Shown here: positions 1 through 64,000 of the stretch, in pieces
Numbering within the stretch: the stretch's first letter is position 1
Layout: each line of letters begins with the position of its first letter
Source: Candidatus Latescibacterota bacterium
GTDB lineage: Bacteria > Latescibacterota > UBA2968 > GCA-2709665
Reading direction: 5' to 3'
Assembly: GCA_965222075.1 (NCBI GenBank)
Contig: OZ244937.1
Coordinates: 3,328,001-3,392,000, forward strand
DNA length: 64,000 bases
Made by a program: the position numbers and the translations under genes
The notes under the pieces: generated by a model
What the model was told of the DNA's origin: nothing
The model's input: the letters and a program-made list of their open reading frames with translations, nothing else
Databases searched by the model: none

Positions 1-1275
1 CAGCGGCTGCCCTACCCGGACCCCTCGCCCCCACCCTGGCCTCCGGAGATCTTCCGGGTTGTCCCCGACAGCCTCTACTTCATCATGGGCGAACTCCCCT
101 TCATCACCGCCCTCTACGAACACCGCCGCGCCGAACTCATGTCCGAACGCACCCTCGCCATCGACGGCATCAAGGCCCTCCTCTTAGAGGCCCGAAGCGC
201 CTGGGTGGCAAAACATGACCTCAAACACCACTGGCTCACCCCCCAGGCCCTCGCGCTCGCCCTGCGCTACATCCGCAACCTCACCCTCTTAGACCGGCGC
301 ATGACCCCCGACCTCTACACCCTCGCCCTGGCCGCCAAACAGATCGGCGGAGACGCCTTTGCTATCGCCCTCATCGAAACCGCCCGCAGCTATGCGCCCC
401 AAATCCTCCCGACTCCCTTTTCCGACATCCCCATCGGCATAGGGAACGCCGCCTTCCCCACCGGCGAAGCCGACGTTAAAAACCGCCTGAAGGGAATCGA
501 CACCCAATGGCGCAGTCTGCCCCTGAGACCGTCGCCTCCCCCCGAAAAGAAGCAGGAGTGGAAAATGCAGTGGGACCCGCACCAGCAGTGCTCCCACCTC
601 CCCGAAGACGAAAAGATCGAAAGCTTCAACGCCCACGTCCGCGAACAGGCCCGGCAGCTCATCGGCCAGGACCTGGCCCGCACCGAAAAATTCACCACCT
701 CGCTCAAAGACGGGCTCGACATCCGGGAGACCCTCCGAAACTGGCACACCGGCGACATCTACGTCAAAGAACTGCCCCCCTCGCGGGGAACCGTCGAAAT
801 CGTCGTCTTCCTCTTTGAAAGCCCCGCCGACCCGGACAAATATCCCTGGCGCGCCACCTGGTACGCCGAGCACGTGGAAGAATCCACCCTCTGCTTCTTC
901 GCCACCAACTTCCTGGACAACACCATCGGCCCCGGCATCGGCCAGGCCGTCTACGGCGGCTGTTCCCTCCTCTTCCCCCCCCGGCCGATTCCCGACATCT
1001 GGACCGACCCCCGCTTCAACGAGGCGCAAACCCCCGAAGAACGCCTCCTGTCCGGCGCCCTCTACCACTCCCTGGAAAAACGGGTTGCCCTCGTCGCTCC
1101 CCACCCGCCCACAGCGCGCTGGCGCCACATCGCGAAACGCTACAAAAAACAGATCGTCTACATCCCACTCAAACGCTTCTCCTCCCAGACCCTGGACCGC
1201 CTGCGGATCTTCCACGTCCTCAACGGCCGGGAGATCCGCTCCTACGCCGCGAAATATATCCGCGATTTTCGATAA
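1..1275 (+). CDS. Conserved hypothetical protein, 5'-truncated by the window edge
   Basis: Frame is open from base 1 (QRLPYPDP...FIMGELPF...) to TAA at 1273-1275, with strong C3 codon bias; no recognised catalytic motif. Confidence 0.8.
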   Translation, partial: QRLPYPDPSPPPWPPEIFRVVPDSLYFIMGELPFITALYEHRRAELMSERTLAIDGIKALLLEARSAWVAKHDLKHHWLTPQALALALRYIRNLTLLDRRMTPDLYTLALAAKQIGGDAFAIALIETARSYAPQILPTPFSDIPIGIGNAAFPTGEADVKNRLKGIDTQWRSLPLRPSPPPEKKQEWKMQWDPHQQCSHLPEDEKIESFNAHVREQARQLIGQDLARTEKFTTSLKDGLDIRETLRNWHTGDIYVKELPPSRGTVEIVVFLFESPADPDKYPWRATWYAEHVEESTLCFFATNFLDNTIGPGIGQAVYGGCSLLFPPRPIPDIWTDPRFNEAQTPEERLLSGALYHSLEKRVALVAPHPPTARWRHIAKRYKKQIVYIPLKRFSSQTLDRLRIFHVLNGREIRSYAAKYIRDFR

Positions 1276-1381
1276 AACGATCACGATCTCTGAAATCCGG
1301 CCTCGTACGCCTGTTGGCGGTGAATAAGCGCGTTCGGTGTATCCAGGTCCGGAGGCCTCACAGAGCGACGCGGGCAAAAAG

Positions 1382-1411
1382 AATCCCATCGGAAGCGACT
1401 CCGATGGGATT
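1382..1411. terminator. Bidirectional intrinsic terminator-like hairpin between convergent genes
   Basis: AATCCCATCGGA/TCCGATGGGATT 12-bp perfect stem flanked by an A-run and a T-run. Confidence 0.7.
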
Positions 1412-1441
1412 TTCGTATATTCCAGCCTTTTTTTATAATCG

Positions 1442-2938
1442 TCACAGCCTGCGGATTATTTCATTGGCCTTTTCCTCATAAATCTGCTGCCATTGCGGGG
1501 CCAACAGGCACTCCGTTACTTCGTACCCTCCCTTGCTGTAGTCGGCTGCAGGGGGACCGTAGTGGATATAGCCATTGGAAAAGGCCGCCATAAAGGTGTG
1601 TTTATAGGACGAGGCCCTCTTGACATTCAGGCCGACTTCGACGAGCACCTCCGCCGGGGAAGTGATCAACACGCAGTCTCCGATTTTAATGCCCTGCACC
1701 TCGGTCGATATGGTCGCCTCGCCGGCTTCGTCGTTGATCGCCTGATGCCTCTTCAACGTACCTATCTTATCCTGGATTCTTGCCAATTTCTCCATGGCGT
1801 AAATGTTGTTGAGATATTTCTCAATATTTCTCCTGTTTCCAGAATCCAGAGCGGAAAGCTCATCGGTGCCCACCTCTTCAGCCTGCAGATACCTGTAGGA
1901 ATAATACGACGGGTAGTCGGGACTAAGCGCATATTTGATGTACAAAGGCAGGAAGGTCTTGATGTTCAGGCTGGTAAACCTCAAAGATTCCAGCAGCTCG
2001 GCCTGCTCCTGCTGCAGCGATTCAATACGTTCAGGAATATCGGTTCTTCGGGGAAGCGCTATTGTTTCAGAAATGACACTCAGCTTTGCATCTTCAGTCT
2101 GTATATCTCTCAGCGCTTTCAAGGTGCTCAGGCCCAGCATTGTGCCCAGCGGTTCGGCGTCTCTGGGGCGGTTGACGTCTTTATAGAGTACCTCGGTAAT
2201 GTCCCCGGCCGCTCCCTGTAAGAACAGCGCCATCACACCATTTCCCAGGTTCTCTTCGATAACTTTTGAGGCAAAACCCGGAAAATCGGCTGTAACCCCT
2301 CCCCGGGGAACGCCGATATAGGGATGACAGGCGAAATTATAGACCACGGCCAGCGGCCGACCGTCCATTCGGTCTATTCGAAGAATGCCTATTTCAGGGT
2401 CAATTGGCCCAACACCTGCGACCTCTTCGTCCGGCGGGCAGGGGTTGGCGTGGCGGATCGTCCACCATGTGCCGTTCTTCAGTCTGAGGGTTCGGTTCAT
2501 CATGATCCTGTCTTCATAGCCCAGACCCGTGCCGACCTTTACCGCTGTCATATTCTGCCGAGCCCGGCGGACCGCATCGAACGTTCTGTCAACCTGGCTG
2601 ACGTCGTCGCACAACAGCCGGCCCGGCGGGTGGGTGTGAGAGGCGTTGACCAGAACGTTGCGGTCGGCGATTTTTAACTCCTTCTGAATTCTGCTGCGCA
2701 GCTTCGGCAGAAAATCGTCTCCGATATCGCCTATACCACCTATTGCCGTAGCGTCCATTGCAATAATGGCTACCTTTGTCCTGCCGTCGTCCAAAACCAG
2801 GGCTTTGGCGTATAACGGGTCATGAATCACGGCCTCTTTCGCATCGGTGGTAATATTGCTCCTGGCCACGCCGGCACGCAAAAAACCGGTCTCTAAAAAC
2901 TGCTGTCTGTTCAAACCGCCCATTTTAATTCCCGTCAC
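1442..2938 (-). CDS. Neutral/alkaline ceramidase-like amidohydrolase
   Basis: Motifs HDPLYAKALVL, NASHTH, YNFACHP, ADFPG, FLQGAAGD, GGYE are typical of the ceramidase N-terminal family; start uncertain. Confidence 0.75.
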   Translation of the reverse strand: MTGIKMGGLNRQQFLETGFLRAGVARSNITTDAKEAVIHDPLYAKALVLDDGRTKVAIIAMDATAIGGIGDIGDDFLPKLRSRIQKELKIADRNVLVNASHTHPPGRLLCDDVSQVDRTFDAVRRARQNMTAVKVGTGLGYEDRIMMNRTLRLKNGTWWTIRHANPCPPDEEVAGVGPIDPEIGILRIDRMDGRPLAVVYNFACHPYIGVPRGGVTADFPGFASKVIEENLGNGVMALFLQGAAGDITEVLYKDVNRPRDAEPLGTMLGLSTLKALRDIQTEDAKLSVISETIALPRRTDIPERIESLQQEQAELLESLRFTSLNIKTFLPLYIKYALSPDYPSYYSYRYLQAEEVGTDELSALDSGNRRNIEKYLNNIYAMEKLARIQDKIGTLKRHQAINDEAGEATISTEVQGIKIGDCVLITSPAEVLVEVGLNVKRASSYKHTFMAAFSNGYIHYGPPAADYSKGGYEVTECLLAPQWQQIYEEKANEIIRRL

Positions 2939-3803
2939 GTGTTAAGCCCGGAATCGGCCACGCAGTACTGAACCCGTGCTGCTCCAGGATATCGATCCCT
3001 CTCCTTACGTGCAGACCAACTCCGGCCACACCGTGTGAGTCATCTCCCGGCACACAGGGAATCCCAAGCTCGAAGGCCATCTCCAGAATCGATCCGGAGA
3101 CATAGGGTTCGCTTCCTCCCTTTTCAAATGCTCTGAGATTGAAGTCCAGAATCGACTCAAGTTCTTTGATCCTCTCAAGGTTTCTCCGGATTCGCCCTTT
3201 GACCTCAGGACGCTCCAGTCGTCCGTGATAGTCCTGATCGTGCATCCGAATCAGATCGAAGTGCCCGACCACTTCCGGCTGGAGTACCTCCAACAGCTCG
3301 TACTGCTGGTCGAAGTATTCGCAAAACAGCGCATCAATACCCCCGACCTCCTCAACGGCACGGGCATACAACGCTGGCGAACCATCGATGGGTATATCCC
3401 TGACATGGTGAACAGAGCCGACAATATAGTCAGGTTGAAACCGACTCCGCAGACCCTCAACATGTGCTTCATAGCCGGTGCAACACTCCGTTTCGAATCC
3501 AACCAGCACCCGAATGGCGTCTCGATACCTGTTCTGGAGCTTGCGTGCGACGGAGATATACTCAGCGAAGCGTGCCAACATCGACTCCGGCGTGTATCCC
3601 TCTTCAATCTCATCAGGATAGAGAAACGCCGCTGAAACGGGAGGGATATGTTCGGTAATACCCACCCATTCGAAGCCCTTGCGGATGTAGGAGCGGACGA
3701 TCTCCTCAAGTGAATCCGATGCGTGACAGCAGAACTCACCGCTGTGTCCGCCGTGTATGGACACAAGCGCAGCCGATGTCGGGTCCGGTTCCTTCACGTC
3801 CAC
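2925..3803 (-). CDS. hisJ: PHP-family histidinol-phosphatase (HisJ type)
   Basis: HGGHS..FCCH, GITEH, GFE, DYIVGSVHH, GHFD and GDDSH PHP motifs. Confidence 0.8.
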   Translation of the reverse strand: MDVKEPDPTSAALVSIHGGHSGEFCCHASDSLEEIVRSYIRKGFEWVGITEHIPPVSAAFLYPDEIEEGYTPESMLARFAEYISVARKLQNRYRDAIRVLVGFETECCTGYEAHVEGLRSRFQPDYIVGSVHHVRDIPIDGSPALYARAVEEVGGIDALFCEYFDQQYELLEVLQPEVVGHFDLIRMHDQDYHGRLERPEVKGRIRRNLERIKELESILDFNLRAFEKGGSEPYVSGSILEMAFELGIPCVPGDDSHGVAGVGLHVRRGIDILEQHGFSTAWPIPGLTRDGN

Positions 3804-3869
3804 CTCCCTATGGGCACAAAGCTTTCTCCTCAGCTACATAACATGCCAGGATAAATGCCTCCAGTCAAG

Positions 3870-3887
3870 TAAGAAGCTGTCTTAAAA
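3870..3887 (+). repeat. Copy of a putative MITE/IS terminal motif (TAAGAAGCTGTCTTAAAA)
   Basis: Related motifs at 8132-8148 (inverted), 28690-28708 and partially 14085-14094 (inverted). Confidence 0.45.
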
Positions 3888-4051
3888 TCCCCAGCGGTCT
3901 TCACGCGGATGCTTCCCCCGCAACCCGTAGCCAAAAATGCACGCCGGGCGGTTTTCGGTCCACATCAGCACCGGTTCGGACCTCGCACGTGCGGAATTGT
4001 GGAATGCTGAAAGATTGTTTTTTTCTGAAAAATTGTATTATCATGTAAAAT

Positions 4052-4076
4052 GGGCGAACACAAGGTTCGCCCCTGC
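4052..4076 (-). repeat. GTAG-type REP-like palindrome
   Basis: Reverse complement GCAGGGGCGAACCTTGTGTTCGCCC; similar to 61681-61745. Confidence 0.65.
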
Positions 4077-4123
4077 GGTGCCTCTGTACACCCTGCCATT
4101 TCCATATTCCGGAGGTCTCACAG

Positions 4124-5083
4124 ATGAAACTCGCCCTCGTTTTGCGCCCCCTTGCCGAAGAGCGCCTGAAACTGGCCAGACAGATCGGCGTCACTGACAT
4201 CGTCACCGTCCTGCCGCAGGAAGACCAGAGTGGACCGGTGTGGGACTTCCATGCCATCCTCCAGCACCGGAAACGTGTCGAAGACGCCGGGCTCACCTGG
4301 TCTGTCGTCGAATCGGTGCCCATCTCCGACCGTATCAAACTGGGCCTCGAAGGCCGGGACGCTGACATCGACGCTTACTGCCAGACGGTTCGGAACCTCG
4401 GCGCGGCAGGCATCCCCATCATGTGTTACAACTGGATGGCCGTCTTCAACTGGATACGCACCTCCGTAACCACCCGCACCCGGGGCGATGCCCTTGCCAG
4501 CAGCTACGATCACAGCCTGATGGCAAACGCCGCGCTGACAAAATACGGAGAGGTCTCTGAAGAACGGCTTTGGGACACCCTGGAATACTTCCTCAAACGC
4601 GTTATCCCCGTCGCCGAAGAGGCCGGCGTCAGGCAGGCCCTCCATCCGGACGACCCGCCCCTCTCCCCGATCCGGGGCATCTCCCGCATCGTCACCAGCG
4701 TACAGGCCTTCGACCGCGTGCTCGACATGCTCCCCAGCGATTACAACGGCATCACCTTCTGCCAGGGCAACTTCGCCGCCATGGGCGTGGATGTGCCTGA
4801 AACCATCCGCCGCTTCGGAAAACAGGACAAAATCCCCTTCGCCCACTTCCGGGACGTCAGAGGAACCGTCCCCACCTTTGAAGAAACCTTCCACGACGAC
4901 GGCGACACCGACATGGCCGAATGCATCCGCGCCTACCGGGACGTCGGCTTCGACGGTCCCGTCCGCCCCGACCACGTCCCCACCCTGGAAGGCGAGGCCA
5001 ACGACACCCCCGGCTACACGCTTATGGGCCGGCTCTATGCAATCGGATATATGAAGGGACTCCTCCACGCTACAACAGCGTAA
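4124..5083 (+). CDS. uxuA: Mannonate dehydratase
   Basis: SVVES, CYNWM, ALHPDDPP, GITFCQGNF, HFRDVRG, RPDHVP, AIGYMKGL; GGAGG RBS upstream. Confidence 0.92.
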   Translation: MKLALVLRPLAEERLKLARQIGVTDIVTVLPQEDQSGPVWDFHAILQHRKRVEDAGLTWSVVESVPISDRIKLGLEGRDADIDAYCQTVRNLGAAGIPIMCYNWMAVFNWIRTSVTTRTRGDALASSYDHSLMANAALTKYGEVSEERLWDTLEYFLKRVIPVAEEAGVRQALHPDDPPLSPIRGISRIVTSVQAFDRVLDMLPSDYNGITFCQGNFAAMGVDVPETIRRFGKQDKIPFAHFRDVRGTVPTFEETFHDDGDTDMAECIRAYRDVGFDGPVRPDHVPTLEGEANDTPGYTLMGRLYAIGYMKGLLHATTA

Positions 5084-5099
5084 AACCAGGAACCTGAAA

Positions 5100-6071
5100 A
5101 TGCGCGACATCAAAATCGGCGCGGCCCAGTTCGAGTCCCGGGACGCCGACAAGGCCTACAACCTCTCCCGGATCCAAGCCCTCACGCAGAAAGCCGTAGA
5201 GGAGGGCGCCGAAACCGTCTCCTTCCACGAATGCTGCATCCCCGGCTACACCTTCCTGCAGACCCTCTCCAGGAGCCGCCTGGTCGAACTGGCCGAACCC
5301 GTGCCCGGCGGCCCTTCCACAAAGCGCCTCATCCAGATCGCCCGGGAATACAACGTCTCCCTCCTGGCTGGCCTCCTCGAAATCGAAAACCGCGTCCTCT
5401 ACAACACCTGCGTCGCCGTCACCCCCGACGGCTTTCTGACCAAACACCGGAAACTCCACGCCTTCATCAGCAAATTCATCTCCTCCGGCGACCGCTTCAC
5501 CGTTTTCGACCTGTGCGACTGCAGGGTCGGCATCCTCACCTGCTACGACAACAACCTTCCCGAAAACGTGCGCATCACCGCCATGATGGGCGCCGAAATC
5601 ATCTTCATGCCCCACGTCACCTGCGGCCTCGAATCGGCCATGCCCGGCCGGGGCAAGATCAACCGGGAAATCTGGGAAAACCGTCACCGCGACCCCGTCC
5701 GCTGCCGCCAGGAATTCCTGGGTCCCAAAGGCCGCGGCTGGCTCATGCGCTGGCTGCCCGCTCGCGCCTACGAAAACGGTGTCTACGCCGTCTACACCAA
5801 CCCCATCGGCATCGACCACGACACGGTAAAAAACGGCAACGCCATGATCATCGACCCCTTCGGCGAAATCCTGATCGAATCCCACGCCCTGGAAGATGAC
5901 GTCGTCGTCGGCCACCTCACTCCCGAAAAGATCCCGGTCTCTTCCGGATACCGCTACCTCCGCGCCCGCCGCCCCGAACTCTACGGCAAACTGGTCGAGC
6001 CCCTGCCCCCTGACATGCAGCAGGGAACCCATCCGGGGTGGAAACTCGCAGAACCCGAACCGGAAGCCTGA
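5100..6071 (+). CDS. Nitrilase / carbon-nitrogen hydrolase family protein
   Basis: Catalytic triad context FHE, RKLH, TCYD; RAYENG and IIDPFG motifs. Confidence 0.9.
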   Translation: MRDIKIGAAQFESRDADKAYNLSRIQALTQKAVEEGAETVSFHECCIPGYTFLQTLSRSRLVELAEPVPGGPSTKRLIQIAREYNVSLLAGLLEIENRVLYNTCVAVTPDGFLTKHRKLHAFISKFISSGDRFTVFDLCDCRVGILTCYDNNLPENVRITAMMGAEIIFMPHVTCGLESAMPGRGKINREIWENRHRDPVRCRQEFLGPKGRGWLMRWLPARAYENGVYAVYTNPIGIDHDTVKNGNAMIIDPFGEILIESHALEDDVVVGHLTPEKIPVSSGYRYLRARRPELYGKLVEPLPPDMQQGTHPGWKLAEPEPEA

Positions 6072-6133
6072 GGAATCGATTTTACCGAAATGGAGGGACG
6101 GTCGGCCGGTCACCCCCACCCCGGGAACCCAAT

Positions 6134-8110
6134 ATGGCAGAACCCTCAGCAGCCCGCACAGAACCCGGTTCGCATCCCCGTCCCGAAACCGGTGCCGTCA
6201 CTCCACGCGCGGTTGTCCTGGGCCTGATCCTGGTCCTTGGCATCAACTTCTGGATCTCCACCTCCGAGTACGTCATCCACGCCTCCCGGATGCAACTCGC
6301 CCACTTCCCCTTCGCCCTCTTCGCGGCCTTTCTTTTCATCGCCCTCCTCAACGGCGTCCTCAGGCGCCTCGTCCCCCACCGCGCCCTCACCGAAGCCGAA
6401 CTCCTCACCCTCCTTGCGATGGGATTCGCAGGGTCCATCATCCCCACCTCGGGCATCACCGGCTTCCTCATAGGCATTCTCGCCAGCGTCTACTACTTCG
6501 CCACGCCTGAAAACCAGTGGGGGACCTATCTCCACACCAACCTGCCCGCCTGGGCCGTACCATCCAACGAACACCACGCCATGACCTGGTTCTTCGAAGG
6601 CCTCCCCGCCGGCCAGCGGGCGCCCTATGCCGCCTGGATCGGCCCCCTCGTCTGGTGGGTTCTCTTTCTCCTGGCCCTGGGCGCCGTCTGCCTGTGCATC
6701 TCCGTCATCCTCCGGCGGCAGTGGGTACAAAACGAGCGCCTCCTCTACCCCCTCGCCTCCGTCGGCGCCACCCTCGCCCAGGGATCGCCCGACCGCATCC
6801 GTCCCAGCGCTCTGAGGGGCGGCCTCTTCCGGGCCGGGTTCTGCATCAGCTTCGGCATCGTCGCATGGAACATCCTGGTCTACTTCTGGCCTGTGCTCCC
6901 CAAGCTCCCCTGGGGCATCAAATGGACCGTCTTCGTGAAAGGCTTCCCCCGCGTCAACACCGGCATCAACTACTTCACCGCAGGCTTCGCCTACTTTGCC
7001 AACCTCAACATCCTCTTCTCCATCTGGTTCTTCTTCATCCTCTTCTTCTGGATCGAAAACGGCATCCTCAACCGGATCGGCTACGCCATCACCCCCAACC
7101 CGACCAACTTCGACGCGGAAACCGCCGTCGCCGCCTGGCAGGGCTTTGGCGCGCTCACCCTCCTCGTCTGTTGGAACCTCTGGACCGCCCGCGCCCACAT
7201 CCGGACCGTCTTCGCCACGGCCTTTGGAAAGGCCAGCGCCGACGACAGCGATGAACTCCTCTCCTACCGCGCCGCCGTCTTCGGCCTCATCGGGAGCCTG
7301 TTCTTCGTCTGCGCCTTCCTCTCCCGCCTGGGCATGCAGGGCAAATTGGTCGCTATCCTCGTCCCCGCCCTTCTCATCAACTACCTTGCCATCGCCCGCA
7401 TCGTCTCCGAGACCGGCCTGGCCTACGTGCGAACCACCCTGTGCGAACAGTACGCCGCCCTCTTCACCCTCGGCACCCGGGGGCTCTCTCCCGCCAGCAT
7501 GGCCAGCATCAGCCTCACCTACGGCCTCGTCTCACAGGGCAAAGGCATCTTCATGACCCCCTTCGCCCACGTCGCCCGGCTCGCCGACCCCATCCGGCGG
7601 CACCACCGCCTAATCCCCGCCCTCATCCTCGTCATCCTCCTGGGCATCGTCGCCGACTTCCTCTTAACGATCCACCTGGGCTACAAAACCGGCGCCTTCA
7701 ACTTCAACGCCTGGCCCTTCTCCAGCGCCGGCCCCTTCGCCTACAGCCTCACCGTCTCCCAGATGCGATCCCCCTTCGACACGAGTTGGGAGCGCCTCGC
7801 CGTCTTCTGCCTGGGCGCCTCCGTTATGGCCCTCCTCACCTTTTTGCACTACCGATTCCCCTGGTGGCCTCTCCACCCCATCGGCTTCCCCATCGCCTCC
7901 ACCTGGACCGCCCAACTCGCCTTCTTCTCCATCTTCCTCGTCTGGAGCATCAAGGCGGTCCTCCTCAAAATTGGCGGCGTCACCCTCTACCGCAAATGGC
8001 AGCCTTTCTTCTTCGGCATCCTCGTCGGCTACGCCCTTGGGATCACCCTCTCCTTCGTCGTCGACGTCATCTGGTTTCCCGGACAGGGACACAGAGTCCA
8101 CGGTTGGTAA
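6134..8110 (+). CDS. Polytopic membrane protein, DUF6785/DUF6784 type (putative transporter)
   Basis: Many hydrophobic helices; motifs LRRQW..ERL.YPL, RF.WWPLHPIG, LKIGG..LYRK.QPFF.G; ATG at 6134. Confidence 0.75.
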   Translation: MAEPSAARTEPGSHPRPETGAVTPRAVVLGLILVLGINFWISTSEYVIHASRMQLAHFPFALFAAFLFIALLNGVLRRLVPHRALTEAELLTLLAMGFAGSIIPTSGITGFLIGILASVYYFATPENQWGTYLHTNLPAWAVPSNEHHAMTWFFEGLPAGQRAPYAAWIGPLVWWVLFLLALGAVCLCISVILRRQWVQNERLLYPLASVGATLAQGSPDRIRPSALRGGLFRAGFCISFGIVAWNILVYFWPVLPKLPWGIKWTVFVKGFPRVNTGINYFTAGFAYFANLNILFSIWFFFILFFWIENGILNRIGYAITPNPTNFDAETAVAAWQGFGALTLLVCWNLWTARAHIRTVFATAFGKASADDSDELLSYRAAVFGLIGSLFFVCAFLSRLGMQGKLVAILVPALLINYLAIARIVSETGLAYVRTTLCEQYAALFTLGTRGLSPASMASISLTYGLVSQGKGIFMTPFAHVARLADPIRRHHRLIPALILVILLGIVADFLLTIHLGYKTGAFNFNAWPFSSAGPFAYSLTVSQMRSPFDTSWERLAVFCLGASVMALLTFLHYRFPWWPLHPIGFPIASTWTAQLAFFSIFLVWSIKAVLLKIGGVTLYRKWQPFFFGILVGYALGITLSFVVDVIWFPGQGHRVHGW

Positions 8111-8155
8111 TATCCCCTGCGGGGGAGGGGGTTAAGACAGCTTCTAAGCAGCTTC

Positions 8156-10435
8156 TTATCTTAGAACAAACACCTCCACAACCCACACCTCTCCCTGCTC
8201 CCGCGTCACCGCCACCCCCAGATGCGTCCACCTGGCATTCAGGATTTCCCTTCTCGTTTTCGCGCTCAACATGAGCTGTTCGTGCGCCTCCTCTATCGAG
8301 GGCGCGTGGGACTGATTCTGTGTGACGGATCTGAACCGGATGCCGTGCCTCGCCAGCCTGCGGTCCACCGTGCCGGTCACCGGAGATCGGGTGGAAAAAT
8401 ACCCCCTCGCCAGCATCTCCTGGAGGTGTTTTTGAGCAACCCTGGACAGCCTGACATCCTCCAGGAGCGGCTGCCGCCCCAGCCGCTGTCGCGCCCGGTT
8501 GATCAACCCGGCCAGAAGCCGTACGCCCGCCTCCGGCCCCGGAAACGGCGGGATCTCCAGGGTCGGCGCAGATAGAGGGGGCGGGTCCCCCACCTTCAAC
8601 ATCCGGTCCTCTGCGATCACAATCCTCAGCCCGCTCAACCCGACAAAACCCTGAAACCGATAGTACCCCGGCTCGTCGATCTTCAACCTACTCCTGAAGC
8701 GGCCGTCACGAATCCTGACGGAAACATCAACCACATCTCCGTCGGGAAGCAGGAAGACCTCAAATGACATGTTCCGGACACTGTCCGAAACCGCTCCGGA
8801 CAGGAGCGTCTCCACGCCCGGAGACAGATGGTCCGGCCCCTGCTCTATCGCCACCAGATCCTCCCGGACCGCCCCTCGATACCGGTAGGGATCGGCGAGG
8901 GTCTTGCGCCTGGTTCCGTCCGGAAGCGTCTCGACCCTGTTCCCGGCTGCATCGGACTGCACGCGCCGGCCGGCCGGGTACTCTTCCAGCCGGTTTCCCG
9001 CAGCGTCGGTCTGCACGCGCCGGCCGTCGGGGAATTCCTCCATCACCGTCCCACCCGCAGTGCGCACCACCCGCGAGCCGTCCGGCCGTCGGACCGTCTC
9101 CGAACCGTCCCGGTAGACCGTTCGACGGTCCCCTCCGGGAGAAATCTCAAGCATCTCCCCGGTCGGATTTCGCTGCACAAGCCTCCCGTCCGGAAATTTC
9201 TCGATTGTCCTCCCGTCCACCATCTGCGTAAACTGTCGGCCGTCCGGATACACCGTCACCCGGTGCCCCTCGGCGGTCACCGCAGCAACGCGCCCGTCCG
9301 GATAACGCGTCTCCCGTGCGCCCGCAGACGTCCTCACCTCCACCCTCCCGTCGGGGTGCCGCACGTGTCGGGCGCCGTCTGAAAAGGCGGTCTGCTCCAC
9401 CCCATCAGGAAGTACCGTCCGCACCGTCCCCGACGTGTCCCGGTGTACCCGCTTCCCATCCGTATAGACCGTCATCCTGTTTCCGGAGGCCATCTCCCAG
9501 ACCTCACGCCCGTCCGGATAACGCGTCTGCACGTTGTCCCACGCATCCCGGTACACCATCCGGCCGTCCGGATAGCGCGTCTCCCGTGTGCTGTCCGGGA
9601 ACTCGACCACCACCTTCCCATCCGGATATTTCGTCCGGTGTCTACCGTCCGAAAATGTCGTCCACTCCCGCCCGTCCGGGTAGCGCCGCTTCCGCATGCC
9701 CGGGCCGGGAAACGACCGGCTCTTAGGCGCCGGCCACACCCCCGCCTGCACCCGGAGGTACCCCTCCGGCGGCATCTTCGTATTGATCCCCGATCGGTAG
9801 GCCGACTTTTCGAACAGGCTGCGGTGGACCTCCACCGCGTCCTCCAGCATCTCCCGGTCTAAAACGGCTTCCCCCACATCCGGCAGCACCCTATCATACA
9901 CGTCGGGGTGCATGCGCAGATAGAGATAGTGGAACCGACCCGGCGACTCCTCTCCACCCTCCCGGGTCACCTCACCATCTCCGATCAGCACCGCAGACAT
10001 CACCCCCCGCTTTGTCCATCCCGGTACCACCACCCCCTCAGGCACCCCGTAGACCCTCCCCTTCCACGCCAGGAGGATATCCTTCACGGCCCGCACCGTA
10101 TCCAGAGACACCGCATATGTACGGAAGGGAACCACAATCCGGTCGCCCGGCATCACCCCGGACACCCGGTCCAGCGGCCACCGGGAGACGCGCGCATAAT
10201 CGCTGGTGTGCCGGGCCATACTGTCCCGCTGCGTCCGGTGCAGGCGCGCCCCCTCCACATCGGCCTCCGGCAGGTACCCCCCTGAAGCCCCCAGGTAGTC
10301 CTGCACGCCCCATCCGTGCCAAAACGCATAATCCCCGGGACGTTCCACCGCCCCCGACACCGTCACCACCTCCTCCCCCTGACATCCCACGAGGCCCAAC
10401 CCCGGAAGGATCACGATCAACGCCCAAAACCACAT
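8156..10435 (-). CDS. Lipoprotein: SLBB-like N-terminal domain, 9-aa (Y/F)PDG repeat region, C-terminal CAP/SCP domain
   Basis: Lipobox LVGC; VTVSGAVERPG (SLBB-like); 29 x 9-aa repeats; INRAR..LGR.PL, EM..RGYFS, IL...WTHLGVAV (CAP). Confidence 0.75.
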   Translation of the reverse strand: MWFWALIVILPGLGLVGCQGEEVVTVSGAVERPGDYAFWHGWGVQDYLGASGGYLPEADVEGARLHRTQRDSMARHTSDYARVSRWPLDRVSGVMPGDRIVVPFRTYAVSLDTVRAVKDILLAWKGRVYGVPEGVVVPGWTKRGVMSAVLIGDGEVTREGGEESPGRFHYLYLRMHPDVYDRVLPDVGEAVLDREMLEDAVEVHRSLFEKSAYRSGINTKMPPEGYLRVQAGVWPAPKSRSFPGPGMRKRRYPDGREWTTFSDGRHRTKYPDGKVVVEFPDSTRETRYPDGRMVYRDAWDNVQTRYPDGREVWEMASGNRMTVYTDGKRVHRDTSGTVRTVLPDGVEQTAFSDGARHVRHPDGRVEVRTSAGARETRYPDGRVAAVTAEGHRVTVYPDGRQFTQMVDGRTIEKFPDGRLVQRNPTGEMLEISPGGDRRTVYRDGSETVRRPDGSRVVRTAGGTVMEEFPDGRRVQTDAAGNRLEEYPAGRRVQSDAAGNRVETLPDGTRRKTLADPYRYRGAVREDLVAIEQGPDHLSPGVETLLSGAVSDSVRNMSFEVFLLPDGDVVDVSVRIRDGRFRSRLKIDEPGYYRFQGFVGLSGLRIVIAEDRMLKVGDPPPLSAPTLEIPPFPGPEAGVRLLAGLINRARQRLGRQPLLEDVRLSRVAQKHLQEMLARGYFSTRSPVTGTVDRRLARHGIRFRSVTQNQSHAPSIEEAHEQLMLSAKTRREILNARWTHLGVAVTREQGEVWVVEVFVLR

Positions 10436-10460
10436 AAGAACCTCCGGTGTGGGGTGAGGG

Positions 10461-13400
10461 CTACACGACAATCCTCACGCGATCCCCTACCCCTGTTGAA
10501 AACACCTCAAACGTCTCCCCGACGACCTGCGAAAAATCAAACGCCTGCTTCACCACAAACAGCGCACGGCCTCTCATCTCCCGAATCGTAAACACCCGGT
10601 CACCTACACAAAGCCTGCATCCGCCGTATGCACCTCCCTTCGGATGATCCACATCGCTCTCGAACCTGGATCGCTTCCCCGAAGCCACCTCTCCTTTCCC
10701 CCTGACAAATCGGGGCATATCCGCCAGGAAAACCCGGCTGCCATCGCCCTCCTGCTTGATTCGCTTCGCTTCACCAGATACACCGTCTCCAGCCCCGACG
10801 GATGTTGCACATAAATCACCTTCCCATCCAGCGATCCATCCTCCGGCAGCCGCACATCCACAACCAGCTCACTCCGGCCCGGCTGGCCGGTAATATCTCC
10901 CACCAGATCCGTCACCGTTCCCTTGTAGTCCCTAACTTGCTCGAAAACCGCCTCATCCACGCGCAGCCGTGAACCGTCCATCACCTCCAGATCTGTCTCA
11001 CCACCCGCCTCGGTCATCACACCCACACGTCCCTCCAGCTCAAAACGCCGTCCATCCGGCAACATCGTCACAAACCCCTCTCCCTCCGGATCGATCCCGA
11101 TTGTCCGCACCCGGTCCCGGTCCGTCACCTGCAGAACAACCCCCGAACCCGCCTGCGCCACCAGCTTTGCTTCCCGAACAAATCCCCCACCCCGGTGCGC
11201 CTCAATCACCGACACAAACCGGCTCCTGCCGCCTCGGCCTCGCAAACAGACCACCGGAAACCAGAAATCATTCAGCCTGCCGTCATCTTCCTGCGTCCGA
11301 CGGATCGACGGTCCATCGCTCACCAGCAATCGCCCCTCTTCAACGCCCAGCAACCGCACATCCACCTGTGTGCCCTCACCCCCAAACCGCACCTTGAAAT
11401 CTCCGGACACATCCGCTGCCTGCGTCCGTTTCAAATACCCGTAAAGCGCCCCGTCGGTCCCATCTCCGCTTAAAATCATCTCCTCTTCCGCCGGGCGCAA
11501 CTCCTTCTCCACGCTGAGCGTCTGGTCAAAATCCGCCGACCCGTGCAGCAGATAATCGTGCACCTCGCCACCCCGGACTTCAAACACATCCACCACATAC
11601 CCGCTATCCGCGCCCGTTGGAACCAGCATCATCGTTCGCCGATAAACCGTCGTATTCTCAAACGCCCCCGGCGCCTCCGCGCAAACCATCCCCACATTCG
11701 TCTTCGACGCCGGGCGATAACACCGCAGCCGTCCCCCGGCTCTTGTCTGCTCCTGCCCGTCCACCACAACCGTATTGTGGCTGCCCACCGTCGTCGCCCA
11801 TTCGCGGTAATGCGTATGTGTATAACCGATATCCGAAAGCAGCTCCTGTCCGAACACATCCAATCCCATCGCCAGCGTATCATAATGGTGGTGCCCACCC
11901 CACGGACCGTAACACAACGTTGCCCGAACCGCCTCCCTGGACCGTCCCACACCCAGAATCACATCGCCCGCCCCCGGCAACAGATAATTCTCCGGAACCA
12001 GCGGCAGCAAATCATCCTCCGTGACACGCCGGTCCGCCTCGGACGACCGCCGGAACAGCGCGTATTCCACGTCCACCACAGGAATCCGGGATTCTCCTTC
12101 CATCTCATCCGCTGCTTCCACAAATCTGCCCATGGATGCAATCCGACTCGACAGGCGGCTGACGCGTGTGCTCACCGCCCAGGTGTCATTCGCCATAAAG
12201 GCGCGTCCATCCGGCATAAACAGCCCCACCGGCGCCGTATAGATCCGTTGCAGAAACGGCATCTCCCCGTACACATCGATCCCACCTGGTCCACTCAGCA
12301 CATCCGGCACCCTCAGAGTCCCTCCTGTGATCATATTGAAATAATTGAGTGTATCCTCGTGCCAGTACCCGTCGTACCCATAACAATTATCGATCAGCGT
12401 CCGATAACGCCTGTACGATTTCGCCACAAAATCCGGCTCGCGCAGAACACGTCCCACAAGCCCCAACCCCATAATCCGTCCGCCGTCGTAATTGGTAGAT
12501 CCGTGCGGAATCTCCAGCGTATGCCGAATCGCCTCATACAACAGGTCCCGTTCAATGGCCTTACGCACATCCCGTCCCACCGCCTCGGACAGCTTCTCAA
12601 TCGCCCGGCTATCCGATATCAAATCGTAAACCTGGGCCATCCAAAACGCGTTGTATGCATCTGAAAACGGGCTGGCGTGAAAATTGCCCATCCTGGCAGA
12701 CACAAAAGGAAAAGGCGGATCCTTATAAAAATGGTTCTCATAGAATCCCCTCCGGTCCGCATTTTGATAGGACACACCCAGTCCGTGCACAGGGTAGTTC
12801 TTGTAAACCTCCGACAACCGATCCAGAATCACCGCTGCCTTTTGTGCGTACGCTTCCTCTCCGGTAAGCACGTAAGCAATGGCCAGGGGATCCGCCATCC
12901 GGACCACACGGTACTGCGTGTAGTTCAACAGCATATTCTCAAAAAAATACCGCATCCCCTCTTCATCCTCCCAATACCGATATCGGACCGCCTTGCCCGC
13001 CGGACCCACCACCTCAATCTCTCCCACCGGCTCATGCTCCGGTCCCGGGAAATCACTCCCGCAGATCCTGCACTTGACGTGCTCCGGATCATCCGGCGAC
13101 CAGCCCCAGAAATTAACCCGCCAGCTCCTCTTCCGCCGGTCCACCGGACAGCGCGGCAGAGGAAAGTTCACCTGCTCGGAAATCCCCGCCCGAATCGCCT
13201 CATCCGGCATCTCCAGAACCTTCCGCCGGACAATCCAGCGCAACTGCCCGTCCCGAAACCGCCTCGCCCAGTCATACGACGCCACCCGCTGCTTCGCCCG
13301 CTCAATCTGCTCCGGGGTATAAAAGATCGGATGCGCCACCCCTCTTGGAAACGGCCTTTCACCTTCCCAGTACCTTTTTTCTCTTGAACAATCGATTCGT

Positions 13401-13513
13401 TCGATCCCCATATCGCCTCTCCATAAAGTCGAATCGCATCCCGCCGCCAGGACCAGAGTGCCCAGTCCGGCCTCGCGCAGAAATTTCCGTCTCGTCAGAT
13501 ATCTCTCAGACAT
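10461..13513 (-). pseudogene. Tat-exported heparinase II/III-like lyase, frameshifted near the C-terminus
   Basis: TRRKFL Tat motif plus LAAGC lipobox; GHHHYD.L, SDIGY, SHNTVVVD; a 5-bp duplication at ~10760-10770 shifts the frame, and removing it joins the 10461-10718 ORF. Confidence 0.7.
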
Positions 13514-13781
13514 CGTGTACACTCGCACCGGACTGCCGCACCGGCGCCGTCCCGTACATCAACCGACCCACCGATTCCATGGCCCTCTCCGCGCGGAAGC
13601 GTATCCCGTATCAATCCCCAGCGGCACACCCTTCAATACAAATATACCACGCCCAGAGACCGGAGTCCAGACACTCTTGAAAGGCAGTTCCTATCGGTGA
13701 GGTTGCGGATGAGGGAGGACGCCCGGGACTGAGCGACAAGGCCCCCCCACCGGCGCCCCTAACTTGCCGACTCCCCCGGTT

Positions 13782-14030
13782 TGGTGCGGGGTGAAGGGGC
13801 TTTTCCGCGCGGTTCCGTTCACCGCCTTCGCCCAGAAACGCCCCAAAGGTCCGCAGGGCAGAAGCTTCCGTTTCCACCCCAGGGGCTATTCGCGGAAAAG
13901 CAGCCCCCGCGGCGTCTGAGCGGCCTGCCTGCAGCGCGGTGCGCCGCGCCTGCCTGTGCGTCGCACGCAGACAGGCAGGCAGGCGCCCTTCTTTTTCGGC
14001 CTTTTTCTTGGGCGAGCAAGAAAAAGGCCA
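13782..14030 (+). repeat. Dispersed non-coding repeat element (MITE/REP composite), copy 1, with nested palindromic insertion
   Basis: Shares blocks GGTGCGGG.TGAAGGGGCTTTTCCGCGCGGTTCC, TTCGCGGAAAAGCAGC and GCGCCCTTCTTTTT.GGCCTTTTTCTTGGGCG.GCAAGAAAAAGGCC with 28717-28900. Confidence 0.8.
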
Positions 14031-14139
14031 AGACCAAAAGACAGTTGGACCCGGGTATCTACCGAAAGGTTATTTTCCAAGTAGCAGCTTCTTACGGCCA
14101 GCGCCAGGTTTTCAGAAAGAGGAAAAATAAAATTTCCAC

Positions 14140-14181
14140 TTGACTTGTCCTAATAAATTCGTTATACTCCTAATAAATTAG
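14140..14181 (+). promoter_or_regulatory. Sigma70 promoter with overlapping putative BlaI operators
   Basis: TTGACT (14140) - 17 bp - TATACT (14163); direct repeat TCCTAATAAATT at 14148 and 14168; dyad CTAAT-AA-ATTAG at 14170-14181. Confidence 0.8.
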
Positions 14182-14209
14182 TAGAATCAAAAAATACAAG
14201 GAGCGTCCC

Positions 14210-14599
14210 ATGGCGAAGAAGCAACGACTGGCCGAAGCCGAGTGGGAAGTGATGGACGGCGTCTGGCAAATCAACCGGCAGGTGACCGTGCGCGACGTAG
14301 TGGATCACCTGTATCCCAACGGCGAGAAGGCCTATACGACGGTGCAGACGATTATGAATATCCTGTTTGAAAAGGGAGTGCTGGATCGTGAGAAAATCGG
14401 TCCGGTGAATGTGTACAGGCCGACCGTGTCGCGGAAAGACGTGGCACAGGCCGAGACGCGAACCCTGGTGTCGCGCATGTTTGAAGGTTCTTTTGGGGCC
14501 CTGGCAACGTATCTCGTGGATTCGGGAGCGCTTTCGCAGAAAGAACTGGATGAATTGCGCGCGCTGATTGAGGCGAGGGAAAAAGGAGGCGCGCCATGA
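14210..14599 (+). CDS. BlaI/MecI/CopY family transcriptional repressor
   Basis: LAEAEWEVM..VW, AYTTVQTIM..L..KG, F.GS...LA..LV, LS..EL..L. Confidence 0.92.
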   Translation: MAKKQRLAEAEWEVMDGVWQINRQVTVRDVVDHLYPNGEKAYTTVQTIMNILFEKGVLDREKIGPVNVYRPTVSRKDVAQAETRTLVSRMFEGSFGALATYLVDSGALSQKELDELRALIEAREKGGAP

Positions 14600-16575
14600 A
14601 TGCGTTGATCCGTCTGGCCGAAGCGTGGTGGCCGCTCTATGCGGTGCATATTGTCGAAGTGTCGCTGTTCATTCTGCTGGTGTGGGCCGTGGACCGCTGG
14701 ATGACATTGGACACGCGATTGAGATATGTCCTCTATCTGCTGGCATTGGTGAAGGCGTTTGTGCCGCCCTTTTACGCCATTCCGCTCCCCGGGTTTTTAA
14801 CGTCTTCACCCGACGTTATGCTGAGTGAACCCGTTTATTCTGACGTGGTTTCTGAAGCTGGGGCCGTTGCTCCCGTGCAAGTTGCGACCCTTCCCCTCGC
14901 ATTTTACCTGTTCTGCCTGTGGGTGGCTTCGGCTCTGGTATGGACAGGTGTGACCTTGTGGAAAAACGCGGCCTTTCACCGCGCGCTCAATATGGCAACA
15001 CCCGTTGATCTGACGCGCAAACTGGAATCGCTGAACGAAGCGCGGGATCTGAAGGTTTATGCCAAAGCCGGTCTGCGTTCTCCGCTATTGGTCGGCCTGG
15101 TAAAACCGAGATTGTATTTGCCGACACAGTGGTCATCCTGGTCGCCCGAGCAGCTGCGGGGCGTTGTTGCACACGAATTGGCGCATCGCGACAACCGCGA
15201 TATGTACGCGCTGATTCTTCAGACCATTGCAATGGCTCTGTTTGGCCTGAACCCGCTGATCTGGCTGGTGAATCGGAAGTTGATCTACCTGCGTGAATTG
15301 CGCTGTGACGAAGCGGTGTTGCGCGAGACGAATCTGACACCTGCCGAATACGGACACCTGTTGTTGGGATTTGTCGACAGGCGACCCGCTCTGAGTGCCC
15401 TGACCCTGTATTTCAACGAGCGCGGAACCGCGCTGAAGGAACGTCTCAAGCACATACTCAATTTCAAGGAGGGCAATGTGAAATGGTCCAAACAGCAGTT
15501 GGCAATTCCCATTCTCATCGGCCTGGCGATTGTGCCCTTCTCAATTCGGGAAGCATATACACAGCCGCCCCAAATAGCCCCAAAAAGGGAGCCAATGCCT
15601 GCGTCTGGCGATGCTGACAGTAGTGAGGCCCTCGTCCTCGAACTTTTTGCGAGGGAGAATTTGGAAGGCAAAGTATTCTTGAAGCTTAAGGCCAACGCTG
15701 ACAGTAGTGAGGCCCTCGTCCTCGAACTTATTTTGGATGGCTGGGTGAGCGATGTGGATGAGAATGTTCTGAAAGAGCGGGTGGCGATATTCAAAGAGGC
15801 GGCCATTGAGGCCATATCGCAACTTCGGTTCAAACCTGCCGAACACAATGTTAAAGTTGGGCCCGTGCAGATGACGCAGGTGATTAGGTTTCCATTATCC
15901 AAACAACAGGCCGCGCCGTCTGACTCAGGCGATGCCGGCGGTGGTAAGGTCTTCGAAGTTTTCAAGGTCGAAACGAAGCCCAAACGCCTGAACTCTGTTA
16001 AGCCTGTGTATCCCGATAGCGCTCGAACAGCGGGGCTGACTGGCAAAGTGTTCTTGAGGTTTAAGGTCAACGTGGATGGGTCCGTGAGCGATGTGAAGGT
16101 TTTGAGAGGGCAGACGATATTCAAAGAGGCGGCCATAGACGCAATATCGCAATACCGGTTCAAACCTGCCGAACACAAGGGCAAAGTTGTACCCGTGTGG
16201 ATAGCACAGGTGATTAACTTTCAATTACCCAAACAACAGGCCGCGCCGTCTGACCCAGGCGATGCTGGCGATGGTAAGGTCTTCGAATTTTGGAAGGTCG
16301 ACGTCAAGCCCGTTGTCACGCATAAGGTTCGACCAGTGTATCCCGATAGCGCTCGAACAGCGGGGCTGACTGGCAAAGTGTTCTTGAGGTTTAAGGTCAA
16401 CGTGGATGGGTCGGTGAGCGACGTGAGTGTTTTGGAAGGGGAAGGGCCAGCGATATTTCAAAAGGCGGCCATTGAGGCGGTATCGCAATGGCGGTTCAAA
16501 CCTGCCCAACACAAGGGCAAAATTGTGCCCGTGTGGATGACGCTGCCGATTTACTTTCGATTACCCAGGGAATAG
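14596..16575 (+). CDS. BlaR1-type M56 peptidase fused to tandem TonB C-terminal domains
   Basis: ATGA overlap with blaI; HELAH, NPL.W, RE..CD, LKERL; repeats of PVYP..AR.AG..GKV.L.F.V..DG.V..V...A..A..Q.RF.PA. Confidence 0.9.
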   Translation: MNALIRLAEAWWPLYAVHIVEVSLFILLVWAVDRWMTLDTRLRYVLYLLALVKAFVPPFYAIPLPGFLTSSPDVMLSEPVYSDVVSEAGAVAPVQVATLPLAFYLFCLWVASALVWTGVTLWKNAAFHRALNMATPVDLTRKLESLNEARDLKVYAKAGLRSPLLVGLVKPRLYLPTQWSSWSPEQLRGVVAHELAHRDNRDMYALILQTIAMALFGLNPLIWLVNRKLIYLRELRCDEAVLRETNLTPAEYGHLLLGFVDRRPALSALTLYFNERGTALKERLKHILNFKEGNVKWSKQQLAIPILIGLAIVPFSIREAYTQPPQIAPKREPMPASGDADSSEALVLELFARENLEGKVFLKLKANADSSEALVLELILDGWVSDVDENVLKERVAIFKEAAIEAISQLRFKPAEHNVKVGPVQMTQVIRFPLSKQQAAPSDSGDAGGGKVFEVFKVETKPKRLNSVKPVYPDSARTAGLTGKVFLRFKVNVDGSVSDVKVLRGQTIFKEAAIDAISQYRFKPAEHKGKVVPVWIAQVINFQLPKQQAAPSDPGDAGDGKVFEFWKVDVKPVVTHKVRPVYPDSARTAGLTGKVFLRFKVNVDGSVSDVSVLEGEGPAIFQKAAIEAVSQWRFKPAQHKGKIVPVWMTLPIYFRLPRE

Positions 16576-16621
16576 ATCTCTCCATTGTTGAAGCAAAGCA
16601 CCGAAATGGCTTCAAAGTAAT

Positions 16622-16651
16622 GAACCCCCGAAACCCATCTTTCGGGGGTTC
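16622..16651. terminator. Hairpin between convergent genes
   Basis: GAACCCCCGAAA/TTTCGGGGGTTC 12-bp stem; a second weaker hairpin lies at ~16673-16703. Confidence 0.6.
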
Positions 16652-16728
16652 TGTTCGCCATGCTCAATTGTAAAGCCCGGCAGATTGGATTTCTACCGGG
16701 CCTTTACTTTTCATTTGTTACCATGCGG

Positions 16729-17175
16729 TCAAATGTCGCCAAGCGCCTCCAGGTCGGCGAGATCTTTCTGGCGCCCCGTCGAGCGCTTATTCTGCACCAA
16801 TTGCCGGCGGCCAATAAAAAAAACGGAAACATCGCCGTAAACACCCCGCTCTTTGTTGGTATCTGCTTCCTCCCAGGAAACACCCGTGATTGAGGTCACC
16901 AGATCCACCCGCACAGGAGGGTGTCCAAGCTGGATAACCCTGTCCGGAGCCACGAAATCTACCAGCGTCAGTCCCAAATCTCCAAAACCAAAGGCAGAAA
17001 ATGCGTCCAGAATACGCTGGGCATTCTCCGGATCCGGAGAAATCAGAACATCCAGATCTCCAGTGTAGCGAGGTGCGCCGTGGTGCGCAAGAGCATAAGC
17101 CCCTACGATCACGTAGGACACCTTATGGGCGTTGAACAAGGTGAGCAACGCTTTGAAGTCTTGCTGCGCTTCCAT
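16729..17175 (-). CDS. Minimal nucleotidyltransferase-like protein
   Basis: IVGAYAL..HG.PR.T.DLD and C-terminal K...GR.KD.AD motifs. Confidence 0.8.
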   Translation of the reverse strand: MEAQQDFKALLTLFNAHKVSYVIVGAYALAHHGAPRYTGDLDVLISPDPENAQRILDAFSAFGFGDLGLTLVDFVAPDRVIQLGHPPVRVDLVTSITGVSWEEADTNKERGVYGDVSVFFIGRRQLVQNKRSTGRQKDLADLEALGDI

Positions 17176-17323
17176 GCGCTTGTCGCCTGAGGTACTCTAC
17201 AGCCAGGATTCGCTCTTTGGGTGGCCGGCTCAACCAGTATGCCAGATCCTCTTTCTCTTGAGAAAATGTTCTCAAGTCTCGTTTTTGAACAACCTTCTCA
17301 ATCAACGACTGCCTCCCTGCCAA
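17123..17323 (-). CDS. Small hypothetical partner protein upstream of the nucleotidyltransferase
   Basis: DL.YWLSR.P.ER..AVE.LR motif; overlaps the downstream gene; start uncertain. Confidence 0.65.
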   Translation of the reverse strand: MAGRQSLIEKVVQKRDLRTFSQEKEDLAYWLSRPPKERILAVEYLRRQAHGSAARLQSVAHLVQRP

Positions 17324-17398
17324 AAATCGGAATCCGCGTAAAAACAGTGAACCATCCCTGAACGGGAAAACCTGGTTAAATATAACCCAATTTCCCCA

Positions 17399-18580
17399 TT
17401 AATACAATGGCTCCCTGCTCACCGATAAACACATCAAATTATGGTATACCTCCACACCTGATCTCAACTGCTCCAGATCAATCCACTCATCCGCCGTGTG
17501 CCCCTGCGCAATATCTCCCGGACCCAGCACCACTGCCGGGATACCCACCTGGCTAAAACTGCTCGCATCCGTCCCATAGCCCACACCGGTCAACCCGGCC
17601 GGTAGCCCCATCCGCTCCAGCGTTGCTCGGACGAATGCGCCGAACGCTTCGCCTCCACTCGGGTCCAGCGGTGCATCCACCATATCGGGCACCTCCTGGA
17701 AAACCATCAAATCCGCATCGCTCGCCCGCAGTTCTTCCAGCACCTGCTCCACCGCCGGTATGACCTGACCCGCGTCCTCCCCGGGCACCACCCGCCGGTC
17801 CACATGGATCTCGCAGTGCTCCGGAATAATATTAATCTGCACCCCGCCTCGAATCAGATTGATACTGCACCGCGCCTTCCCGGTAAGCGGATGTTCCGTC
17901 GTCAACCTGGAAATATACCGCTCCTCCAGTGCCTCAATCACCTCTGTCATCATCCGAATGGCCGACCGCCCCCGGCCGGGATCCGAAGAATGCGCCGCCA
18001 CCCCCTCCGTCCGAATCCGCCAGCGCACCACCCCATTGTGCGCCGCCACCGCCCGCAGTCGTGTCGGTTCACCCACAATAGCCCCCACCGGCCGCCAGTC
18101 CAAATTCGGCAATTGCGACGCTACAAACGTGCGCACACCCGTCTTACTGACCTCCTCGTCCAGCGTAAACACGATCGCCACATTATTCGGTCCTCCCTCC
18201 CGACGGTATCGCCGCAGCGCCCACAACATCGCCGCGCCCGTACCCTTGGTATCACACGTCCCCCGTCCATACATTCTCCCATCCTCAATCCGCCCCGCAA
18301 ACGGACCCACCGTCATCCCCTCCACGCTCACCGTATCCAGGTGGCTCTCAAACAACAGCCACGGCGCCTGTACATCCACCTCGTGCGTCACCAGCAGATT
18401 AAACCCACCACCGCTCACCGGCAGCCGCCGCGTCTGCATCCCCATCGCCTCAGCCTGCGCCTCCATATACAGCGACAGCGCCCGCTCCGCATCCGGCCTG
18501 CCCGAAATCGCCGAATTCACCGTATCAAATCCCACCATCGCCTGCAGCAGGGACTCACAGGAATCATGCCCCTTCGTCAC
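17399..18580 (-). CDS. M20/M25/M40 metallohydrolase (ArgE/DapE-like deacylase)
   Basis: SHLDTV, GRG.CDTKG, DEE, GEPT, G..AHSS, GPGD...H..DE. Confidence 0.88.
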   Translation of the reverse strand: MTKGHDSCESLLQAMVGFDTVNSAISGRPDAERALSLYMEAQAEAMGMQTRRLPVSGGGFNLLVTHEVDVQAPWLLFESHLDTVSVEGMTVGPFAGRIEDGRMYGRGTCDTKGTGAAMLWALRRYRREGGPNNVAIVFTLDEEVSKTGVRTFVASQLPNLDWRPVGAIVGEPTRLRAVAAHNGVVRWRIRTEGVAAHSSDPGRGRSAIRMMTEVIEALEERYISRLTTEHPLTGKARCSINLIRGGVQINIIPEHCEIHVDRRVVPGEDAGQVIPAVEQVLEELRASDADLMVFQEVPDMVDAPLDPSGGEAFGAFVRATLERMGLPAGLTGVGYGTDASSFSQVGIPAVVLGPGDIAQGHTADEWIDLEQLRSGVEVYHNLMCLSVSREPLY

Positions 18581-18595
18581 CAATCCTCCCCTCAT

Positions 18596-19633
18596 TCATC
18601 GCCAGCGTTCCTCAAAAACCGAAATCGCAGTTCGAGCCGCCAGCATCGACGTCTGCACCCGTTCCTGAAAGCCGCCCCTCATCGTCATTCCCGTCTCAAT
18701 CGTAAACGACGGACCGTACTCGCTTGCTCCAAAATCGGCCAAATTCAACCCCTCTCCCCGCTCCTGAGCAATCAGCCAGAATACGCCGCGTTCTCCTTTC
18801 TCAAAAAACGACCCGGGCAAATAAGCTTCCGGCGCAAGCTCTGCCCCTGAATCGGCAACGGCCCGAATCATCGCATCGGCCATCCGCTTTTCCCACAGCT
18901 CATCATCCTCATTCCGCTGGTGTCGAGCGGAAAACCAGAAGCCGTCCCCCCCGTATTCGTGCAGGTCCAGCGTCAGCCCGGGCTGAATCCTGGCCATCAA
19001 ATTCCGCGTGCAGCGTGGTTCCACCGGCACCCAGGCCGTATCGTGAAACCGGTTGATGTGCAACACCTCACCTTCCGGACTCACAATCAGCGTATACGCT
19101 CTCTGGCAGGGCGCGGTCCCTTCAATGCCCTCGTCGCTCGAAGGATAGAAAATACGTCGTCCGAAAAGCGGTTCCAGAAAATCGGCCCCCGTCTCGAATC
19201 GCCCCAGAAGGCCCGTCGTCGAATACCCGTACTCGCCCATAATCGCAAGAACCGTCTCACCCTCCTCGTAAAGCACCTCGCCCTGCGCCTTCAGAATCGT
19301 CCGAACATCCTCCACCGAACCCAGATCCGGCACCTCACCCAGGCTCAGACCCAGCACGTACGCAAACCCATTCATCCCCATCGGATCGCGGCTGGGAATC
19401 ACATAAACCTGGTGCTCCGTGTCAAGCTCGTCCAGAAGCCTCACCGCTGCCCCTACCCCGGCCTGCTCCGTCGAATGGCTGCCCGCACTGATGAAAATAG
19501 CCGGTGTTTTCTCTCCCCCGGTCCTGAGACACACCACCGGCGCCCCATCCGGCGCGCATCCGAGCACACCGGGCTGGTATCCCTTTTTTTCGACCCACCC
19601 CAGAAGATCCGCATATCGATCAAAAATCTGCAT
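18596..19633 (-). CDS. M14-type zinc carboxypeptidase/deacylase-like protein
   Basis: AGSHSTE (HxxE), DP.G, INRF, LDLHE, FTIE. Confidence 0.7.
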   Translation of the reverse strand: MQIFDRYADLLGWVEKKGYQPGVLGCAPDGAPVVCLRTGGEKTPAIFISAGSHSTEQAGVGAAVRLLDELDTEHQVYVIPSRDPMGMNGFAYVLGLSLGEVPDLGSVEDVRTILKAQGEVLYEEGETVLAIMGEYGYSTTGLLGRFETGADFLEPLFGRRIFYPSSDEGIEGTAPCQRAYTLIVSPEGEVLHINRFHDTAWVPVEPRCTRNLMARIQPGLTLDLHEYGGDGFWFSARHQRNEDDELWEKRMADAMIRAVADSGAELAPEAYLPGSFFEKGERGVFWLIAQERGEGLNLADFGASEYGPSFTIETGMTMRGGFQERVQTSMLAARTAISVFEERWR

Positions 19634-19719
19634 GAAATCCCTCCTCCACGCTTCGTGGCTTCATGGCATTGTACCCTATCCCGTGTATTTTCCCTGTGTT
19701 TCTGAGGCATTCTTGATTT

Positions 19720-22700
19720 TCAAGGCCCAACACCCACCCAGCCGGAATTTAAAATCCTTACCTCATCACAAACAATCGCAGGATAATCCCGCACGGTAAT
19801 TGCACCCTCTGTGGCCGATGCAATCTCAAAACCCGTCCGGGGCGCCTCTCCGGCCAGCAAATAAGACCCGACGACTGCCTGCGGATCCGGCAACGGCTCG
19901 GCAAGATGAAACGTCCTGTCCTCCACCGACTGCACCTTCAACTTGGTACTCGCCTCCGCCAGTGAAATCTGCAAATCGCCACACCGCAACACCGTACCGT
20001 TCAGCAGATAGCCCTGCACGGCCTTGCCCTGATCGTCCACCGACACAAATCCAAACTGCCCCGCCACAGTCACCGGCCCGAACTGCCGCTCCTTTTGATC
20101 CATCGCTGAAATAATATAATCGGTCCGCCCTGTCAATTTCACCTCAACCGCCAGGGCACCGCAGTCCTGGTCATTTTCGAGCAACTGCGCCCCCACCACC
20201 GGTGAGCCTCCGGTTTCGTAGGGCGCCACCACCGCAGCATACCGGCTTGCAAGTTCCACATTGCCATCCCCGGCCCGGTTCTCCGCCAGAATTTGCCTGA
20301 TCAACGGTTTTTCCAACTCTTCAGTTGTTCCAATCCGCCATCCCGGAGCATCAGCGATCACGATCCGCCCCGGTGTATTGAGCAGCATCAAATCCAGATT
20401 CACATCCCGAAATTGCCAGGTAAATGTGGTCGGTCTTCCCGGCGTAATCGCCCGCGGATTCTCAAGCCACGTACCCCAGGCTTCCGCCAACTCCGCTGGC
20501 CGTGGCGCAGGCTCCGACGGCCTCATTCCCACCGGCGACCCGTTGCAGTGGAAGCTGTACTGATGGGTCCGCCCACCCTTGACCCGGAAAAAATCCACAA
20601 AATAGGTCTGTCCCTCCGGCGTCGTCACCATTACACAGGCGCGTCGATATTCCTCGCACTGTGGGTACACATTCACCCCTGAGGCCTGCACCACCTCAAT
20701 ACCGGGCGCCACGCCAAACAGCTCCAGATCGGAGCCGCACTCACGGTTGGCCTGCTCTTCTTCATCCACCACCACCAGATTGTGCGAAAAACTGCTCTTC
20801 ACCCAGCTTTGTCCGCTGCGACCGTCCGGAAGCCGCTGGCCGCTTCCGGAAAAATAACCGCGATCCGAAGCCAGTTCCTCCCCATACGCATAGATGCTCA
20901 AACTCAACACATCCTGCTGCCGGTGCCCGGTATGCAGCGTCCACTGGTGCTCATTACCGTTCAAATAAAGCGCTGTATCCTTCGTCTTCCGGCCGCCGCG
21001 CAATACGCCCACATGCCATCCGGGAAACCACTCCGACTGCAGCGGCAGCGTCGCCGCATCGGCCCGGAGATCGGATGGCCGGTACCACAGCGCATATTCG
21101 CTGCCTTTTTGGGACAATCTCGCCCCCTGTACAATCTCCAGCAAACCCGCATACGCGACACCCAGACGAGCGGCCAGAATCTCAACGGAACGGAGATCCG
21201 CGCCAGTATCGTACCGCGTATCTCCAATCACCGGCATGCGGTTTCCGGGGGCCAGCATCCGGACCAGAGACAGCAGGGAAAGGTGGAAACGGCCGCTTGA
21301 AAACATGTCCAACTGCTCAATCCGTTCCCCCTCCTCCGGTTGATAATCGGGTGGATCGCTATATCCGTTCAGCAAATCGGTCAGTTCATGCACATTCGAA
21401 AGATTGTGAGCCGAATAGGATGGCGACTCGGAGTAGAACCCATCGTGATGGTAGCGGTCTTCCAGCATGCGATGAAAACCGTCCAGCGCACGCCGGACTC
21501 TCTCAGGCTGTTCCAGAAGCATCCCCACCCCGGCGCTCAACACAAAGACCGCCGTGCCCTTATTGCTGAGAGAATTCCAGTGCTCCATATCCGCACACCC
21601 GGCCAGAATCAAATCCTCCAGAATCCGGCGCTCCGTATCCTCATCCAGCAACCGGCGGCCGTCCGGGTACTCCGCATCGCGAATCAGATCATAAGCAACC
21701 GTCAATGAAAACAACGCCCCGGCATCGCTCCCTTTCCCATGAACACTCATCCGGCCTGCGCCCCAGAACCCGTTGTTCATCGTGGAATAACCTTCAAACT
21801 GGTGCAAACCGTACGCATGTCGAATCGCACCCCTGGGAAAACGTCCCCCGCGAGGTCCACCCGCCGCCTCCTCTTTGCCCATATTGGCCGCCACCTCCGC
21901 AGGCGGAAGATCCGCAACACTGCCATCATAAGAATGATAGAGATAGTTCGGAAACACCCGGGCAAACCGATCCAGAATCCATACCACCCGCTCCGCGTAC
22001 CCCATCTCACCTGTCACCGCATAAAGCTTGGCCAGCGTCAACGCCTGTTCCCGGGCCCAGCCCACCTTGCGATCTCGAATATGACCGCTAAAACTCGTCA
22101 TCGTGGGCCGGTCCCCAAGCCATTTCAGCGCATGTTCCGCCCGATTCTCCGGATCGGCCACCTCTTCAGGCGTCTCATAATAGGTAAACCGCCGACCCAT
22201 ACGCGGACACTCCAGCACGCCGGTCTCCGGGTACTGCGCGTTGGGGTAAGCCGTGCCACAGGCGCTGCAGATAATCTCATCCGGATCGTCAATACGCCAA
22301 TCAAAGTGCCCGCCGCCCATCAATGACTGCTTACCCACACAGTGCGGGCAGTTCTGACCATAATGGGTCCCGGGGGTTAACTCCGGAATCAACGTATCGA
22401 AAAACATCCGATCCTGCTGCATAGCAAATCCAACACCCTTCTTCCACCCACTCACAATATCCTCCGCCCACCTGTAGCGTTGCAGATTTTGTCGGGCATT
22501 TTCGATATCCCCAGGTTTGTACATCGTGCGCGGTTGAGCCTGCACGCTCTTACATGCCATCAGCAGAACTGCCGGGAGACACAGCAGAACCGGAAACAGA
22601 ACACTTCTCGACATCCACACGTAAAATGCGGGAAGCAGAATTCCCAGGATTGCCACAACGGCTATCCGGGCCAGTTGTTTCATACATGCGGTGTGCGCCC

Positions 22701-22728
22701 TTTTCATATCGGCCTCCCCTTGACTCAT
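19720..22728 (-). CDS. Heparinase II/III-like polysaccharide lyase with signal peptide
   Basis: N-terminal hydrophobic segment; CPHC..CSAC; DGFYSESPSY, IGD, GHRQQD.L, SHNLVVVD, DFFRVKGG..HQY.FH. Confidence 0.8.
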   Translation of the reverse strand: MSQGEADMKRAHTACMKQLARIAVVAILGILLPAFYVWMSRSVLFPVLLCLPAVLLMACKSVQAQPRTMYKPGDIENARQNLQRYRWAEDIVSGWKKGVGFAMQQDRMFFDTLIPELTPGTHYGQNCPHCVGKQSLMGGGHFDWRIDDPDEIICSACGTAYPNAQYPETGVLECPRMGRRFTYYETPEEVADPENRAEHALKWLGDRPTMTSFSGHIRDRKVGWAREQALTLAKLYAVTGEMGYAERVVWILDRFARVFPNYLYHSYDGSVADLPPAEVAANMGKEEAAGGPRGGRFPRGAIRHAYGLHQFEGYSTMNNGFWGAGRMSVHGKGSDAGALFSLTVAYDLIRDAEYPDGRRLLDEDTERRILEDLILAGCADMEHWNSLSNKGTAVFVLSAGVGMLLEQPERVRRALDGFHRMLEDRYHHDGFYSESPSYSAHNLSNVHELTDLLNGYSDPPDYQPEEGERIEQLDMFSSGRFHLSLLSLVRMLAPGNRMPVIGDTRYDTGADLRSVEILAARLGVAYAGLLEIVQGARLSQKGSEYALWYRPSDLRADAATLPLQSEWFPGWHVGVLRGGRKTKDTALYLNGNEHQWTLHTGHRQQDVLSLSIYAYGEELASDRGYFSGSGQRLPDGRSGQSWVKSSFSHNLVVVDEEEQANRECGSDLELFGVAPGIEVVQASGVNVYPQCEEYRRACVMVTTPEGQTYFVDFFRVKGGRTHQYSFHCNGSPVGMRPSEPAPRPAELAEAWGTWLENPRAITPGRPTTFTWQFRDVNLDLMLLNTPGRIVIADAPGWRIGTTEELEKPLIRQILAENRAGDGNVELASRYAAVVAPYETGGSPVVGAQLLENDQDCGALAVEVKLTGRTDYIISAMDQKERQFGPVTVAGQFGFVSVDDQGKAVQGYLLNGTVLRCGDLQISLAEASTKLKVQSVEDRTFHLAEPLPDPQAVVGSYLLAGEAPRTGFEIASATEGAITVRDYPAIVCDEVRILNSGWVGVGP

Positions 22729-23546
22729 CGACTATAGAGTGAATCTGCCGTCTTGCCTAAAATCCATCCTTTGTCTTCATCCGAAAGAAAATCCATCGCT
22801 TCTTCAATCACACGGAAACCAACCGCCTCTCCACGCTGAGGATCCTCCGGAAATCCCGTACACCCCAGCATCCGCCCGGGCCCGAAAGCCTCGTACACAG
22901 CCTTGACATAGGGATAAACATCCTCATGCGGCCACGGCTGCTCGGAAATCCCGTCAATCCGGGTCGCTTTCACATAGAGATTGGGATATTTCGCCGCCTC
23001 CAGCAAGTGCCGGAAACTGCCGTCCAGCCCCTCGGACAGGACCGGCTCGCCCAGATGATCCACAATCACATTCACCTCGGGGAATCGCTGCAACATCGGC
23101 TCCAGCAACGGAATCTGATGGCAACGCCCGAACCAAGTGAACGGAATACCCAGCCTTCGCGCCGTCTCCCAAAGCGTCTTCTGCTCATCGCGTGACAGCC
23201 ACGAAGCATCCTGATCCTTAATCGGATACAACCGCATCCCCTGCACCCCATGTTCGCTGTGCAACCGCTCCAACGTTTCAGCGGCGCCCGGTTTCACGGG
23301 ATCGATCAAAGCCACCCCGTGCAGACGATCCGGAAATCGCCGCAAACAATCACACATATAACTATTGTCATACCCGTGATACATACACTGGATAAGAACC
23401 GTCCGGTCAATCTTATTGAGCTCCATGTACCCGATGAGACCTTCTACCAGCCCCGGATAATCGGGCCGTCGTGTAGACATGTCATCATTGTGGGTAAACG
23501 GCGGCGAACCCAGTGTCCACACGTGCACATGAGAATCGATTCGCAT
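22725..23546 (-). CDS. Amidohydrolase_2 family protein
   Basis: IDSHVHVW, DNSY, G.R, VDHLG, PNLYVK, FGP.R. Confidence 0.85.
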   Translation of the reverse strand: MRIDSHVHVWTLGSPPFTHNDDMSTRRPDYPGLVEGLIGYMELNKIDRTVLIQCMYHGYDNSYMCDCLRRFPDRLHGVALIDPVKPGAAETLERLHSEHGVQGMRLYPIKDQDASWLSRDEQKTLWETARRLGIPFTWFGRCHQIPLLEPMLQRFPEVNVIVDHLGEPVLSEGLDGSFRHLLEAAKYPNLYVKATRIDGISEQPWPHEDVYPYVKAVYEAFGPGRMLGCTGFPEDPQRGEAVGFRVIEEAMDFLSDEDKGWILGKTADSLYSR

Positions 23547-23805
23547 GGTCTTCTCCCTCTCGGAAACGCGCCCAACACCCGATCCGCTCTTCATCGGTCA
23601 TACCCGTCGCTATTCCTCCGGAGTCAAAATGCATATCGGCCAGCCCGACCCAAAATATAGACAAACATCCCCCAGGCGCAAACACACTTCCAGGCAGTCC
23701 GTGTCGAGACCGAAAATTATCTTCTTTCATAGCGATACCGAAATGTTATCTTGCACCAGAATTCGGAAACCCGCAATGGCGTACAAAAACGAGGGATGCG
23801 ACAGA

Positions 23806-26325
23806 ATGGAAAACCCCGACACGCAGCGATGGATACACCCGGCCGGATTTTTGGATCTGGCAACCCTTGAAGAGCTGAAGCAAAAGATCCGGTCCCTGGA
23901 CTGGGCAAAAAAGGTCGTCGAAGATTTAAACGCGGATGTACAGCCGTGGCTGGCACAACCCCTCGAACGGATTGAGGCGCTGATGCCGAAACGAAAGATG
24001 CAGGTCTACTGGCTGATGATATGCCCGGAGTGCCGGGAAAGACTGACCTTTGATCCGTTCAATGATAAAGAAGCCACCTGCCCCCGGTGCGACAAAGCCC
24101 GCCCCCTCAATCAGCAATCTACGGCGGTACATCTGACCGGCAAATATGCCGGCACCTTATACGAGGGCTGGGGCTGCTCCTACATACAGGCCATGGCAAA
24201 CACGGCGCAACACCTCGCGTTATTGCACGCTCTGGGTGCGGATCGTTCTTACGCCGTACACAGCGCCGGGATCCTGAAGCTTTTTGCAAAACATATTCAA
24301 TCTCTACCTGTTCAAGGCAGCGGCACAGAGCAGGTCATCTGGACCTATAATATGGAAGGCGACTGCGTCATCGTCCTCGCGCTGGCGGAAACCTATGAAC
24401 TCCTGAGATCCATCGAAGGCCTCTTTAGCCCAGGAGAACACCTGCAGATCCGGCAGAACCTGCTCAAACATTGGGCCGACGCGGTCTTCCGTGTAGAAAA
24501 GGACAGCAGCCCGCGCCATAACGGCATGTACTCCTATCTCAGCTCCGTAGCGATCGTAGGCTGCGCCATCGAGAGCACGGACTATGTGGACTGGGCTTTC
24601 GGCCATCGCAATTACGCTTTCGAGCACCGCCCCAACCACCACAGCCTTGGCTGGCTCACCCAGAACAACTATCTGGCCGATGGCGCTTTCTGGGGTCTTT
24701 GCAGCGCCTACCATTTATATGCCCTGGGCCCAAACTGCCGGGTTCTCGTACTCGGCCACAGGCTTTCGCATCAAATGCCGGACCTGTTCCCGCCGGAAAT
24801 CTACGACGAACTGCACCCCCAAAACCCCAGATCCCGTGTGCTGCGCCGAGCCATCAAATGGTTCACGGCCCAGGCGTTCCCGGACCTGACCGTAGCGCCA
24901 ACCGGAGACATGGGCGGACGTGCGAGCCTGGTCACTTATCCGCTCACGGCCGAAATCGGATACCGCTACCTGAACGTGGAAGAAGTGGGTTCATACCGCG
25001 ACCTGCGGGAGGGTGAAAGAGGACTGATCGGACTTCTGTACGGAGCGGACACCATTGAGGAGAAACCCGTACCCTACCGGAGCGCTCACCTCTCCAGCGG
25101 GTACGTCGCTTTGAAACGGGAAGCGAACGGCAACCGCCTGTATGCCGGGCTGAACGCTCTCCTGCCTGGTTCTGGACACGCCCACGCAGATCGACTGAAT
25201 CTAATCACCTTTTCACATGACCGAATGCTAACCGGTGAGAAGAGCACACACTACGAAGACCCGGACCAGCGCATTTACAGCGGCGCATCATACGCCCACA
25301 ATACCGTAACCGTAGATGAAACTTCGCAGGTTCATGGCGACAAACTCCAGGATGAACAGGTCCCGCACATCCACGCATTTGTCGACCTCCCCGCGGGACA
25401 GGTGGCCGAAGCCCACGGAGACCGCATTTATGAGCAGACGGAGACCTACCGCCGCATCGTATGCCAGTTCGACGCGTATCTACTGGATATCTTCCGCGTG
25501 CAGGGTGGAAAAATACACGATTGGCTCTACCATGGCATCGGAGAGGCGCCTCAGATTCGGCTCACAATAAAAAACAGAACCGGATTCGAACCGGCACTTT
25601 ATGTCATGCGGGGCGAACCAGGCTACAAGGAGGGTCTTGCGGAGGACTCATTCGCGGCAACGTGGCGCATTCCAGCCGAGCCTGAATCCCCTGACCCCGG
25701 CAGGCGAAAAGATCTATTTTCCCGGGTTACGCAGTCCGGTTCACCCGGTCAGATCGCTTTCCTCCTGAACACCTATCCCGACCCCGGCAGGCACAGCCTG
25801 ATGGTTCGCCATCGGGAGACAAATGTACCCTTCGTGGCCGTTCACGAAGCCTACGTCAACAAACCCGTAGCCACCGATGTCCGGATCTTGCCGGGCGATG
25901 CCGCTGCCATCGTACAGATCGCGCACGCGGACGGCGGGAAGCGGCTGGCAATCTACGAATCCGGTTCAGGGCCTGAAGGTCTTGGCTTGGTGGGACGCTT
26001 CGCCGCAATTGCTCGCGACCCCGTTGGCCGGCCGCGCAGCATCATACTGGTCCACGCTAAAGAATTCAGTTCCGGCGGAATCCGCATCCGGGCAGACCGG
26101 CATGTCACACTGTCGGCCATCTTCAACGACGAATCCATTCATCTGGTATCCTGTCCACCGGTGGCCTACGAAACGCTGGAGGGTCAACCTGTCTACAACA
26201 CCGGTCACGAGACCAACTTATGTATCGACCTCCCGCCACATGGGTCGCGAAGGGACAAAAACATCCAAATCCGACTACCGGGGCAAACAAAAAATGGACC
26301 CGTTTGCATCAAGGTGTCGCGATGA
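23806..26325 (+). CDS. Heparinase II/III-like polysaccharide lyase
   Basis: CPEC..CPRC; HN, DG..W....YH.Y, GHAHADRL, AHNTVTVD, DIFRV.GG..HDW.YH; start uncertain. Confidence 0.8.
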   Translation: MENPDTQRWIHPAGFLDLATLEELKQKIRSLDWAKKVVEDLNADVQPWLAQPLERIEALMPKRKMQVYWLMICPECRERLTFDPFNDKEATCPRCDKARPLNQQSTAVHLTGKYAGTLYEGWGCSYIQAMANTAQHLALLHALGADRSYAVHSAGILKLFAKHIQSLPVQGSGTEQVIWTYNMEGDCVIVLALAETYELLRSIEGLFSPGEHLQIRQNLLKHWADAVFRVEKDSSPRHNGMYSYLSSVAIVGCAIESTDYVDWAFGHRNYAFEHRPNHHSLGWLTQNNYLADGAFWGLCSAYHLYALGPNCRVLVLGHRLSHQMPDLFPPEIYDELHPQNPRSRVLRRAIKWFTAQAFPDLTVAPTGDMGGRASLVTYPLTAEIGYRYLNVEEVGSYRDLREGERGLIGLLYGADTIEEKPVPYRSAHLSSGYVALKREANGNRLYAGLNALLPGSGHAHADRLNLITFSHDRMLTGEKSTHYEDPDQRIYSGASYAHNTVTVDETSQVHGDKLQDEQVPHIHAFVDLPAGQVAEAHGDRIYEQTETYRRIVCQFDAYLLDIFRVQGGKIHDWLYHGIGEAPQIRLTIKNRTGFEPALYVMRGEPGYKEGLAEDSFAATWRIPAEPESPDPGRRKDLFSRVTQSGSPGQIAFLLNTYPDPGRHSLMVRHRETNVPFVAVHEAYVNKPVATDVRILPGDAAAIVQIAHADGGKRLAIYESGSGPEGLGLVGRFAAIARDPVGRPRSIILVHAKEFSSGGIRIRADRHVTLSAIFNDESIHLVSCPPVAYETLEGQPVYNTGHETNLCIDLPPHGSRRDKNIQIRLPGQTKNGPVCIKVSR

Positions 26326-26386
26326 CTCGGTCCTCGGTGCAGGGGCATCAGGATCGGTGAACCTACCCGGAGGTCCGGAAGTCTGC

Positions 26387-27454
26387 TTATTCCATCGTAC
26401 CAAGCCCCAAGCCTCTCAGATCCGCCACCGTATTATTTTCCTCCGCCTCATACAGTTTCCAGATCACCTTGAGGCCTTCAAGGCTGGACACGGGATCGGT
26501 CAACGGCTTTTGACCGGTCTCAATGCAATCGATAAAATGCGCCATCTCCACTTCCGTGGGTTTGGCGTGTTTTTCCTCCAGCAGCACCACCTCCCGTTGA
26601 CCGGGATCGTGCTCGCCGGGCACATGTTTTTCCACGTCCCCCAGGTAAACCACCCGTCCCCGCGCCAGATGCAGTTCGACCATCCCCTTCTCACAATGCG
26701 CGTGAAAAGAATATCCAAGCCGCGTACCCCGGGCGCCCCAGGTCCCAAAATGATATCCCAGGATACCGTCCTCAAACTCAATGGACACATTGCTCGTACC
26801 CTCTTTCTCCATCCACGGCGTACCTCGGTTTGTGCCCAGGTGCACCCCCTTCACCGGCCTGCCAAGCATCCAAAGCATCAAATCGATATAATGACAACCG
26901 TGGCTGAAAAACTGGCCGCCGCCAAGAGTACCGGCCCTGCAGTGCCAGCTCTCCGGCCCCCGCTGCGTATGCTGCTCCGTCCAGATCGACAACTGGAACA
27001 CCTCTCCGAACATCTTGCTATCCAGCACCTCCTTGAACTTCAGGACCAGAGGGTGAAACCGCATGCAGTAGGCCACCATCAGAACCCGGTCATTCCGCCT
27101 TGCGGCCTCTATCATCTGCAGACATTCCTGCTCGCTATTGGCCATCGGCTTTTCCACCAGCACGTGTTTGCCCGCATCCAAACACCGAACCGTAACCGGA
27201 TGGTGAAGATGATGCGGCAGCACCACAAGCGTCGCATCCACATGCCCCAGAATCTCTTCATAATCCGCAGCAACCACCGGCTCATTGGGAAAATGCTCCG
27301 CCACCGCCCGTGCCCGCTCCAGGTCAATATCCACCACTGCCGCAATCTCCACCCTGTCGAGCACCTCGCTCATCCGGCTGGCATGCGACCTCGCCATCCC
27401 GCCGCATCCGACAATCCCCACCCGTGTTCTTGTTGCCATCTCCCCTGCCTCCAT
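26387..27454 (-). CDS. Gfo/Idh/MocA oxidoreductase
   Basis: GIVGCG, GKHVLVEKPMA, GGG......HYID. Confidence 0.9.
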   Translation of the reverse strand: MEAGEMATRTRVGIVGCGGMARSHASRMSEVLDRVEIAAVVDIDLERARAVAEHFPNEPVVAADYEEILGHVDATLVVLPHHLHHPVTVRCLDAGKHVLVEKPMANSEQECLQMIEAARRNDRVLMVAYCMRFHPLVLKFKEVLDSKMFGEVFQLSIWTEQHTQRGPESWHCRAGTLGGGQFFSHGCHYIDLMLWMLGRPVKGVHLGTNRGTPWMEKEGTSNVSIEFEDGILGYHFGTWGARGTRLGYSFHAHCEKGMVELHLARGRVVYLGDVEKHVPGEHDPGQREVVLLEEKHAKPTEVEMAHFIDCIETGQKPLTDPVSSLEGLKVIWKLYEAEENNTVADLRGLGLGTME

Positions 27455-27527
27455 TTCTTTTTTATCTGATTCCGATTCTTCATCATCCCCTGCACTTATC
27501 CTCCCTCAACAGCTGTCAAACGATACG

Positions 27528-28553
27528 CTACTCATCCCATTCAAAAATCACCTTCCCCGTCTCCCCGCTATCAAAAAGCGTAAACGCTTCCCGCGCCTGC
27601 TCAATGCCAAAGCGATGTGTCACAATCTCATCCAACGGCACCTGGTGCGTCTGCAGAAACGCCACTGCATCGAAATAAGCGCCCATCGAATACACGGAAT
27701 TGCCTCTGAGCGTCAACTCCTTCCGAAGAATATCCATAAAACTGATCTCAAGCGACTCCGCGCCTGCGCCCACGTACACCACCGTCCCATGCAATCCGGC
27801 AACCGCCGCCGCCTGTGCACGCGCCACACCGCTGCCCGAGCACTCGACAACCCCGGCCGCCCCTTTTCCACCTGTCAGATCTTTGATCGCCTGAACCGGA
27901 TCGGTCTCCTTTGCATTTATTGCAGCCCCCCTGCCGATACGCTCCGCAAGAGCTATACGGTACGGATTGATATCCACCCCGAACGTCTGATATCCCATCG
28001 CCCCGCCCATCAACAGCACCGTCAGGCCGACCGGACCCAGTCCAAACACCACAAACGGTTCCCCGTGACGCCCGGGCACCTTGCTCACCGCCGAAAAGGC
28101 GGTCCCCGCAGTACACGCAAGCTGCGTTCCAACGGCAAACGAAAACTCATCAGGCAGCGGCATACAGTACCGTGCGTCCGTCACCATATAATCCGCATGG
28201 GACCCGTCACGAGTCCGGCCAAAAGCCCCTTGATCCGAACAAAACACAGGCGTTCCAGATAGACAGACCGCACAATGCCCACACCCCACCGTGTGATAAA
28301 CACAAACCCGGTCGCCCTCCGACACATTTTTCACATCCGCCCCCACCTCGGCCACAACCCCTGTCGGCTCATGCCCCGAAATCATCCCCTCCCGCTCCCG
28401 TGCCCACTCCCGGCTGCTGTGATACTTGTGCAAATCGCTCCCACAAAGCCCTGCAACCTTTATCTGAATCACCACCTGCCCGGGTCCCGGCCCAGGCTTC
28501 TGAAAATCCCGCACCTCTACTTCGCTTTCGCCGAGATAAACAACACCTTTCAT
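27528..28553 (-). CDS. Zinc-binding alcohol/sugar dehydrogenase
   Basis: CGSD, GHE, C..C..C.......C, GLGPVG. Confidence 0.9.
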   Translation of the reverse strand: MKGVVYLGESEVEVRDFQKPGPGPGQVVIQIKVAGLCGSDLHKYHSSREWAREREGMISGHEPTGVVAEVGADVKNVSEGDRVCVYHTVGCGHCAVCLSGTPVFCSDQGAFGRTRDGSHADYMVTDARYCMPLPDEFSFAVGTQLACTAGTAFSAVSKVPGRHGEPFVVFGLGPVGLTVLLMGGAMGYQTFGVDINPYRIALAERIGRGAAINAKETDPVQAIKDLTGGKGAAGVVECSGSGVARAQAAAVAGLHGTVVYVGAGAESLEISFMDILRKELTLRGNSVYSMGAYFDAVAFLQTHQVPLDEIVTHRFGIEQAREAFTLFDSGETGKVIFEWDE

Positions 28554-28689
28554 AACCTCATCTCCCGGTTATAAGATTGCAGAGCGGTTTGCACCGTCTC
28601 TGCGCCAGATCTTCCGCATTCATTTTGTACTCCAAGCTTCCATAAAGCGCTCCAGTCTGCAATTGAATTCTCCCGTTCGATTGCATATC

Positions 28690-28902
28690 TTAGAAGCCGT
28701 CTCAAAATTCCGGGTTCGGTGCGGGATGAAGGGGCTTTTCCGCGCGGTTCCCTCCAGCGCCTTCGCCTCGTGAATCCCCAAACGCTCGCAGGACACAAAT
28801 CACATATCGACCCCAAGGGCAATTCGCGGAAAAGCAGCAAGCGGCGCCGAGCGGCGCCCTTCTTTTTGGGCCTTTTTCTTGGGCGTGCAAGAAAAAGGCC
28901 AT
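28690..28902 (+). repeat. Dispersed repeat element copy 2, starting with a TIR-like TTAGAAGCCGTCTCAAAA
   Basis: Block homology to 13782-14030; lacks the nested CCTGCC palindrome. Confidence 0.8.
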
Positions 28903-29031
28903 CCTAAAGAAAACGGAATTTCTGCCGCAATTGAGTAGCCATAATACTGCGAAATCAGAACTCATGCAAGGAGTCATTGCACGTGAAGATCACCCCCATG
29001 TAAGAAGAAACCAACCGTACAGGAGGAACCC

Positions 29032-30762
29032 ATGCAGGAAATAGGCCTATCCGAGCCCAAATACAAAATCCAGGTGGAACGCAATGTGCCGATACGGATG
29101 CGAGACGGCACCATCCTGCGAGCGGACATCTACCGCCCGGAAACCGAAGGGAAATACCCGGTCATCGTCGAGCGGGTCGCTTATGAACTGGTCGGCCGGT
29201 GTACATCCAACGGTGAATACTTCGCCAGCCGCGGATACGTCTTTGTCGGCCAGAACGTGCGCGGCACCTTTGCCTCCGAAGGCGATTGGCGGCCCTTCCG
29301 GGACGACGGCTGGGGCGCCAACCGGGATGGCTACGACACCATCGAATGGGCCGGCGCACAGCCCTGGTCCAACGGCAATGTGGGAATGGCCGACGGCTCC
29401 TACTCTGGCTTCACACAGTACATGGTCGCCCCGACCCGGCCGCCGCACCTGAAAGCCCTCTTTGTACGGGAAGGCGGCGGAGACTATTATAGTGGATTCT
29501 GGTATCGGTACGGCGCCTATTCGCTGCCCTTCCAAAAATGGGCGATGCAGACCCTGCTGGCCCAGTTAAAACACAAAAGCGCACCTCCGGGTCTGGAGGC
29601 CGCTCGCGACCGTCTGGCTGCTGCAATGGATGAAATCGAAGACTGGGAGCGGCACCTTCCACTCAAATCCTTTCCACCTCTGGAAGGACTGCTCGACTGG
29701 TACTTTGAAGACCTGAACCACCCGGAAGACGGCGCCTACTGGTGGTCCACCAACATCGCCTCCAAATACGGCGACATAGACACGCCCATCCTGCACTTCG
29801 GCGCCTGGTTCGACGTCTTCTTAGACGGCACCTTGCAATGCTTCCAGGAAATTCGTAAACACGGACGCTCCAAAACCTGCCGGGAGGGCCAGCGCCTGCT
29901 CATCGGCCCCTGGATCCACGGCCCGGGCAACGCGGCCAAACAGGTCGTCGGCGAACTGGACTTCGGCCCAGAGGCCGCCTTCGACATGCATGCCCACCGT
30001 CTGCGCTGGTACGATCACTGGCTAAAGGGAATGGACAACGGCATGATGGATGGCTCACCGGTACGCATCTTCCTGATGGGAAAAAACCGATGGCTGGACC
30101 TGGAAGACTGGCCCCCGCCCGGCATCACCTACCGGCCTGCCTATTTCCGAGAAGGATTCGGAAAAAATCAGGCGTCGCTGAACAACGGCGGCCTGACCTT
30201 CGATTCTCCCCATACAGCCGAGCATCCCAACAGCTTTGCCTACGACCCGGAAGACCCCATGCCCGGCCTGCGCTTCTATCCCACATTAGGCCCTATGGAC
30301 CACCGGGACCTGGAAAGCCGAATGCTCACCTATACCTCGGCCGAACTGGAACAGGACCTAACCGTCATCGGCCCCGTCAAAGCCATCCTCTACGGCCTCT
30401 CCTCAGCCCCCGACACGGACTGGGTCGTCAGACTCTGCGACGTCTGGCCGGATGGTCGGTCCATGTCCGTCTGCGACGGCATCCTCCGGGCGCGGTATCG
30501 TAACTCCCTGCAACACCCCGAACTGATGACACCGGGCAAAATCTACCGGTTTGAAATAGACATGTCCGCCACCGCCCAGGTCTTCCAGGCAGGCCACCGC
30601 CTGCGCGTAGAAATCACCAGCAGCGACTTCCCCCGGTACGACCGAAACCTGAACACCGGAGGTCCCTTTGGAGAAGAAGCCATCGGACAGGTCGCCGTCA
30701 ACACCGTCTTCCACGATGCACATCGGGCGTCACACATCGTTCTACCCGTCATAGATGATTAA
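29032..30762 (+). CDS. CocE/NonD family hydrolase (peptidase S15-like)
   Basis: MRDG..L.ADIYRP, RG...SEG, GSY.G nucleophile, GPW.H, SSDFPRYDRNLNTG; AGGAGG RBS. Confidence 0.92.
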   Translation: MQEIGLSEPKYKIQVERNVPIRMRDGTILRADIYRPETEGKYPVIVERVAYELVGRCTSNGEYFASRGYVFVGQNVRGTFASEGDWRPFRDDGWGANRDGYDTIEWAGAQPWSNGNVGMADGSYSGFTQYMVAPTRPPHLKALFVREGGGDYYSGFWYRYGAYSLPFQKWAMQTLLAQLKHKSAPPGLEAARDRLAAAMDEIEDWERHLPLKSFPPLEGLLDWYFEDLNHPEDGAYWWSTNIASKYGDIDTPILHFGAWFDVFLDGTLQCFQEIRKHGRSKTCREGQRLLIGPWIHGPGNAAKQVVGELDFGPEAAFDMHAHRLRWYDHWLKGMDNGMMDGSPVRIFLMGKNRWLDLEDWPPPGITYRPAYFREGFGKNQASLNNGGLTFDSPHTAEHPNSFAYDPEDPMPGLRFYPTLGPMDHRDLESRMLTYTSAELEQDLTVIGPVKAILYGLSSAPDTDWVVRLCDVWPDGRSMSVCDGILRARYRNSLQHPELMTPGKIYRFEIDMSATAQVFQAGHRLRVEITSSDFPRYDRNLNTGGPFGEEAIGQVAVNTVFHDAHRASHIVLPVIDD

Positions 30763-30773
30763 GAACAATAAAG

Positions 30774-30845
30774 AGCCGCCCAGGGGACTCGAACCCCCAA
30801 CCTACTGATTACAAATCAGTTGCTCTACCATTGAGCTAAGGCGGC
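30774..30845 (-). tRNA. tRNA-Thr(UGU); CCA not encoded
   Basis: GCCGCCTTAGCTCAATGGTAGAGCAACTGATTTGTAATCAGTAGGTTGGGGGTTCGAGTCCCCTGGGCGGCT folds as a cloverleaf with anticodon TGT. Confidence 0.96.
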
Positions 30846-30921
30846 TTGAAAATCAGTAATCTTAATCCACGAAAAATATGAAAGCGTGTCTTCCCGGGCA
30901 ACCGAAAAAGTTCAGGACCCT

Positions 30922-32340
30922 TTACGCCTGCACACGCTTCCAGACCGTCCCCTCCGGTGTATCCTCCAAAGCGTAGCCCAGCTTTAGGAAGTGGTCTCGG
31001 ATCTCGTCGGCCCGCGCCCAGTCCTTCTCCTTCCGGGCGGCCTCCCGCTCGGCGACCAGGGCCTGCAGCTCCTCCGGCAGGGCTTCCTCTTTCTCCTCTT
31101 CTGGAAGCGTAAAGAAAATCCCCAGCACCCGGTCAATCTCCTCCATAAACCCATCCACCAGATCCGCCCCTCTGCGGTCCACCTTCTCTTCGCCCAGAAG
31201 CCCTTCCACGGCATTGACCATGTCAAACACGGCGGCCATCGCGCGAGGGCTGTTCAGGTCGTCGTCCATATACTCGATGAATCCCTCCCGGGCCTTATCC
31301 ACCAGGGGCGCCGGGTCCTCGCCCCCCTTCGGCGCTTCCACCTCCTCCAGACGCCTCCGGAAGTTGCTCAGGCGGCGCATCGTGCGCTTCGCCGCGTCTA
31401 AGACCTCCTTTGTAAAATTGAACGCCGTCCGGTAGTGCGAGGAAACCACCAGGTACCGAAAGGCTCTGGCGTCGTCGGGCGTCTGTGCAATATCCTGCAC
31501 CGTGAGAAAATTGCCCACACTCTTGGACATCTTCGCATCGTCCACATTAATATGCGCGCCATGCAGCCAGTAGTTCACAAACCGCTTGCCGGTCACCGCC
31601 TCGCTTTGCGCGATCTCGTTCTGGTGATGTGGGAAAATGAGGTCCACCGCGCCGGCGTGAATATCAATCGTCTCCCCGAGGTATTTGATAGACATGCACG
31701 AGCACTCCATGTGCCAGCCGGGCCGTCCCCTGCCCAAATCCGTCTTCCAGAACACGTCCCCATCTTCCTCTTTCCACGCCTTCCACACCGCAAAGTCCCG
31801 TACATGCTCCTTATCGTAATCATCCGCATCCACCCCGCTGGCGCCCACCTGCATCCCTTCCACATCCAGCTGGGCCAGTTCCCCGTACGTCGGGAAACTC
31901 CTGATTGAGAAATAGACCGACCCTTCCCTCACATACGCATGCCCGTCCTCAATCATCCGGTGGATCATCTCCACGATATCGGTGATATGCTCCGTCGCTT
32001 TGGGATACGCGTCGGCCGGCAGGATGTTCAGGGTCGCCATATCCTCAAAAAAAACTTCTGTATACTTCTCCGTAAGCGTTTCAAGCGCCGTCCCCTCATC
32101 GCGAACCTTCCGGATAATATTGTCTTCCACATCGGTAATATTCATCACATGATGGACCTGATAGCCACGGTAAGTCAGGTAACGCTTGATCAAATCGAAG
32201 ACAATAAACGTCTTGAAATTCCCGATATGGGCAACATCGTGAACCGTTGGGCCGCAGCTGTAGAACCGGACCTTCCCCGGCTCGATCTCCTTGAATTCCT
32301 CCTTACGCCGGGTCAGTGTGTTGTAAAAACGAACGGCCAT
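30922..32340 (-). CDS. cysS: Cysteine--tRNA ligase
   Basis: CGPTV, HIGN, GRPGWH.ECS, FPHH.NE.AQ, KMSKS. Confidence 0.97.
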   Translation of the reverse strand: MAVRFYNTLTRRKEEFKEIEPGKVRFYSCGPTVHDVAHIGNFKTFIVFDLIKRYLTYRGYQVHHVMNITDVEDNIIRKVRDEGTALETLTEKYTEVFFEDMATLNILPADAYPKATEHITDIVEMIHRMIEDGHAYVREGSVYFSIRSFPTYGELAQLDVEGMQVGASGVDADDYDKEHVRDFAVWKAWKEEDGDVFWKTDLGRGRPGWHMECSCMSIKYLGETIDIHAGAVDLIFPHHQNEIAQSEAVTGKRFVNYWLHGAHINVDDAKMSKSVGNFLTVQDIAQTPDDARAFRYLVVSSHYRTAFNFTKEVLDAAKRTMRRLSNFRRRLEEVEAPKGGEDPAPLVDKAREGFIEYMDDDLNSPRAMAAVFDMVNAVEGLLGEEKVDRRGADLVDGFMEEIDRVLGIFFTLPEEEKEEALPEELQALVAEREAARKEKDWARADEIRDHFLKLGYALEDTPEGTVWKRVQA

Positions 32341-32350
32341 TAAAAATCCT

Positions 32351-33451
32351 TCAGGATTCAGGCTCATACGACGTCTTCAACTTCTGTTCTCTCTCAAACC
32401 GTTCCAGGGCAAGCTGAATCAGCCGGTCGATCAGTTCCGTGTAGGAAATCCCGCTCGCTTCCCACATCTTGGGATACATGCTAATCCGGGTAAACCCCGG
32501 GATCGTATTGATCTCGTTCACCAGAACCTCCCCCTCACCCCGCAAAAAGAAGTCTACCCGGGCCATCCCCTCGCAGCAGAGCACCCGGAAAGACCGGACC
32601 GCAAGGTCCTGGACCTCTCGGACAGTTGCCTCCGGCAGCTCGGCGGGTATCTTCAACAGCGCCCCGTTCTCGTCTAAATACTTGGCCTCGTACGAATAGA
32701 ATTCATGCTGGGACACAACCTCGCCGGGCACCGAAGCGATCGGATGCTCATTCCCCAGAACGGAACACTCAATCTCCCGTCCCTCGATGAACTCCTCGAT
32801 CAGGACCTTGGAATCGTAATGGAAACCCTCCTCGATCGCCCCTGCAAAATCACCACTGTCGTTGACCTTGCTCACCCCCACCGAAGACCCCAGGTTGGCC
32901 GGTTTTACAAAAAAGGGAATCCCCAGATGCTTCACCACCTCGTCAAAATCGATCTCAGACGTCCTGAACTTCTCAACCGCCAGAAACAGAGGCGTCGGGA
33001 TGCCGGCGTCCCGGAACAGCCGCTTCATCACATCCTTGTCCATCGCCACGGCCGACCCCAGCACGCTGGCCCCCACAAACGGCACATCGGCCAGCTTCAA
33101 CAGCCCCTGGACAGTGCCGTCCTCGCCAAAGGGTCCGTGGAGCACCGGAAAGATGACATCTACCGGCTCTAAGGGCTGGTTGTCCGAGCTCCGAACCAGA
33201 TGCCCTGCGCCGGATTCCCGGGGCACCAGCGTCACGGAATCCCCTCTGTCCCCCTTTGTGATCTGAGAAGGGTTGGCCTCTAAGAGCGGTGCATCGTTCA
33301 AAGACCACTGTCCCGTCTTATCAATCCCAATCAGCACCATCTCATACTTCTCTTTGTCGATCGCCTCCACCACATTCACCGCCGACTGGAGCGAAACCTC
33401 GTGCTCTGCCGACTTGCCGCCAAAGAGAATGCCGACCCGTTTCTTTTTCAT
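32351..33451 (-). CDS. ddl: D-alanine--D-alanine ligase (DdlA type)
   Basis: FGGKSAEHEVS, LHGPFGEDG, KPANLGSSVG, FYSYEAKY, NEINTIPGFT. Confidence 0.96.
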   Translation of the reverse strand: MKKKRVGILFGGKSAEHEVSLQSAVNVVEAIDKEKYEMVLIGIDKTGQWSLNDAPLLEANPSQITKGDRGDSVTLVPRESGAGHLVRSSDNQPLEPVDVIFPVLHGPFGEDGTVQGLLKLADVPFVGASVLGSAVAMDKDVMKRLFRDAGIPTPLFLAVEKFRTSEIDFDEVVKHLGIPFFVKPANLGSSVGVSKVNDSGDFAGAIEEGFHYDSKVLIEEFIEGREIECSVLGNEHPIASVPGEVVSQHEFYSYEAKYLDENGALLKIPAELPEATVREVQDLAVRSFRVLCCEGMARVDFFLRGEGEVLVNEINTIPGFTRISMYPKMWEASGISYTELIDRLIQLALERFEREQKLKTSYEPES

Positions 33452-33490
33452 CGCACATCCGCCGTCTTCTGGTAAAAATCAAGCGCGTGC

Positions 33491-34186
33491 TCAGGCCCGT
33501 TTGTCAACACTGTCCGGCGCCTCTTCCGGAGGGTCAGACGCCTGGGCCCGCTCCTGGTTTTTTTTTCGACGCCAGCGCCAGAAGCCCACGCCGCCCACCA
33601 CCATCAGAACCAGAATAATCCAGTTATAAGCCCGCAGCACCTCAACCACCAGCCGCCAGTTTTCGCCCACCATCAGGCCGAAATAGACCAGCAGGCTGTT
33701 CCAGAGAAATGTGCCCAGGAGCACGTAAGCCAGCATCCGGAGGGGATGCATCCGGCTCAGACCGGCCACTACGCCTACAAACGTGCGTACCGTGGGCAAA
33801 AACCGGTTGAAAATCACAACGCGGTCCCCGTACCGGGAAAACCATCGCTCCGCCTTGTTCAGATTCGCGTCCGAGAAGATCCGGGATTCCCACTTGAGAA
33901 AAAGCTCGCGTCCCTTCAGGTAGGCCACACCGTAGACCAGCAAACACCCCAGGGTGCTGCCCGCCCACATCCACAAATACGCCGGTACCACGCGAATAAT
34001 GCCGACCCCGGCCAGGTAAGCCCCAAACACAATCAGCGTATCCCCTGGAATGGGCGGCACCACATTCTCCATAAAGGCGCCTAAGAATAAAAAAAAATAG
34101 ATGCGTCCCGGAGGCTGCCCGTTCAGAAAAACCAGAAACTGCTCCCAGAACTCACCCAGGTATTCCAAGAGAATTGTCCTCAGCAA
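33491..34186 (-). CDS. DedA family membrane protein
   Basis: EN..PPIPGD, F.RYG, RFLP..R, AG. Confidence 0.9.
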   Translation of the reverse strand: MLRTILLEYLGEFWEQFLVFLNGQPPGRIYFFLFLGAFMENVVPPIPGDTLIVFGAYLAGVGIIRVVPAYLWMWAGSTLGCLLVYGVAYLKGRELFLKWESRIFSDANLNKAERWFSRYGDRVVIFNRFLPTVRTFVGVVAGLSRMHPLRMLAYVLLGTFLWNSLLVYFGLMVGENWRLVVEVLRAYNWIILVLMVVGGVGFWRWRRKKNQERAQASDPPEEAPDSVDKRA

Positions 34187-34214
34187 AGAAAGGAGTCAGA
34201 AAATTTCCCGATAT

Positions 34215-35414
34215 TCAGCCGTTCTGCGCGCCCCTTGCGTCTCTGCGGTGAACAATCAGCGCCACCGCCTGTGCCGCCATTCCCTCTCCGGTCCCTACAA
34301 ACCCCAGCCCCTCCGTCGTCGTGGCCTTCACCGACACCCGATCCGCCGAAATCCCAAGCGCACCGGCCATGCGGGACTTCATCTGCGGAATATAGGGCGC
34401 CAGTTTCGGACGCTGGGCCATCACCGTCGCATCCACATTGAGGATCTCTGCACCTGCCTCTTTCACCCAGTCCGCCACCCGTTGCAGCAAAACCAGGCTG
34501 GAAACCCCTGCATACGCCGGATCGGTATCCGGAAAATGCTGGCCGATGTCACCTGCGCCCAGGCCGCCCAAGATCGCGTCCCCAACCGCGTGGGACAGCA
34601 CATCCGCATCGGAGTGTCCAAGCAGCCCCCGGTCAAACCGAACCTCCACGCCGCCCAGGATCAGGAGACGGCCCTCCGCCAGCCGATGGACATCGTAGCC
34701 CTGTCCGATGCGAAGAGCCGGTGCCGGCGCCTCTCCCCGTCTCCTTAAAATATCCTCGGCGACCTCGAGATCCTCCGGCGTCGTAATCTTTACATTGTCC
34801 CGGCGACCTTCCACCACCCTCACCGGCGCGTTCAACCGTTCCACAAGGGCCGTATCGTCCGTTCCCACATATCCGGACCGTGCAGCTTCCCTGTGCGCAC
34901 GCCGGATCAGGTCGGCCTGAAAAGCCTGAGGCGTCTGCACGCTCCACAGGCGGGACCTGTCCAGAGTTTTCAAGACCCGTTCACCCTCAATCTCTTTGAC
35001 CGTATCGGTCACCGGCGTCCCCAGAACCGCCGCCCCCGTCTCGCGCGCCTCTCCCACAACAGCGTCGATCTGCTCGGGCAGAACCAGAGGCCTCGCAGCG
35101 TCGTGGACCGCAATCACCTCGGCCTCGTCCCCCACCGCCTTTAGGCCCTCGGCCACCGAATCCTGACGCTCCACACCCCCGGGCGCCACCGCAGAAACCT
35201 TCCGCCCCCCCCAGGTCTTCACAAACGCTTTGCACCGATCTACCTGTTCGGGCGGAGCCACAAGCACGATACGGTCGATACTCCCGGCCTGCTCAAAGGC
35301 CTCCAGGGTATGGGCCAGAATAGGCTTGCCGGCCAGATCCATAAACTGCTTGGGCCGACCGGTGCCCATCCGGCGGCCGGACCCGGCGGCAAGGACAATG
35401 GCGTAAGAAGTCAT
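34215..35414 (-). CDS. ispDF: Bifunctional IspD/IspF (MEP pathway)
   Basis: LAAGSG.RM, KQF, HDAARP, QTPQ, KIT; then RIGQGYDVH, HSDADV, DIG.HFP, KATTTE. Confidence 0.95.
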   Translation of the reverse strand: MTSYAIVLAAGSGRRMGTGRPKQFMDLAGKPILAHTLEAFEQAGSIDRIVLVAPPEQVDRCKAFVKTWGGRKVSAVAPGGVERQDSVAEGLKAVGDEAEVIAVHDAARPLVLPEQIDAVVGEARETGAAVLGTPVTDTVKEIEGERVLKTLDRSRLWSVQTPQAFQADLIRRAHREAARSGYVGTDDTALVERLNAPVRVVEGRRDNVKITTPEDLEVAEDILRRRGEAPAPALRIGQGYDVHRLAEGRLLILGGVEVRFDRGLLGHSDADVLSHAVGDAILGGLGAGDIGQHFPDTDPAYAGVSSLVLLQRVADWVKEAGAEILNVDATVMAQRPKLAPYIPQMKSRMAGALGISADRVSVKATTTEGLGFVGTGEGMAAQAVALIVHRRDARGAQNG

Positions 35415-35503
35415 TAGGAAGGGAGCCAGTGCGGAGTGCGGATCACCACCCTGGAATAAAAGCTTCTCAATCCGAAATCCCAAATCCGCATCCCGAAATC
35501 TTT

Positions 35504-36355
35504 CTACCCCAGCCGATAGAAAGCAATTGCGTTATCGTGGAACACCTTTCTCATCTCGTCCTCAGAGCATCCCTCAAGCGCCCAGGCCAGCGTTTCCACC
35601 CACACCGGGTACTCGCAGGCCAGACGCGCCACCGGCCAATCGCCCCCGAACATGATCCGGTCAAAACCGAAACAGTCCACAACGTGGTCGATGTACGGCC
35701 TGAGGTCCTCGCGGGTCCAGTTTGCATGGTCGGCCTCCGTCACCATCCCGGACACCTTGCACCAGACATTGGGCATCCCGGCTAAGTGCGCGACCTCCTG
35801 CTTCCAGGGCGCCGTCACCCGGTTCTTGATATCCGGTTTCCCGATGTGGTCCAGGATAAACCGCACGTTTGGACATTGCCGGACCATTTCAATCGTATTT
35901 GCTAAGTGAACGTGGTGAATGCAGATGTCAAAACACAGATCGTATTCCTCAAGCAACCGCACCCCCCTGACAAAGTCGGGCTGGAGACAGAATTCCACAT
36001 CCTCAGACTGGATAATCCGCCGGACGCCCTTAACCAGCCTGTTCTGCGACAGCACATCTAAGGCCTCACGGGCGCCCTCACCCTTCTCCAGCGGCGCCCA
36101 GGGCACCATCCCCTGAATCCTCGGATCTTGCTGAACGAGGGACGTCACCCATTCGGCCTCTTCGATAAACTGCGAAAACTCACAATCGCACTGGAGAAAA
36201 ACGATGCGTTCCACGTCCACCGGCCCACAGAACCTCGTATAATCTTCCGGGAGATAAGCCCTGTTCAACAGCGGCGTATCGTCCAGCCACGGATACCGGA
36301 GATTGCCCGGGTCCCACAGGTGCACGTGGGTATCGACAATTGGGAAATCAATCAT
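35504..36355 (-). CDS. Amidohydrolase_2 family (sugar lactonase-like)
   Basis: DTHVHLWD, GVRR..Q, LDHIGKP, CKVSG, FGGDWPV. Confidence 0.85.
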   Translation of the reverse strand: MIDFPIVDTHVHLWDPGNLRYPWLDDTPLLNRAYLPEDYTRFCGPVDVERIVFLQCDCEFSQFIEEAEWVTSLVQQDPRIQGMVPWAPLEKGEGAREALDVLSQNRLVKGVRRIIQSEDVEFCLQPDFVRGVRLLEEYDLCFDICIHHVHLANTIEMVRQCPNVRFILDHIGKPDIKNRVTAPWKQEVAHLAGMPNVWCKVSGMVTEADHANWTREDLRPYIDHVVDCFGFDRIMFGGDWPVARLACEYPVWVETLAWALEGCSEDEMRKVFHDNAIAFYRLG

Positions 36356-37407
36356 GGAATTGAACCATCCCTGAAGTGAAAAACGAGCATCGCATCCCCA
36401 TAACTGTAGAATCGGTAGCCTTGTCGGACCGCCTCCCGGTAGGCCTCCAGAACGAACGGCCGGCCGGCAAAAGCCGAAACAAGCATCAACAGTGTTGACC
36501 TGGGGAGGTGGAAATTGGTAATCAGCACATCTGCCAGCCGGAACGAATAGGGCGGGTAAATAAAGAGCCGGGTCCACCCCGACCGGGGGCGGAGGGCCCA
36601 GCCGTCCCCATCCTGCACGGCCGCCGATTCTAAGGCGCGCACCGACGTCGTCCCCACAGCCACAACGCGTCCTCCCCGCTGCCGACACCGATTGACCCTA
36701 TCGGCAGCGTCGGCACCCACGTTGAAAAATTCCGCATCCATCTCGTGGCGCGCTTCCTCCAGGACCGGTTTGAACGTACCGGGTCCCACGTGGAGCAGCA
36801 CCGGTGCGATCTCCACCCCCACAGCGCGCACCCGATTCAGCAGCTCCGGCGTAAAATGGAGTCCGGCCGTAGGCGCAGCCACCGCCCCTGGGGTTCGGGC
36901 ATACACCGCCTGATAGCGTTCCCGGTCCTCCGGCAGGTCCTCCCTGCGAATATAGGGCGGAAGCGGGATGCGCCCCCTCCGCTCCAGAACCTCCTCCACC
37001 GACGCGCTCCCCCGAAACCGGAGCAGCCGGCGGCCCGAGTCGCAGACCGCCTCCACAACCGCCGTTAGATCCTCTTCCGGAAAAGCCACCTCCGCGCCCA
37101 CCCGCAGGCGCCGTCCGGGACGAGCTAAGGCCTCCCAGACCTCCCCTTCCCGTCTAAGCAGCAGGAACTCCACTGCCCCCCCGCTGCCGGGCCGATACCC
37201 CTTCAGACGCGCTGGAAAAACCCGGGTCTCGTTGATCACCAGGCAATCCCCCGGCTCCAGGAAATCGGGCAGATCCCTGAACAGCGCATGCCGGATGCCC
37301 CGATCCTCCGGGTCCAGAACCATCAGCCGGGACCCGTCACGTTCGGCCACGGGGCGCTGCGCAATCAGGTCTTCCGGGAGGTCATAATCGTAATCGGAAA
37401 GTGTCAC
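36352..37407 (-). CDS. queA: SAM:tRNA ribosyltransferase-isomerase
   Basis: LP..LIAQ.P, PLPPYI, AAPTAGLHFT, LHVG.GTF, TNFHLP.STL, YRFYSYGDAM. Confidence 0.97.
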   Translation of the reverse strand: MTLSDYDYDLPEDLIAQRPVAERDGSRLMVLDPEDRGIRHALFRDLPDFLEPGDCLVINETRVFPARLKGYRPGSGGAVEFLLLRREGEVWEALARPGRRLRVGAEVAFPEEDLTAVVEAVCDSGRRLLRFRGSASVEEVLERRGRIPLPPYIRREDLPEDRERYQAVYARTPGAVAAPTAGLHFTPELLNRVRAVGVEIAPVLLHVGPGTFKPVLEEARHEMDAEFFNVGADAADRVNRCRQRGGRVVAVGTTSVRALESAAVQDGDGWALRPRSGWTRLFIYPPYSFRLADVLITNFHLPRSTLLMLVSAFAGRPFVLEAYREAVRQGYRFYSYGDAMLVFHFRDGSIP

Positions 37408-37502
37408 AACGGAAGATCAACTCCCGGCGAACCGCCGTCGTACGGGCACGGCATGCCATACCCCATCTATCTGTCGGCCACCTGAGCCCGGAACTTTTAC
37501 CG

Positions 37503-37727
37503 CTATCGCCGGGAGATAATGTTCAAAATAATCGTCAGAAGAACGCTCACCACAATACAGGTCACCACCGGAAAGTAAAAATTGAACCCCTTCCGCTGAA
37601 TGAAAATGTCTCCAGGCAGGCGCCCCAGAAAAGGAATCTTATCCCCAAACATGAAGAGGAGGCCGACCACAAACAGCGCCGTGCCTCCTATCACCAGAAT
37701 TTTTCCCAAACCGGAGAAGTCGGCCAT
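37503..37727 (-). CDS. DUF2905 family small membrane protein
   Basis: LGRLPGDI...NFYFP..TCI..S motif; commonly adjacent to queA. Confidence 0.85.
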   Translation of the reverse strand: MADFSGLGKILVIGGTALFVVGLLFMFGDKIPFLGRLPGDIFIQRKGFNFYFPVVTCIVVSVLLTIILNIISRR

Positions 37728-37876
37728 AGCCAAAGGCCTTCCATACCAAGCGACAAACCCCCTGAAAAAGGGGCCAAAAAACTTACACAATTCTCAAAAA
37801 CGTGTCAAGGGTACAGGTCTTTGGGGTAAGCGGTGCAGCGCGGGGAGGCGTAATCCCGTTTTCACAATTCACGAAC

Positions 37877-38647
37877 TCACCGTCCCATCCAGCCCCCGTC
37901 CACGGTGAGGATCGCGCCGTGGACATAATCGGCGGCATCGGAACTCAGAAACAGGACCGCGCCCTTCAAATCGTCCGGCGCGCCCCAGCGGCCGGCCGGA
38001 ATCCGCACCAGGATCTGCTCGCTGCGCGCCGCATCGGCCCGAAGCGCCGCATTGTTGTCCGTGGCGATATAGCCCGGGGCGATGGCGTTCACGTTCACCC
38101 CCCTGCCGGCCCATTCGTTGGCCAGCGCCCTCGTCAGCTGCCCGATGCCCCCCTTGCTCGCCGCGTAGCCCGGAACCGTGATCCCACCCTGGAAGCTAAG
38201 CACCGAAGCGGTGAAGATAATCTTGCCCTTCCCGCGGGCAAGCATCGCCTTCCCAAACTCCCGGGCGAGGACGAACTGGGCGTTCAGGTTGACTTCGATC
38301 ACCCTGTCCCAGTAGTCGTCCGGGTGTTCGGCCGCCGGGCTGCGCAGGATGGTCCCGGCATTGTTGACCAGAATATCGACCTGAGGAACATCCTTCTTCA
38401 CCTGCCCGATAAAATGGTAAAGCGCCTTGCGGTCTGAAAAATCGCAAGCATATCCCTTAAACGTTCGCCCCAATGCGAACACATCCCGTTCTACATCGCT
38501 ACCGGAGGGCTCCAGCGAAGCGCTCACTCCGACAATATCGGCGCCTCCTTCGGCCAAAGCCTGGGCAAAGCCTCGGCCGATGCCGCGCCTGCAGCCGGTA
38601 ACCAGCGCCACCTTGCCGTCCAGCCTGAACAGCTCCGGAATGCCCAT
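37877..38647 (-). CDS. kduD: SDR, 2-dehydro-3-deoxy-D-gluconate 5-dehydrogenase type
   Basis: TG..RGIG, SFQGGI.VP.Y.ASK, ANEW, APGY..T.N...LR.D, VDGGW..R. Confidence 0.85.
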   Translation of the reverse strand: MGIPELFRLDGKVALVTGCRRGIGRGFAQALAEGGADIVGVSASLEPSGSDVERDVFALGRTFKGYACDFSDRKALYHFIGQVKKDVPQVDILVNNAGTILRSPAAEHPDDYWDRVIEVNLNAQFVLAREFGKAMLARGKGKIIFTASVLSFQGGITVPGYAASKGGIGQLTRALANEWAGRGVNVNAIAPGYIATDNNAALRADAARSEQILVRIPAGRWGAPDDLKGAVLFLSSDAADYVHGAILTVDGGWMGR

Positions 38648-38672
38648 AAAACCCTCCGCCGTCCGCTGTACC

Positions 38673-39707
38673 CTAAGGCGTAAACACCACCTTCAACGCT
38701 TCCATATTCTCGGCCGCCGCAAAACCTACCTCCCACTCTTTCAGCGGAAGTCGGTGGGTAATAATCGGCTCAACGTCAATCTTCCCCTCGGCGATCATCC
38801 AGATCGTTTTGTCCCAGCTCGCGTACTCGGTGGACATATTGAAGAACAGGGTCACAACCTTGGTCATCGCCGCGTCCCAGTCCAGCTCCACGGGCCGCTT
38901 GCCGGTCAGGCCGATCGCGCAGATTCGCCCCCACTTGCACACTAAGTCCACCGCCTGGGCAATCGCCGGAGGGGCCCCCGAACATTCGATCACCAGGTCC
39001 GCCCCTTTGCCGTCGGTCAGTTCCAGGCACTTTTTTACCGGGTCGGTTTCGGCAAAATTAATCACGTGGTCGATACCCAGCTCCCGCGCCGTGGCCAAGC
39101 GCAGCTCCTCGTCTGGAGGCGCGCCTACCATCATGACCTCCCTGGCCCCCGCCACTCTGGCAACCTGGGCCGCCAGCAGACCGATCGGACCCGGCCCCAG
39201 CACCACCACGAAATCGCCCACCTCAATCGCCTTCCGATCGACAATATCCGTAACCGTATTTGCAGCCGGTTCAACCAGCGCCGCGTGTTCAAAGGACATC
39301 GTATCGGGAATCCGGTGCAGGAGATTGGTGGGATATTTCAGGTATTTCGTAAACGCCCCATCGATCCCCCAGCCGGGGGACCGTTTCTCCAGACAGTTCT
39401 GGATATGACCCCTCCGGCAAAGGAAACACTTGCCGCAGTGCAGCGTATGCGGCTCTCCCACAACCCGATCTCCCACCTTCCAGTCCTGAATATTTTTTCC
39501 GGTCTCGACAATCTCGCCGGAAAATTCATGCCCTAAGATAACCGGCGGCCAGTAGGGAAATGTATCGTGTTTCACATGAACATCCGTACCACAAATTCCT
39601 GCCGCCTTGACCTCTATAAGGACCTCGTCGTCCGTAATCGCAGGCTCGGGCACATCCTGCAATTCCAGAAACCCCTTGCCCTTTTCTGTCTTGACAACCG
39701 CTAACAT
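38673..39707 (-). CDS. Zinc-binding dehydrogenase (threonine/sorbitol dehydrogenase-like)
   Basis: GICGTD, GHEFSG, CGKC..C.......C, GPGPIG. Confidence 0.9.
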   Translation of the reverse strand: MLAVVKTEKGKGFLELQDVPEPAITDDEVLIEVKAAGICGTDVHVKHDTFPYWPPVILGHEFSGEIVETGKNIQDWKVGDRVVGEPHTLHCGKCFLCRRGHIQNCLEKRSPGWGIDGAFTKYLKYPTNLLHRIPDTMSFEHAALVEPAANTVTDIVDRKAIEVGDFVVVLGPGPIGLLAAQVARVAGAREVMMVGAPPDEELRLATARELGIDHVINFAETDPVKKCLELTDGKGADLVIECSGAPPAIAQAVDLVCKWGRICAIGLTGKRPVELDWDAAMTKVVTLFFNMSTEYASWDKTIWMIAEGKIDVEPIITHRLPLKEWEVGFAAAENMEALKVVFTP

Positions 39708-39820
39708 AGCAAACTCCTTATCGAATCAACGACCACCCGCAGTAGCGGGTGCCCGCCTCCGGCTCACAGGATCGTCTCCTCGCCCTGGTGAATATTGAAT
39801 TTCAATCCCGGCTTTTACCC

Positions 39821-39849
39821 TTGAAATTCAGGCAGGGATCGCGTATAAT
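39821..39849 (+). promoter_or_regulatory. Consensus sigma70 promoter
   Basis: TTGAAA - 17 bp - TATAAT. Confidence 0.6.
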
Positions 39850-39927
39850 TACTTACAATACAGCAAAAACGCGGAGCCGATCAGCGGCACCGACACCGGT
39901 CGGCTCCTGAAGTAAATGGGCAGAACA

Positions 39928-40071
39928 TCACCCGCAGTCGAGACAGCGGATCTCTCCAAACACCCGGTCCTGCTCCAACGCTTCGTCGATCACGAAATTC
40001 ACCAGACAGCGGGTGGCCCTGGAGGCGTCTTCCAGACCGTATTTCCGGGCCATCTCCTCCAAAAGTACCAT
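39928..40071 (-). CDS. Small hypothetical protein ending in RCLDCG; 5' end uncertain, possibly a remnant
   Basis: Protein-like helical composition and G3 codon bias; no clean RBS/start in frame. Confidence 0.4.
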   Translation of the reverse strand: MVLLEEMARKYGLEDASRATRCLVNFVIDEALEQDRVFGEIRCLDCG

Positions 40072-40222
40072 ACTGATGTAAGCATATACATCTCCCCAAA
40101 ATGACCTGGGGAGTATGATAGTGTATCCTGAAGCTGTTGTCAATGCCTGATTAAAGAAAGCCCAAAGTCCAAAGTCGCTCCTGTGGGGACGGGTGGGAGA
40201 CTCAGGACTCGGGACTGTAACG

Positions 40223-43075
40223 ATGTCAATCTTAGACACATTCGTCACGCTCGATCTGGAAACGACCGGCCTCTCCCCCGGAGATTCCGAAATCCTCGAA
40301 ATCGGGGCGGTAAAAGTAGAGGCGGGGAAGATCGCCGACCGGTTCCAGACCTATGTCAAACCCCGGCAGGGCATCCCGGAGGAGGCCGTCCGCCTCACCG
40401 GAATCACTCAAAAAGCGGTGCGCCGGGCGCCCCGGGCCGAAACCGCGCTGGCAAAACTCCGGGACTTCGTCGGAGGCCTGCCCATCCTGGCGCACCAGGG
40501 GCGGTTCGAGGAGCGGTTCCTCTCGGCCTTATCAGCGGTCCCTTTTGACGAAATTCTCCACAGCGTGCGGGACCTCGCCCGCACGGCCCTCCCCCGCCTC
40601 ACCGACCACCGCGCCGAACGCCTGGCAGACTTTTTCAACGTCCAGGCCAACGGCCCGCACAAGGCCCAGATAGACGCCGAACGCCTGGCCGGCGTCTATC
40701 TGGGGACCGTTGAGGTGCTCCGGGACGTCCCGCTGCGCCTCAAGCAGCAGATGCTCCAGCTGCTCCGGGGCACCCGGTCGAACCTCCTTCCCATCCTCGT
40801 GTCCCTCGGCAACGAAGGCATCCAGAAAGAATTCATGTCCCGGATAAAGGGTGGAGGCCCCAACGACGAGGCCTTCTGCTCGATGTTCAACCTGGGCGGT
40901 GAAGAGGCAGCGGCCGTCCAGACCGACCGACCCCTTGATGTGGACGCCATCCGGGGCATGTTCGGCCCCGGAGGCGTCTTCGAGCGGGAAATCCCCGCCT
41001 ACGAATTCAGGGAGGAACAGATCGACATGGCCCGGGCGGTGGCCGACGCCTTCAACAACGCCCGGTTCCTGGCGGTGGAGGCCGGAACCGGCGTGGGGAA
41101 ATCGATCGCCTATCTGGTGCCGGCGGTCCTCCATGCCGTTCAGAACAACGTCAGGGTCGTCGTCTCCACCAACACCAAGAACCTGCAGGAACAGCTCTTC
41201 TTCAAAGACCTGCCCGACTTGGAGGCCATCTTAGACGTCCCCTTCCGCTATGCCCTGCTCAAAGGGCGCAGCAACTACATCTGTCTCAACCGATGGGGCG
41301 CGGCCCTGGCCAACGCAGACGCCCTCTTCACCGAAGAGGAACGGTTCGCTGCGCTGCCCCTCGTCATCTGGGCCGACCAGACCCAAACGGGAGACATCAC
41401 CGAGAATACCGGCTTCAACCTGGCCCGCAACGCCTCCCTCTGGGCCAAAATCTGTTCGGACAGCGGCTTTTGCCGCAGCCAGCGCTGCCGGAACAATGGG
41501 CAATGTTTTGCCAACACCATCCGAAAAGCCGCGTACAAGGCGCATGTGGTGGTGGTCAACCACTCCCTCCTCTTCTCGGATATCTCCTCCCAAAACGGCA
41601 TCCTGGGAGACTACAACCACCTCATCCTGGACGAGGCGCACAACGTCGAAAAGGTCGCCGCCCACTACCTGGGGCGGGAATTGAGCGTCTGGCGGGTCAA
41701 AAACCTGACCGACCACCTCCAAAGCCCCGGCTCTGTCAGCACCGGCACCCTCACCGCGCTCAGGCACTGGATGTCCGTCGCCGACCTCGACACCACGGCC
41801 CTGAAACCCTTCGACATCGGCATCGGATCGGCCATGGAGGCCGCGGAAACCCTCTACCTGAAGGCCCAGTCCTTCTTCGAGGCCCTCACCGACCACATGC
41901 AGCAGCGGGAGGGAAACCGCCGGCAGACATACACCCAGAAGGTGCGCTACCGTCCCGGAGAACCCACCTTCGACGGCCTGGGAGAAACCCTTGTTCCCTT
42001 CGCCGAAGCCGCAGCCGCCCTCAATAAACACCTCCAGGCCCTCTCCGGCTGGCTCCGGGATCTGCCCGAAGACGCCTTCCCCAACCAGGACGAACTCCGC
42101 AGCGAACTGGAGGGCCGGATTGAGGAATGCGCGGAAACCCTGGACGACCTCGACTACCTCACAGCCCCAGGTGACGAGCGGGCCGTCTACTGGATGGAAC
42201 TGCCCGGCCGGGAGGGCAGCATCGACACCCGCCTCTTTGCTGTGCCCTTAAACGTATCTGATATCCTGAACGAAGCGCTCTACGCGGCAATGGACACCAT
42301 CGTCTTCACCTCAGCCACCCTGGGCATCCGGGGGAAACTCGTCTACTTCCTCCGGCGGATGGGCCTGGAGGACATGCCTGAAAGACGGGTGCAGGCGCTC
42401 TGCCTCGGCTCGCCCTTCGACTTTGTGAACCAGGCCCTGGTCTGTGCGCCTAACTTCATGCCATCGCCCAAATCCCCCGGATTCCAGGACGCCGTAGACA
42501 ACCTCTTGCAGGACCTCGCAGTCAACGTCCAGCGGGGCACCCTGGCTCTGTTTACCTCATACAGCATGCTCAACCAGACCTACAGCGCCCTCAAACCCAA
42601 CCTCCAGTCCGAGGGCATCCTCCTGCTGGGGCAGGGCATCGACGGTTCTCGCACGAACATCACCGAGCGATTCAAACGCGAGGGACGGGCCACGCTCCTT
42701 GGCACCGACAGCTTCTGGGAAGGCATCGACGTACCGGGAGACGCGCTGCAAATCCTCGGCATCGTGCGGCTGCCCTTTGCAGTCCCTTCCGAACCCTTGG
42801 TGGCCGCCCAGATGGAAGAACTGGAAAAACAGGGCAAAAACCCTTTCCTGCACTACTCCGTCCCCGAAGCCATCCTCAAGTTCAGGCAGGGCTTCGGGCG
42901 CCTCATCCGGAACAAAACCGACCGGGGAGCGGTCGTGGTCTTGGACAGCCGGGTGCTTTCTACACGCTACGGCCGGGCCTTTCTGGAAGCCCTTCCGGTA
43001 TCCCATCGGGCCTTCCAAACCCAGCCGGAAATGATCGGCACCATCCAGGCCTGGTTTGAAAAGGCCGACAATTGA
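40223..43075 (+). CDS. dinG: DnaQ-exonuclease/DinG-family Fe-S helicase fusion
   Basis: DLETTG; EAGTGVGKS; KGRSNYIC plus Cys cluster; DEAH; TSATL; FWEGID; QG.GRLIR. Confidence 0.92.
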   Translation: MSILDTFVTLDLETTGLSPGDSEILEIGAVKVEAGKIADRFQTYVKPRQGIPEEAVRLTGITQKAVRRAPRAETALAKLRDFVGGLPILAHQGRFEERFLSALSAVPFDEILHSVRDLARTALPRLTDHRAERLADFFNVQANGPHKAQIDAERLAGVYLGTVEVLRDVPLRLKQQMLQLLRGTRSNLLPILVSLGNEGIQKEFMSRIKGGGPNDEAFCSMFNLGGEEAAAVQTDRPLDVDAIRGMFGPGGVFEREIPAYEFREEQIDMARAVADAFNNARFLAVEAGTGVGKSIAYLVPAVLHAVQNNVRVVVSTNTKNLQEQLFFKDLPDLEAILDVPFRYALLKGRSNYICLNRWGAALANADALFTEEERFAALPLVIWADQTQTGDITENTGFNLARNASLWAKICSDSGFCRSQRCRNNGQCFANTIRKAAYKAHVVVVNHSLLFSDISSQNGILGDYNHLILDEAHNVEKVAAHYLGRELSVWRVKNLTDHLQSPGSVSTGTLTALRHWMSVADLDTTALKPFDIGIGSAMEAAETLYLKAQSFFEALTDHMQQREGNRRQTYTQKVRYRPGEPTFDGLGETLVPFAEAAAALNKHLQALSGWLRDLPEDAFPNQDELRSELEGRIEECAETLDDLDYLTAPGDERAVYWMELPGREGSIDTRLFAVPLNVSDILNEALYAAMDTIVFTSATLGIRGKLVYFLRRMGLEDMPERRVQALCLGSPFDFVNQALVCAPNFMPSPKSPGFQDAVDNLLQDLAVNVQRGTLALFTSYSMLNQTYSALKPNLQSEGILLLGQGIDGSRTNITERFKREGRATLLGTDSFWEGIDVPGDALQILGIVRLPFAVPSEPLVAAQMEELEKQGKNPFLHYSVPEAILKFRQGFGRLIRNKTDRGAVVVLDSRVLSTRYGRAFLEALPVSHRAFQTQPEMIGTIQAWFEKADN

Positions 43076-44547
43076 CTTTCGGAGTATCTGCGTTGAACAC
43101 CGACGGCGCCACAGCCATCCGGGAACCGCTGAAAAAACTCCTGGCGCGTGTGCCCCAGGCAGACCACCCTCTGGTGGGGCATGCCTATCACCTTGCCAGC
43201 GCCAGCCACGAGGGCCAAAATCGGGATGAAGGCCAGCCTTATATTACCCATCCCATCGCGGTGGCTTTAATCCTCGCCTCGGAACTCGGATTCTCCAGAG
43301 ATGTGGAAATGATGGTGGCTGCGCTGCTCCACGACGCCGTGGAAGACTCGGCGCTGAGCTTAGATGACATCACCCCCACTTTTGGGCCGGTAATCACCGG
43401 CCTGATTACCGGCGTCACCAAGGTGGACGGCGCCTACTCACGCAGCCGTTCCGCCCGCCGCGCAGCCACCCTCCAGAGGCTCTTTACCGCTGCCCGGGAA
43501 GACTCCCGGGTGCTGATCTTGAAACTGGCCGACCGGATGCACAATATGCGCAGCATAGACGGGCTTAAAGATCCAAAGCGCCGCCAGCGGATGGCACAGG
43601 AAACCACCGACGTCTATGCCCCTCTTTCCCACCTGCTTGGCATGGGCCGAATTCACCGAGAACTGGAGGACCGGAGTCTCGAATGCCTGGAACCGGAGAC
43701 GTATGATCAGCTTACCGATGTACTGAGCGCAGGGGCCCCGAAGCCCTTCCTGGATTTCCAGGAAAAAATGAAAGAGACCATCTTAACGCATGGAATCCGA
43801 ACGCGGGTCCGTTTACATACCAAGAGCCTGGCGAGCACCTATCGGAAGATTACCGGATCCAACCTCGCCATCGTGAATATCCACGACCGGTATGCCGTCG
43901 AAATCATCGTATCGAACCGGTATGCCTGCTACCGTACCCTGGGGGTGATCCACGGCCGTTTTGCACCGGTGATGGAATGTTTTAAAGACTTTGTCGCGCT
44001 TCCCAAAAGAAACGGATACCAGGCCCTCCACACGACCGTGCTCGACGGAGGAATGCGATTTGAAATTCACATACAGACCCCTTCTATGCACCGCATAGGA
44101 GAACTGGGCGTCGCCACCTTAAGGGGAGACGCCCTCCAGGTAGAGCGCCGGCGGCGATGGCTTGAAGAACTCGCCGAATGGCACGAGCATGCCGGCCCGT
44201 CGGAACGATTTCTGGATGAGATAAAACGCATCCTCTTTGTACAGGAAATCGCGGTCTTTACCCCCCAGGACGATCCCATTATCCTCCCCGAAGGCGCAAC
44301 CCTGGTCGATTTCGCCTTTGGCGTCCACACCGACCTGGGCCTGCACTGCACCGGAGGCCGGGTCAATGGAAAACCGACGACGCCTTTTTCCGTCTTGAAC
44401 TGGGGAGACACCGTTGAAATCAAGACCTCCAAAACCCAGCGTCCAAAACAACACTGGCTGCGATACGTCAAAACCTACCGTGCCCGCCGCCTCATCCGCC
44501 GCTACCTGAGCCGGTCCAAATCGTCCGGCGGGCTGATGTTCGGCTGA
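43072..44547 (+). CDS. Short RelA/SpoT homolog (HD hydrolase, degenerate synthetase, TGS)
   Basis: H.GQ.R..G.PYI.HP, LLHDAVED, KLADRMHN; PK.NGYQ.LHT; VFTP, GAT.VDFAF.VH; no C-terminal ZFD/ACT. Confidence 0.88.
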   Translation: MTFGVSALNTDGATAIREPLKKLLARVPQADHPLVGHAYHLASASHEGQNRDEGQPYITHPIAVALILASELGFSRDVEMMVAALLHDAVEDSALSLDDITPTFGPVITGLITGVTKVDGAYSRSRSARRAATLQRLFTAAREDSRVLILKLADRMHNMRSIDGLKDPKRRQRMAQETTDVYAPLSHLLGMGRIHRELEDRSLECLEPETYDQLTDVLSAGAPKPFLDFQEKMKETILTHGIRTRVRLHTKSLASTYRKITGSNLAIVNIHDRYAVEIIVSNRYACYRTLGVIHGRFAPVMECFKDFVALPKRNGYQALHTTVLDGGMRFEIHIQTPSMHRIGELGVATLRGDALQVERRRRWLEELAEWHEHAGPSERFLDEIKRILFVQEIAVFTPQDDPIILPEGATLVDFAFGVHTDLGLHCTGGRVNGKPTTPFSVLNWGDTVEIKTSKTQRPKQHWLRYVKTYRARRLIRRYLSRSKSSGGLMFG

Positions 44548-44593
44548 GCGTTCATGTCTCACCCCCAGTGGCCTCTTCCTCCAATCCTCGACC

Positions 44594-45661
44594 ATGCCAA
44601 TACAAAGCTTCACATTAAAAACAGGGCAGCATCTCAACATCAAGCTTCTGGAACCTCCCCTTTCCAGCTATGCCGACAAAGTTGGGTGCTGGACCGATAT
44701 CCGGAACGAACTGCTCGGCGGACAGATGGCGCCGTGGCTTTTCACGCCTTATTTTGTGGGTGAAATTGGCGGTGAAGTCGTGGGCAGTATGAGCTATTAT
44801 ACCCCCACCGACACCCGCGATGTCGGCGTTGTGGAGTTTGTACACACAGCGGAGAAACACAGGCAAAAGGGCATTGCATCGGCTTTGATGGCCCAGCTGA
44901 TCGAAAGATTCAGGGCCGATGGCGGACTCGGGCTCTATCTGTGTACCATCAATCCTCATGCCGGTACCCTGTATGAAAATCACGGCTTCTGGTACCACGT
45001 GGGTGATGGGATGCGATACCTGGCGCCCGACGCTCAGGATTTCGACAGAACCTATCTGGCCTTTTGTGGAAAAGCGCGAATTCGAGACGCCACCTGGGCA
45101 GACCTCCCACGGCTCTCTGTATTGTACAATCATCCCCAACCCGAATGGTACATCAAAGACTATCTCACCCAGAGCTTCCGTCATACGCGATATGAGAGCC
45201 ACTTTGTAAAACTTATGAAAGGAATCGAAAATCAAAAGGGGTCGTTTCTGGTGCTGGAAAATCCTGCACAGCGGGTGGTCGGCGCTGCCGTGCTGAAACG
45301 ATTGGACACCTTTTACGAACAACACGTTGCCATGCTGAGCTTTCGGGTCTGTCCACACTATTTCAACCAGGCCGCCGACCTTTTAAACGCCGCATCAGAA
45401 AAAGCGAAAGAACATTCGATCCAATGGGTCCAGACCTACATCGCCGACTGCGACGACGACCAGAAAGAACTGGTCGGTGCGGCGGGATTCTTTAAAGAGG
45501 CGCGCCTGCGGAACCGACTGAGCAACGGAGGTGAAAAAATCGACCTGCTGGTCTATTCGCTGCCTCTGTCCCATGCCGTCAAGCCGCTACGCAGTCCGGG
45601 CGACTATTATGGCGGCAGACAATCCTGGCAGGAAGAACGCATAGCCTCTAACCGCAGCTGA
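44594..45661 (+). CDS. Tandem GNAT acetyltransferase-domain protein
   Basis: V.T...HRQKGIA..L and LYE..GF, followed by a second GNAT-like half. Confidence 0.75.
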   Translation: MPIQSFTLKTGQHLNIKLLEPPLSSYADKVGCWTDIRNELLGGQMAPWLFTPYFVGEIGGEVVGSMSYYTPTDTRDVGVVEFVHTAEKHRQKGIASALMAQLIERFRADGGLGLYLCTINPHAGTLYENHGFWYHVGDGMRYLAPDAQDFDRTYLAFCGKARIRDATWADLPRLSVLYNHPQPEWYIKDYLTQSFRHTRYESHFVKLMKGIENQKGSFLVLENPAQRVVGAAVLKRLDTFYEQHVAMLSFRVCPHYFNQAADLLNAASEKAKEHSIQWVQTYIADCDDDQKELVGAAGFFKEARLRNRLSNGGEKIDLLVYSLPLSHAVKPLRSPGDYYGGRQSWQEERIASNRS

Positions 45662-45695
45662 AGATGGACCTTGAGTCGGAAAGAGAGGACCGTTT

Positions 45696-46487
45696 ATGGC
45701 CGACGATCTTTTAATTCTGGACCCCGAACAGAAACAGTTCTTTGACGACAACGGCTACCTCTTAATCAAAGGGCTCTACAACCCGGTCGAAATCGAAGAA
45801 ATGCGCCGGGAGTTTCACGACCTGATAACCCGGACCGAAAACCGTCCCCAGAATATGCGCTACAGCTTCATGGACCCACCCGAAGGATACGAGCCCGATC
45901 CCTTCAATCCCAAAAATGTCGTCGGCATGATGGATCAGACCCTGGGCGGCGACTACTGGTTCGACCAGTTCACGGACCCCCGGGTGGTCCGTGTGATGGT
46001 GGACCTCCTGGGACCCAATATCGACTTTCACAACGGCAAAATCCGCAACAAACCGCCCGGATTCGTCTGCACCCAGAGCTGGCACCAGGATTGGCCTTAC
46101 GAGCGCCACACCCGGCCCGACCTGGCCGCGGCCATCACCTACCTGGACCCCACGGACTTCGAAGCCGGCGCCACCGAGGCCCTGCCCGGCAGCCACCTGA
46201 AAGGAGAGTGGTCCACCCGGGACGATGGCCACACCGTTGCCCACGACTGCGTCCCCGAAGGCCAGGGCGTGGTCCTGTCCGCCGAACCTGGAGATGTGGC
46301 CGTCATCCACGTCCTGGTCGTCCATCGCGCCGGACACAACTTCACGGCACGCGCCCGGCACGCCATTATCAACGAGTACAAAACCGCGGAAGCCATTGAC
46401 CTGTGGAACAACCGCTGTGCCTTTGCCAGCCTGCCCCTGGCCCGGAACCGCAGGCTGCTGATGCCCCGCGTGCAGGCAGCCAGATGA
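45696..46487 (+). CDS. Phytanoyl-CoA dioxygenase (PhyH) family
   Basis: F..NGYL, KPPG, WHQD, PGSH, PGD....H...H. Confidence 0.9.
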   Translation: MADDLLILDPEQKQFFDDNGYLLIKGLYNPVEIEEMRREFHDLITRTENRPQNMRYSFMDPPEGYEPDPFNPKNVVGMMDQTLGGDYWFDQFTDPRVVRVMVDLLGPNIDFHNGKIRNKPPGFVCTQSWHQDWPYERHTRPDLAAAITYLDPTDFEAGATEALPGSHLKGEWSTRDDGHTVAHDCVPEGQGVVLSAEPGDVAVIHVLVVHRAGHNFTARARHAIINEYKTAEAIDLWNNRCAFASLPLARNRRLLMPRVQAAR

Positions 46488-46831
46488 AACCTGCCCTCGT
46501 CCTCGCAGTCTGTCTAACCCTCTTCGGATGTACCCACGAACCGGAACGGTTGCGGGCCGAGATCGCCGCGCAGGAGGAGAAAGTCGCTGCGGCTCAGACA
46601 ACGCACAATCGAGAAGTCGCCCGGTTGAAAACCATGCAGGACAGCCTCCAGATCAAAATTCAGCAAAACATGGCCCTGGGGCTGGACAGAAAGCAGGCCA
46701 CAGAATTAGAACAGGCCCTCCTCAAAAGCCAGAGGACCCTTTTAGAGGCAGCAGGCCAGAACCTGAAGCGCCAGCGGGAGTATCTTGCCCGGCTGAAAGA
46801 ACGCCTTCACACCTTTTCAGGAAGCCCGTAA
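46484..46831 (+). CDS. Small coiled-coil lipoprotein
   Basis: MKPALVLAVCLTLFGC lipobox; ATGA overlap with the PhyH gene. Confidence 0.65.
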   Translation: MKPALVLAVCLTLFGCTHEPERLRAEIAAQEEKVAAAQTTHNREVARLKTMQDSLQIKIQQNMALGLDRKQATELEQALLKSQRTLLEAAGQNLKRQREYLARLKERLHTFSGSP

Positions 46832-46839
46832 CATACAGG

Positions 46840-46902
46840 GGCTTCTCCATCCGGGAGCGGATGGTCCTCTTCTGGCACAACCACTTTGCCACCCGGAGGT
46901 AA
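46840..46902 (+). pseudogene. Short relic of a DUF1800-type gene
   Basis: Encodes IRERMVLFWHNHFAT, a hallmark DUF1800 motif, with no surrounding ORF. Confidence 0.55.
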
Positions 46903-46907
46903 CCCCG

Positions 46908-47441
46908 ATGAAAATCCTGAACAAAGAGATCACCGCTCCGGACGGCCCGGATGTCCTTCAGGCCTACACCGCCTCGGTTCGGGCGCTGGCCGCACACATC
47001 GACCTCAAAGAAATCTGGGAACCCTTTAAAGATGATCCGGAACCCTTCTCAATTTCCGACATCGCCACCCTCTACTGGGAGGGTGAAATCGACGCATCCC
47101 GGTGGATTGCGCTCCACCTGCACCTGGAGGACGCCTGTCCCTATTTTGAAGATCGCGGCAACAACACCTACCGGGCGCAGGAAGAACTAAGACAGCTCGA
47201 CCGTCTGCACTATCGCCATGAACGCTACCTGCTGTTGAAACACCTCTCCGCATCGGCCGGCCGGACCTTCTCCGCAACCGTCCTCCACCTCCGGCGGGAC
47301 GGGGCGCTGGTGGAACTGGTGGACCTCCCTCTAAAAACCGTGGTTCGTCCCTACCGTGAGGTATCGGTGGGAGAGGTCATACGGCTCCGGCTCACCGGGG
47401 TTGACCTGTGGCGCTCAGAAGCCCACCTGGCCGTCCAGTGA
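46908..47441 (+). pseudogene. RNase II/RNB-family gene with the catalytic core deleted in frame
   Basis: N-terminal IDL.EIWE...LYW...YF segment joined to a C-terminal ERY.LL..L plus S1-like strands; only 177 aa and no RNB DD motif. Confidence 0.55.
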
Positions 47442-48175
47442 CGGTAAGCGTCACCCCGGGCCGACTGCTCTTTACCTCCGGAATGACCGGCCGCAGTTCC
47501 CAGGGTCCCGTCGTCCCGGGCGGCATGGCCCCCCAGGCGCGTCGGGTCTTCGAACGGCTTCAGGCCATGCTCGAACATGCCGGAGCCGGCTTTCGCCATA
47601 CCATCAAACAGAACGTCTTCACCACCGACCCCGACGCCTACAACGCCGATGGAAGAACAATCGGCAGCGCCGCCTTTGGCGAACACCGCCCGGCATCCAC
47701 AGACCTGGTGGTCCCCTGCCTGGCCGACCCGGCCATGTGCATCGAAGTGGAACTCGTGGCCGACCTCTCCGCTCCCGTGCAGGGCAGGCCCCTCCTGGAA
47801 AAATACAGCGTGGAACCCCACGGCATAGACTACGCCCAGGGGGTCATCGTAAACGGCGGCCGCCTCATCTACACGGCAGGCCAGGTGGCCAACATCCCCA
47901 ACGGCTCGGTCGCCGGCATTGGCGACATGCAGCGGCAGGCCGAGAAAACCTACGAAAACATCGACCATGTGCTGCGCGCCGGGGGCACCACACCGGCGAA
48001 TGTTGTGAAAGAAACGATCTGGGTGCTGGACATGGAAGCCTGGCACCAACAGGGCGCGCCCGTGCGGCAGGCCTTCTACAACGGCGATTTCCCCGCAGCC
48101 ACGCTCCTGGGAATTCAAGGCCTGACGGAGCCCGAAAAATGGGTGGAAATCGAGGTGATTGCGGCAGTAGCGTAA
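47438..48175 (+). CDS. Double-domain RidA/YjgF family protein
   Basis: Two repeats of (F/Y)T(S/A)G...Q.....L..AG......K...PA.T....L......E.E..A. Confidence 0.85.
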   Translation: MTVSVTPGRLLFTSGMTGRSSQGPVVPGGMAPQARRVFERLQAMLEHAGAGFRHTIKQNVFTTDPDAYNADGRTIGSAAFGEHRPASTDLVVPCLADPAMCIEVELVADLSAPVQGRPLLEKYSVEPHGIDYAQGVIVNGGRLIYTAGQVANIPNGSVAGIGDMQRQAEKTYENIDHVLRAGGTTPANVVKETIWVLDMEAWHQQGAPVRQAFYNGDFPAATLLGIQGLTEPEKWVEIEVIAAVA

Positions 48176-48190
48176 GCGGAAGACATCCCC

Positions 48191-48523
48191 CTAATACCGG
48201 TGCACGTAGTGCCCCCGCTCCGGAAACCAGATCATATCGATCCCCGCAGAAAACGCCACGCCCAGGACATAGCCGACCAGCAGGCCCACAAACAGCGGCC
48301 TCGACTTCCGGTAAAACCCCGGCCCGCCCACCTTCAGCATCACCAGCTTGATCAACCAGGCCACAAAGATCGTAAATGCGGTCCGCCGGGCCAGATAGGA
48401 CCCCGAAATCGCCAGCCCCAGCCCCAGCAGGACCGACCGAACCGTAACCCCGGCACGCTTCTGGACGTCAACATACGCCTCTCCGGTATCTTCTGTCCGA
48501 GTCTTTTGAGCGTCAAGTGCCAC
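48191..48523 (-). pseudogene. Internally deleted DUF6785/6784 paralog
   Basis: First ~37 aa match the N-terminus and last ~70 aa match the C-terminus of the 6134-8110 protein. Confidence 0.75.
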
Positions 48524-48586
48524 AGCAATCCCTTCTCCCTGCTTCTCGTGTCGCCGCTATCATTTTCATAAAGCCGTAATTCCGCC

Positions 48587-48955
48587 CTACGCCCTCTCAA
48601 ACAACTGCAACCTCACCTCGTTGGGCCCTTCAAAGAACGCCAGTCGTATCCCGCCCACACCGGCATCAAACGGTTCTACTGCCATCTCCACCCCCTTATC
48701 CTTCAACGCCTCAGCGCCGGCGTCCACGCTATCGACCTTGAAGGAGATATGGTGGAAACCCTCTTCCGCCTGCATCGTCTTCTTCGGCATCAGTTCCAGA
48801 ATCATATCCCCGGCCTTTAAAAACACGAAATCCTCATCATCTTCATTGGGGAACCGCTCGATTACCTCCAGCCCCAGGGTCCGGGTATAGAATTCGACCG
48901 ACCCTTCAACGTCATCGGTCACCAGCGCAATTTTATGAATGCGATTGATCATCAC
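48587..48955 (-). CDS. VOC/glyoxalase family protein
   Basis: H.AL.T.D....EFY...LGL, LEL, HHISF.V, F..GP. Confidence 0.88.
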   Translation of the reverse strand: MMINRIHKIALVTDDVEGSVEFYTRTLGLEVIERFPNEDDEDFVFLKAGDMILELMPKKTMQAEEGFHHISFKVDSVDAGAEALKDKGVEMAVEPFDAGVGGIRLAFFEGPNEVRLQLFERA

Positions 48956-49034
48956 CAGCCTCCTTTATCCACTGCTTGTCTTCTACCGTTTTAAAATTCT
49001 GATACCTGTTCATCTGTGGTTCCGCCTTCCGCTT

Positions 49035-50396
49035 TTACTTAAAAACCTCCCGAATAACGTTCAAATTCTCTTCCTTCTCCGGGTCCAGCGTAAACAAAGC
49101 CCCATCGCATTTCTGTTCAACAACCGCTGAACAGAGCTGTCGAACCACCTCCGGTTCTGCCCCGGCGGAAACCGGTGGATAAAGGGGACGATTCCCGCTT
49201 GATAGCGCCTTCAACTTCCCTACCTCCCGCGAATACATCTCGACCACCGGCAGGGGCCCCTTCCGAATCTCTGCCACCGAAAGCGGCAGTCCGAAATCCT
49301 CATACCCGAACAGCCGATAGATCAACCTCAGGGCTTCCCCTTCCTCCAGGCCCTGGACGGTCCGGCACAGGGCCGGTGCCCACTCGGTCGCCAGATTGGT
49401 CACCGTGGTCGCCCAGCCGACCACGCCTCCAAACGAACTCCCGCCGGTCAGATAATCCGCTCCCCGTTCCCACTCCGAGTAGACGTGCCCACCTAAGAGC
49501 GCGATGGAAGGGGGAAACACATCGCTCCCGAACACCACTTCCGGACCGGCGGCCTCCCGCACGGCCTCCCGGAATTCCTGCATTCGCTCCGCCAGCAGCA
49601 CCGCACGAAATCGGAACCAGTCCAGGATCGTGTGATCCCCGTCAAGCCAGGACAGAAAATCCCAGAAGCTCAGACAGGCCTCTGCGGCGCCGAGCGCCTG
49701 CTCCCGGATCAGGCCGTTGAGGCGTTCGCGCACCCTCAGCAGTCCCTCTTTCATTCGGACAAAATCGTACCCCAGCCTGTCGGCCTCCCCCTGGCATGCT
49801 TCACACCCGCACGCGAACAGGCTGGACAGGTTGGCCGGCGCAGGGTACCGGGCGTGGTCCACGTCGAACCCGTCGATATCGTACCGCTCGACCACATCCA
49901 CCAGACAGTCACGCGCCCACTCATTGATCTCCCTGCGGCTGGGACACAGGCCGATTCCCCACTGCCTGTAGCGCATATCCAGCGGCCTGCCTTCAACATC
50001 CACCATCGCGTATTCCGGATATACATCGCCCCCGTAGCTCCACAGCCCAATATGTCCCCAGACCTCTATCCCTGCCTTCCGGCAGGCCTCGATCACCCGC
50101 AGCAGGGGCGTATCGTCGAACCCGCTCACGGTGCCGGCAACGGCCGGATAGATCCCCTCCTTTGCCTTCGGCCACCTGTCTTCACGCGAGCGCCAGTCCT
50201 CAAACGGCCCCCGCCGGGCAATCTCCTCCGAAGCTTGGAACCCCGATGTGTGGCAGATCGAACTCTCCGGCATAATCGTCGTAAGCCCGATCTCATCTTT
50301 GAGTTTTTTTAACGCATCCGGACGTTCGGCCACGTATTCCGTACTGCAGAACCAGATGAAACGTTGTGGATGTTCAGGCATGTATGGCCTCACCAC
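49035..50396 (-). CDS. Hypothetical TIM-barrel, glycoside hydrolase-like protein (GHL10/DUF187-like)
   Basis: LCPS......YDIDG...D..RYP, CGCE.C, W..FR. Confidence 0.55.
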   Translation of the reverse strand: MVRPYMPEHPQRFIWFCSTEYVAERPDALKKLKDEIGLTTIMPESSICHTSGFQASEEIARRGPFEDWRSREDRWPKAKEGIYPAVAGTVSGFDDTPLLRVIEACRKAGIEVWGHIGLWSYGGDVYPEYAMVDVEGRPLDMRYRQWGIGLCPSRREINEWARDCLVDVVERYDIDGFDVDHARYPAPANLSSLFACGCEACQGEADRLGYDFVRMKEGLLRVRERLNGLIREQALGAAEACLSFWDFLSWLDGDHTILDWFRFRAVLLAERMQEFREAVREAAGPEVVFGSDVFPPSIALLGGHVYSEWERGADYLTGGSSFGGVVGWATTVTNLATEWAPALCRTVQGLEEGEALRLIYRLFGYEDFGLPLSVAEIRKGPLPVVEMYSREVGKLKALSSGNRPLYPPVSAGAEPEVVRQLCSAVVEQKCDGALFTLDPEKEENLNVIREVFK

Positions 50397-50446
50397 ATCT
50401 GTACACAGGTCGTCGGGGGCCCGCAGACGTCTCTCCCCGGACCCTG

Positions 50447-51232
50447 TTATCGATATTCCGCCATCAGCCGTCTCAAATATCTGATTTCGTGTTCAGCGGT
50501 TTCATACGGCGGGTGGTGGCTTCCGTGTTCGATGGAGATATAGCCGTCAAAACCTCCGGACCTCAACACCCGGATAAAGGCGGAAAAGTCCACATCGCCT
50601 GAGTCCAGGAATGTCAGGTTGGGCCAGGCGCCGACCCAGTTGTGGGCGTGGAGGTGAACGACATGCTCCCCCAATTTTTCGGCCGTGTAGAAGACCGATT
50701 CTCCGATCAGGGGCGTCTGAAGGTTCACACTCAGGTTGTCCATCCCCACATCATTCAGCAGCCTGAGCGTGGTGGCGGTGGTATCGGTCAGGTTAGGGCC
50801 GTGGTGGATGACCTGGTGGGTTTCCAGGGGAAAAGAGACGCCGTGGGGAGCGCCCATCTCACAGATCTTTTGCAGTCCCCTCACGCAGGCATCCCACTGC
50901 TCCGGTGTGGCGTCGGCACTGCCCACGTTGCCGGTGTAGGTTCTGATGAAGGCACAACCCAACTCGACTGCATAACCAGTGAAGGTCTCCGCGTCCCGGA
51001 TGCTCTTGTCCCAGGTTTCCAAGCTTGTGGTAAAATCGAAGTAGGGACAGATCTGAACGATTTCCAGGTCGTGTTCATCGGTGATGGCTTTGACCCACCC
51101 CAAATCCGCCTCTTTCAAATACTGCTCCCATAACTCCAGCCCATCGTACCCCAGTTCGGCCAGCCTGGGAATCGCTTCCTCGATATCCTCCTGCGTATGG
51201 CCAAATGCATTCGCACAAAACGATGCCTTCAT
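50447..51232 (-). CDS. Sugar phosphate isomerase/epimerase (xylose isomerase-like TIM barrel)
   Basis: GYDGLEL, LETH, HLH, G.VDF, GFDGYISIE. Confidence 0.85.
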   Translation of the reverse strand: MKASFCANAFGHTQEDIEEAIPRLAELGYDGLELWEQYLKEADLGWVKAITDEHDLEIVQICPYFDFTTSLETWDKSIRDAETFTGYAVELGCAFIRTYTGNVGSADATPEQWDACVRGLQKICEMGAPHGVSFPLETHQVIHHGPNLTDTTATTLRLLNDVGMDNLSVNLQTPLIGESVFYTAEKLGEHVVHLHAHNWVGAWPNLTFLDSGDVDFSAFIRVLRSGGFDGYISIEHGSHHPPYETAEHEIRYLRRLMAEYR

Positions 51233-51383
51233 CGTATCCTCCCGATTCTTATCAAGCAAAGTAGAAAATCCCTGGAAAATTAACAAGCAAAAAATGACGG
51301 CCGTTCAAGCCTTCCGGTCCTGCGCAGGTCGTTGGTTATGGCCATTTGACAGGTCATATAGGCGTTTTCCTTCAAAAAAGTCC

Positions 51384-51499
51384 TTGACCGCAGAAGGCCT
51401 GTGGTGCATAATCAGGATAGCAGCAGGAGCGGGCAAGGGTATCGAAGAAAAAAAAGCGGGCTAAAAAGACCTTGACGTCCCCCCACTTTTTCTTATATT
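51384..51499 (+). promoter_or_regulatory. Two tandem sigma70-like promoters upstream of the radical SAM gene
   Basis: TTGACC-17-CATAAT (51384-51412, with TG extension) and TTGACG-16-TATATT (51472-51499). Confidence 0.5.
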
Positions 51500-51800
51500 T
51501 TCTATCACTTAAAACTGAAGATAAGTAATCGCGCATATATCTTCTGAGATAATGGAGCCTGCCTCAATGTCAAAGTCAGGTATTCCAACCCATTATTTTA
51601 CAGAAGGATAATTTAAAGAAGGGAGGTAAACCGGTACTTTATAATCTCAATGCCATAGCATCATTTGATCTGTATATTAGAAAATTTCGTTCTCCAAGAC
51701 GCTCCAGTGTATTGCGTGTGATAAGGGAGGGACTGTTGAGAACGGAGGGGAACCTATGTTCATTAATATTAATCAAGGATATTAAAAGGGAGGAGTTTCA

Positions 51801-53744
51801 ATGAGCTATCGAGACCGTCTAATCTCAACAGCTGCTGATATTGCCTGGAAAATCTTTCAAAGCGTCAACACACGTATCCCCGAAGGTCAGCCGTTTCAGC
51901 CTGCATGGGCTCCAGCGCCCCTGTTGAAAAGCTACGAACGCAGCAAGCCCCAGCTTGGGTTTCCCCGTGAGACAGACTCGCTGTGCCCCGACTGCGTCAA
52001 AGAGGTCAGAAATGCGGTCATCGAAGGCCGGCGCGACATCCGCGAACTGGTTGAAGGCCATCCCGGTGAGATCAAGATGCAGATGTTGGAGGAAAACGGG
52101 CAAATCGTCCTGCGCAAGACCTGTCCGATACACGGCATCTACGAAGACATTCAGTCGATCGATCCCGAATTCAGTCAGATCATTGAGAGCCGTTTCCCCG
52201 GCCGCGACTACCGCACCTTTGGCGACGAACACATCCACCACCACGGCACCTCCAGCATCAAGTACGGGCGTGGGGCGGTGCTCACCATCGATCTGACCAA
52301 CCGCTGCAACATGATGTGCAACCCCTGCTTTATGGACGCCAACCAGGTGGGGTATGTGCACGAATTGACCCTCGATGAGGTCAAGCGCATCCTGGATGCG
52401 TCCATCTCATTCAAACCCAGGCGGCAGATGTCGGTTCAGTTCTCCGGCGGTGAACCCACCATCTCCCCGCACTTCTTAGAAGCCTGCCAGTATGCCAAAG
52501 AGGTGGGATACTGGTGCGTGCAGGCGGCAACCAACGGGGTGCGGTTTGCCCAGGATCCCGAATTCGCGTTTGCCGCCAAGGAGGCCGGCCTGGACATGGC
52601 CTACTTGCAGTTCGACGGGGTGACCAACACGGCCAACCAGCACCGCCACATCTCCAACCTCTTCGACGCCAAGCTCCTGGCCATGGAAAGCCTCGCCAGG
52701 GCCGACATCGACATCACACCGGTCACTACGGTGTTAAACACCATCAACAACGACCAGGTGGGTCCCATCCTCCAGTTCTGCATCGACAACAGCGACAAGG
52801 TCGGCTCCATCTCCTTCCAGCCGATCTCGTTTACCGGCCGCGACGAAGACATCAGCAATGAGCTTCGCCACCAGCAGCGCTACACCATCTCCCACCTCGC
52901 CCACGACCTGGAGGAATGGTCAGGAGGGAAGCTGCAGGCCCACCGCGACTGGTATCCGCTGGGTGCGGGCATCCTGTTTACCACCCTGGCCGACCACCTG
53001 CGCGGTCCGGACATCCAGTTTGGGGGTCAGACCTGTTCCTGCCACCCCAACTGCGGCTCTGCCCTCCACATTATGGTCAACGAAAAGACGAAGGCGTGGG
53101 CGGCCATCACTGAGTTCTTCGATCAGGACCAGTTTATGAAAGACATTGAAGTGATGACCGACACTTCGCGCGACCCCAAGCTGATCAAAGTGCAGGCGGC
53201 TCTCTCCCTGCTGCGCAACTTCAATTTGAAGAAGGCACCCCCGGGGTTCAAGCTGGAAGACCTGGGGCGCATCTTCGACCGCAGAGTGGGCGGCTCCATA
53301 AGCGGGGGTGAGCGCCCGGAAGACAGGGAGTGGCGGATTATGTGGGTGGGCGGCATGTGGTTCCAGGACCTGTGGACCTACGACTTTCGCCGCACCGAGA
53401 TGTGTGTGATCCCCTATGCCACCCAGGATGGCGAGATCTCCTTTTGCGCCTACAACACCGGCATCGGCTGGCGTCAGATCATCGAGAACATACACATGAC
53501 CGCCACCACGGCCGAATGGTTCAAGACGGTTGGCCGGCATTCCATATACGCGGGTGACCGGGACATGCCCCTGCCGGATGCGCAGCACACATTGAGGGTG
53601 CGGGAGAACGAGAACGGCGAACTGGAGCTGCCCGTGGTCGATGAGCAGTCCGGCAACAGCAGCTGTGGCTGCTCCTCTACCGACACACAGGAGGAGATTA
53701 AGAAGATTGTCTCCGCGCCGGTAGAAGAGGGCACCATCGCGTAG
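51801..53744 (+). CDS. Radical SAM enzyme, Tes/GDGT-MAS (MJ0619/MptM-annotated) family homolog
   Basis: SLCPDC...KTCPIHG N-terminal metal site; TNRCNMMCNPC; QFSGGEPT; ATNG; YLQFDG; FQPISFTGR; HPNCG; M.FQD...D..R...C.I.YAT.....FC.YN. Confidence 0.85.
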   Translation: MSYRDRLISTAADIAWKIFQSVNTRIPEGQPFQPAWAPAPLLKSYERSKPQLGFPRETDSLCPDCVKEVRNAVIEGRRDIRELVEGHPGEIKMQMLEENGQIVLRKTCPIHGIYEDIQSIDPEFSQIIESRFPGRDYRTFGDEHIHHHGTSSIKYGRGAVLTIDLTNRCNMMCNPCFMDANQVGYVHELTLDEVKRILDASISFKPRRQMSVQFSGGEPTISPHFLEACQYAKEVGYWCVQAATNGVRFAQDPEFAFAAKEAGLDMAYLQFDGVTNTANQHRHISNLFDAKLLAMESLARADIDITPVTTVLNTINNDQVGPILQFCIDNSDKVGSISFQPISFTGRDEDISNELRHQQRYTISHLAHDLEEWSGGKLQAHRDWYPLGAGILFTTLADHLRGPDIQFGGQTCSCHPNCGSALHIMVNEKTKAWAAITEFFDQDQFMKDIEVMTDTSRDPKLIKVQAALSLLRNFNLKKAPPGFKLEDLGRIFDRRVGGSISGGERPEDREWRIMWVGGMWFQDLWTYDFRRTEMCVIPYATQDGEISFCAYNTGIGWRQIIENIHMTATTAEWFKTVGRHSIYAGDRDMPLPDAQHTLRVRENENGELELPVVDEQSGNSSCGCSSTDTQEEIKKIVSAPVEEGTIA

Positions 53745-53767
53745 CCGAACCGGGGCCGCCGAGATTT

Positions 53768-53806
53768 AGCATCCGGGTGTGTGAAACCATCCGGATGCTT
53801 TTTTTT
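53768..53806 (+). terminator. Intrinsic terminator
   Basis: AGCATCCGG/CCGGATGCT stem followed by a T8 run. Confidence 0.85.
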
Positions 53807-53886
53807 CCCTCTTCTCTTTCTACTTTTACATAACCTCTAAAAAGGGCGTTGTCAAGCCAAAACCGGGCGCTGCTTCCAGCTTGCCA

Positions 53887-53915
53887 TTGACAAATTACCT
53901 GCAATTATGTATCAT
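53887..53915 (+). promoter_or_regulatory. Sigma70 promoter of the tig operon
   Basis: TTGACA - 17 bp - TATCAT. Confidence 0.75.
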
Positions 53916-53974
53916 TCCATTTCAGGTCAGCAAAAGCGTCGTATATGTTTTAGCCGAAAGGAACGCCGGGGTTG

Positions 53975-55261
53975 ATGAAGGTCCAGACGACAGAATCCGG
54001 GACCTGGCGCCGGACGCTGGAAGTTGAGGTTCCCGCAGAGGCCGTGGAAGAACGGTTTCAGGCGGCCTATAAAACTTACAGCAAATCGTTAAACCTGCCG
54101 GGCTTTCGGAAGGGCAGGGTTCCGGTCAACATCGTCAAAGCGCGCTTTGGCAAAGCCATCCAGGGTGAAGTCCTGCAGAACCTCCTGGAGGAATTCTACC
54201 GGGAGGCCAGCAAGGCCGAAGGCCTGCATCCCGTCTCCGAAGCCACCATCGAAGAGGTGGACTACGACGAAGGCAAGCCCCTCACGTTCAAGGCCTCGGT
54301 GGACATCAGGCCGGAATTCGCGGTCAAAAACTACAAGGGTCTCAGAGTCACCCGTCCTGTCTTCAAGGTGGAAGAGGCCCACATTGAGGAACAGCTCCAC
54401 TTTCTCCAGAACCAGAACGCTACAGAACAGGTGGTAGACCGGCCCGCTGCCCTTGGAGACGTCCTGGTCGCAGACCTCCAGGAGCTCGATGTATCAGGCC
54501 TCCCCATCATCGGCAGGAGGCAGGAAGACCGGACCTTCCTGATCGGCGGGCCCAACGCGACCAGTCACGACCTGGACAACCAGCTCGTCGGAGTATCTGC
54601 CGGAGAAGAGCGGCACGTGCGGCTCGTCCACGCGGAGGACCACACCAACCCGGGTCTGGCCGAACAGGAAGTCCGCTTCCAGGTCACCGCCAAAGAGGTC
54701 CGGGAACGCAACCTGCCCGAACTCGACGACGAATTTGCCAAAGACATCGGAGACTTTGAATCCTTGGACGGCCTCAAAACGCGCATCCGCGATGACCTCC
54801 AGGCCCGGGCCGACTACACCTCCCGAAGGCGCCTGGATGAAAACATCATCGACGCCCTCATCCGACAGAACGACTTCGAAATCCCCGACAGCATGGTGGA
54901 AAACTACCTGAACGCCCTGGTCGAAACCTACGAAAAAGAACACGCCGGACACGACCACGACATCGACACCGACGCCGTCCGGCGGGAAAACCGGGAGGGC
55001 GCCCTCCGGAGCGTCAAGCGGTATCTCCTCTTAGAAGGAGTTGCCAAACAGGAGGACATCAAAGTCACCGAGGGTGACACGGAGAAGCACCTCGAAGGCC
55101 TCTCGGAGCGCCACAACGTCGAGGGCCCCCGGCTGCGGCAGATTCTCAGCCGCTCGGGTCAACTCGAACGGATGGAATCCGAACTCCTCGAGCAGAAGAC
55201 CCTCGGCTTCCTCATCGAACAGGGCAAAATTGAAGACGTTGAGGAAGCCGTCGAAGCGTAA
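53975..55261 (+). CDS. tig: Trigger factor
   Basis: PGFRKG.VP ribosome-binding motif; LPELDDEFA; synteny with clpP and clpX. Confidence 0.95.
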   Translation: MKVQTTESGTWRRTLEVEVPAEAVEERFQAAYKTYSKSLNLPGFRKGRVPVNIVKARFGKAIQGEVLQNLLEEFYREASKAEGLHPVSEATIEEVDYDEGKPLTFKASVDIRPEFAVKNYKGLRVTRPVFKVEEAHIEEQLHFLQNQNATEQVVDRPAALGDVLVADLQELDVSGLPIIGRRQEDRTFLIGGPNATSHDLDNQLVGVSAGEERHVRLVHAEDHTNPGLAEQEVRFQVTAKEVRERNLPELDDEFAKDIGDFESLDGLKTRIRDDLQARADYTSRRRLDENIIDALIRQNDFEIPDSMVENYLNALVETYEKEHAGHDHDIDTDAVRRENREGALRSVKRYLLLEGVAKQEDIKVTEGDTEKHLEGLSERHNVEGPRLRQILSRSGQLERMESELLEQKTLGFLIEQGKIEDVEEAVEA

Positions 55262-55357
55262 CCATCGTTCGCCGTTCGTGAATCGTCGTTTGTACCTCGT
55301 GGTTTGCCTTATACGAGCGACAAGCGGCGATCACCATACTCTGGAGCGTAAAATACT

Positions 55358-55972
55358 ATGGCACTTGTACCAATGGTAGTAGAGCAAACCGGCCGCGGCG
55401 AACGGGCCTACGATATCTTCTCGCGCCTCTTGAAAGACAACATCATCTTTATCGGATTTCCCATCAACGACACCATCGCCAACCTCGTCATCGCGCAAAT
55501 GCTTTTTTGTCATACCGAAACCCCCGACAAGTCCATTAGCCTCTACATCAACTCCCCCGGGGGCAGCATCACCGCCGGGCTGGCCATCTACGACACCATG
55601 CAGTATGTCCCCAACGAAGTGGAAACCGTCTGTTTGGGACAGGCCTTTAGCATGGCGGCAGTACTCCTCGCGGGAGGCACCAAGGGCCAGCGGCGGGCCC
55701 TGCCCAACTCCCGCATCCTGCTGCATCAGCCCATGGGCGGAGCAGGCGGGCAGGCCTCCGATGTGGAACGTCACGCCAAAGAGATCCTGCAGTGGCGCGA
55801 TAAAATCAACGAGATCCTGGCCGAACGAACCGGACAGCCCCTGGATAGAATTGCCAAAGACACAGATCGCGACTTCTTTATGTCCGCCGAAGAGTCCAAA
55901 GCATACGGCCTGATCGACGAAGTCTTTACCTCCGACAAAGGGGAATCCGAAATTCCCGACGACGACACGTAG
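55358..55972 (+). CDS. clpP: ATP-dependent Clp protease proteolytic subunit
   Basis: [28 protein letters not shown]. Confidence 0.97.
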
Positions 55973-56008
55973 GGGCGCGGTGCCCGCAACAACAAAACGG
56001 ATATTCCG

Positions 56009-57256
56009 ATGAAAAGACGATCTTCCCGTACAGACCTCAGGTGCTCCTTCTGCGGAAAAAGCCCGGACCACGATCAGGTCGACAAGATCATCAACGGACC
56101 CAACGTGCAAATCTGCAGCGACTGCGTCAGGCTCTGCAACGAGGTCCTCCTCGAAGACGCCAAGCAGAAACCCGTATCCTTCCAAAAGAACCTGCCCAAA
56201 CCCACTGAAATCAAGACCCGCCTGGACGACTACGTCATCGGGCAGGAGGCGGCCAAGCGCACGCTCTCGGTGGCGGTCTACAATCACTACAAGCGCATCC
56301 GCTCCAAGGTCGCCACAGACGACGTGGAACTCGACAAGAGCAACATCCTTCTCCTCGGCCCCACCGGGACCGGAAAGACCCTCCTGGCCCAGACCCTGGC
56401 GCGCATCCTGCAGGTCCCCTTCTCCATTGCCGATGCCACCATCCTCACCGAGGCCGGCTACGTGGGAGAAGACGTGGAAAACATCCTGGTCCGGCTGCTC
56501 CAGGCGGCCGACTACGACGTGGCGCAGGCCGAAATGGGCATCCTCTACTTAGACGAGATCGACAAGGTCTCCCGAAAATCCGCCAACCCGTCCATCACCC
56601 GAGACGTATCGGGCGAGGGGGTGCAGCAGGCCCTGCTGAAAATCCTGGAAGGCACCACGGCCAGCATCCCCCCCAAAGGGGGGCGAAAGCACCCCGAGCA
56701 GCCTCTGGTCCAGATCAACACCAAAAACATCCTCTTCATCTGCGGCGGGGCCTTCAACGGCCTGGAAGACACCATCAGCGCCCGCATCGGCCGAAAAACC
56801 ATTGGCTTTGGATCGCAGACAGAAAAGGGCAAAAAACGGAACACCGGTGAACTCTTTGCCGAGACCGAACCGGAGGACCTCATCAAATACGGCCTGATCC
56901 CCGAACTGGTCGGGCGCCTCCCCGTAAGCTGCGCCCTCGATGACCTGGACGAAGATGTCCTCTTACGCATCCTCACCGAGCCGAAAAATGCCATCACCAA
57001 ACAGTACCGGAAACTCTTTGAAATGGACGGCGTCGACCTGACCTTTGAAGCGGAGGCGCTCCGGCGGGTCGTGGACCTGACCACAAAAAAAGGCACGGGC
57101 GCCCGGGGGCTCCGGTCCGTCCTGGAAGATATCATGATCGACCTGATGTACGATATCCCCTCCAACTCCGACCTGAAAGAGGTCGTTGTAACCGAAGAGA
57201 CGATCCTGAATCGGGTCAGCCCCCGGCTTCAGATCCAAAAGGTGAAAAGCGCCTAG
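56009..57256 (+). CDS. clpX: ATP-dependent Clp protease ATP-binding subunit
   Basis: CSFCGK zinc finger, [29 protein letters not shown] loop. Confidence 0.98.
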
Positions 57257-57291
57257 CAGGGAAAATCCCTGCTTCGCCCCAAAACATTGGC

Positions 57292-57321
57292 AACCGGGGT
57301 CGGTGGAAACGCCCCGGTTTT
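57292..57321 (+). terminator. Hairpin/terminator after clpX
   Basis: AACCGGGG/CCCCGGTT stem plus a short T run. Confidence 0.5.
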
Positions 57322-57361
57322 CCTGTGTCTGTCCTGAGAATGCGTCATACCGACTTTGAAA

Positions 57362-57949
57362 ATGAAACTCCATTCCGCCGAATTTGTGACCAGCGTCGGG
57401 CACCTGAGCCAGGTCCCGGCGGAAGTCCTTCCCGAAATCGCCTTTGCCAGCCGGTCCAATGTGGGAAAATCCTCCCTGCTCAACCGGCTGCTCAACCGGA
57501 AAAACCTGGCCAAAACCAGCAACGCCCCGGGCAAAACGCGAACCTTGAACTACTACCGGGTCAACAGGACCTTCTACCTGGTCGACCTGCCCGGCTATGG
57601 ATACGCCCGGAGATCCCAGGAAGAACATAGGCGCTGGGCCGGCCTCATCAATGACTATCTGGAAAAACGAGAGTCCCTCCAGGGGGTCGTTCAGCTCCTG
57701 GATGCCCGGCACGACCCGACCGCCCTGGACCTTGACATGCTCCAATGGCTGCTGTATGTTCAAAAGCCATTCCTGGTGGTGGCCACAAAAACGGACAAAC
57801 TCCCCAGCAGCCGGTTAAACACCCGGCTCGGCCGGACCAGAGACATCCTCCTGAGCCTTGGAAAGATCGACCTGCTGCCCTTCTCGGCCAGGTCGGGCCG
57901 GGGCCGGGAGGCGGTCTGGAGATGGATTCAGGAGGCCGTCTATGGATGA
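57362..57949 (+). CDS. engB: Ribosome biogenesis GTPase YihA/YsxC
   Basis: RSNVGKSS, PGKT, DLPGYG, TK.DK. Confidence 0.95.
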   Translation: MKLHSAEFVTSVGHLSQVPAEVLPEIAFASRSNVGKSSLLNRLLNRKNLAKTSNAPGKTRTLNYYRVNRTFYLVDLPGYGYARRSQEEHRRWAGLINDYLEKRESLQGVVQLLDARHDPTALDLDMLQWLLYVQKPFLVVATKTDKLPSSRLNTRLGRTRDILLSLGKIDLLPFSARSGRGREAVWRWIQEAVYG

Positions 57950-59042
57950 CTACCACATCGTGGATACCCACAAAATTCCTACCCCGGCCCTTGTGGTCTA
58001 TCGGCATATCGTAGAGGACAACATTCGCCGCATCGGAGAGATACTGGGGGGGTATGGGGGACTTCGAGCCCACATCAAGACCCACAAAATGTCCCGGGTC
58101 GTCCAGATGGAAATGGAAGCCGGCATCGGCAAGTTCAAGTGCGCCACACCCAAAGAGGCCGCCATGCTCGCCGCTACAGGCATCACCGACATTCTCATCG
58201 CCTACCCTGTCGTCGGGGCCGCGATCGAACGGGTCGTCAGCCTCAGGCGGAGTTATCCGCGAATCGATCTGAGGGTCATCGCCGACGACGCAGGCGCCCT
58301 GGTGGCCCTCTCAGGTGCCTGCGCCGCCGCCGGCATCACCCTTGGCGTTATGATCGACCTCAACACCGGCATGGACCGCACGGGTGCCCCTCCGGGAGAG
58401 ACCGCCCTCGCCCTGGCCAAAGCCATCGCCGACCTCCCCGGCCTCACCTTCGACGGCCTCCACGTCTACGACGGACACGTCGGCGTCCCGAACTCCGAAA
58501 TCCGCCGGCAGGCCGCCCTGGAATCGGTCGAAAAAGCCGTGGCAACCCGGCGCCTCATCGAAAAAGAGGGCGTTGGGGTCAAAACCCTGGTCGCCTCGGG
58601 ATCGCCCGGCTTCGAATTCACCGCCGGGGTGCCGGGTGTGGATGAGGTCTCCCCGGGCACCTGGGTCTTCTGGGATAACGGCTATAGCACCATTAACCCC
58701 GGCCAGTTTCGCTTTGCCGCCCTCGTCCTCTCCAGCGTCATCAGCACGCCCGGCCCCGACCTGATCACCCTGGATGCGGGTAGCAAGGCGGTCGCCCCGG
58801 ACACGCCCGAGCCCCATTTCCGGGCGCTGAGCCTGCCCGAAAACGTGGAATTTGTCCTGCGAAACGAAGAGCACCAGGTCCTCCGGCTCCCGCCGGGAAC
58901 GCCCCGTCCGGCCGTAGGCGACCTCTTCTACCTGGTCCCGTACCACATCTGCACCACGGTCAACCTCTACGACGAAGCCTGCATCATCAATGGCAATGGC
59001 GCCTTCGTTGAAACCTGGCCGGTAGATGCACGCGGACACTGA
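57942..59042 (+). CDS. PLP fold-III D-threonine aldolase / D-serine dehydratase-like enzyme
   Basis: TPAL, R.HIKTHK, CAT..EA, YDGH, LDAG.K, EEH, PYHIC.TVN. Confidence 0.88.
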   Translation: MDDYHIVDTHKIPTPALVVYRHIVEDNIRRIGEILGGYGGLRAHIKTHKMSRVVQMEMEAGIGKFKCATPKEAAMLAATGITDILIAYPVVGAAIERVVSLRRSYPRIDLRVIADDAGALVALSGACAAAGITLGVMIDLNTGMDRTGAPPGETALALAKAIADLPGLTFDGLHVYDGHVGVPNSEIRRQAALESVEKAVATRRLIEKEGVGVKTLVASGSPGFEFTAGVPGVDEVSPGTWVFWDNGYSTINPGQFRFAALVLSSVISTPGPDLITLDAGSKAVAPDTPEPHFRALSLPENVEFVLRNEEHQVLRLPPGTPRPAVGDLFYLVPYHICTTVNLYDEACIINGNGAFVETWPVDARGH

Positions 59043-59096
59043 GGGAGGAAGGCTGGGTCATTCTTCATTTTGCAATTCCCACACCTCCTTGAAGCC

Positions 59097-60254
59097 ATGT
59101 CCGCTCACAGTGCTCCCCGACAGCGCCTCTTCACCCCCGGTCCCACCCCCATCCCGGCCCGGGTGCAGGCCGCCATGGCAGGCCCCGTCGTCTACCACCG
59201 GGGGCCCGACTTTCCGGTCCTGCTTCGGGGCGTTGCCGCCGACCTGAAAACCGTCTTCCCCACCCCCCACGACCTCCTCCTCCTGGCCTGCTCCGGCACC
59301 GGGGTCATGGAGGCCGCCGTGGCCAACACCCTCACCCGGGGAGACCGGGCGCTCGTCGCTCAGGCCGGCCAGTTCGGGGCGCGGTGGGCCGACCTCTGCG
59401 GGGCCTATGGGGTAGACGTAAACCTGCTCGACTTCCCCTGGGGCACCGCCATTGACCCGGATGCCGTGGCCGATGCTCTCCGGAAAGACCCGTCCATACG
59501 CGCGGTTTTCGCCACCCAGAGCGAGACCGCCACCGGCGTCCTGCACGACATCGAGGCCCTTGGAGCCGTCGTGCGCCAGACCGGCGCCTTATTCATCGTT
59601 GACGGCGTCTCCAGCGTGGGAGCGCACCCCCTCCCCACCGCAAAGTGGGGCGTAGACATGGCCGTAACCGCCTCCCAGAAAGGCCTGATGCTCCCTCCCG
59701 GCCTGGGCATTGTCACCGTTGGGCCCCGCGCCTGGGAAGCGGCGGTGCGGTCCGACCTGCCCAAATACTACTGGAACCTGGGCGCATATCGGGAGGCCCT
59801 GTCGGAGGGCCGGGGTCCGGCTACCCTGCCGATCACCCTCCTCTCCGGCCTCAGGGCCGCCCTTGACATGATTGGGGAGGAGGGCCTGGAAGCCGTCTGG
59901 ACCCGGCACGCCCGGCACGCAGGTGCCGTCCGGTCTGCCGCCAAGGCGCTTGGCCTCTCCTGCTTTGCGCAGCGGCCCTCCAATGCCCTCACCGCCATCG
60001 GGCTGCCCGAAGGGATTGACGGCGTGGCCCTTACAGACTGCCTGCGCACCCGCTGTGGCGTCGTCATCGGCGGCGGCCTGGCCCACCTCCGGGGGCGCAT
60101 CGTGCGCATCTCCACCCTCGGCTATGTGGACGACCTGGATGTCCTCACCGCCGTTGCAGCCCTCGAAATGGGTCTCAAACACCAAAACTGGGCCTTCTCC
60201 CCCGGTTCTGGCGTCGCCGCCGCAGAACAGGCCTTAGCAGCCCGGGAGGAATGA
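59097..60254 (+). CDS. Class V aminotransferase (serine/alanine-glyoxylate type)
   Basis: LFTPGPT, SGTG.MEA, SET.TG, VDGVSS, SQKG.MLPPG. Confidence 0.9.
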   Translation: MSAHSAPRQRLFTPGPTPIPARVQAAMAGPVVYHRGPDFPVLLRGVAADLKTVFPTPHDLLLLACSGTGVMEAAVANTLTRGDRALVAQAGQFGARWADLCGAYGVDVNLLDFPWGTAIDPDAVADALRKDPSIRAVFATQSETATGVLHDIEALGAVVRQTGALFIVDGVSSVGAHPLPTAKWGVDMAVTASQKGLMLPPGLGIVTVGPRAWEAAVRSDLPKYYWNLGAYREALSEGRGPATLPITLLSGLRAALDMIGEEGLEAVWTRHARHAGAVRSAAKALGLSCFAQRPSNALTAIGLPEGIDGVALTDCLRTRCGVVIGGGLAHLRGRIVRISTLGYVDDLDVLTAVAALEMGLKHQNWAFSPGSGVAAAEQALAAREE

Positions 60255-60391
60255 GGGTTCATAAATCATAGCTCGGCCTGGATGGCCACCCCCCCACCGA
60301 TTTTCGACTTTGACTCGCAACTCACGACTCGGGACCCGCGACTTTTTTTTGCCGCCTCACATTTCACGGCCTCTATCTAAGGAGACAAACA

Positions 60392-61672
60392 ATGTCCGTT
60401 CGGATCGTTCTCGGTGCCCAGTGGGGCGATGAGGGCAAGGCCAAAGTCGTCGACTACCTCACGCGCGATGCCGATATCGTGGTGCGCTACCAGGGTGGGG
60501 CCAATGCGGGCCACACGATCAAGGCGGGCGATCTGGAATTCATCTTCCACCTCATCCCGGCGGGCATCGTCCGCCCGGACAAGACCTGCGTCATCGGAAA
60601 CGGAGTGGTCCTCGATCCCGCGGCCCTATTTCAGGAAATCGACGACCTGAAGGCGCGGGGAATCGCCATCGAAGACCGGCTCTTCATCAGCCCCAATACC
60701 CACCTGGTCTTTCCCTATCACATCTGCCTGGAACAGGCCAGTGAGGAGAAAATCGGGGAGGGCCGCATCGGCACCACCCTGCGGGGCATCGGCCCCGCTT
60801 ACGCGGACAAGATCAACCGGTCCACCGGCATCCGCATCGGCGACCTGCTCGACCCGGACGTCCTCCCGGCAAAAATCCGGGCCAACGTCCGGGAAAAAAA
60901 CGAAATCCTCACCAAACTCTACGGCGGCGACCCCTTAGACGAAATCCCCATCCTGGAAGCATATATCGCCTACGGCGAGCGCATCGCTCCCTTTGTCACC
61001 AACACCTCCGTTTACCTCAACGACGCCATCGAAGCCGGAAAGCGTGTCCTCTTCGAAGGCTCCCAGGGCACCCTCTTAGACATCGATCATGGCACCTACC
61101 CCTACGTTACCTCCTCCAACACCACTGCGGGGGGCGCCTGCACCGGCGCAGGCGTGGGCCCCACGGTAATCGACGAAGTCGTCGGCGTTGCCAAGGCCTA
61201 CACCACCCGGGTGGGCAACGGCCCCTTCCCCACCGAACTCACCGGCGAAACGGGAGATCGCATCCGCGAAATCGGACAGGAATACGGCGCCACGACCGGC
61301 CGGCTCAGGCGCTGCGGCTGGTTCGACGCCGTCATTGTCCGCATGGCCGCCCGGATCAACGGCCTCTCCAGCTTGGCCGTCACCCGGCTTGACATCCTGG
61401 ACGGACTGGAAGAGATCAACATCTGCACGCACTACACCTGCAAAGGCAGCCGGGTCGACCACTTCCCCGTTGACCTCAAGGTCCTGGAAGGCTGCGAGCC
61501 GACCTACGAAACCCTCCCCGGCTGGCAGACTCCCACCAGCGCCATCCGCGCCTGGGACGACCTGCCCGACAACGCCAAATACTATCTCGACCGCATCGTC
61601 GAACTCACCCGCACCCCCATCTCCCTCGTCTCTGTGGGGCCGGATCGGGACGAGACCATCGTGGTTGACTAA
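60392..61672 (+). CDS. purA: Adenylosuccinate synthetase
   Basis: GAQWGDEGK, GGANAGHT, GTT.RGIGP.Y.DK, GATTGR.RRCGW.D. Confidence 0.98.
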   Translation: MSVRIVLGAQWGDEGKAKVVDYLTRDADIVVRYQGGANAGHTIKAGDLEFIFHLIPAGIVRPDKTCVIGNGVVLDPAALFQEIDDLKARGIAIEDRLFISPNTHLVFPYHICLEQASEEKIGEGRIGTTLRGIGPAYADKINRSTGIRIGDLLDPDVLPAKIRANVREKNEILTKLYGGDPLDEIPILEAYIAYGERIAPFVTNTSVYLNDAIEAGKRVLFEGSQGTLLDIDHGTYPYVTSSNTTAGGACTGAGVGPTVIDEVVGVAKAYTTRVGNGPFPTELTGETGDRIREIGQEYGATTGRLRRCGWFDAVIVRMAARINGLSSLAVTRLDILDGLEEINICTHYTCKGSRVDHFPVDLKVLEGCEPTYETLPGWQTPTSAIRAWDDLPDNAKYYLDRIVELTRTPISLVSVGPDRDETIVVD

Positions 61673-61680
61673 CCTGAGAC

Positions 61681-61745
61681 GTAGGGGCAACCCTCGTGGT
61701 TGCCCGGGTAAACGTGGACCGGGCGCCCACAAGGGACGCCCCTAC
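61681..61745. repeat. Inverted REP doublet (REPIN-like) between convergent genes
   Basis: GTAGGGGCAACCCTCGTGGTTGCCC ... GGGCGCCCACAAGGGACGCCCCTAC. Confidence 0.75.
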
Positions 61746-63151
61746 GGTTCCGTGCAGGATGATGATCGCGCATACAGCTTCTCCATTTCCGCCTCCACCG
61801 CCAGGATTTCCAAATTTGTATCCCGCCTCTTAATCCGCTCCACCTGCCGGGGGGTGCGCCGCTTTGCAGGCCACCGATCCGCATCCGAGACCCGCAGCAG
61901 CACCCGGCTCACCACCGAGGCCGCCTCCCGCAGGTCGGATAAGCGGATCTTGTCCAGCGTGTCAAACGCGGTGTGGCCGAACCCCCGGCCCATGAAAGCC
62001 GCTTCGACATCTCCCATACTCGCCGTGGGCACGCCTTCTTCGAAGAATGGAAAGTGGTCCGAAAAGGCGGAGGAGCGGTGGCCGTAGGGCATATCATACC
62101 TCATCTGCTCCCGAGCGGTCTCAAAAAAGGCGTCGAGTTCCGGCCAGTGGTGCAGAATGACCCCCTTCCGCCCTTGCCCGCCGGCCGAGTCTAAGTTGAG
62201 CATCAGACGGATCTGGGAGAGCTCCTCAGCGTGGGCGGCCACGTACTCCCTGGCGCCGATCAGGCCGATCTCCTCCGTGCCGAAAGCGATAAACCGGATG
62301 CCGCAGCCCAGCCGATCGGACGCATAGGCCGACAACACGCGGGCGGCCTCCATCACCACCGCCATGCCGGATACCGGATCGTGCGCGCCCTGCGAAATGT
62401 CGTGCCCGTCGTAGTGGCACCCCACAATCGCCCACTCCTCCGGATACCGATTGCCGGGAAGCTCCCCGACCACGTTCCACGACGTGCGGGTGCGCGTCTG
62501 GTTGCGCGTCTTCAGACGGAGCCGGCCCGGCCCTTTCCGCTGCTGCATGCGCAGCAGGAATTCCCCCCACTCCTTGGAGACCGAGATCCCGGGAATCAGC
62601 GCCTCCCGGTTGCGGGCAATGCTGCCCGTAGCAGGCCCTAACCCCTCGTAGTGGTTCATAAAGATAAATCCCACGGCTCCGGCCAGCGCGCTACGGGAAT
62701 ACTTTTCGGAGCGGTGCACATTCCGCCCCAGCCCCTGCGGCGGACGGCTGGTCGCCATCGCGAACTTCCCTCTCAGCGACCGCCCTGCCCGCTCAAAATC
62801 GGCCGGCGCTCCGTCTCCCACAAAGACCAGTTCGGCCTCTAAGGTCGCAGAGGGGCAGTACGGCAGCGCAATGCACGGAATCTCCATCTCCAGCGGTTCT
62901 ACCACCTCAAGCCGGGTCTCTCCCCGCGCCCAGGACGCGTACTGGTACGGCTCCATCCGCGCCTGGAAAAGCCCATATTCCCGGAACTTCTCCCGGAAAA
63001 AGATCGCTGCCTGCCGCTCCCCTGGCGTCCCTCCGAACCGCGACCCGAAATCGTCGCACAGCACCGCCAGATTGTCCATCGGTTCCAAAGAGGTGTGAAT
63101 ATCCCCCAGCATCTGCCGGTCAACCTCCAAATAAGGGTTCTCCACGCTCAC
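61742..63151 (-). CDS. M28 family aminopeptidase with PA domain
   Basis: GSRFGGT.GE, NV.GE..G, HYD, GAHD..SG, EE.GL.G, SDH.PF, HT..DT.DK; GTG start with AAGGAG RBS. Confidence 0.88.
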   Translation of the reverse strand: MSVENPYLEVDRQMLGDIHTSLEPMDNLAVLCDDFGSRFGGTPGERQAAIFFREKFREYGLFQARMEPYQYASWARGETRLEVVEPLEMEIPCIALPYCPSATLEAELVFVGDGAPADFERAGRSLRGKFAMATSRPPQGLGRNVHRSEKYSRSALAGAVGFIFMNHYEGLGPATGSIARNREALIPGISVSKEWGEFLLRMQQRKGPGRLRLKTRNQTRTRTSWNVVGELPGNRYPEEWAIVGCHYDGHDISQGAHDPVSGMAVVMEAARVLSAYASDRLGCGIRFIAFGTEEIGLIGAREYVAAHAEELSQIRLMLNLDSAGGQGRKGVILHHWPELDAFFETAREQMRYDMPYGHRSSAFSDHFPFFEEGVPTASMGDVEAAFMGRGFGHTAFDTLDKIRLSDLREAASVVSRVLLRVSDADRWPAKRRTPRQVERIKRRDTNLEILAVEAEMEKLYARSSSCTEP

Positions 63152-63498
63152 TTCTGTCTCCTTATATGTGTATGATTCGGTCCTCCCGCCTGTCCTATTC
63201 CCTGCCATGTTATAACCTCTTGAACCCCAAAAGTCAAACGGGTACGCCCACCTGTCCGGCTTTTTGTTCCACCCCACCCCAGTCACGAGTCCTCCACCAC
63301 CCCGCCACGTTTCGACTTTGACCCACGACTTGCCACGATCTTCGTCGCATTTTTCTTGCATTCTTCATAACTCTCGGATTTACAGAAAGTTTTTAATATT
63401 CCTCTCGAAAAAGAAAGAGGTTGACGGCACGTGAAAGTTTGGTATATTTCCGGTAGAATTCGCCAGATAACACGCAGTAAGGAACGGAGGAACGAGGG

Positions 63499-64000
63499 AT
63501 GGGCACCGCCGTGCTGGATAAGAACGAAATCCTGTCCAGAATCAAAAAAACCGGAAGTCTGGTCGGCGAGAACCTCTCAGGCATCGACCTCGAAGGCGTT
63601 GACCTCTCCGGCGTTGACCTCTCCCGTGCGGTCTTAGACAACGCCCGGTTAAAGGGCGCCAACCTCGCTGAGGCCAGGCTCCATGAAGCCAGCCTCAAAG
63701 GGGCGGACTTAAGCGGTGCAAACCTGCAGCAGGCCTACCTCGTTGCCGCCGACCTCCTGGGAGCCAACGCAGAGGGGACCAACCTGGAGGGGGCCTTCCT
63801 TTCCGGAGCCGTTCTCGGAGGCGCCAATTTCAGCAACGCCAACCTCAAACGCGCACGGCTGGGGGTGGTTCAGGCCGCCTTTCCCAATCCCTCGGGCCGG
63901 CCGACCAGCTTCCGGAATGCCGACCTGGAAGAGGCCGTTGTGGGCGCCACCGACTTCCTGGGGACCGACCTTCGGGGGGCCAACCTGAAACGGACCTTCC
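63499..64000 (+). CDS. Pentapeptide repeat protein, 3'-truncated by the window edge
   Basis: ATG at 63499; MGTAVLDKNEILSRI...ENLSGIDLEGVDLSGVDLSRAVLDNARLKGANLAEA... A(D/N)Lxx repeats run to the window end; TTGACG..TATATT promoter at 63421-63448. Confidence 0.88.
   Translation, partial: MGTAVLDKNEILSRIKKTGSLVGENLSGIDLEGVDLSGVDLSRAVLDNARLKGANLAEARLHEASLKGADLSGANLQQAYLVAADLLGANAEGTNLEGAFLSGAVLGGANFSNANLKRARLGVVQAAFPNPSGRPTSFRNADLEEAVVGATDFLGTDLRGANLKRTF

Follow-up and report, generated by a model that had tools for sequence, protein, structure and literature searches.

A Latescibacterota member of the Tes/GDGT-MAS radical SAM family as a candidate maker of membrane-spanning lipids

Temperature and pH proxies in wide use are built on branched GDGTs and iso-diabolic-acid lipids. 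The described system closest to the locus considered here is archaeal GDGT-MAS/Tes (M. jannaschii MJ0619, structures 7TOL/7TOM, family model NF045702). Passages of PMC9433317 place its N-terminal cluster, [Fe4S4]N, on the protein surface and its C-terminal cluster at the reaction centre, name the ligands of the former, and describe Met439 and Tyr459 as conserved across 1000 archaeal homologues. In bacteria, an acidobacterial 'putative Tes' has been proposed for the synthesis of brGDGTs and iso-diabolic acid in passages of Zeng et al. 2022 (PMC8941075) and Halamka et al. 2022 (PMC10087280), and bacterial Tes homologues are still treated as putative in function in parts of PMC11868695, 10.64898/2026.06.23.733905 and PMC8941075. 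Under stringent criteria, part of PMC13159169 reports Tes homologues in just 3 of 14 acidobacteria that produce iso-diabolic acid. The sole validated bacterial membrane-spanning lipid synthase in the passages of PMC13159169 and PMC13459092 is Mss (Thermotoga, Thermoanaerobacter), of an unrelated clade. Like the protein described below, Mss belongs to the radical SAM enzymes and would serve the same purpose, and a cluster-assisted Csp3-Csp3 coupling of the same type has been proposed for it (PMC13459092). According to passages of PMC13159169, its relation to Tes is remote and it is active in E. coli under anoxia, which sets it apart from the putative clade treated here.

The window, to which all coordinates refer unless stated otherwise, is a 64,000-nucleotide stretch of a Candidatus Latescibacterota genome (GCA_965222075.1, contig OZ244937.1, positions 3,328,001 to 3,392,000). 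The ORF list holds a single ORF at 51801..53744 (+) with an ATG start that encodes 647 aa plus stop, and its product is intact and belongs to the Tes/GDGT-MAS family of radical SAM proteins. All of the ordered Tes-family motifs listed in a preliminary description of this DNA were found in the translation: C62-x2-C65 and C108-x2-H111, C169-x3-C173-x2-C176, Y268-LQFDG273, F339-QPISFTGR347, H415-PN-C418-G419, M519-WFQD523, C535-VIPYAT541 and F548-CAYN552. The motif and family matches are far beyond chance, with Pfam hits to Radical_SAM (59.5 bits) and Zn_ribbon_HMPTM (39.2 bits), an E value of 2.6e-90 against the NCBIfam Tes model NF045702, and a match of residues 92-563 to the GDGT-MAS structure 7TOL at E 3e-59 in a PDB sequence search. 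The AlphaFold2 model (pLDDT 87.1, pTM 0.89) has 7TOM as its top Foldseek match (E 7.5e-40, target-normalised TM 0.88, rmsd 3.1 over 536 columns), and the next fold, MoaA, reaches a TM of just 0.49. The superposition on GDGT-MAS that had been called for therefore gives a match along the whole chain, and the family assignment holds. From the fold match alone, the protein is predicted to contain two hydrophobic lipid tunnels.

Residue conservation was counted over 200 sequences of the clade to which the protein belongs. An N-terminal extension that GDGT-MAS does not have (aa 1-55; 51801..51965, +) carries an amphipathic helix at aa 5-22 (helix 3-23 in the model, pLDDT 78-92) with a hydrophobic moment of 0.61 and no transmembrane stretch. 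The rubredoxin-like metal site domain follows (aa 56-117; 51966..52151, +; PF23545 match 54-117, 39.2 bits), with its ligands C62, C65, C108 and H111 each present in 200/200 sequences and an insertion of ~30 residues separating the two ligand pairs in the alignment. At aa 141-158 (52221..52274, +) lies a degenerate N-terminal auxiliary-cluster loop, in which D142-EHIHHHG149 stands in place of the CPxxCGxC cluster motif, as had been described. In the 7TOL alignment (chain numbering equals that of PMC9433317 plus 20), H144, H148, S151 and K154 stand opposite the GDGT-MAS [Fe4S4]N ligands C73, C77 and C80 and the conserved His. The HxHG-x-S loop is itself conserved (H146 in 197/200, H148 and S151 in 200/200) and is poorly modelled, with pLDDT block means of 58-62.

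The radical SAM core spans aa 159-361 (52275..52883, +; PF04055 match 165-326) and holds C169/C173/C176, invariant in 200/200 sequences, and the FQPISFTGR SAM-binding loop, in which Q340, S343 and R347 are the alignment partners of GDGT-MAS Gln268, Ser271 and Arg275, again in 200/200. [quoted passage not shown] The chain continues into a clade-specific folded extension (aa 565-608; 53493..53624, +) with a conserved WFxxxGRHxIYAG block and pLDDT 84-93, and ends in a low-confidence tail (aa 609-647; 53625..53741, +). The C-terminal CGC of the preliminary description is present in this tail at 622-624, but is poorly conserved (C622 in 97/200, C624 in 81/200, with imperfect co-occurrence) and has pLDDT < 50; on these figures CGC(H) together with HxH was rejected as a substitute metal site of general occurrence. 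By alignment, then, the clade retains the rubredoxin-like site for iron along with the radical SAM cluster and the SAM-holding FQPxSFTGR loop, as well as a C-terminal [4Fe-4S] with its labile methionine and substrate-facing tyrosine; it is without the three cysteines of the surface N-terminal [4Fe-4S] and has the conserved HxHG-x-S loop instead.

Tail-to-tail lipid coupling is suggested as the best reading, with a probability of about one half, because the residues of GDGT-MAS chemistry are found in 200/200 clade members; counted against it is that one of the four GDGT-MAS metal centres is missing. If the mechanism is as in GDGT-MAS, SAM would undergo reductive cleavage, and the resulting 5'-deoxyadenosyl radical would abstract hydrogen from a lipid tail lodged in a hydrophobic tunnel, at the tail's terminal carbon. 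The substrate radical would then be stored on a C-terminal-cluster sulfide until a radical generated on another tail by a further SAM attacks it, and the C-C bond so formed would give a membrane-spanning chain. The lipid substrate, the coupling and the product are presumed by comparison, and on that footing it is reasonable to regard the protein as a candidate maker of membrane-spanning lipids. The fold and the pocket-forming domain would, however, also suit a lipid-modifying radical SAM enzyme that does not join the tails of two glycerolipids, and which might instead close an intra-lipid macrocycle, cross-link or alter chains (cf. Gms, Grs), or act on lipid A acyl or polyprenyl substrates. 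Macrocyclic archaeol is also a product of GDGT-MAS, and the paralogue MA_1114 gave only traces of macrocyclic archaeol, according to passages of PMC8941075. This alternative is possible but rather unlikely, given that the reaction-centre residues (the Met439 and Tyr459 equivalents and the cluster cysteines) are all retained; the placement of the clade and the gene neighbourhoods, considered below, bear on it from both sides.

By its sequence the protein is a member of a large bacterial sister clade outside canonical Tes. It is 27-33% identical to GDGT-MAS and scores 303.4 bits against NF045702, below the 450-bit curated Tes cut-off; six shorter representatives score 474-645 bits and four long-clade representatives 220-414 bits. 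In a 52-row tree (quickly searched and midpoint-rooted, its canonical rows being unnamed representatives), 33 long-clade rows separate from 19 canonical rows with an SH-aLRT of 100 on both sides, and the protein lies inside the 33-row clade among acidobacterial, polyangial and gemmatimonadal homologues, nearest to two Latescibacterota loci (SH-aLRT 99). On whether the protein clusters outside the Tes clade, the outcome is mixed: it belongs to the Tes family, but in a sister clade set apart from above-threshold Tes by branches of SH-aLRT 100. It would fail as a true Tes homologue under the strict rule given in passages of 10.1101/2023.10.20.563219, since that rule admits only bacterial sequences branching inside the archaeal part. 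The separation from canonical Tes and the loss of one cluster would speak for a lipid-modifying activity other than coupling.

The idea that this organism has a variant enzyme of its own did not survive, because the loss of CPxxCGxC and both extensions are common to 200/200 clade members, acidobacterial ones included. These traits, read from the alignment, are instead defining for the bacterial sister clade, which differs from GDGT-MAS in having the HxHG-x-S loop where the latter has the [4Fe-4S] ligands C73, C77 and C80, a 55-residue N-terminal extension, the ~30-residue rubredoxin-domain insertion and a C-terminal extension of ~80 residues; the rubredoxin-like CX2C...CX2H, CX3CX2C and FQPxSFTGR motifs and the Met439/Tyr459 equivalents are shared. 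A second CX3CX2C 25 residues upstream occurs in 0/120 of the closest homologues vs 19/39 of the longer distant representatives, and the protein shares its single CX3CX2C architecture with the acidobacterial 'putative Tes'. It also shares a clade with homologues from Solibacter, Acidobacteriaceae, Bryobacteraceae, Blastocatellia and Vicinamibacterales MAGs (50-59% identity), and 5/5 acidobacterial genomes of the 'putative Tes' kind hold the long-clade type only, at 310-346 bits. Some acidobacteria carry a canonical-type Tes as well, or alone.

Among the best 80 named loci, 63 are acidobacterial (Acidobacteriaceae, Bryobacterales, Blastocatellia and Vicinamibacterales, presumably subdivisions 1, 3, 4 and 6) and the remainder include Polyangia, Gemmatimonadota and two Latescibacterota. 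The gene is thus also carried by Polyangia and Gemmatimonadota, which are not known to make membrane-spanning lipids, and this would fit a different lipid modification; the clade is nevertheless centred on acidobacterial groups known for iso-diabolic acid, which speaks for coupling. Part of PMC13159169 attributes iso-diabolic acid to subdivisions 1, 3, 4 and 6. A strong match (best E <= 1e-130) is found in ~141/301 sampled acidobacterial genomes, and 37 of the 178 matching acidobacterial genomes have just weak matches; with the Tes model at E <= 1e-30, matches occur in 3/14 control genomes, all three being GDGT-producing archaea.

The proposal of a non-acidobacterial host was borne out, given that the closest relatives are Latescibacterota MAGs sharing synteny. 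The two orthologues are 80-81% identical and share tig-clpP-clpX, and at the same loci identity is 79% for ClpX and 61% for Tig. Within the phylum the gene is patchy (27/168 genomes), with 18/21 genomes of one family carrying it and orthologues across that family 80-90% identical. In contrast to archaeal GDGT-MAS, the host is bacterial and its group has no known biphytanyl lipids; in contrast to the acidobacterial 'putative Tes', it is a Latescibacterota, the gene occurs twice in identical form, the tail past the CGC is longer and the lpx neighbourhood is missing. Published texts report ether-lipid genes in Latescibacterota and not tes, and supplements may list more. What is new here is the Latescibacterota host for an already noticed, uncharacterised bacterial clade, along with the second copy and the 3' relic, the FAR-AGPS cluster of the genome, its missing Ger/PlsA hallmark and the RNA-library coverage, all described below.

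Neighbour ORFs were clustered in 80 loci, up to 8 kb per side, and no conserved operon was found, no neighbour family exceeding 14/80 loci; the best of them is probably confined to one lineage. The neighbours lpxD (14 loci), lpxB (11), lpxA (7) and lptD (7) lend lipid context to the coupling reading and would also suit a lipid A-directed form of the lipid-modifying alternative, but adjoin the gene in a minority of loci, and for two acidobacterial neighbour families of the Tes-like gene a search of this genome, run without a positive control, gave no match. The missing lipid operon could also indicate a non-lipid substrate, a peptide or cofactor, a reading prompted by the related TrsS (seleno)protein family and by the earlier annotation of MJ0619 as a pterin methylase. 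Among curated NCBIfam models TrsS (NF045646) ranks second, aligned over residues 91-553, and some JGI records call close homologues '7,8-dihydro-6-hydroxymethylpterin dimethyltransferase'. This scenario is improbable: the TrsS score of 203.9 bits (204 when rounded) lies below the Tes score and far below its own 490-bit cut-off, neither copy of the gene is flanked by precursor peptide or selenium genes, and the fold match covers the whole chain, the lipid-pocket-forming C-terminal domain included. Passages of PMC9433317, furthermore, describe the pterin-methylase role of MJ0619 as uncorroborated and structurally unlikely.

The search of the genome for ether-lipid genes, which had also been proposed, succeeded in part. 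An AGPS lies in a FAR - 673-aa - AGPS - SDR cluster, its protein matching mammalian AGPS (4BBY) at E 1.7e-147, but the Ger/PlsA hallmark PF09989 was not found in the 97.6%-complete genome, the control being found in Thermotoga maritima. AGPS is carried class-wide by 124/168 genomes. With the FAR-AGPS cluster present and the Ger/PlsA hallmark missing, the substrates of a coupling enzyme here would likely be acyl or 1-O-alkyl glycerolipids. It has also been considered that the enzyme could couple isoprenoid ether-lipid tails into bacterial archaeal-style tetraether or macrocyclic lipids, because the genome holds a GGGPS-family enzyme above the curated NCBI cut-offs as well as a UbiA prenyltransferase, for which archaeal DGGGPS models score best but below cut-off. 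This is a highly improbable extension, and a milder version, the coupling of AGPS-derived 1-O-alkyl glycerolipid tails, is more likely. At E <= 1e-20, no glycerol-1-phosphate dehydrogenase model was reached by any of the five Fe-ADH_2 hits, and one 392-aa protein is left without an assignment. GGGPS occurs phylum-wide, in 159/168 genomes, and is therefore uninformative on the 27/168 carriers of the Tes-like gene; its co-occurrence was dropped as a clue to the substrate.

The gene lies in a duplicated block (51775..53779, +) whose second copy is at genome C1:2300999-2303003, 1.08 Mb away. The two copies differ by one mismatch in 2005 bases, at 53767, and their coding DNA is identical. Such near-identity, together with a genome contamination estimate of 5.24%, could mean that the second copy arose only in assembly, or that the gene is inert here. 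Either is very unlikely, given that each copy sits between unique flanks within the same 5.36-Mb contig, the frame is intact with all catalytic residues retained, the family orthologues are 80-90% identical and the GC content of the gene equals that of the genome (0.592 vs 0.593). A diverged 114-base relic elsewhere in the genome, comprising the 3' tail of the gene and a terminator arm at 93.9% identity, further shows the trace of an older copying event. Contigs from four sponge metatranscriptome libraries of one study span 51533-51941 and 52176-53691 and reach the unique upstream flank of copy A, so that gene and flank both lie under RNA-library contigs, which alone are no proof of transcription. 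The gaps in this coverage (~51942-52032 and over the terminator) and the common start of the contigs at 51533 in four runs are not readable as signal.

The gene looks monocistronic, as first described, with its own terminator and directly ahead of tig, which starts at 53972 downstream and has a promoter-like site of its own (11/12 in a consensus scan). A ribosome-binding site, GGGAGGAG, lies 5 bases 5' of the ATG (51788..51795, +), within the duplicated block. Consensus scans, which are no evidence of function, give a candidate promoter at 51472..51499 (+; TTGACG, 16-base spacer, TATATT; 10/12) and a weaker candidate site at 51650-51678 (+). The intrinsic terminator (53768..53806, +), found by hairpin scan and in the sequence, consists of a 12-pair stem (hairpin 53768-53799) followed by a T-run. 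A riboswitch or structured leader was considered and dropped, given zero Rfam matches at E <= 1 across 51250-53900 and a folding z-score of 0.81 for the leader.

The clade is a standing candidate for the tail-joining enzyme of branched-GDGT and iso-diabolic-acid lipids in aerobic bacteria. In a 2026 preprint, the C30-C31 membrane-spanning monoethers reported from sponges are attributed to Acidobacteriota and Poribacteria alone; if the coupling of 1-O-alkyl tails is true, Latescibacterota would be a non-acidobacterial, non-Mss source of these lipids. The clade-wide absence of the surface [4Fe-4S] provides a clean and testable biochemical contrast with GDGT-MAS. The Latescibacterota copy widens the set of suspected producers, and the protein emerges as a sharper candidate whose function is putative.

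The gene at 51801..53744 on the forward strand is a single open reading frame for a Tes-like radical SAM protein of 647 residues. A ribosome-binding site (GGGAGGAG) lies before its ATG and a terminator-like hairpin of 12 pairs with a T-run lies after its stop; the genes upstream are on the opposite strand and tig, downstream, has a promoter-like site of its own (11/12). Given that all the motifs listed in the preliminary description are present where it placed them, that observation is confirmed. The gene is real and its assignment to the Tes family is sound. Tes (NF045702) is the top NCBIfam model at 303.4 bits, which falls below the curated cut-off of 450 bits, and TrsS is the runner-up (203.9 bits); the Pfam domains are Radical_SAM (59.5 bits) and Zn_ribbon_HMPTM, the MJ0619-family domain (39.2 bits). 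Among solved structures, the archaeal tetraether synthase GDGT-MAS (PDB 7TOL/7TOM) is the sole match along the chain (E 3e-59, residues 92-563), after which matches drop to SkfB and PqqE at E 5e-7 or weaker. An AlphaFold2 model built from a 79-row alignment has a mean pLDDT of 87.1 and a pTM of 0.89, with weak confidence restricted to the cluster loop (blocks 141-160, means 58-62) and the tail (609-647, below 50). In a Foldseek search of the PDB with this model, 7TOM and 7TOL rank first (E 7.5e-40, target-normalised TM 0.88-0.89, rmsd 3.1 over 536 columns) and the next fold, MoaA, spans the radical SAM core only (TM 0.49). No transmembrane stretch was found in the protein, and there is an amphipathic helix at residues 5-22.

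Residue-by-residue alignment to GDGT-MAS, using the ligands reported by Lloyd et al. 2022 (PMC9433317), identified counterparts of most metal and catalytic sites. These are C62, C65, C108 and H111 of the rubredoxin-like site (C9X2C12...C33X2H36 in GDGT-MAS), C169/C173/C176 of the radical SAM motif, Q340, S343 and R347 of the SAM-binding loop FQPISFTGR (Gln268, Ser271 and Arg275), the labile cluster ligand M519 (Met439) and the substrate-facing tyrosine Y539 (Tyr459). All are retained in 200/200 clade sequences, namely the query together with the 120 database proteins closest to it and translations of 79 named loci. At the degenerate N-terminal surface cluster, H144, H148, S151 and K154 stand opposite C73, C77, C80 and a His of GDGT-MAS and replace the cluster ligands, and formation of this cluster as in GDGT-MAS is therefore impossible. 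The replacement loop is conserved in the same set (H146 in 197/200, H148 and S151 each in 200/200). The C-terminal CGC, with C622 in 97/200 and C624 in 81/200, is not a general feature of the clade.

Loss of the cluster motif had been taken to indicate a variant enzyme. This claim fails, because the long form, the type without that motif, is typical of bacterial homologues, those of acidobacteria included, and what was taken for a variant is simply the usual form in bacteria: none of the 120 closest relatives (62-95% identity) has another CX3CX2C located 25 residues ahead of the radical SAM one, which 19 of 39 longer and more distant representatives do have. The NF045702 cut-off is passed by six short representatives (474-645 bits) and failed by four long-form ones (220-414 bits). 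A maximum-likelihood tree of 52 rows (the query, 26 proteins chosen from the database and 25 of the 79 named loci; quick search, midpoint root) sets 33 long-form rows apart from 19 canonical rows, with an SH-aLRT of 100 on each side. The query falls with two Latescibacterota loci (SH-aLRT 99), and a Calditrichota-labelled protein and then Gemmatimonadales, Myxococcales and some Acidobacteriota follow outward. Consequently, of the expected placement, the grouping with acidobacterial homologues stands and membership of the canonical Tes rows does not. The protein adds a further member to a recognised but uncharacterised bacterial Tes-like clade and is not a novel variant.

A scan of named loci, one genome per species, returned at least 600 stretches, 595 of these encoding relatives. 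By record title, the best 80 of these at least 595 comprise 63 from Acidobacteriota (Acidobacteriaceae, Bryobacterales including a Ca. Solibacter usitatus MAG, Blastocatellia/Pyrinomonadaceae, Chloracidobacterium and Vicinamibacterales), seven from Myxococcota, Polyangium fumosum DSM 14668 among them, four from Pseudomonadota, two from Latescibacterota, one each from Gemmatimonadota, Actinomycetota and Vulcanimicrobiota, and one unassigned. Five genomes of such carriers have the long-form type alone (310-346 bits), frequently in two copies. Of 301 acidobacterial genomes sampled, three of them unpublished, 178 carry a match at E <= 1e-30, and by tally the match is strong (best E <= 1e-130) in about 141.

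The suggestion of a non-acidobacterial host is upheld: the closest named loci among the matches listed come from two Candidatus Latescibacterota MAGs (80-81% identity), both with the downstream order tig-clpP-clpX of the window (ClpX 79% and Tig 61% identical). A Tes-like match occurs in 27/168 genomes of the phylum, in 18/21 of the window's own family and in few elsewhere, and the gene is therefore a family-level and not a phylum-level trait. In the assembly, the block 51775..53779 is repeated at 2300999-2303003 of the source genome's 5.36-Mb contig, with a sole mismatch at 53767, past the stop codon; the coding DNA of the two copies is the same at 1944/1944 bases. The borders of the second copy are sharp, extending 26 bases upstream and, downstream, as far as the first terminator arm. 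A relic of 114 bases (2313257-2313370; 93.9% identity, 44-residue frame), holding the last codons and the first terminator arm, lies 10 kb beyond it. Neither a transposase nor flanking repeats turned up. On the same strand, the second copy is preceded (L006:6712-12938 of the extracted locus, in which the copy spans 12999-15003; the relic is at L007:10257-10370) by a patatin-Omp85 fusion, a B12-binding radical SAM protein, which is BchE/HpnJ/HpnR-like and below all cut-offs, and an LRR-dockerin protein, an arrangement not seen in the best 80 of at least 595 related loci. Among the 168 genomes of the phylum, two full copies were found in no other; one, G009, has a second match broken into two pieces. 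Repeats of other kinds are also present in the window: intergenic repeats of about 150-350 bases at 13743-14097 and 28713-28911, without an ORF of at least 150 residues, have dozens of genome-wide copies (80-95% identity), and a direct repeat at 15785-16567 (15785-16231 against 16115-16567, 83% identity, offset 330 bases) may represent tandem repeats inside a gene.

Twenty public runs contain the stretch, four of which are metatranscriptome libraries from one study labelled sponge metagenome. Their contigs span 51533-51941, taking in the unique upstream flank of the window's copy, and 52176-53691, with 0-9 differences. In all four a contig starts exactly at 51533, which lies about 34 bases past a promoter-like site's -10 hexamer and about 268 before the ATG; no Rfam family or unusual folding was found in the leader from this position. 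Given that such libraries can contain DNA, the contigs are not proof of transcription. That the gene is inert, or its second copy an assembly artefact, is very improbable.

The search for ether-lipid genes gave a divided result: an AGPS gene was found, and the 97.6%-complete genome gave no match to the Ger/PlsA hallmark PF09989 (domain architecture as given in PMC13159169), the Thermotoga maritima control being positive. AGPS (4BBY match, E 1.7e-147) is the third gene of an ether-lipid-type four-gene cluster at 4592416-4598972 (L099:8416-14972), after a FAR-type fatty acyl reductase (NAD_binding_4 and Sterile domains) and a 673-residue protein without family (faint acyltransferase match, E 0.072) and before a short-chain dehydrogenase; homologues occur in 124/168 genomes of the phylum and 21/21 of the family. 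A GGGPS-family gene (2381441-2382184, reverse strand; L098:9441-10184) passes the NCBI GGGP equivalog cut-off (TIGR01769, 197 bits against 161.55) and also NF003198. It is solitary, flanked by alaS and a PEP-utilising enzyme gene, and phylum-wide (159/168 genomes). One of the four UbiA proteins of the genome (4809898-4810995; L108:1171-2268) is DGGGPS-like, archaeal DGGGPS being its best models, under cut-off, and no clear glycerol-1-phosphate dehydrogenase was found in the genome.

No general neighbour of the Tes-like gene emerged among the best 80 of at least 595 related loci, the commonest being LpxD-like (14), a protein without known family (12), LpxB (11), LptD (7) and LpxA (7). The idea of a conserved partner gene does not hold for the present locus. 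At Pyrinomonadaceae-type loci (L018, L020, L026, L027, L035, L058 and other acidobacterial ones) the gene sits amid lipid A/LPS genes, and these lpx/lptD neighbours hint that, within a single acidobacterial lineage, the gene is connected with membrane lipids. Tail-to-tail coupling of lipids is the best-supported mechanism, with a probability of about one half; some other lipid chemistry is possible and distinctly less probable, and a non-lipid substrate is unlikely.

In their accounts, Zeng et al. 2022 (PMC8941075) proposed a role in brGDGT synthesis for 456 bacterial Tes homologues, Halamka et al. 2022 (PMC10087280) proposed diether condensation for the two S. usitatus homologues, and Lloyd et al. 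noted bacterial homologues in organisms without known biphytanyl chains. According to Garcia et al. (10.1101/2023.10.20.563219), true Tes homologues are only those bacterial sequences nested in the archaeal part of the tree. Sahonero-Canavesi et al. 2022 (PMC13159169) validated Mss and Ger and found Tes homologues by stringent criteria in just 3/14 iso-diabolic-acid-producing acidobacteria. A Black Sea study (PMC11868695) and a 2026 sponge preprint (10.64898/2026.06.23.733905) each say that bacterial Tes homologues lack experimental confirmation; the latter describes membrane-spanning C30-C31 monoethers in sponges, with tes in Acidobacteriota MAGs only and elbD, agps and ger matches in Latescibacterota. 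The passages found on Latescibacterota and tetraether lipids assign no tes to this phylum, although supplementary tables may do so. To this background the present gene makes modest new additions: a Latescibacterota host, an identical second copy, an AGPS context and a signal in sponge RNA libraries.
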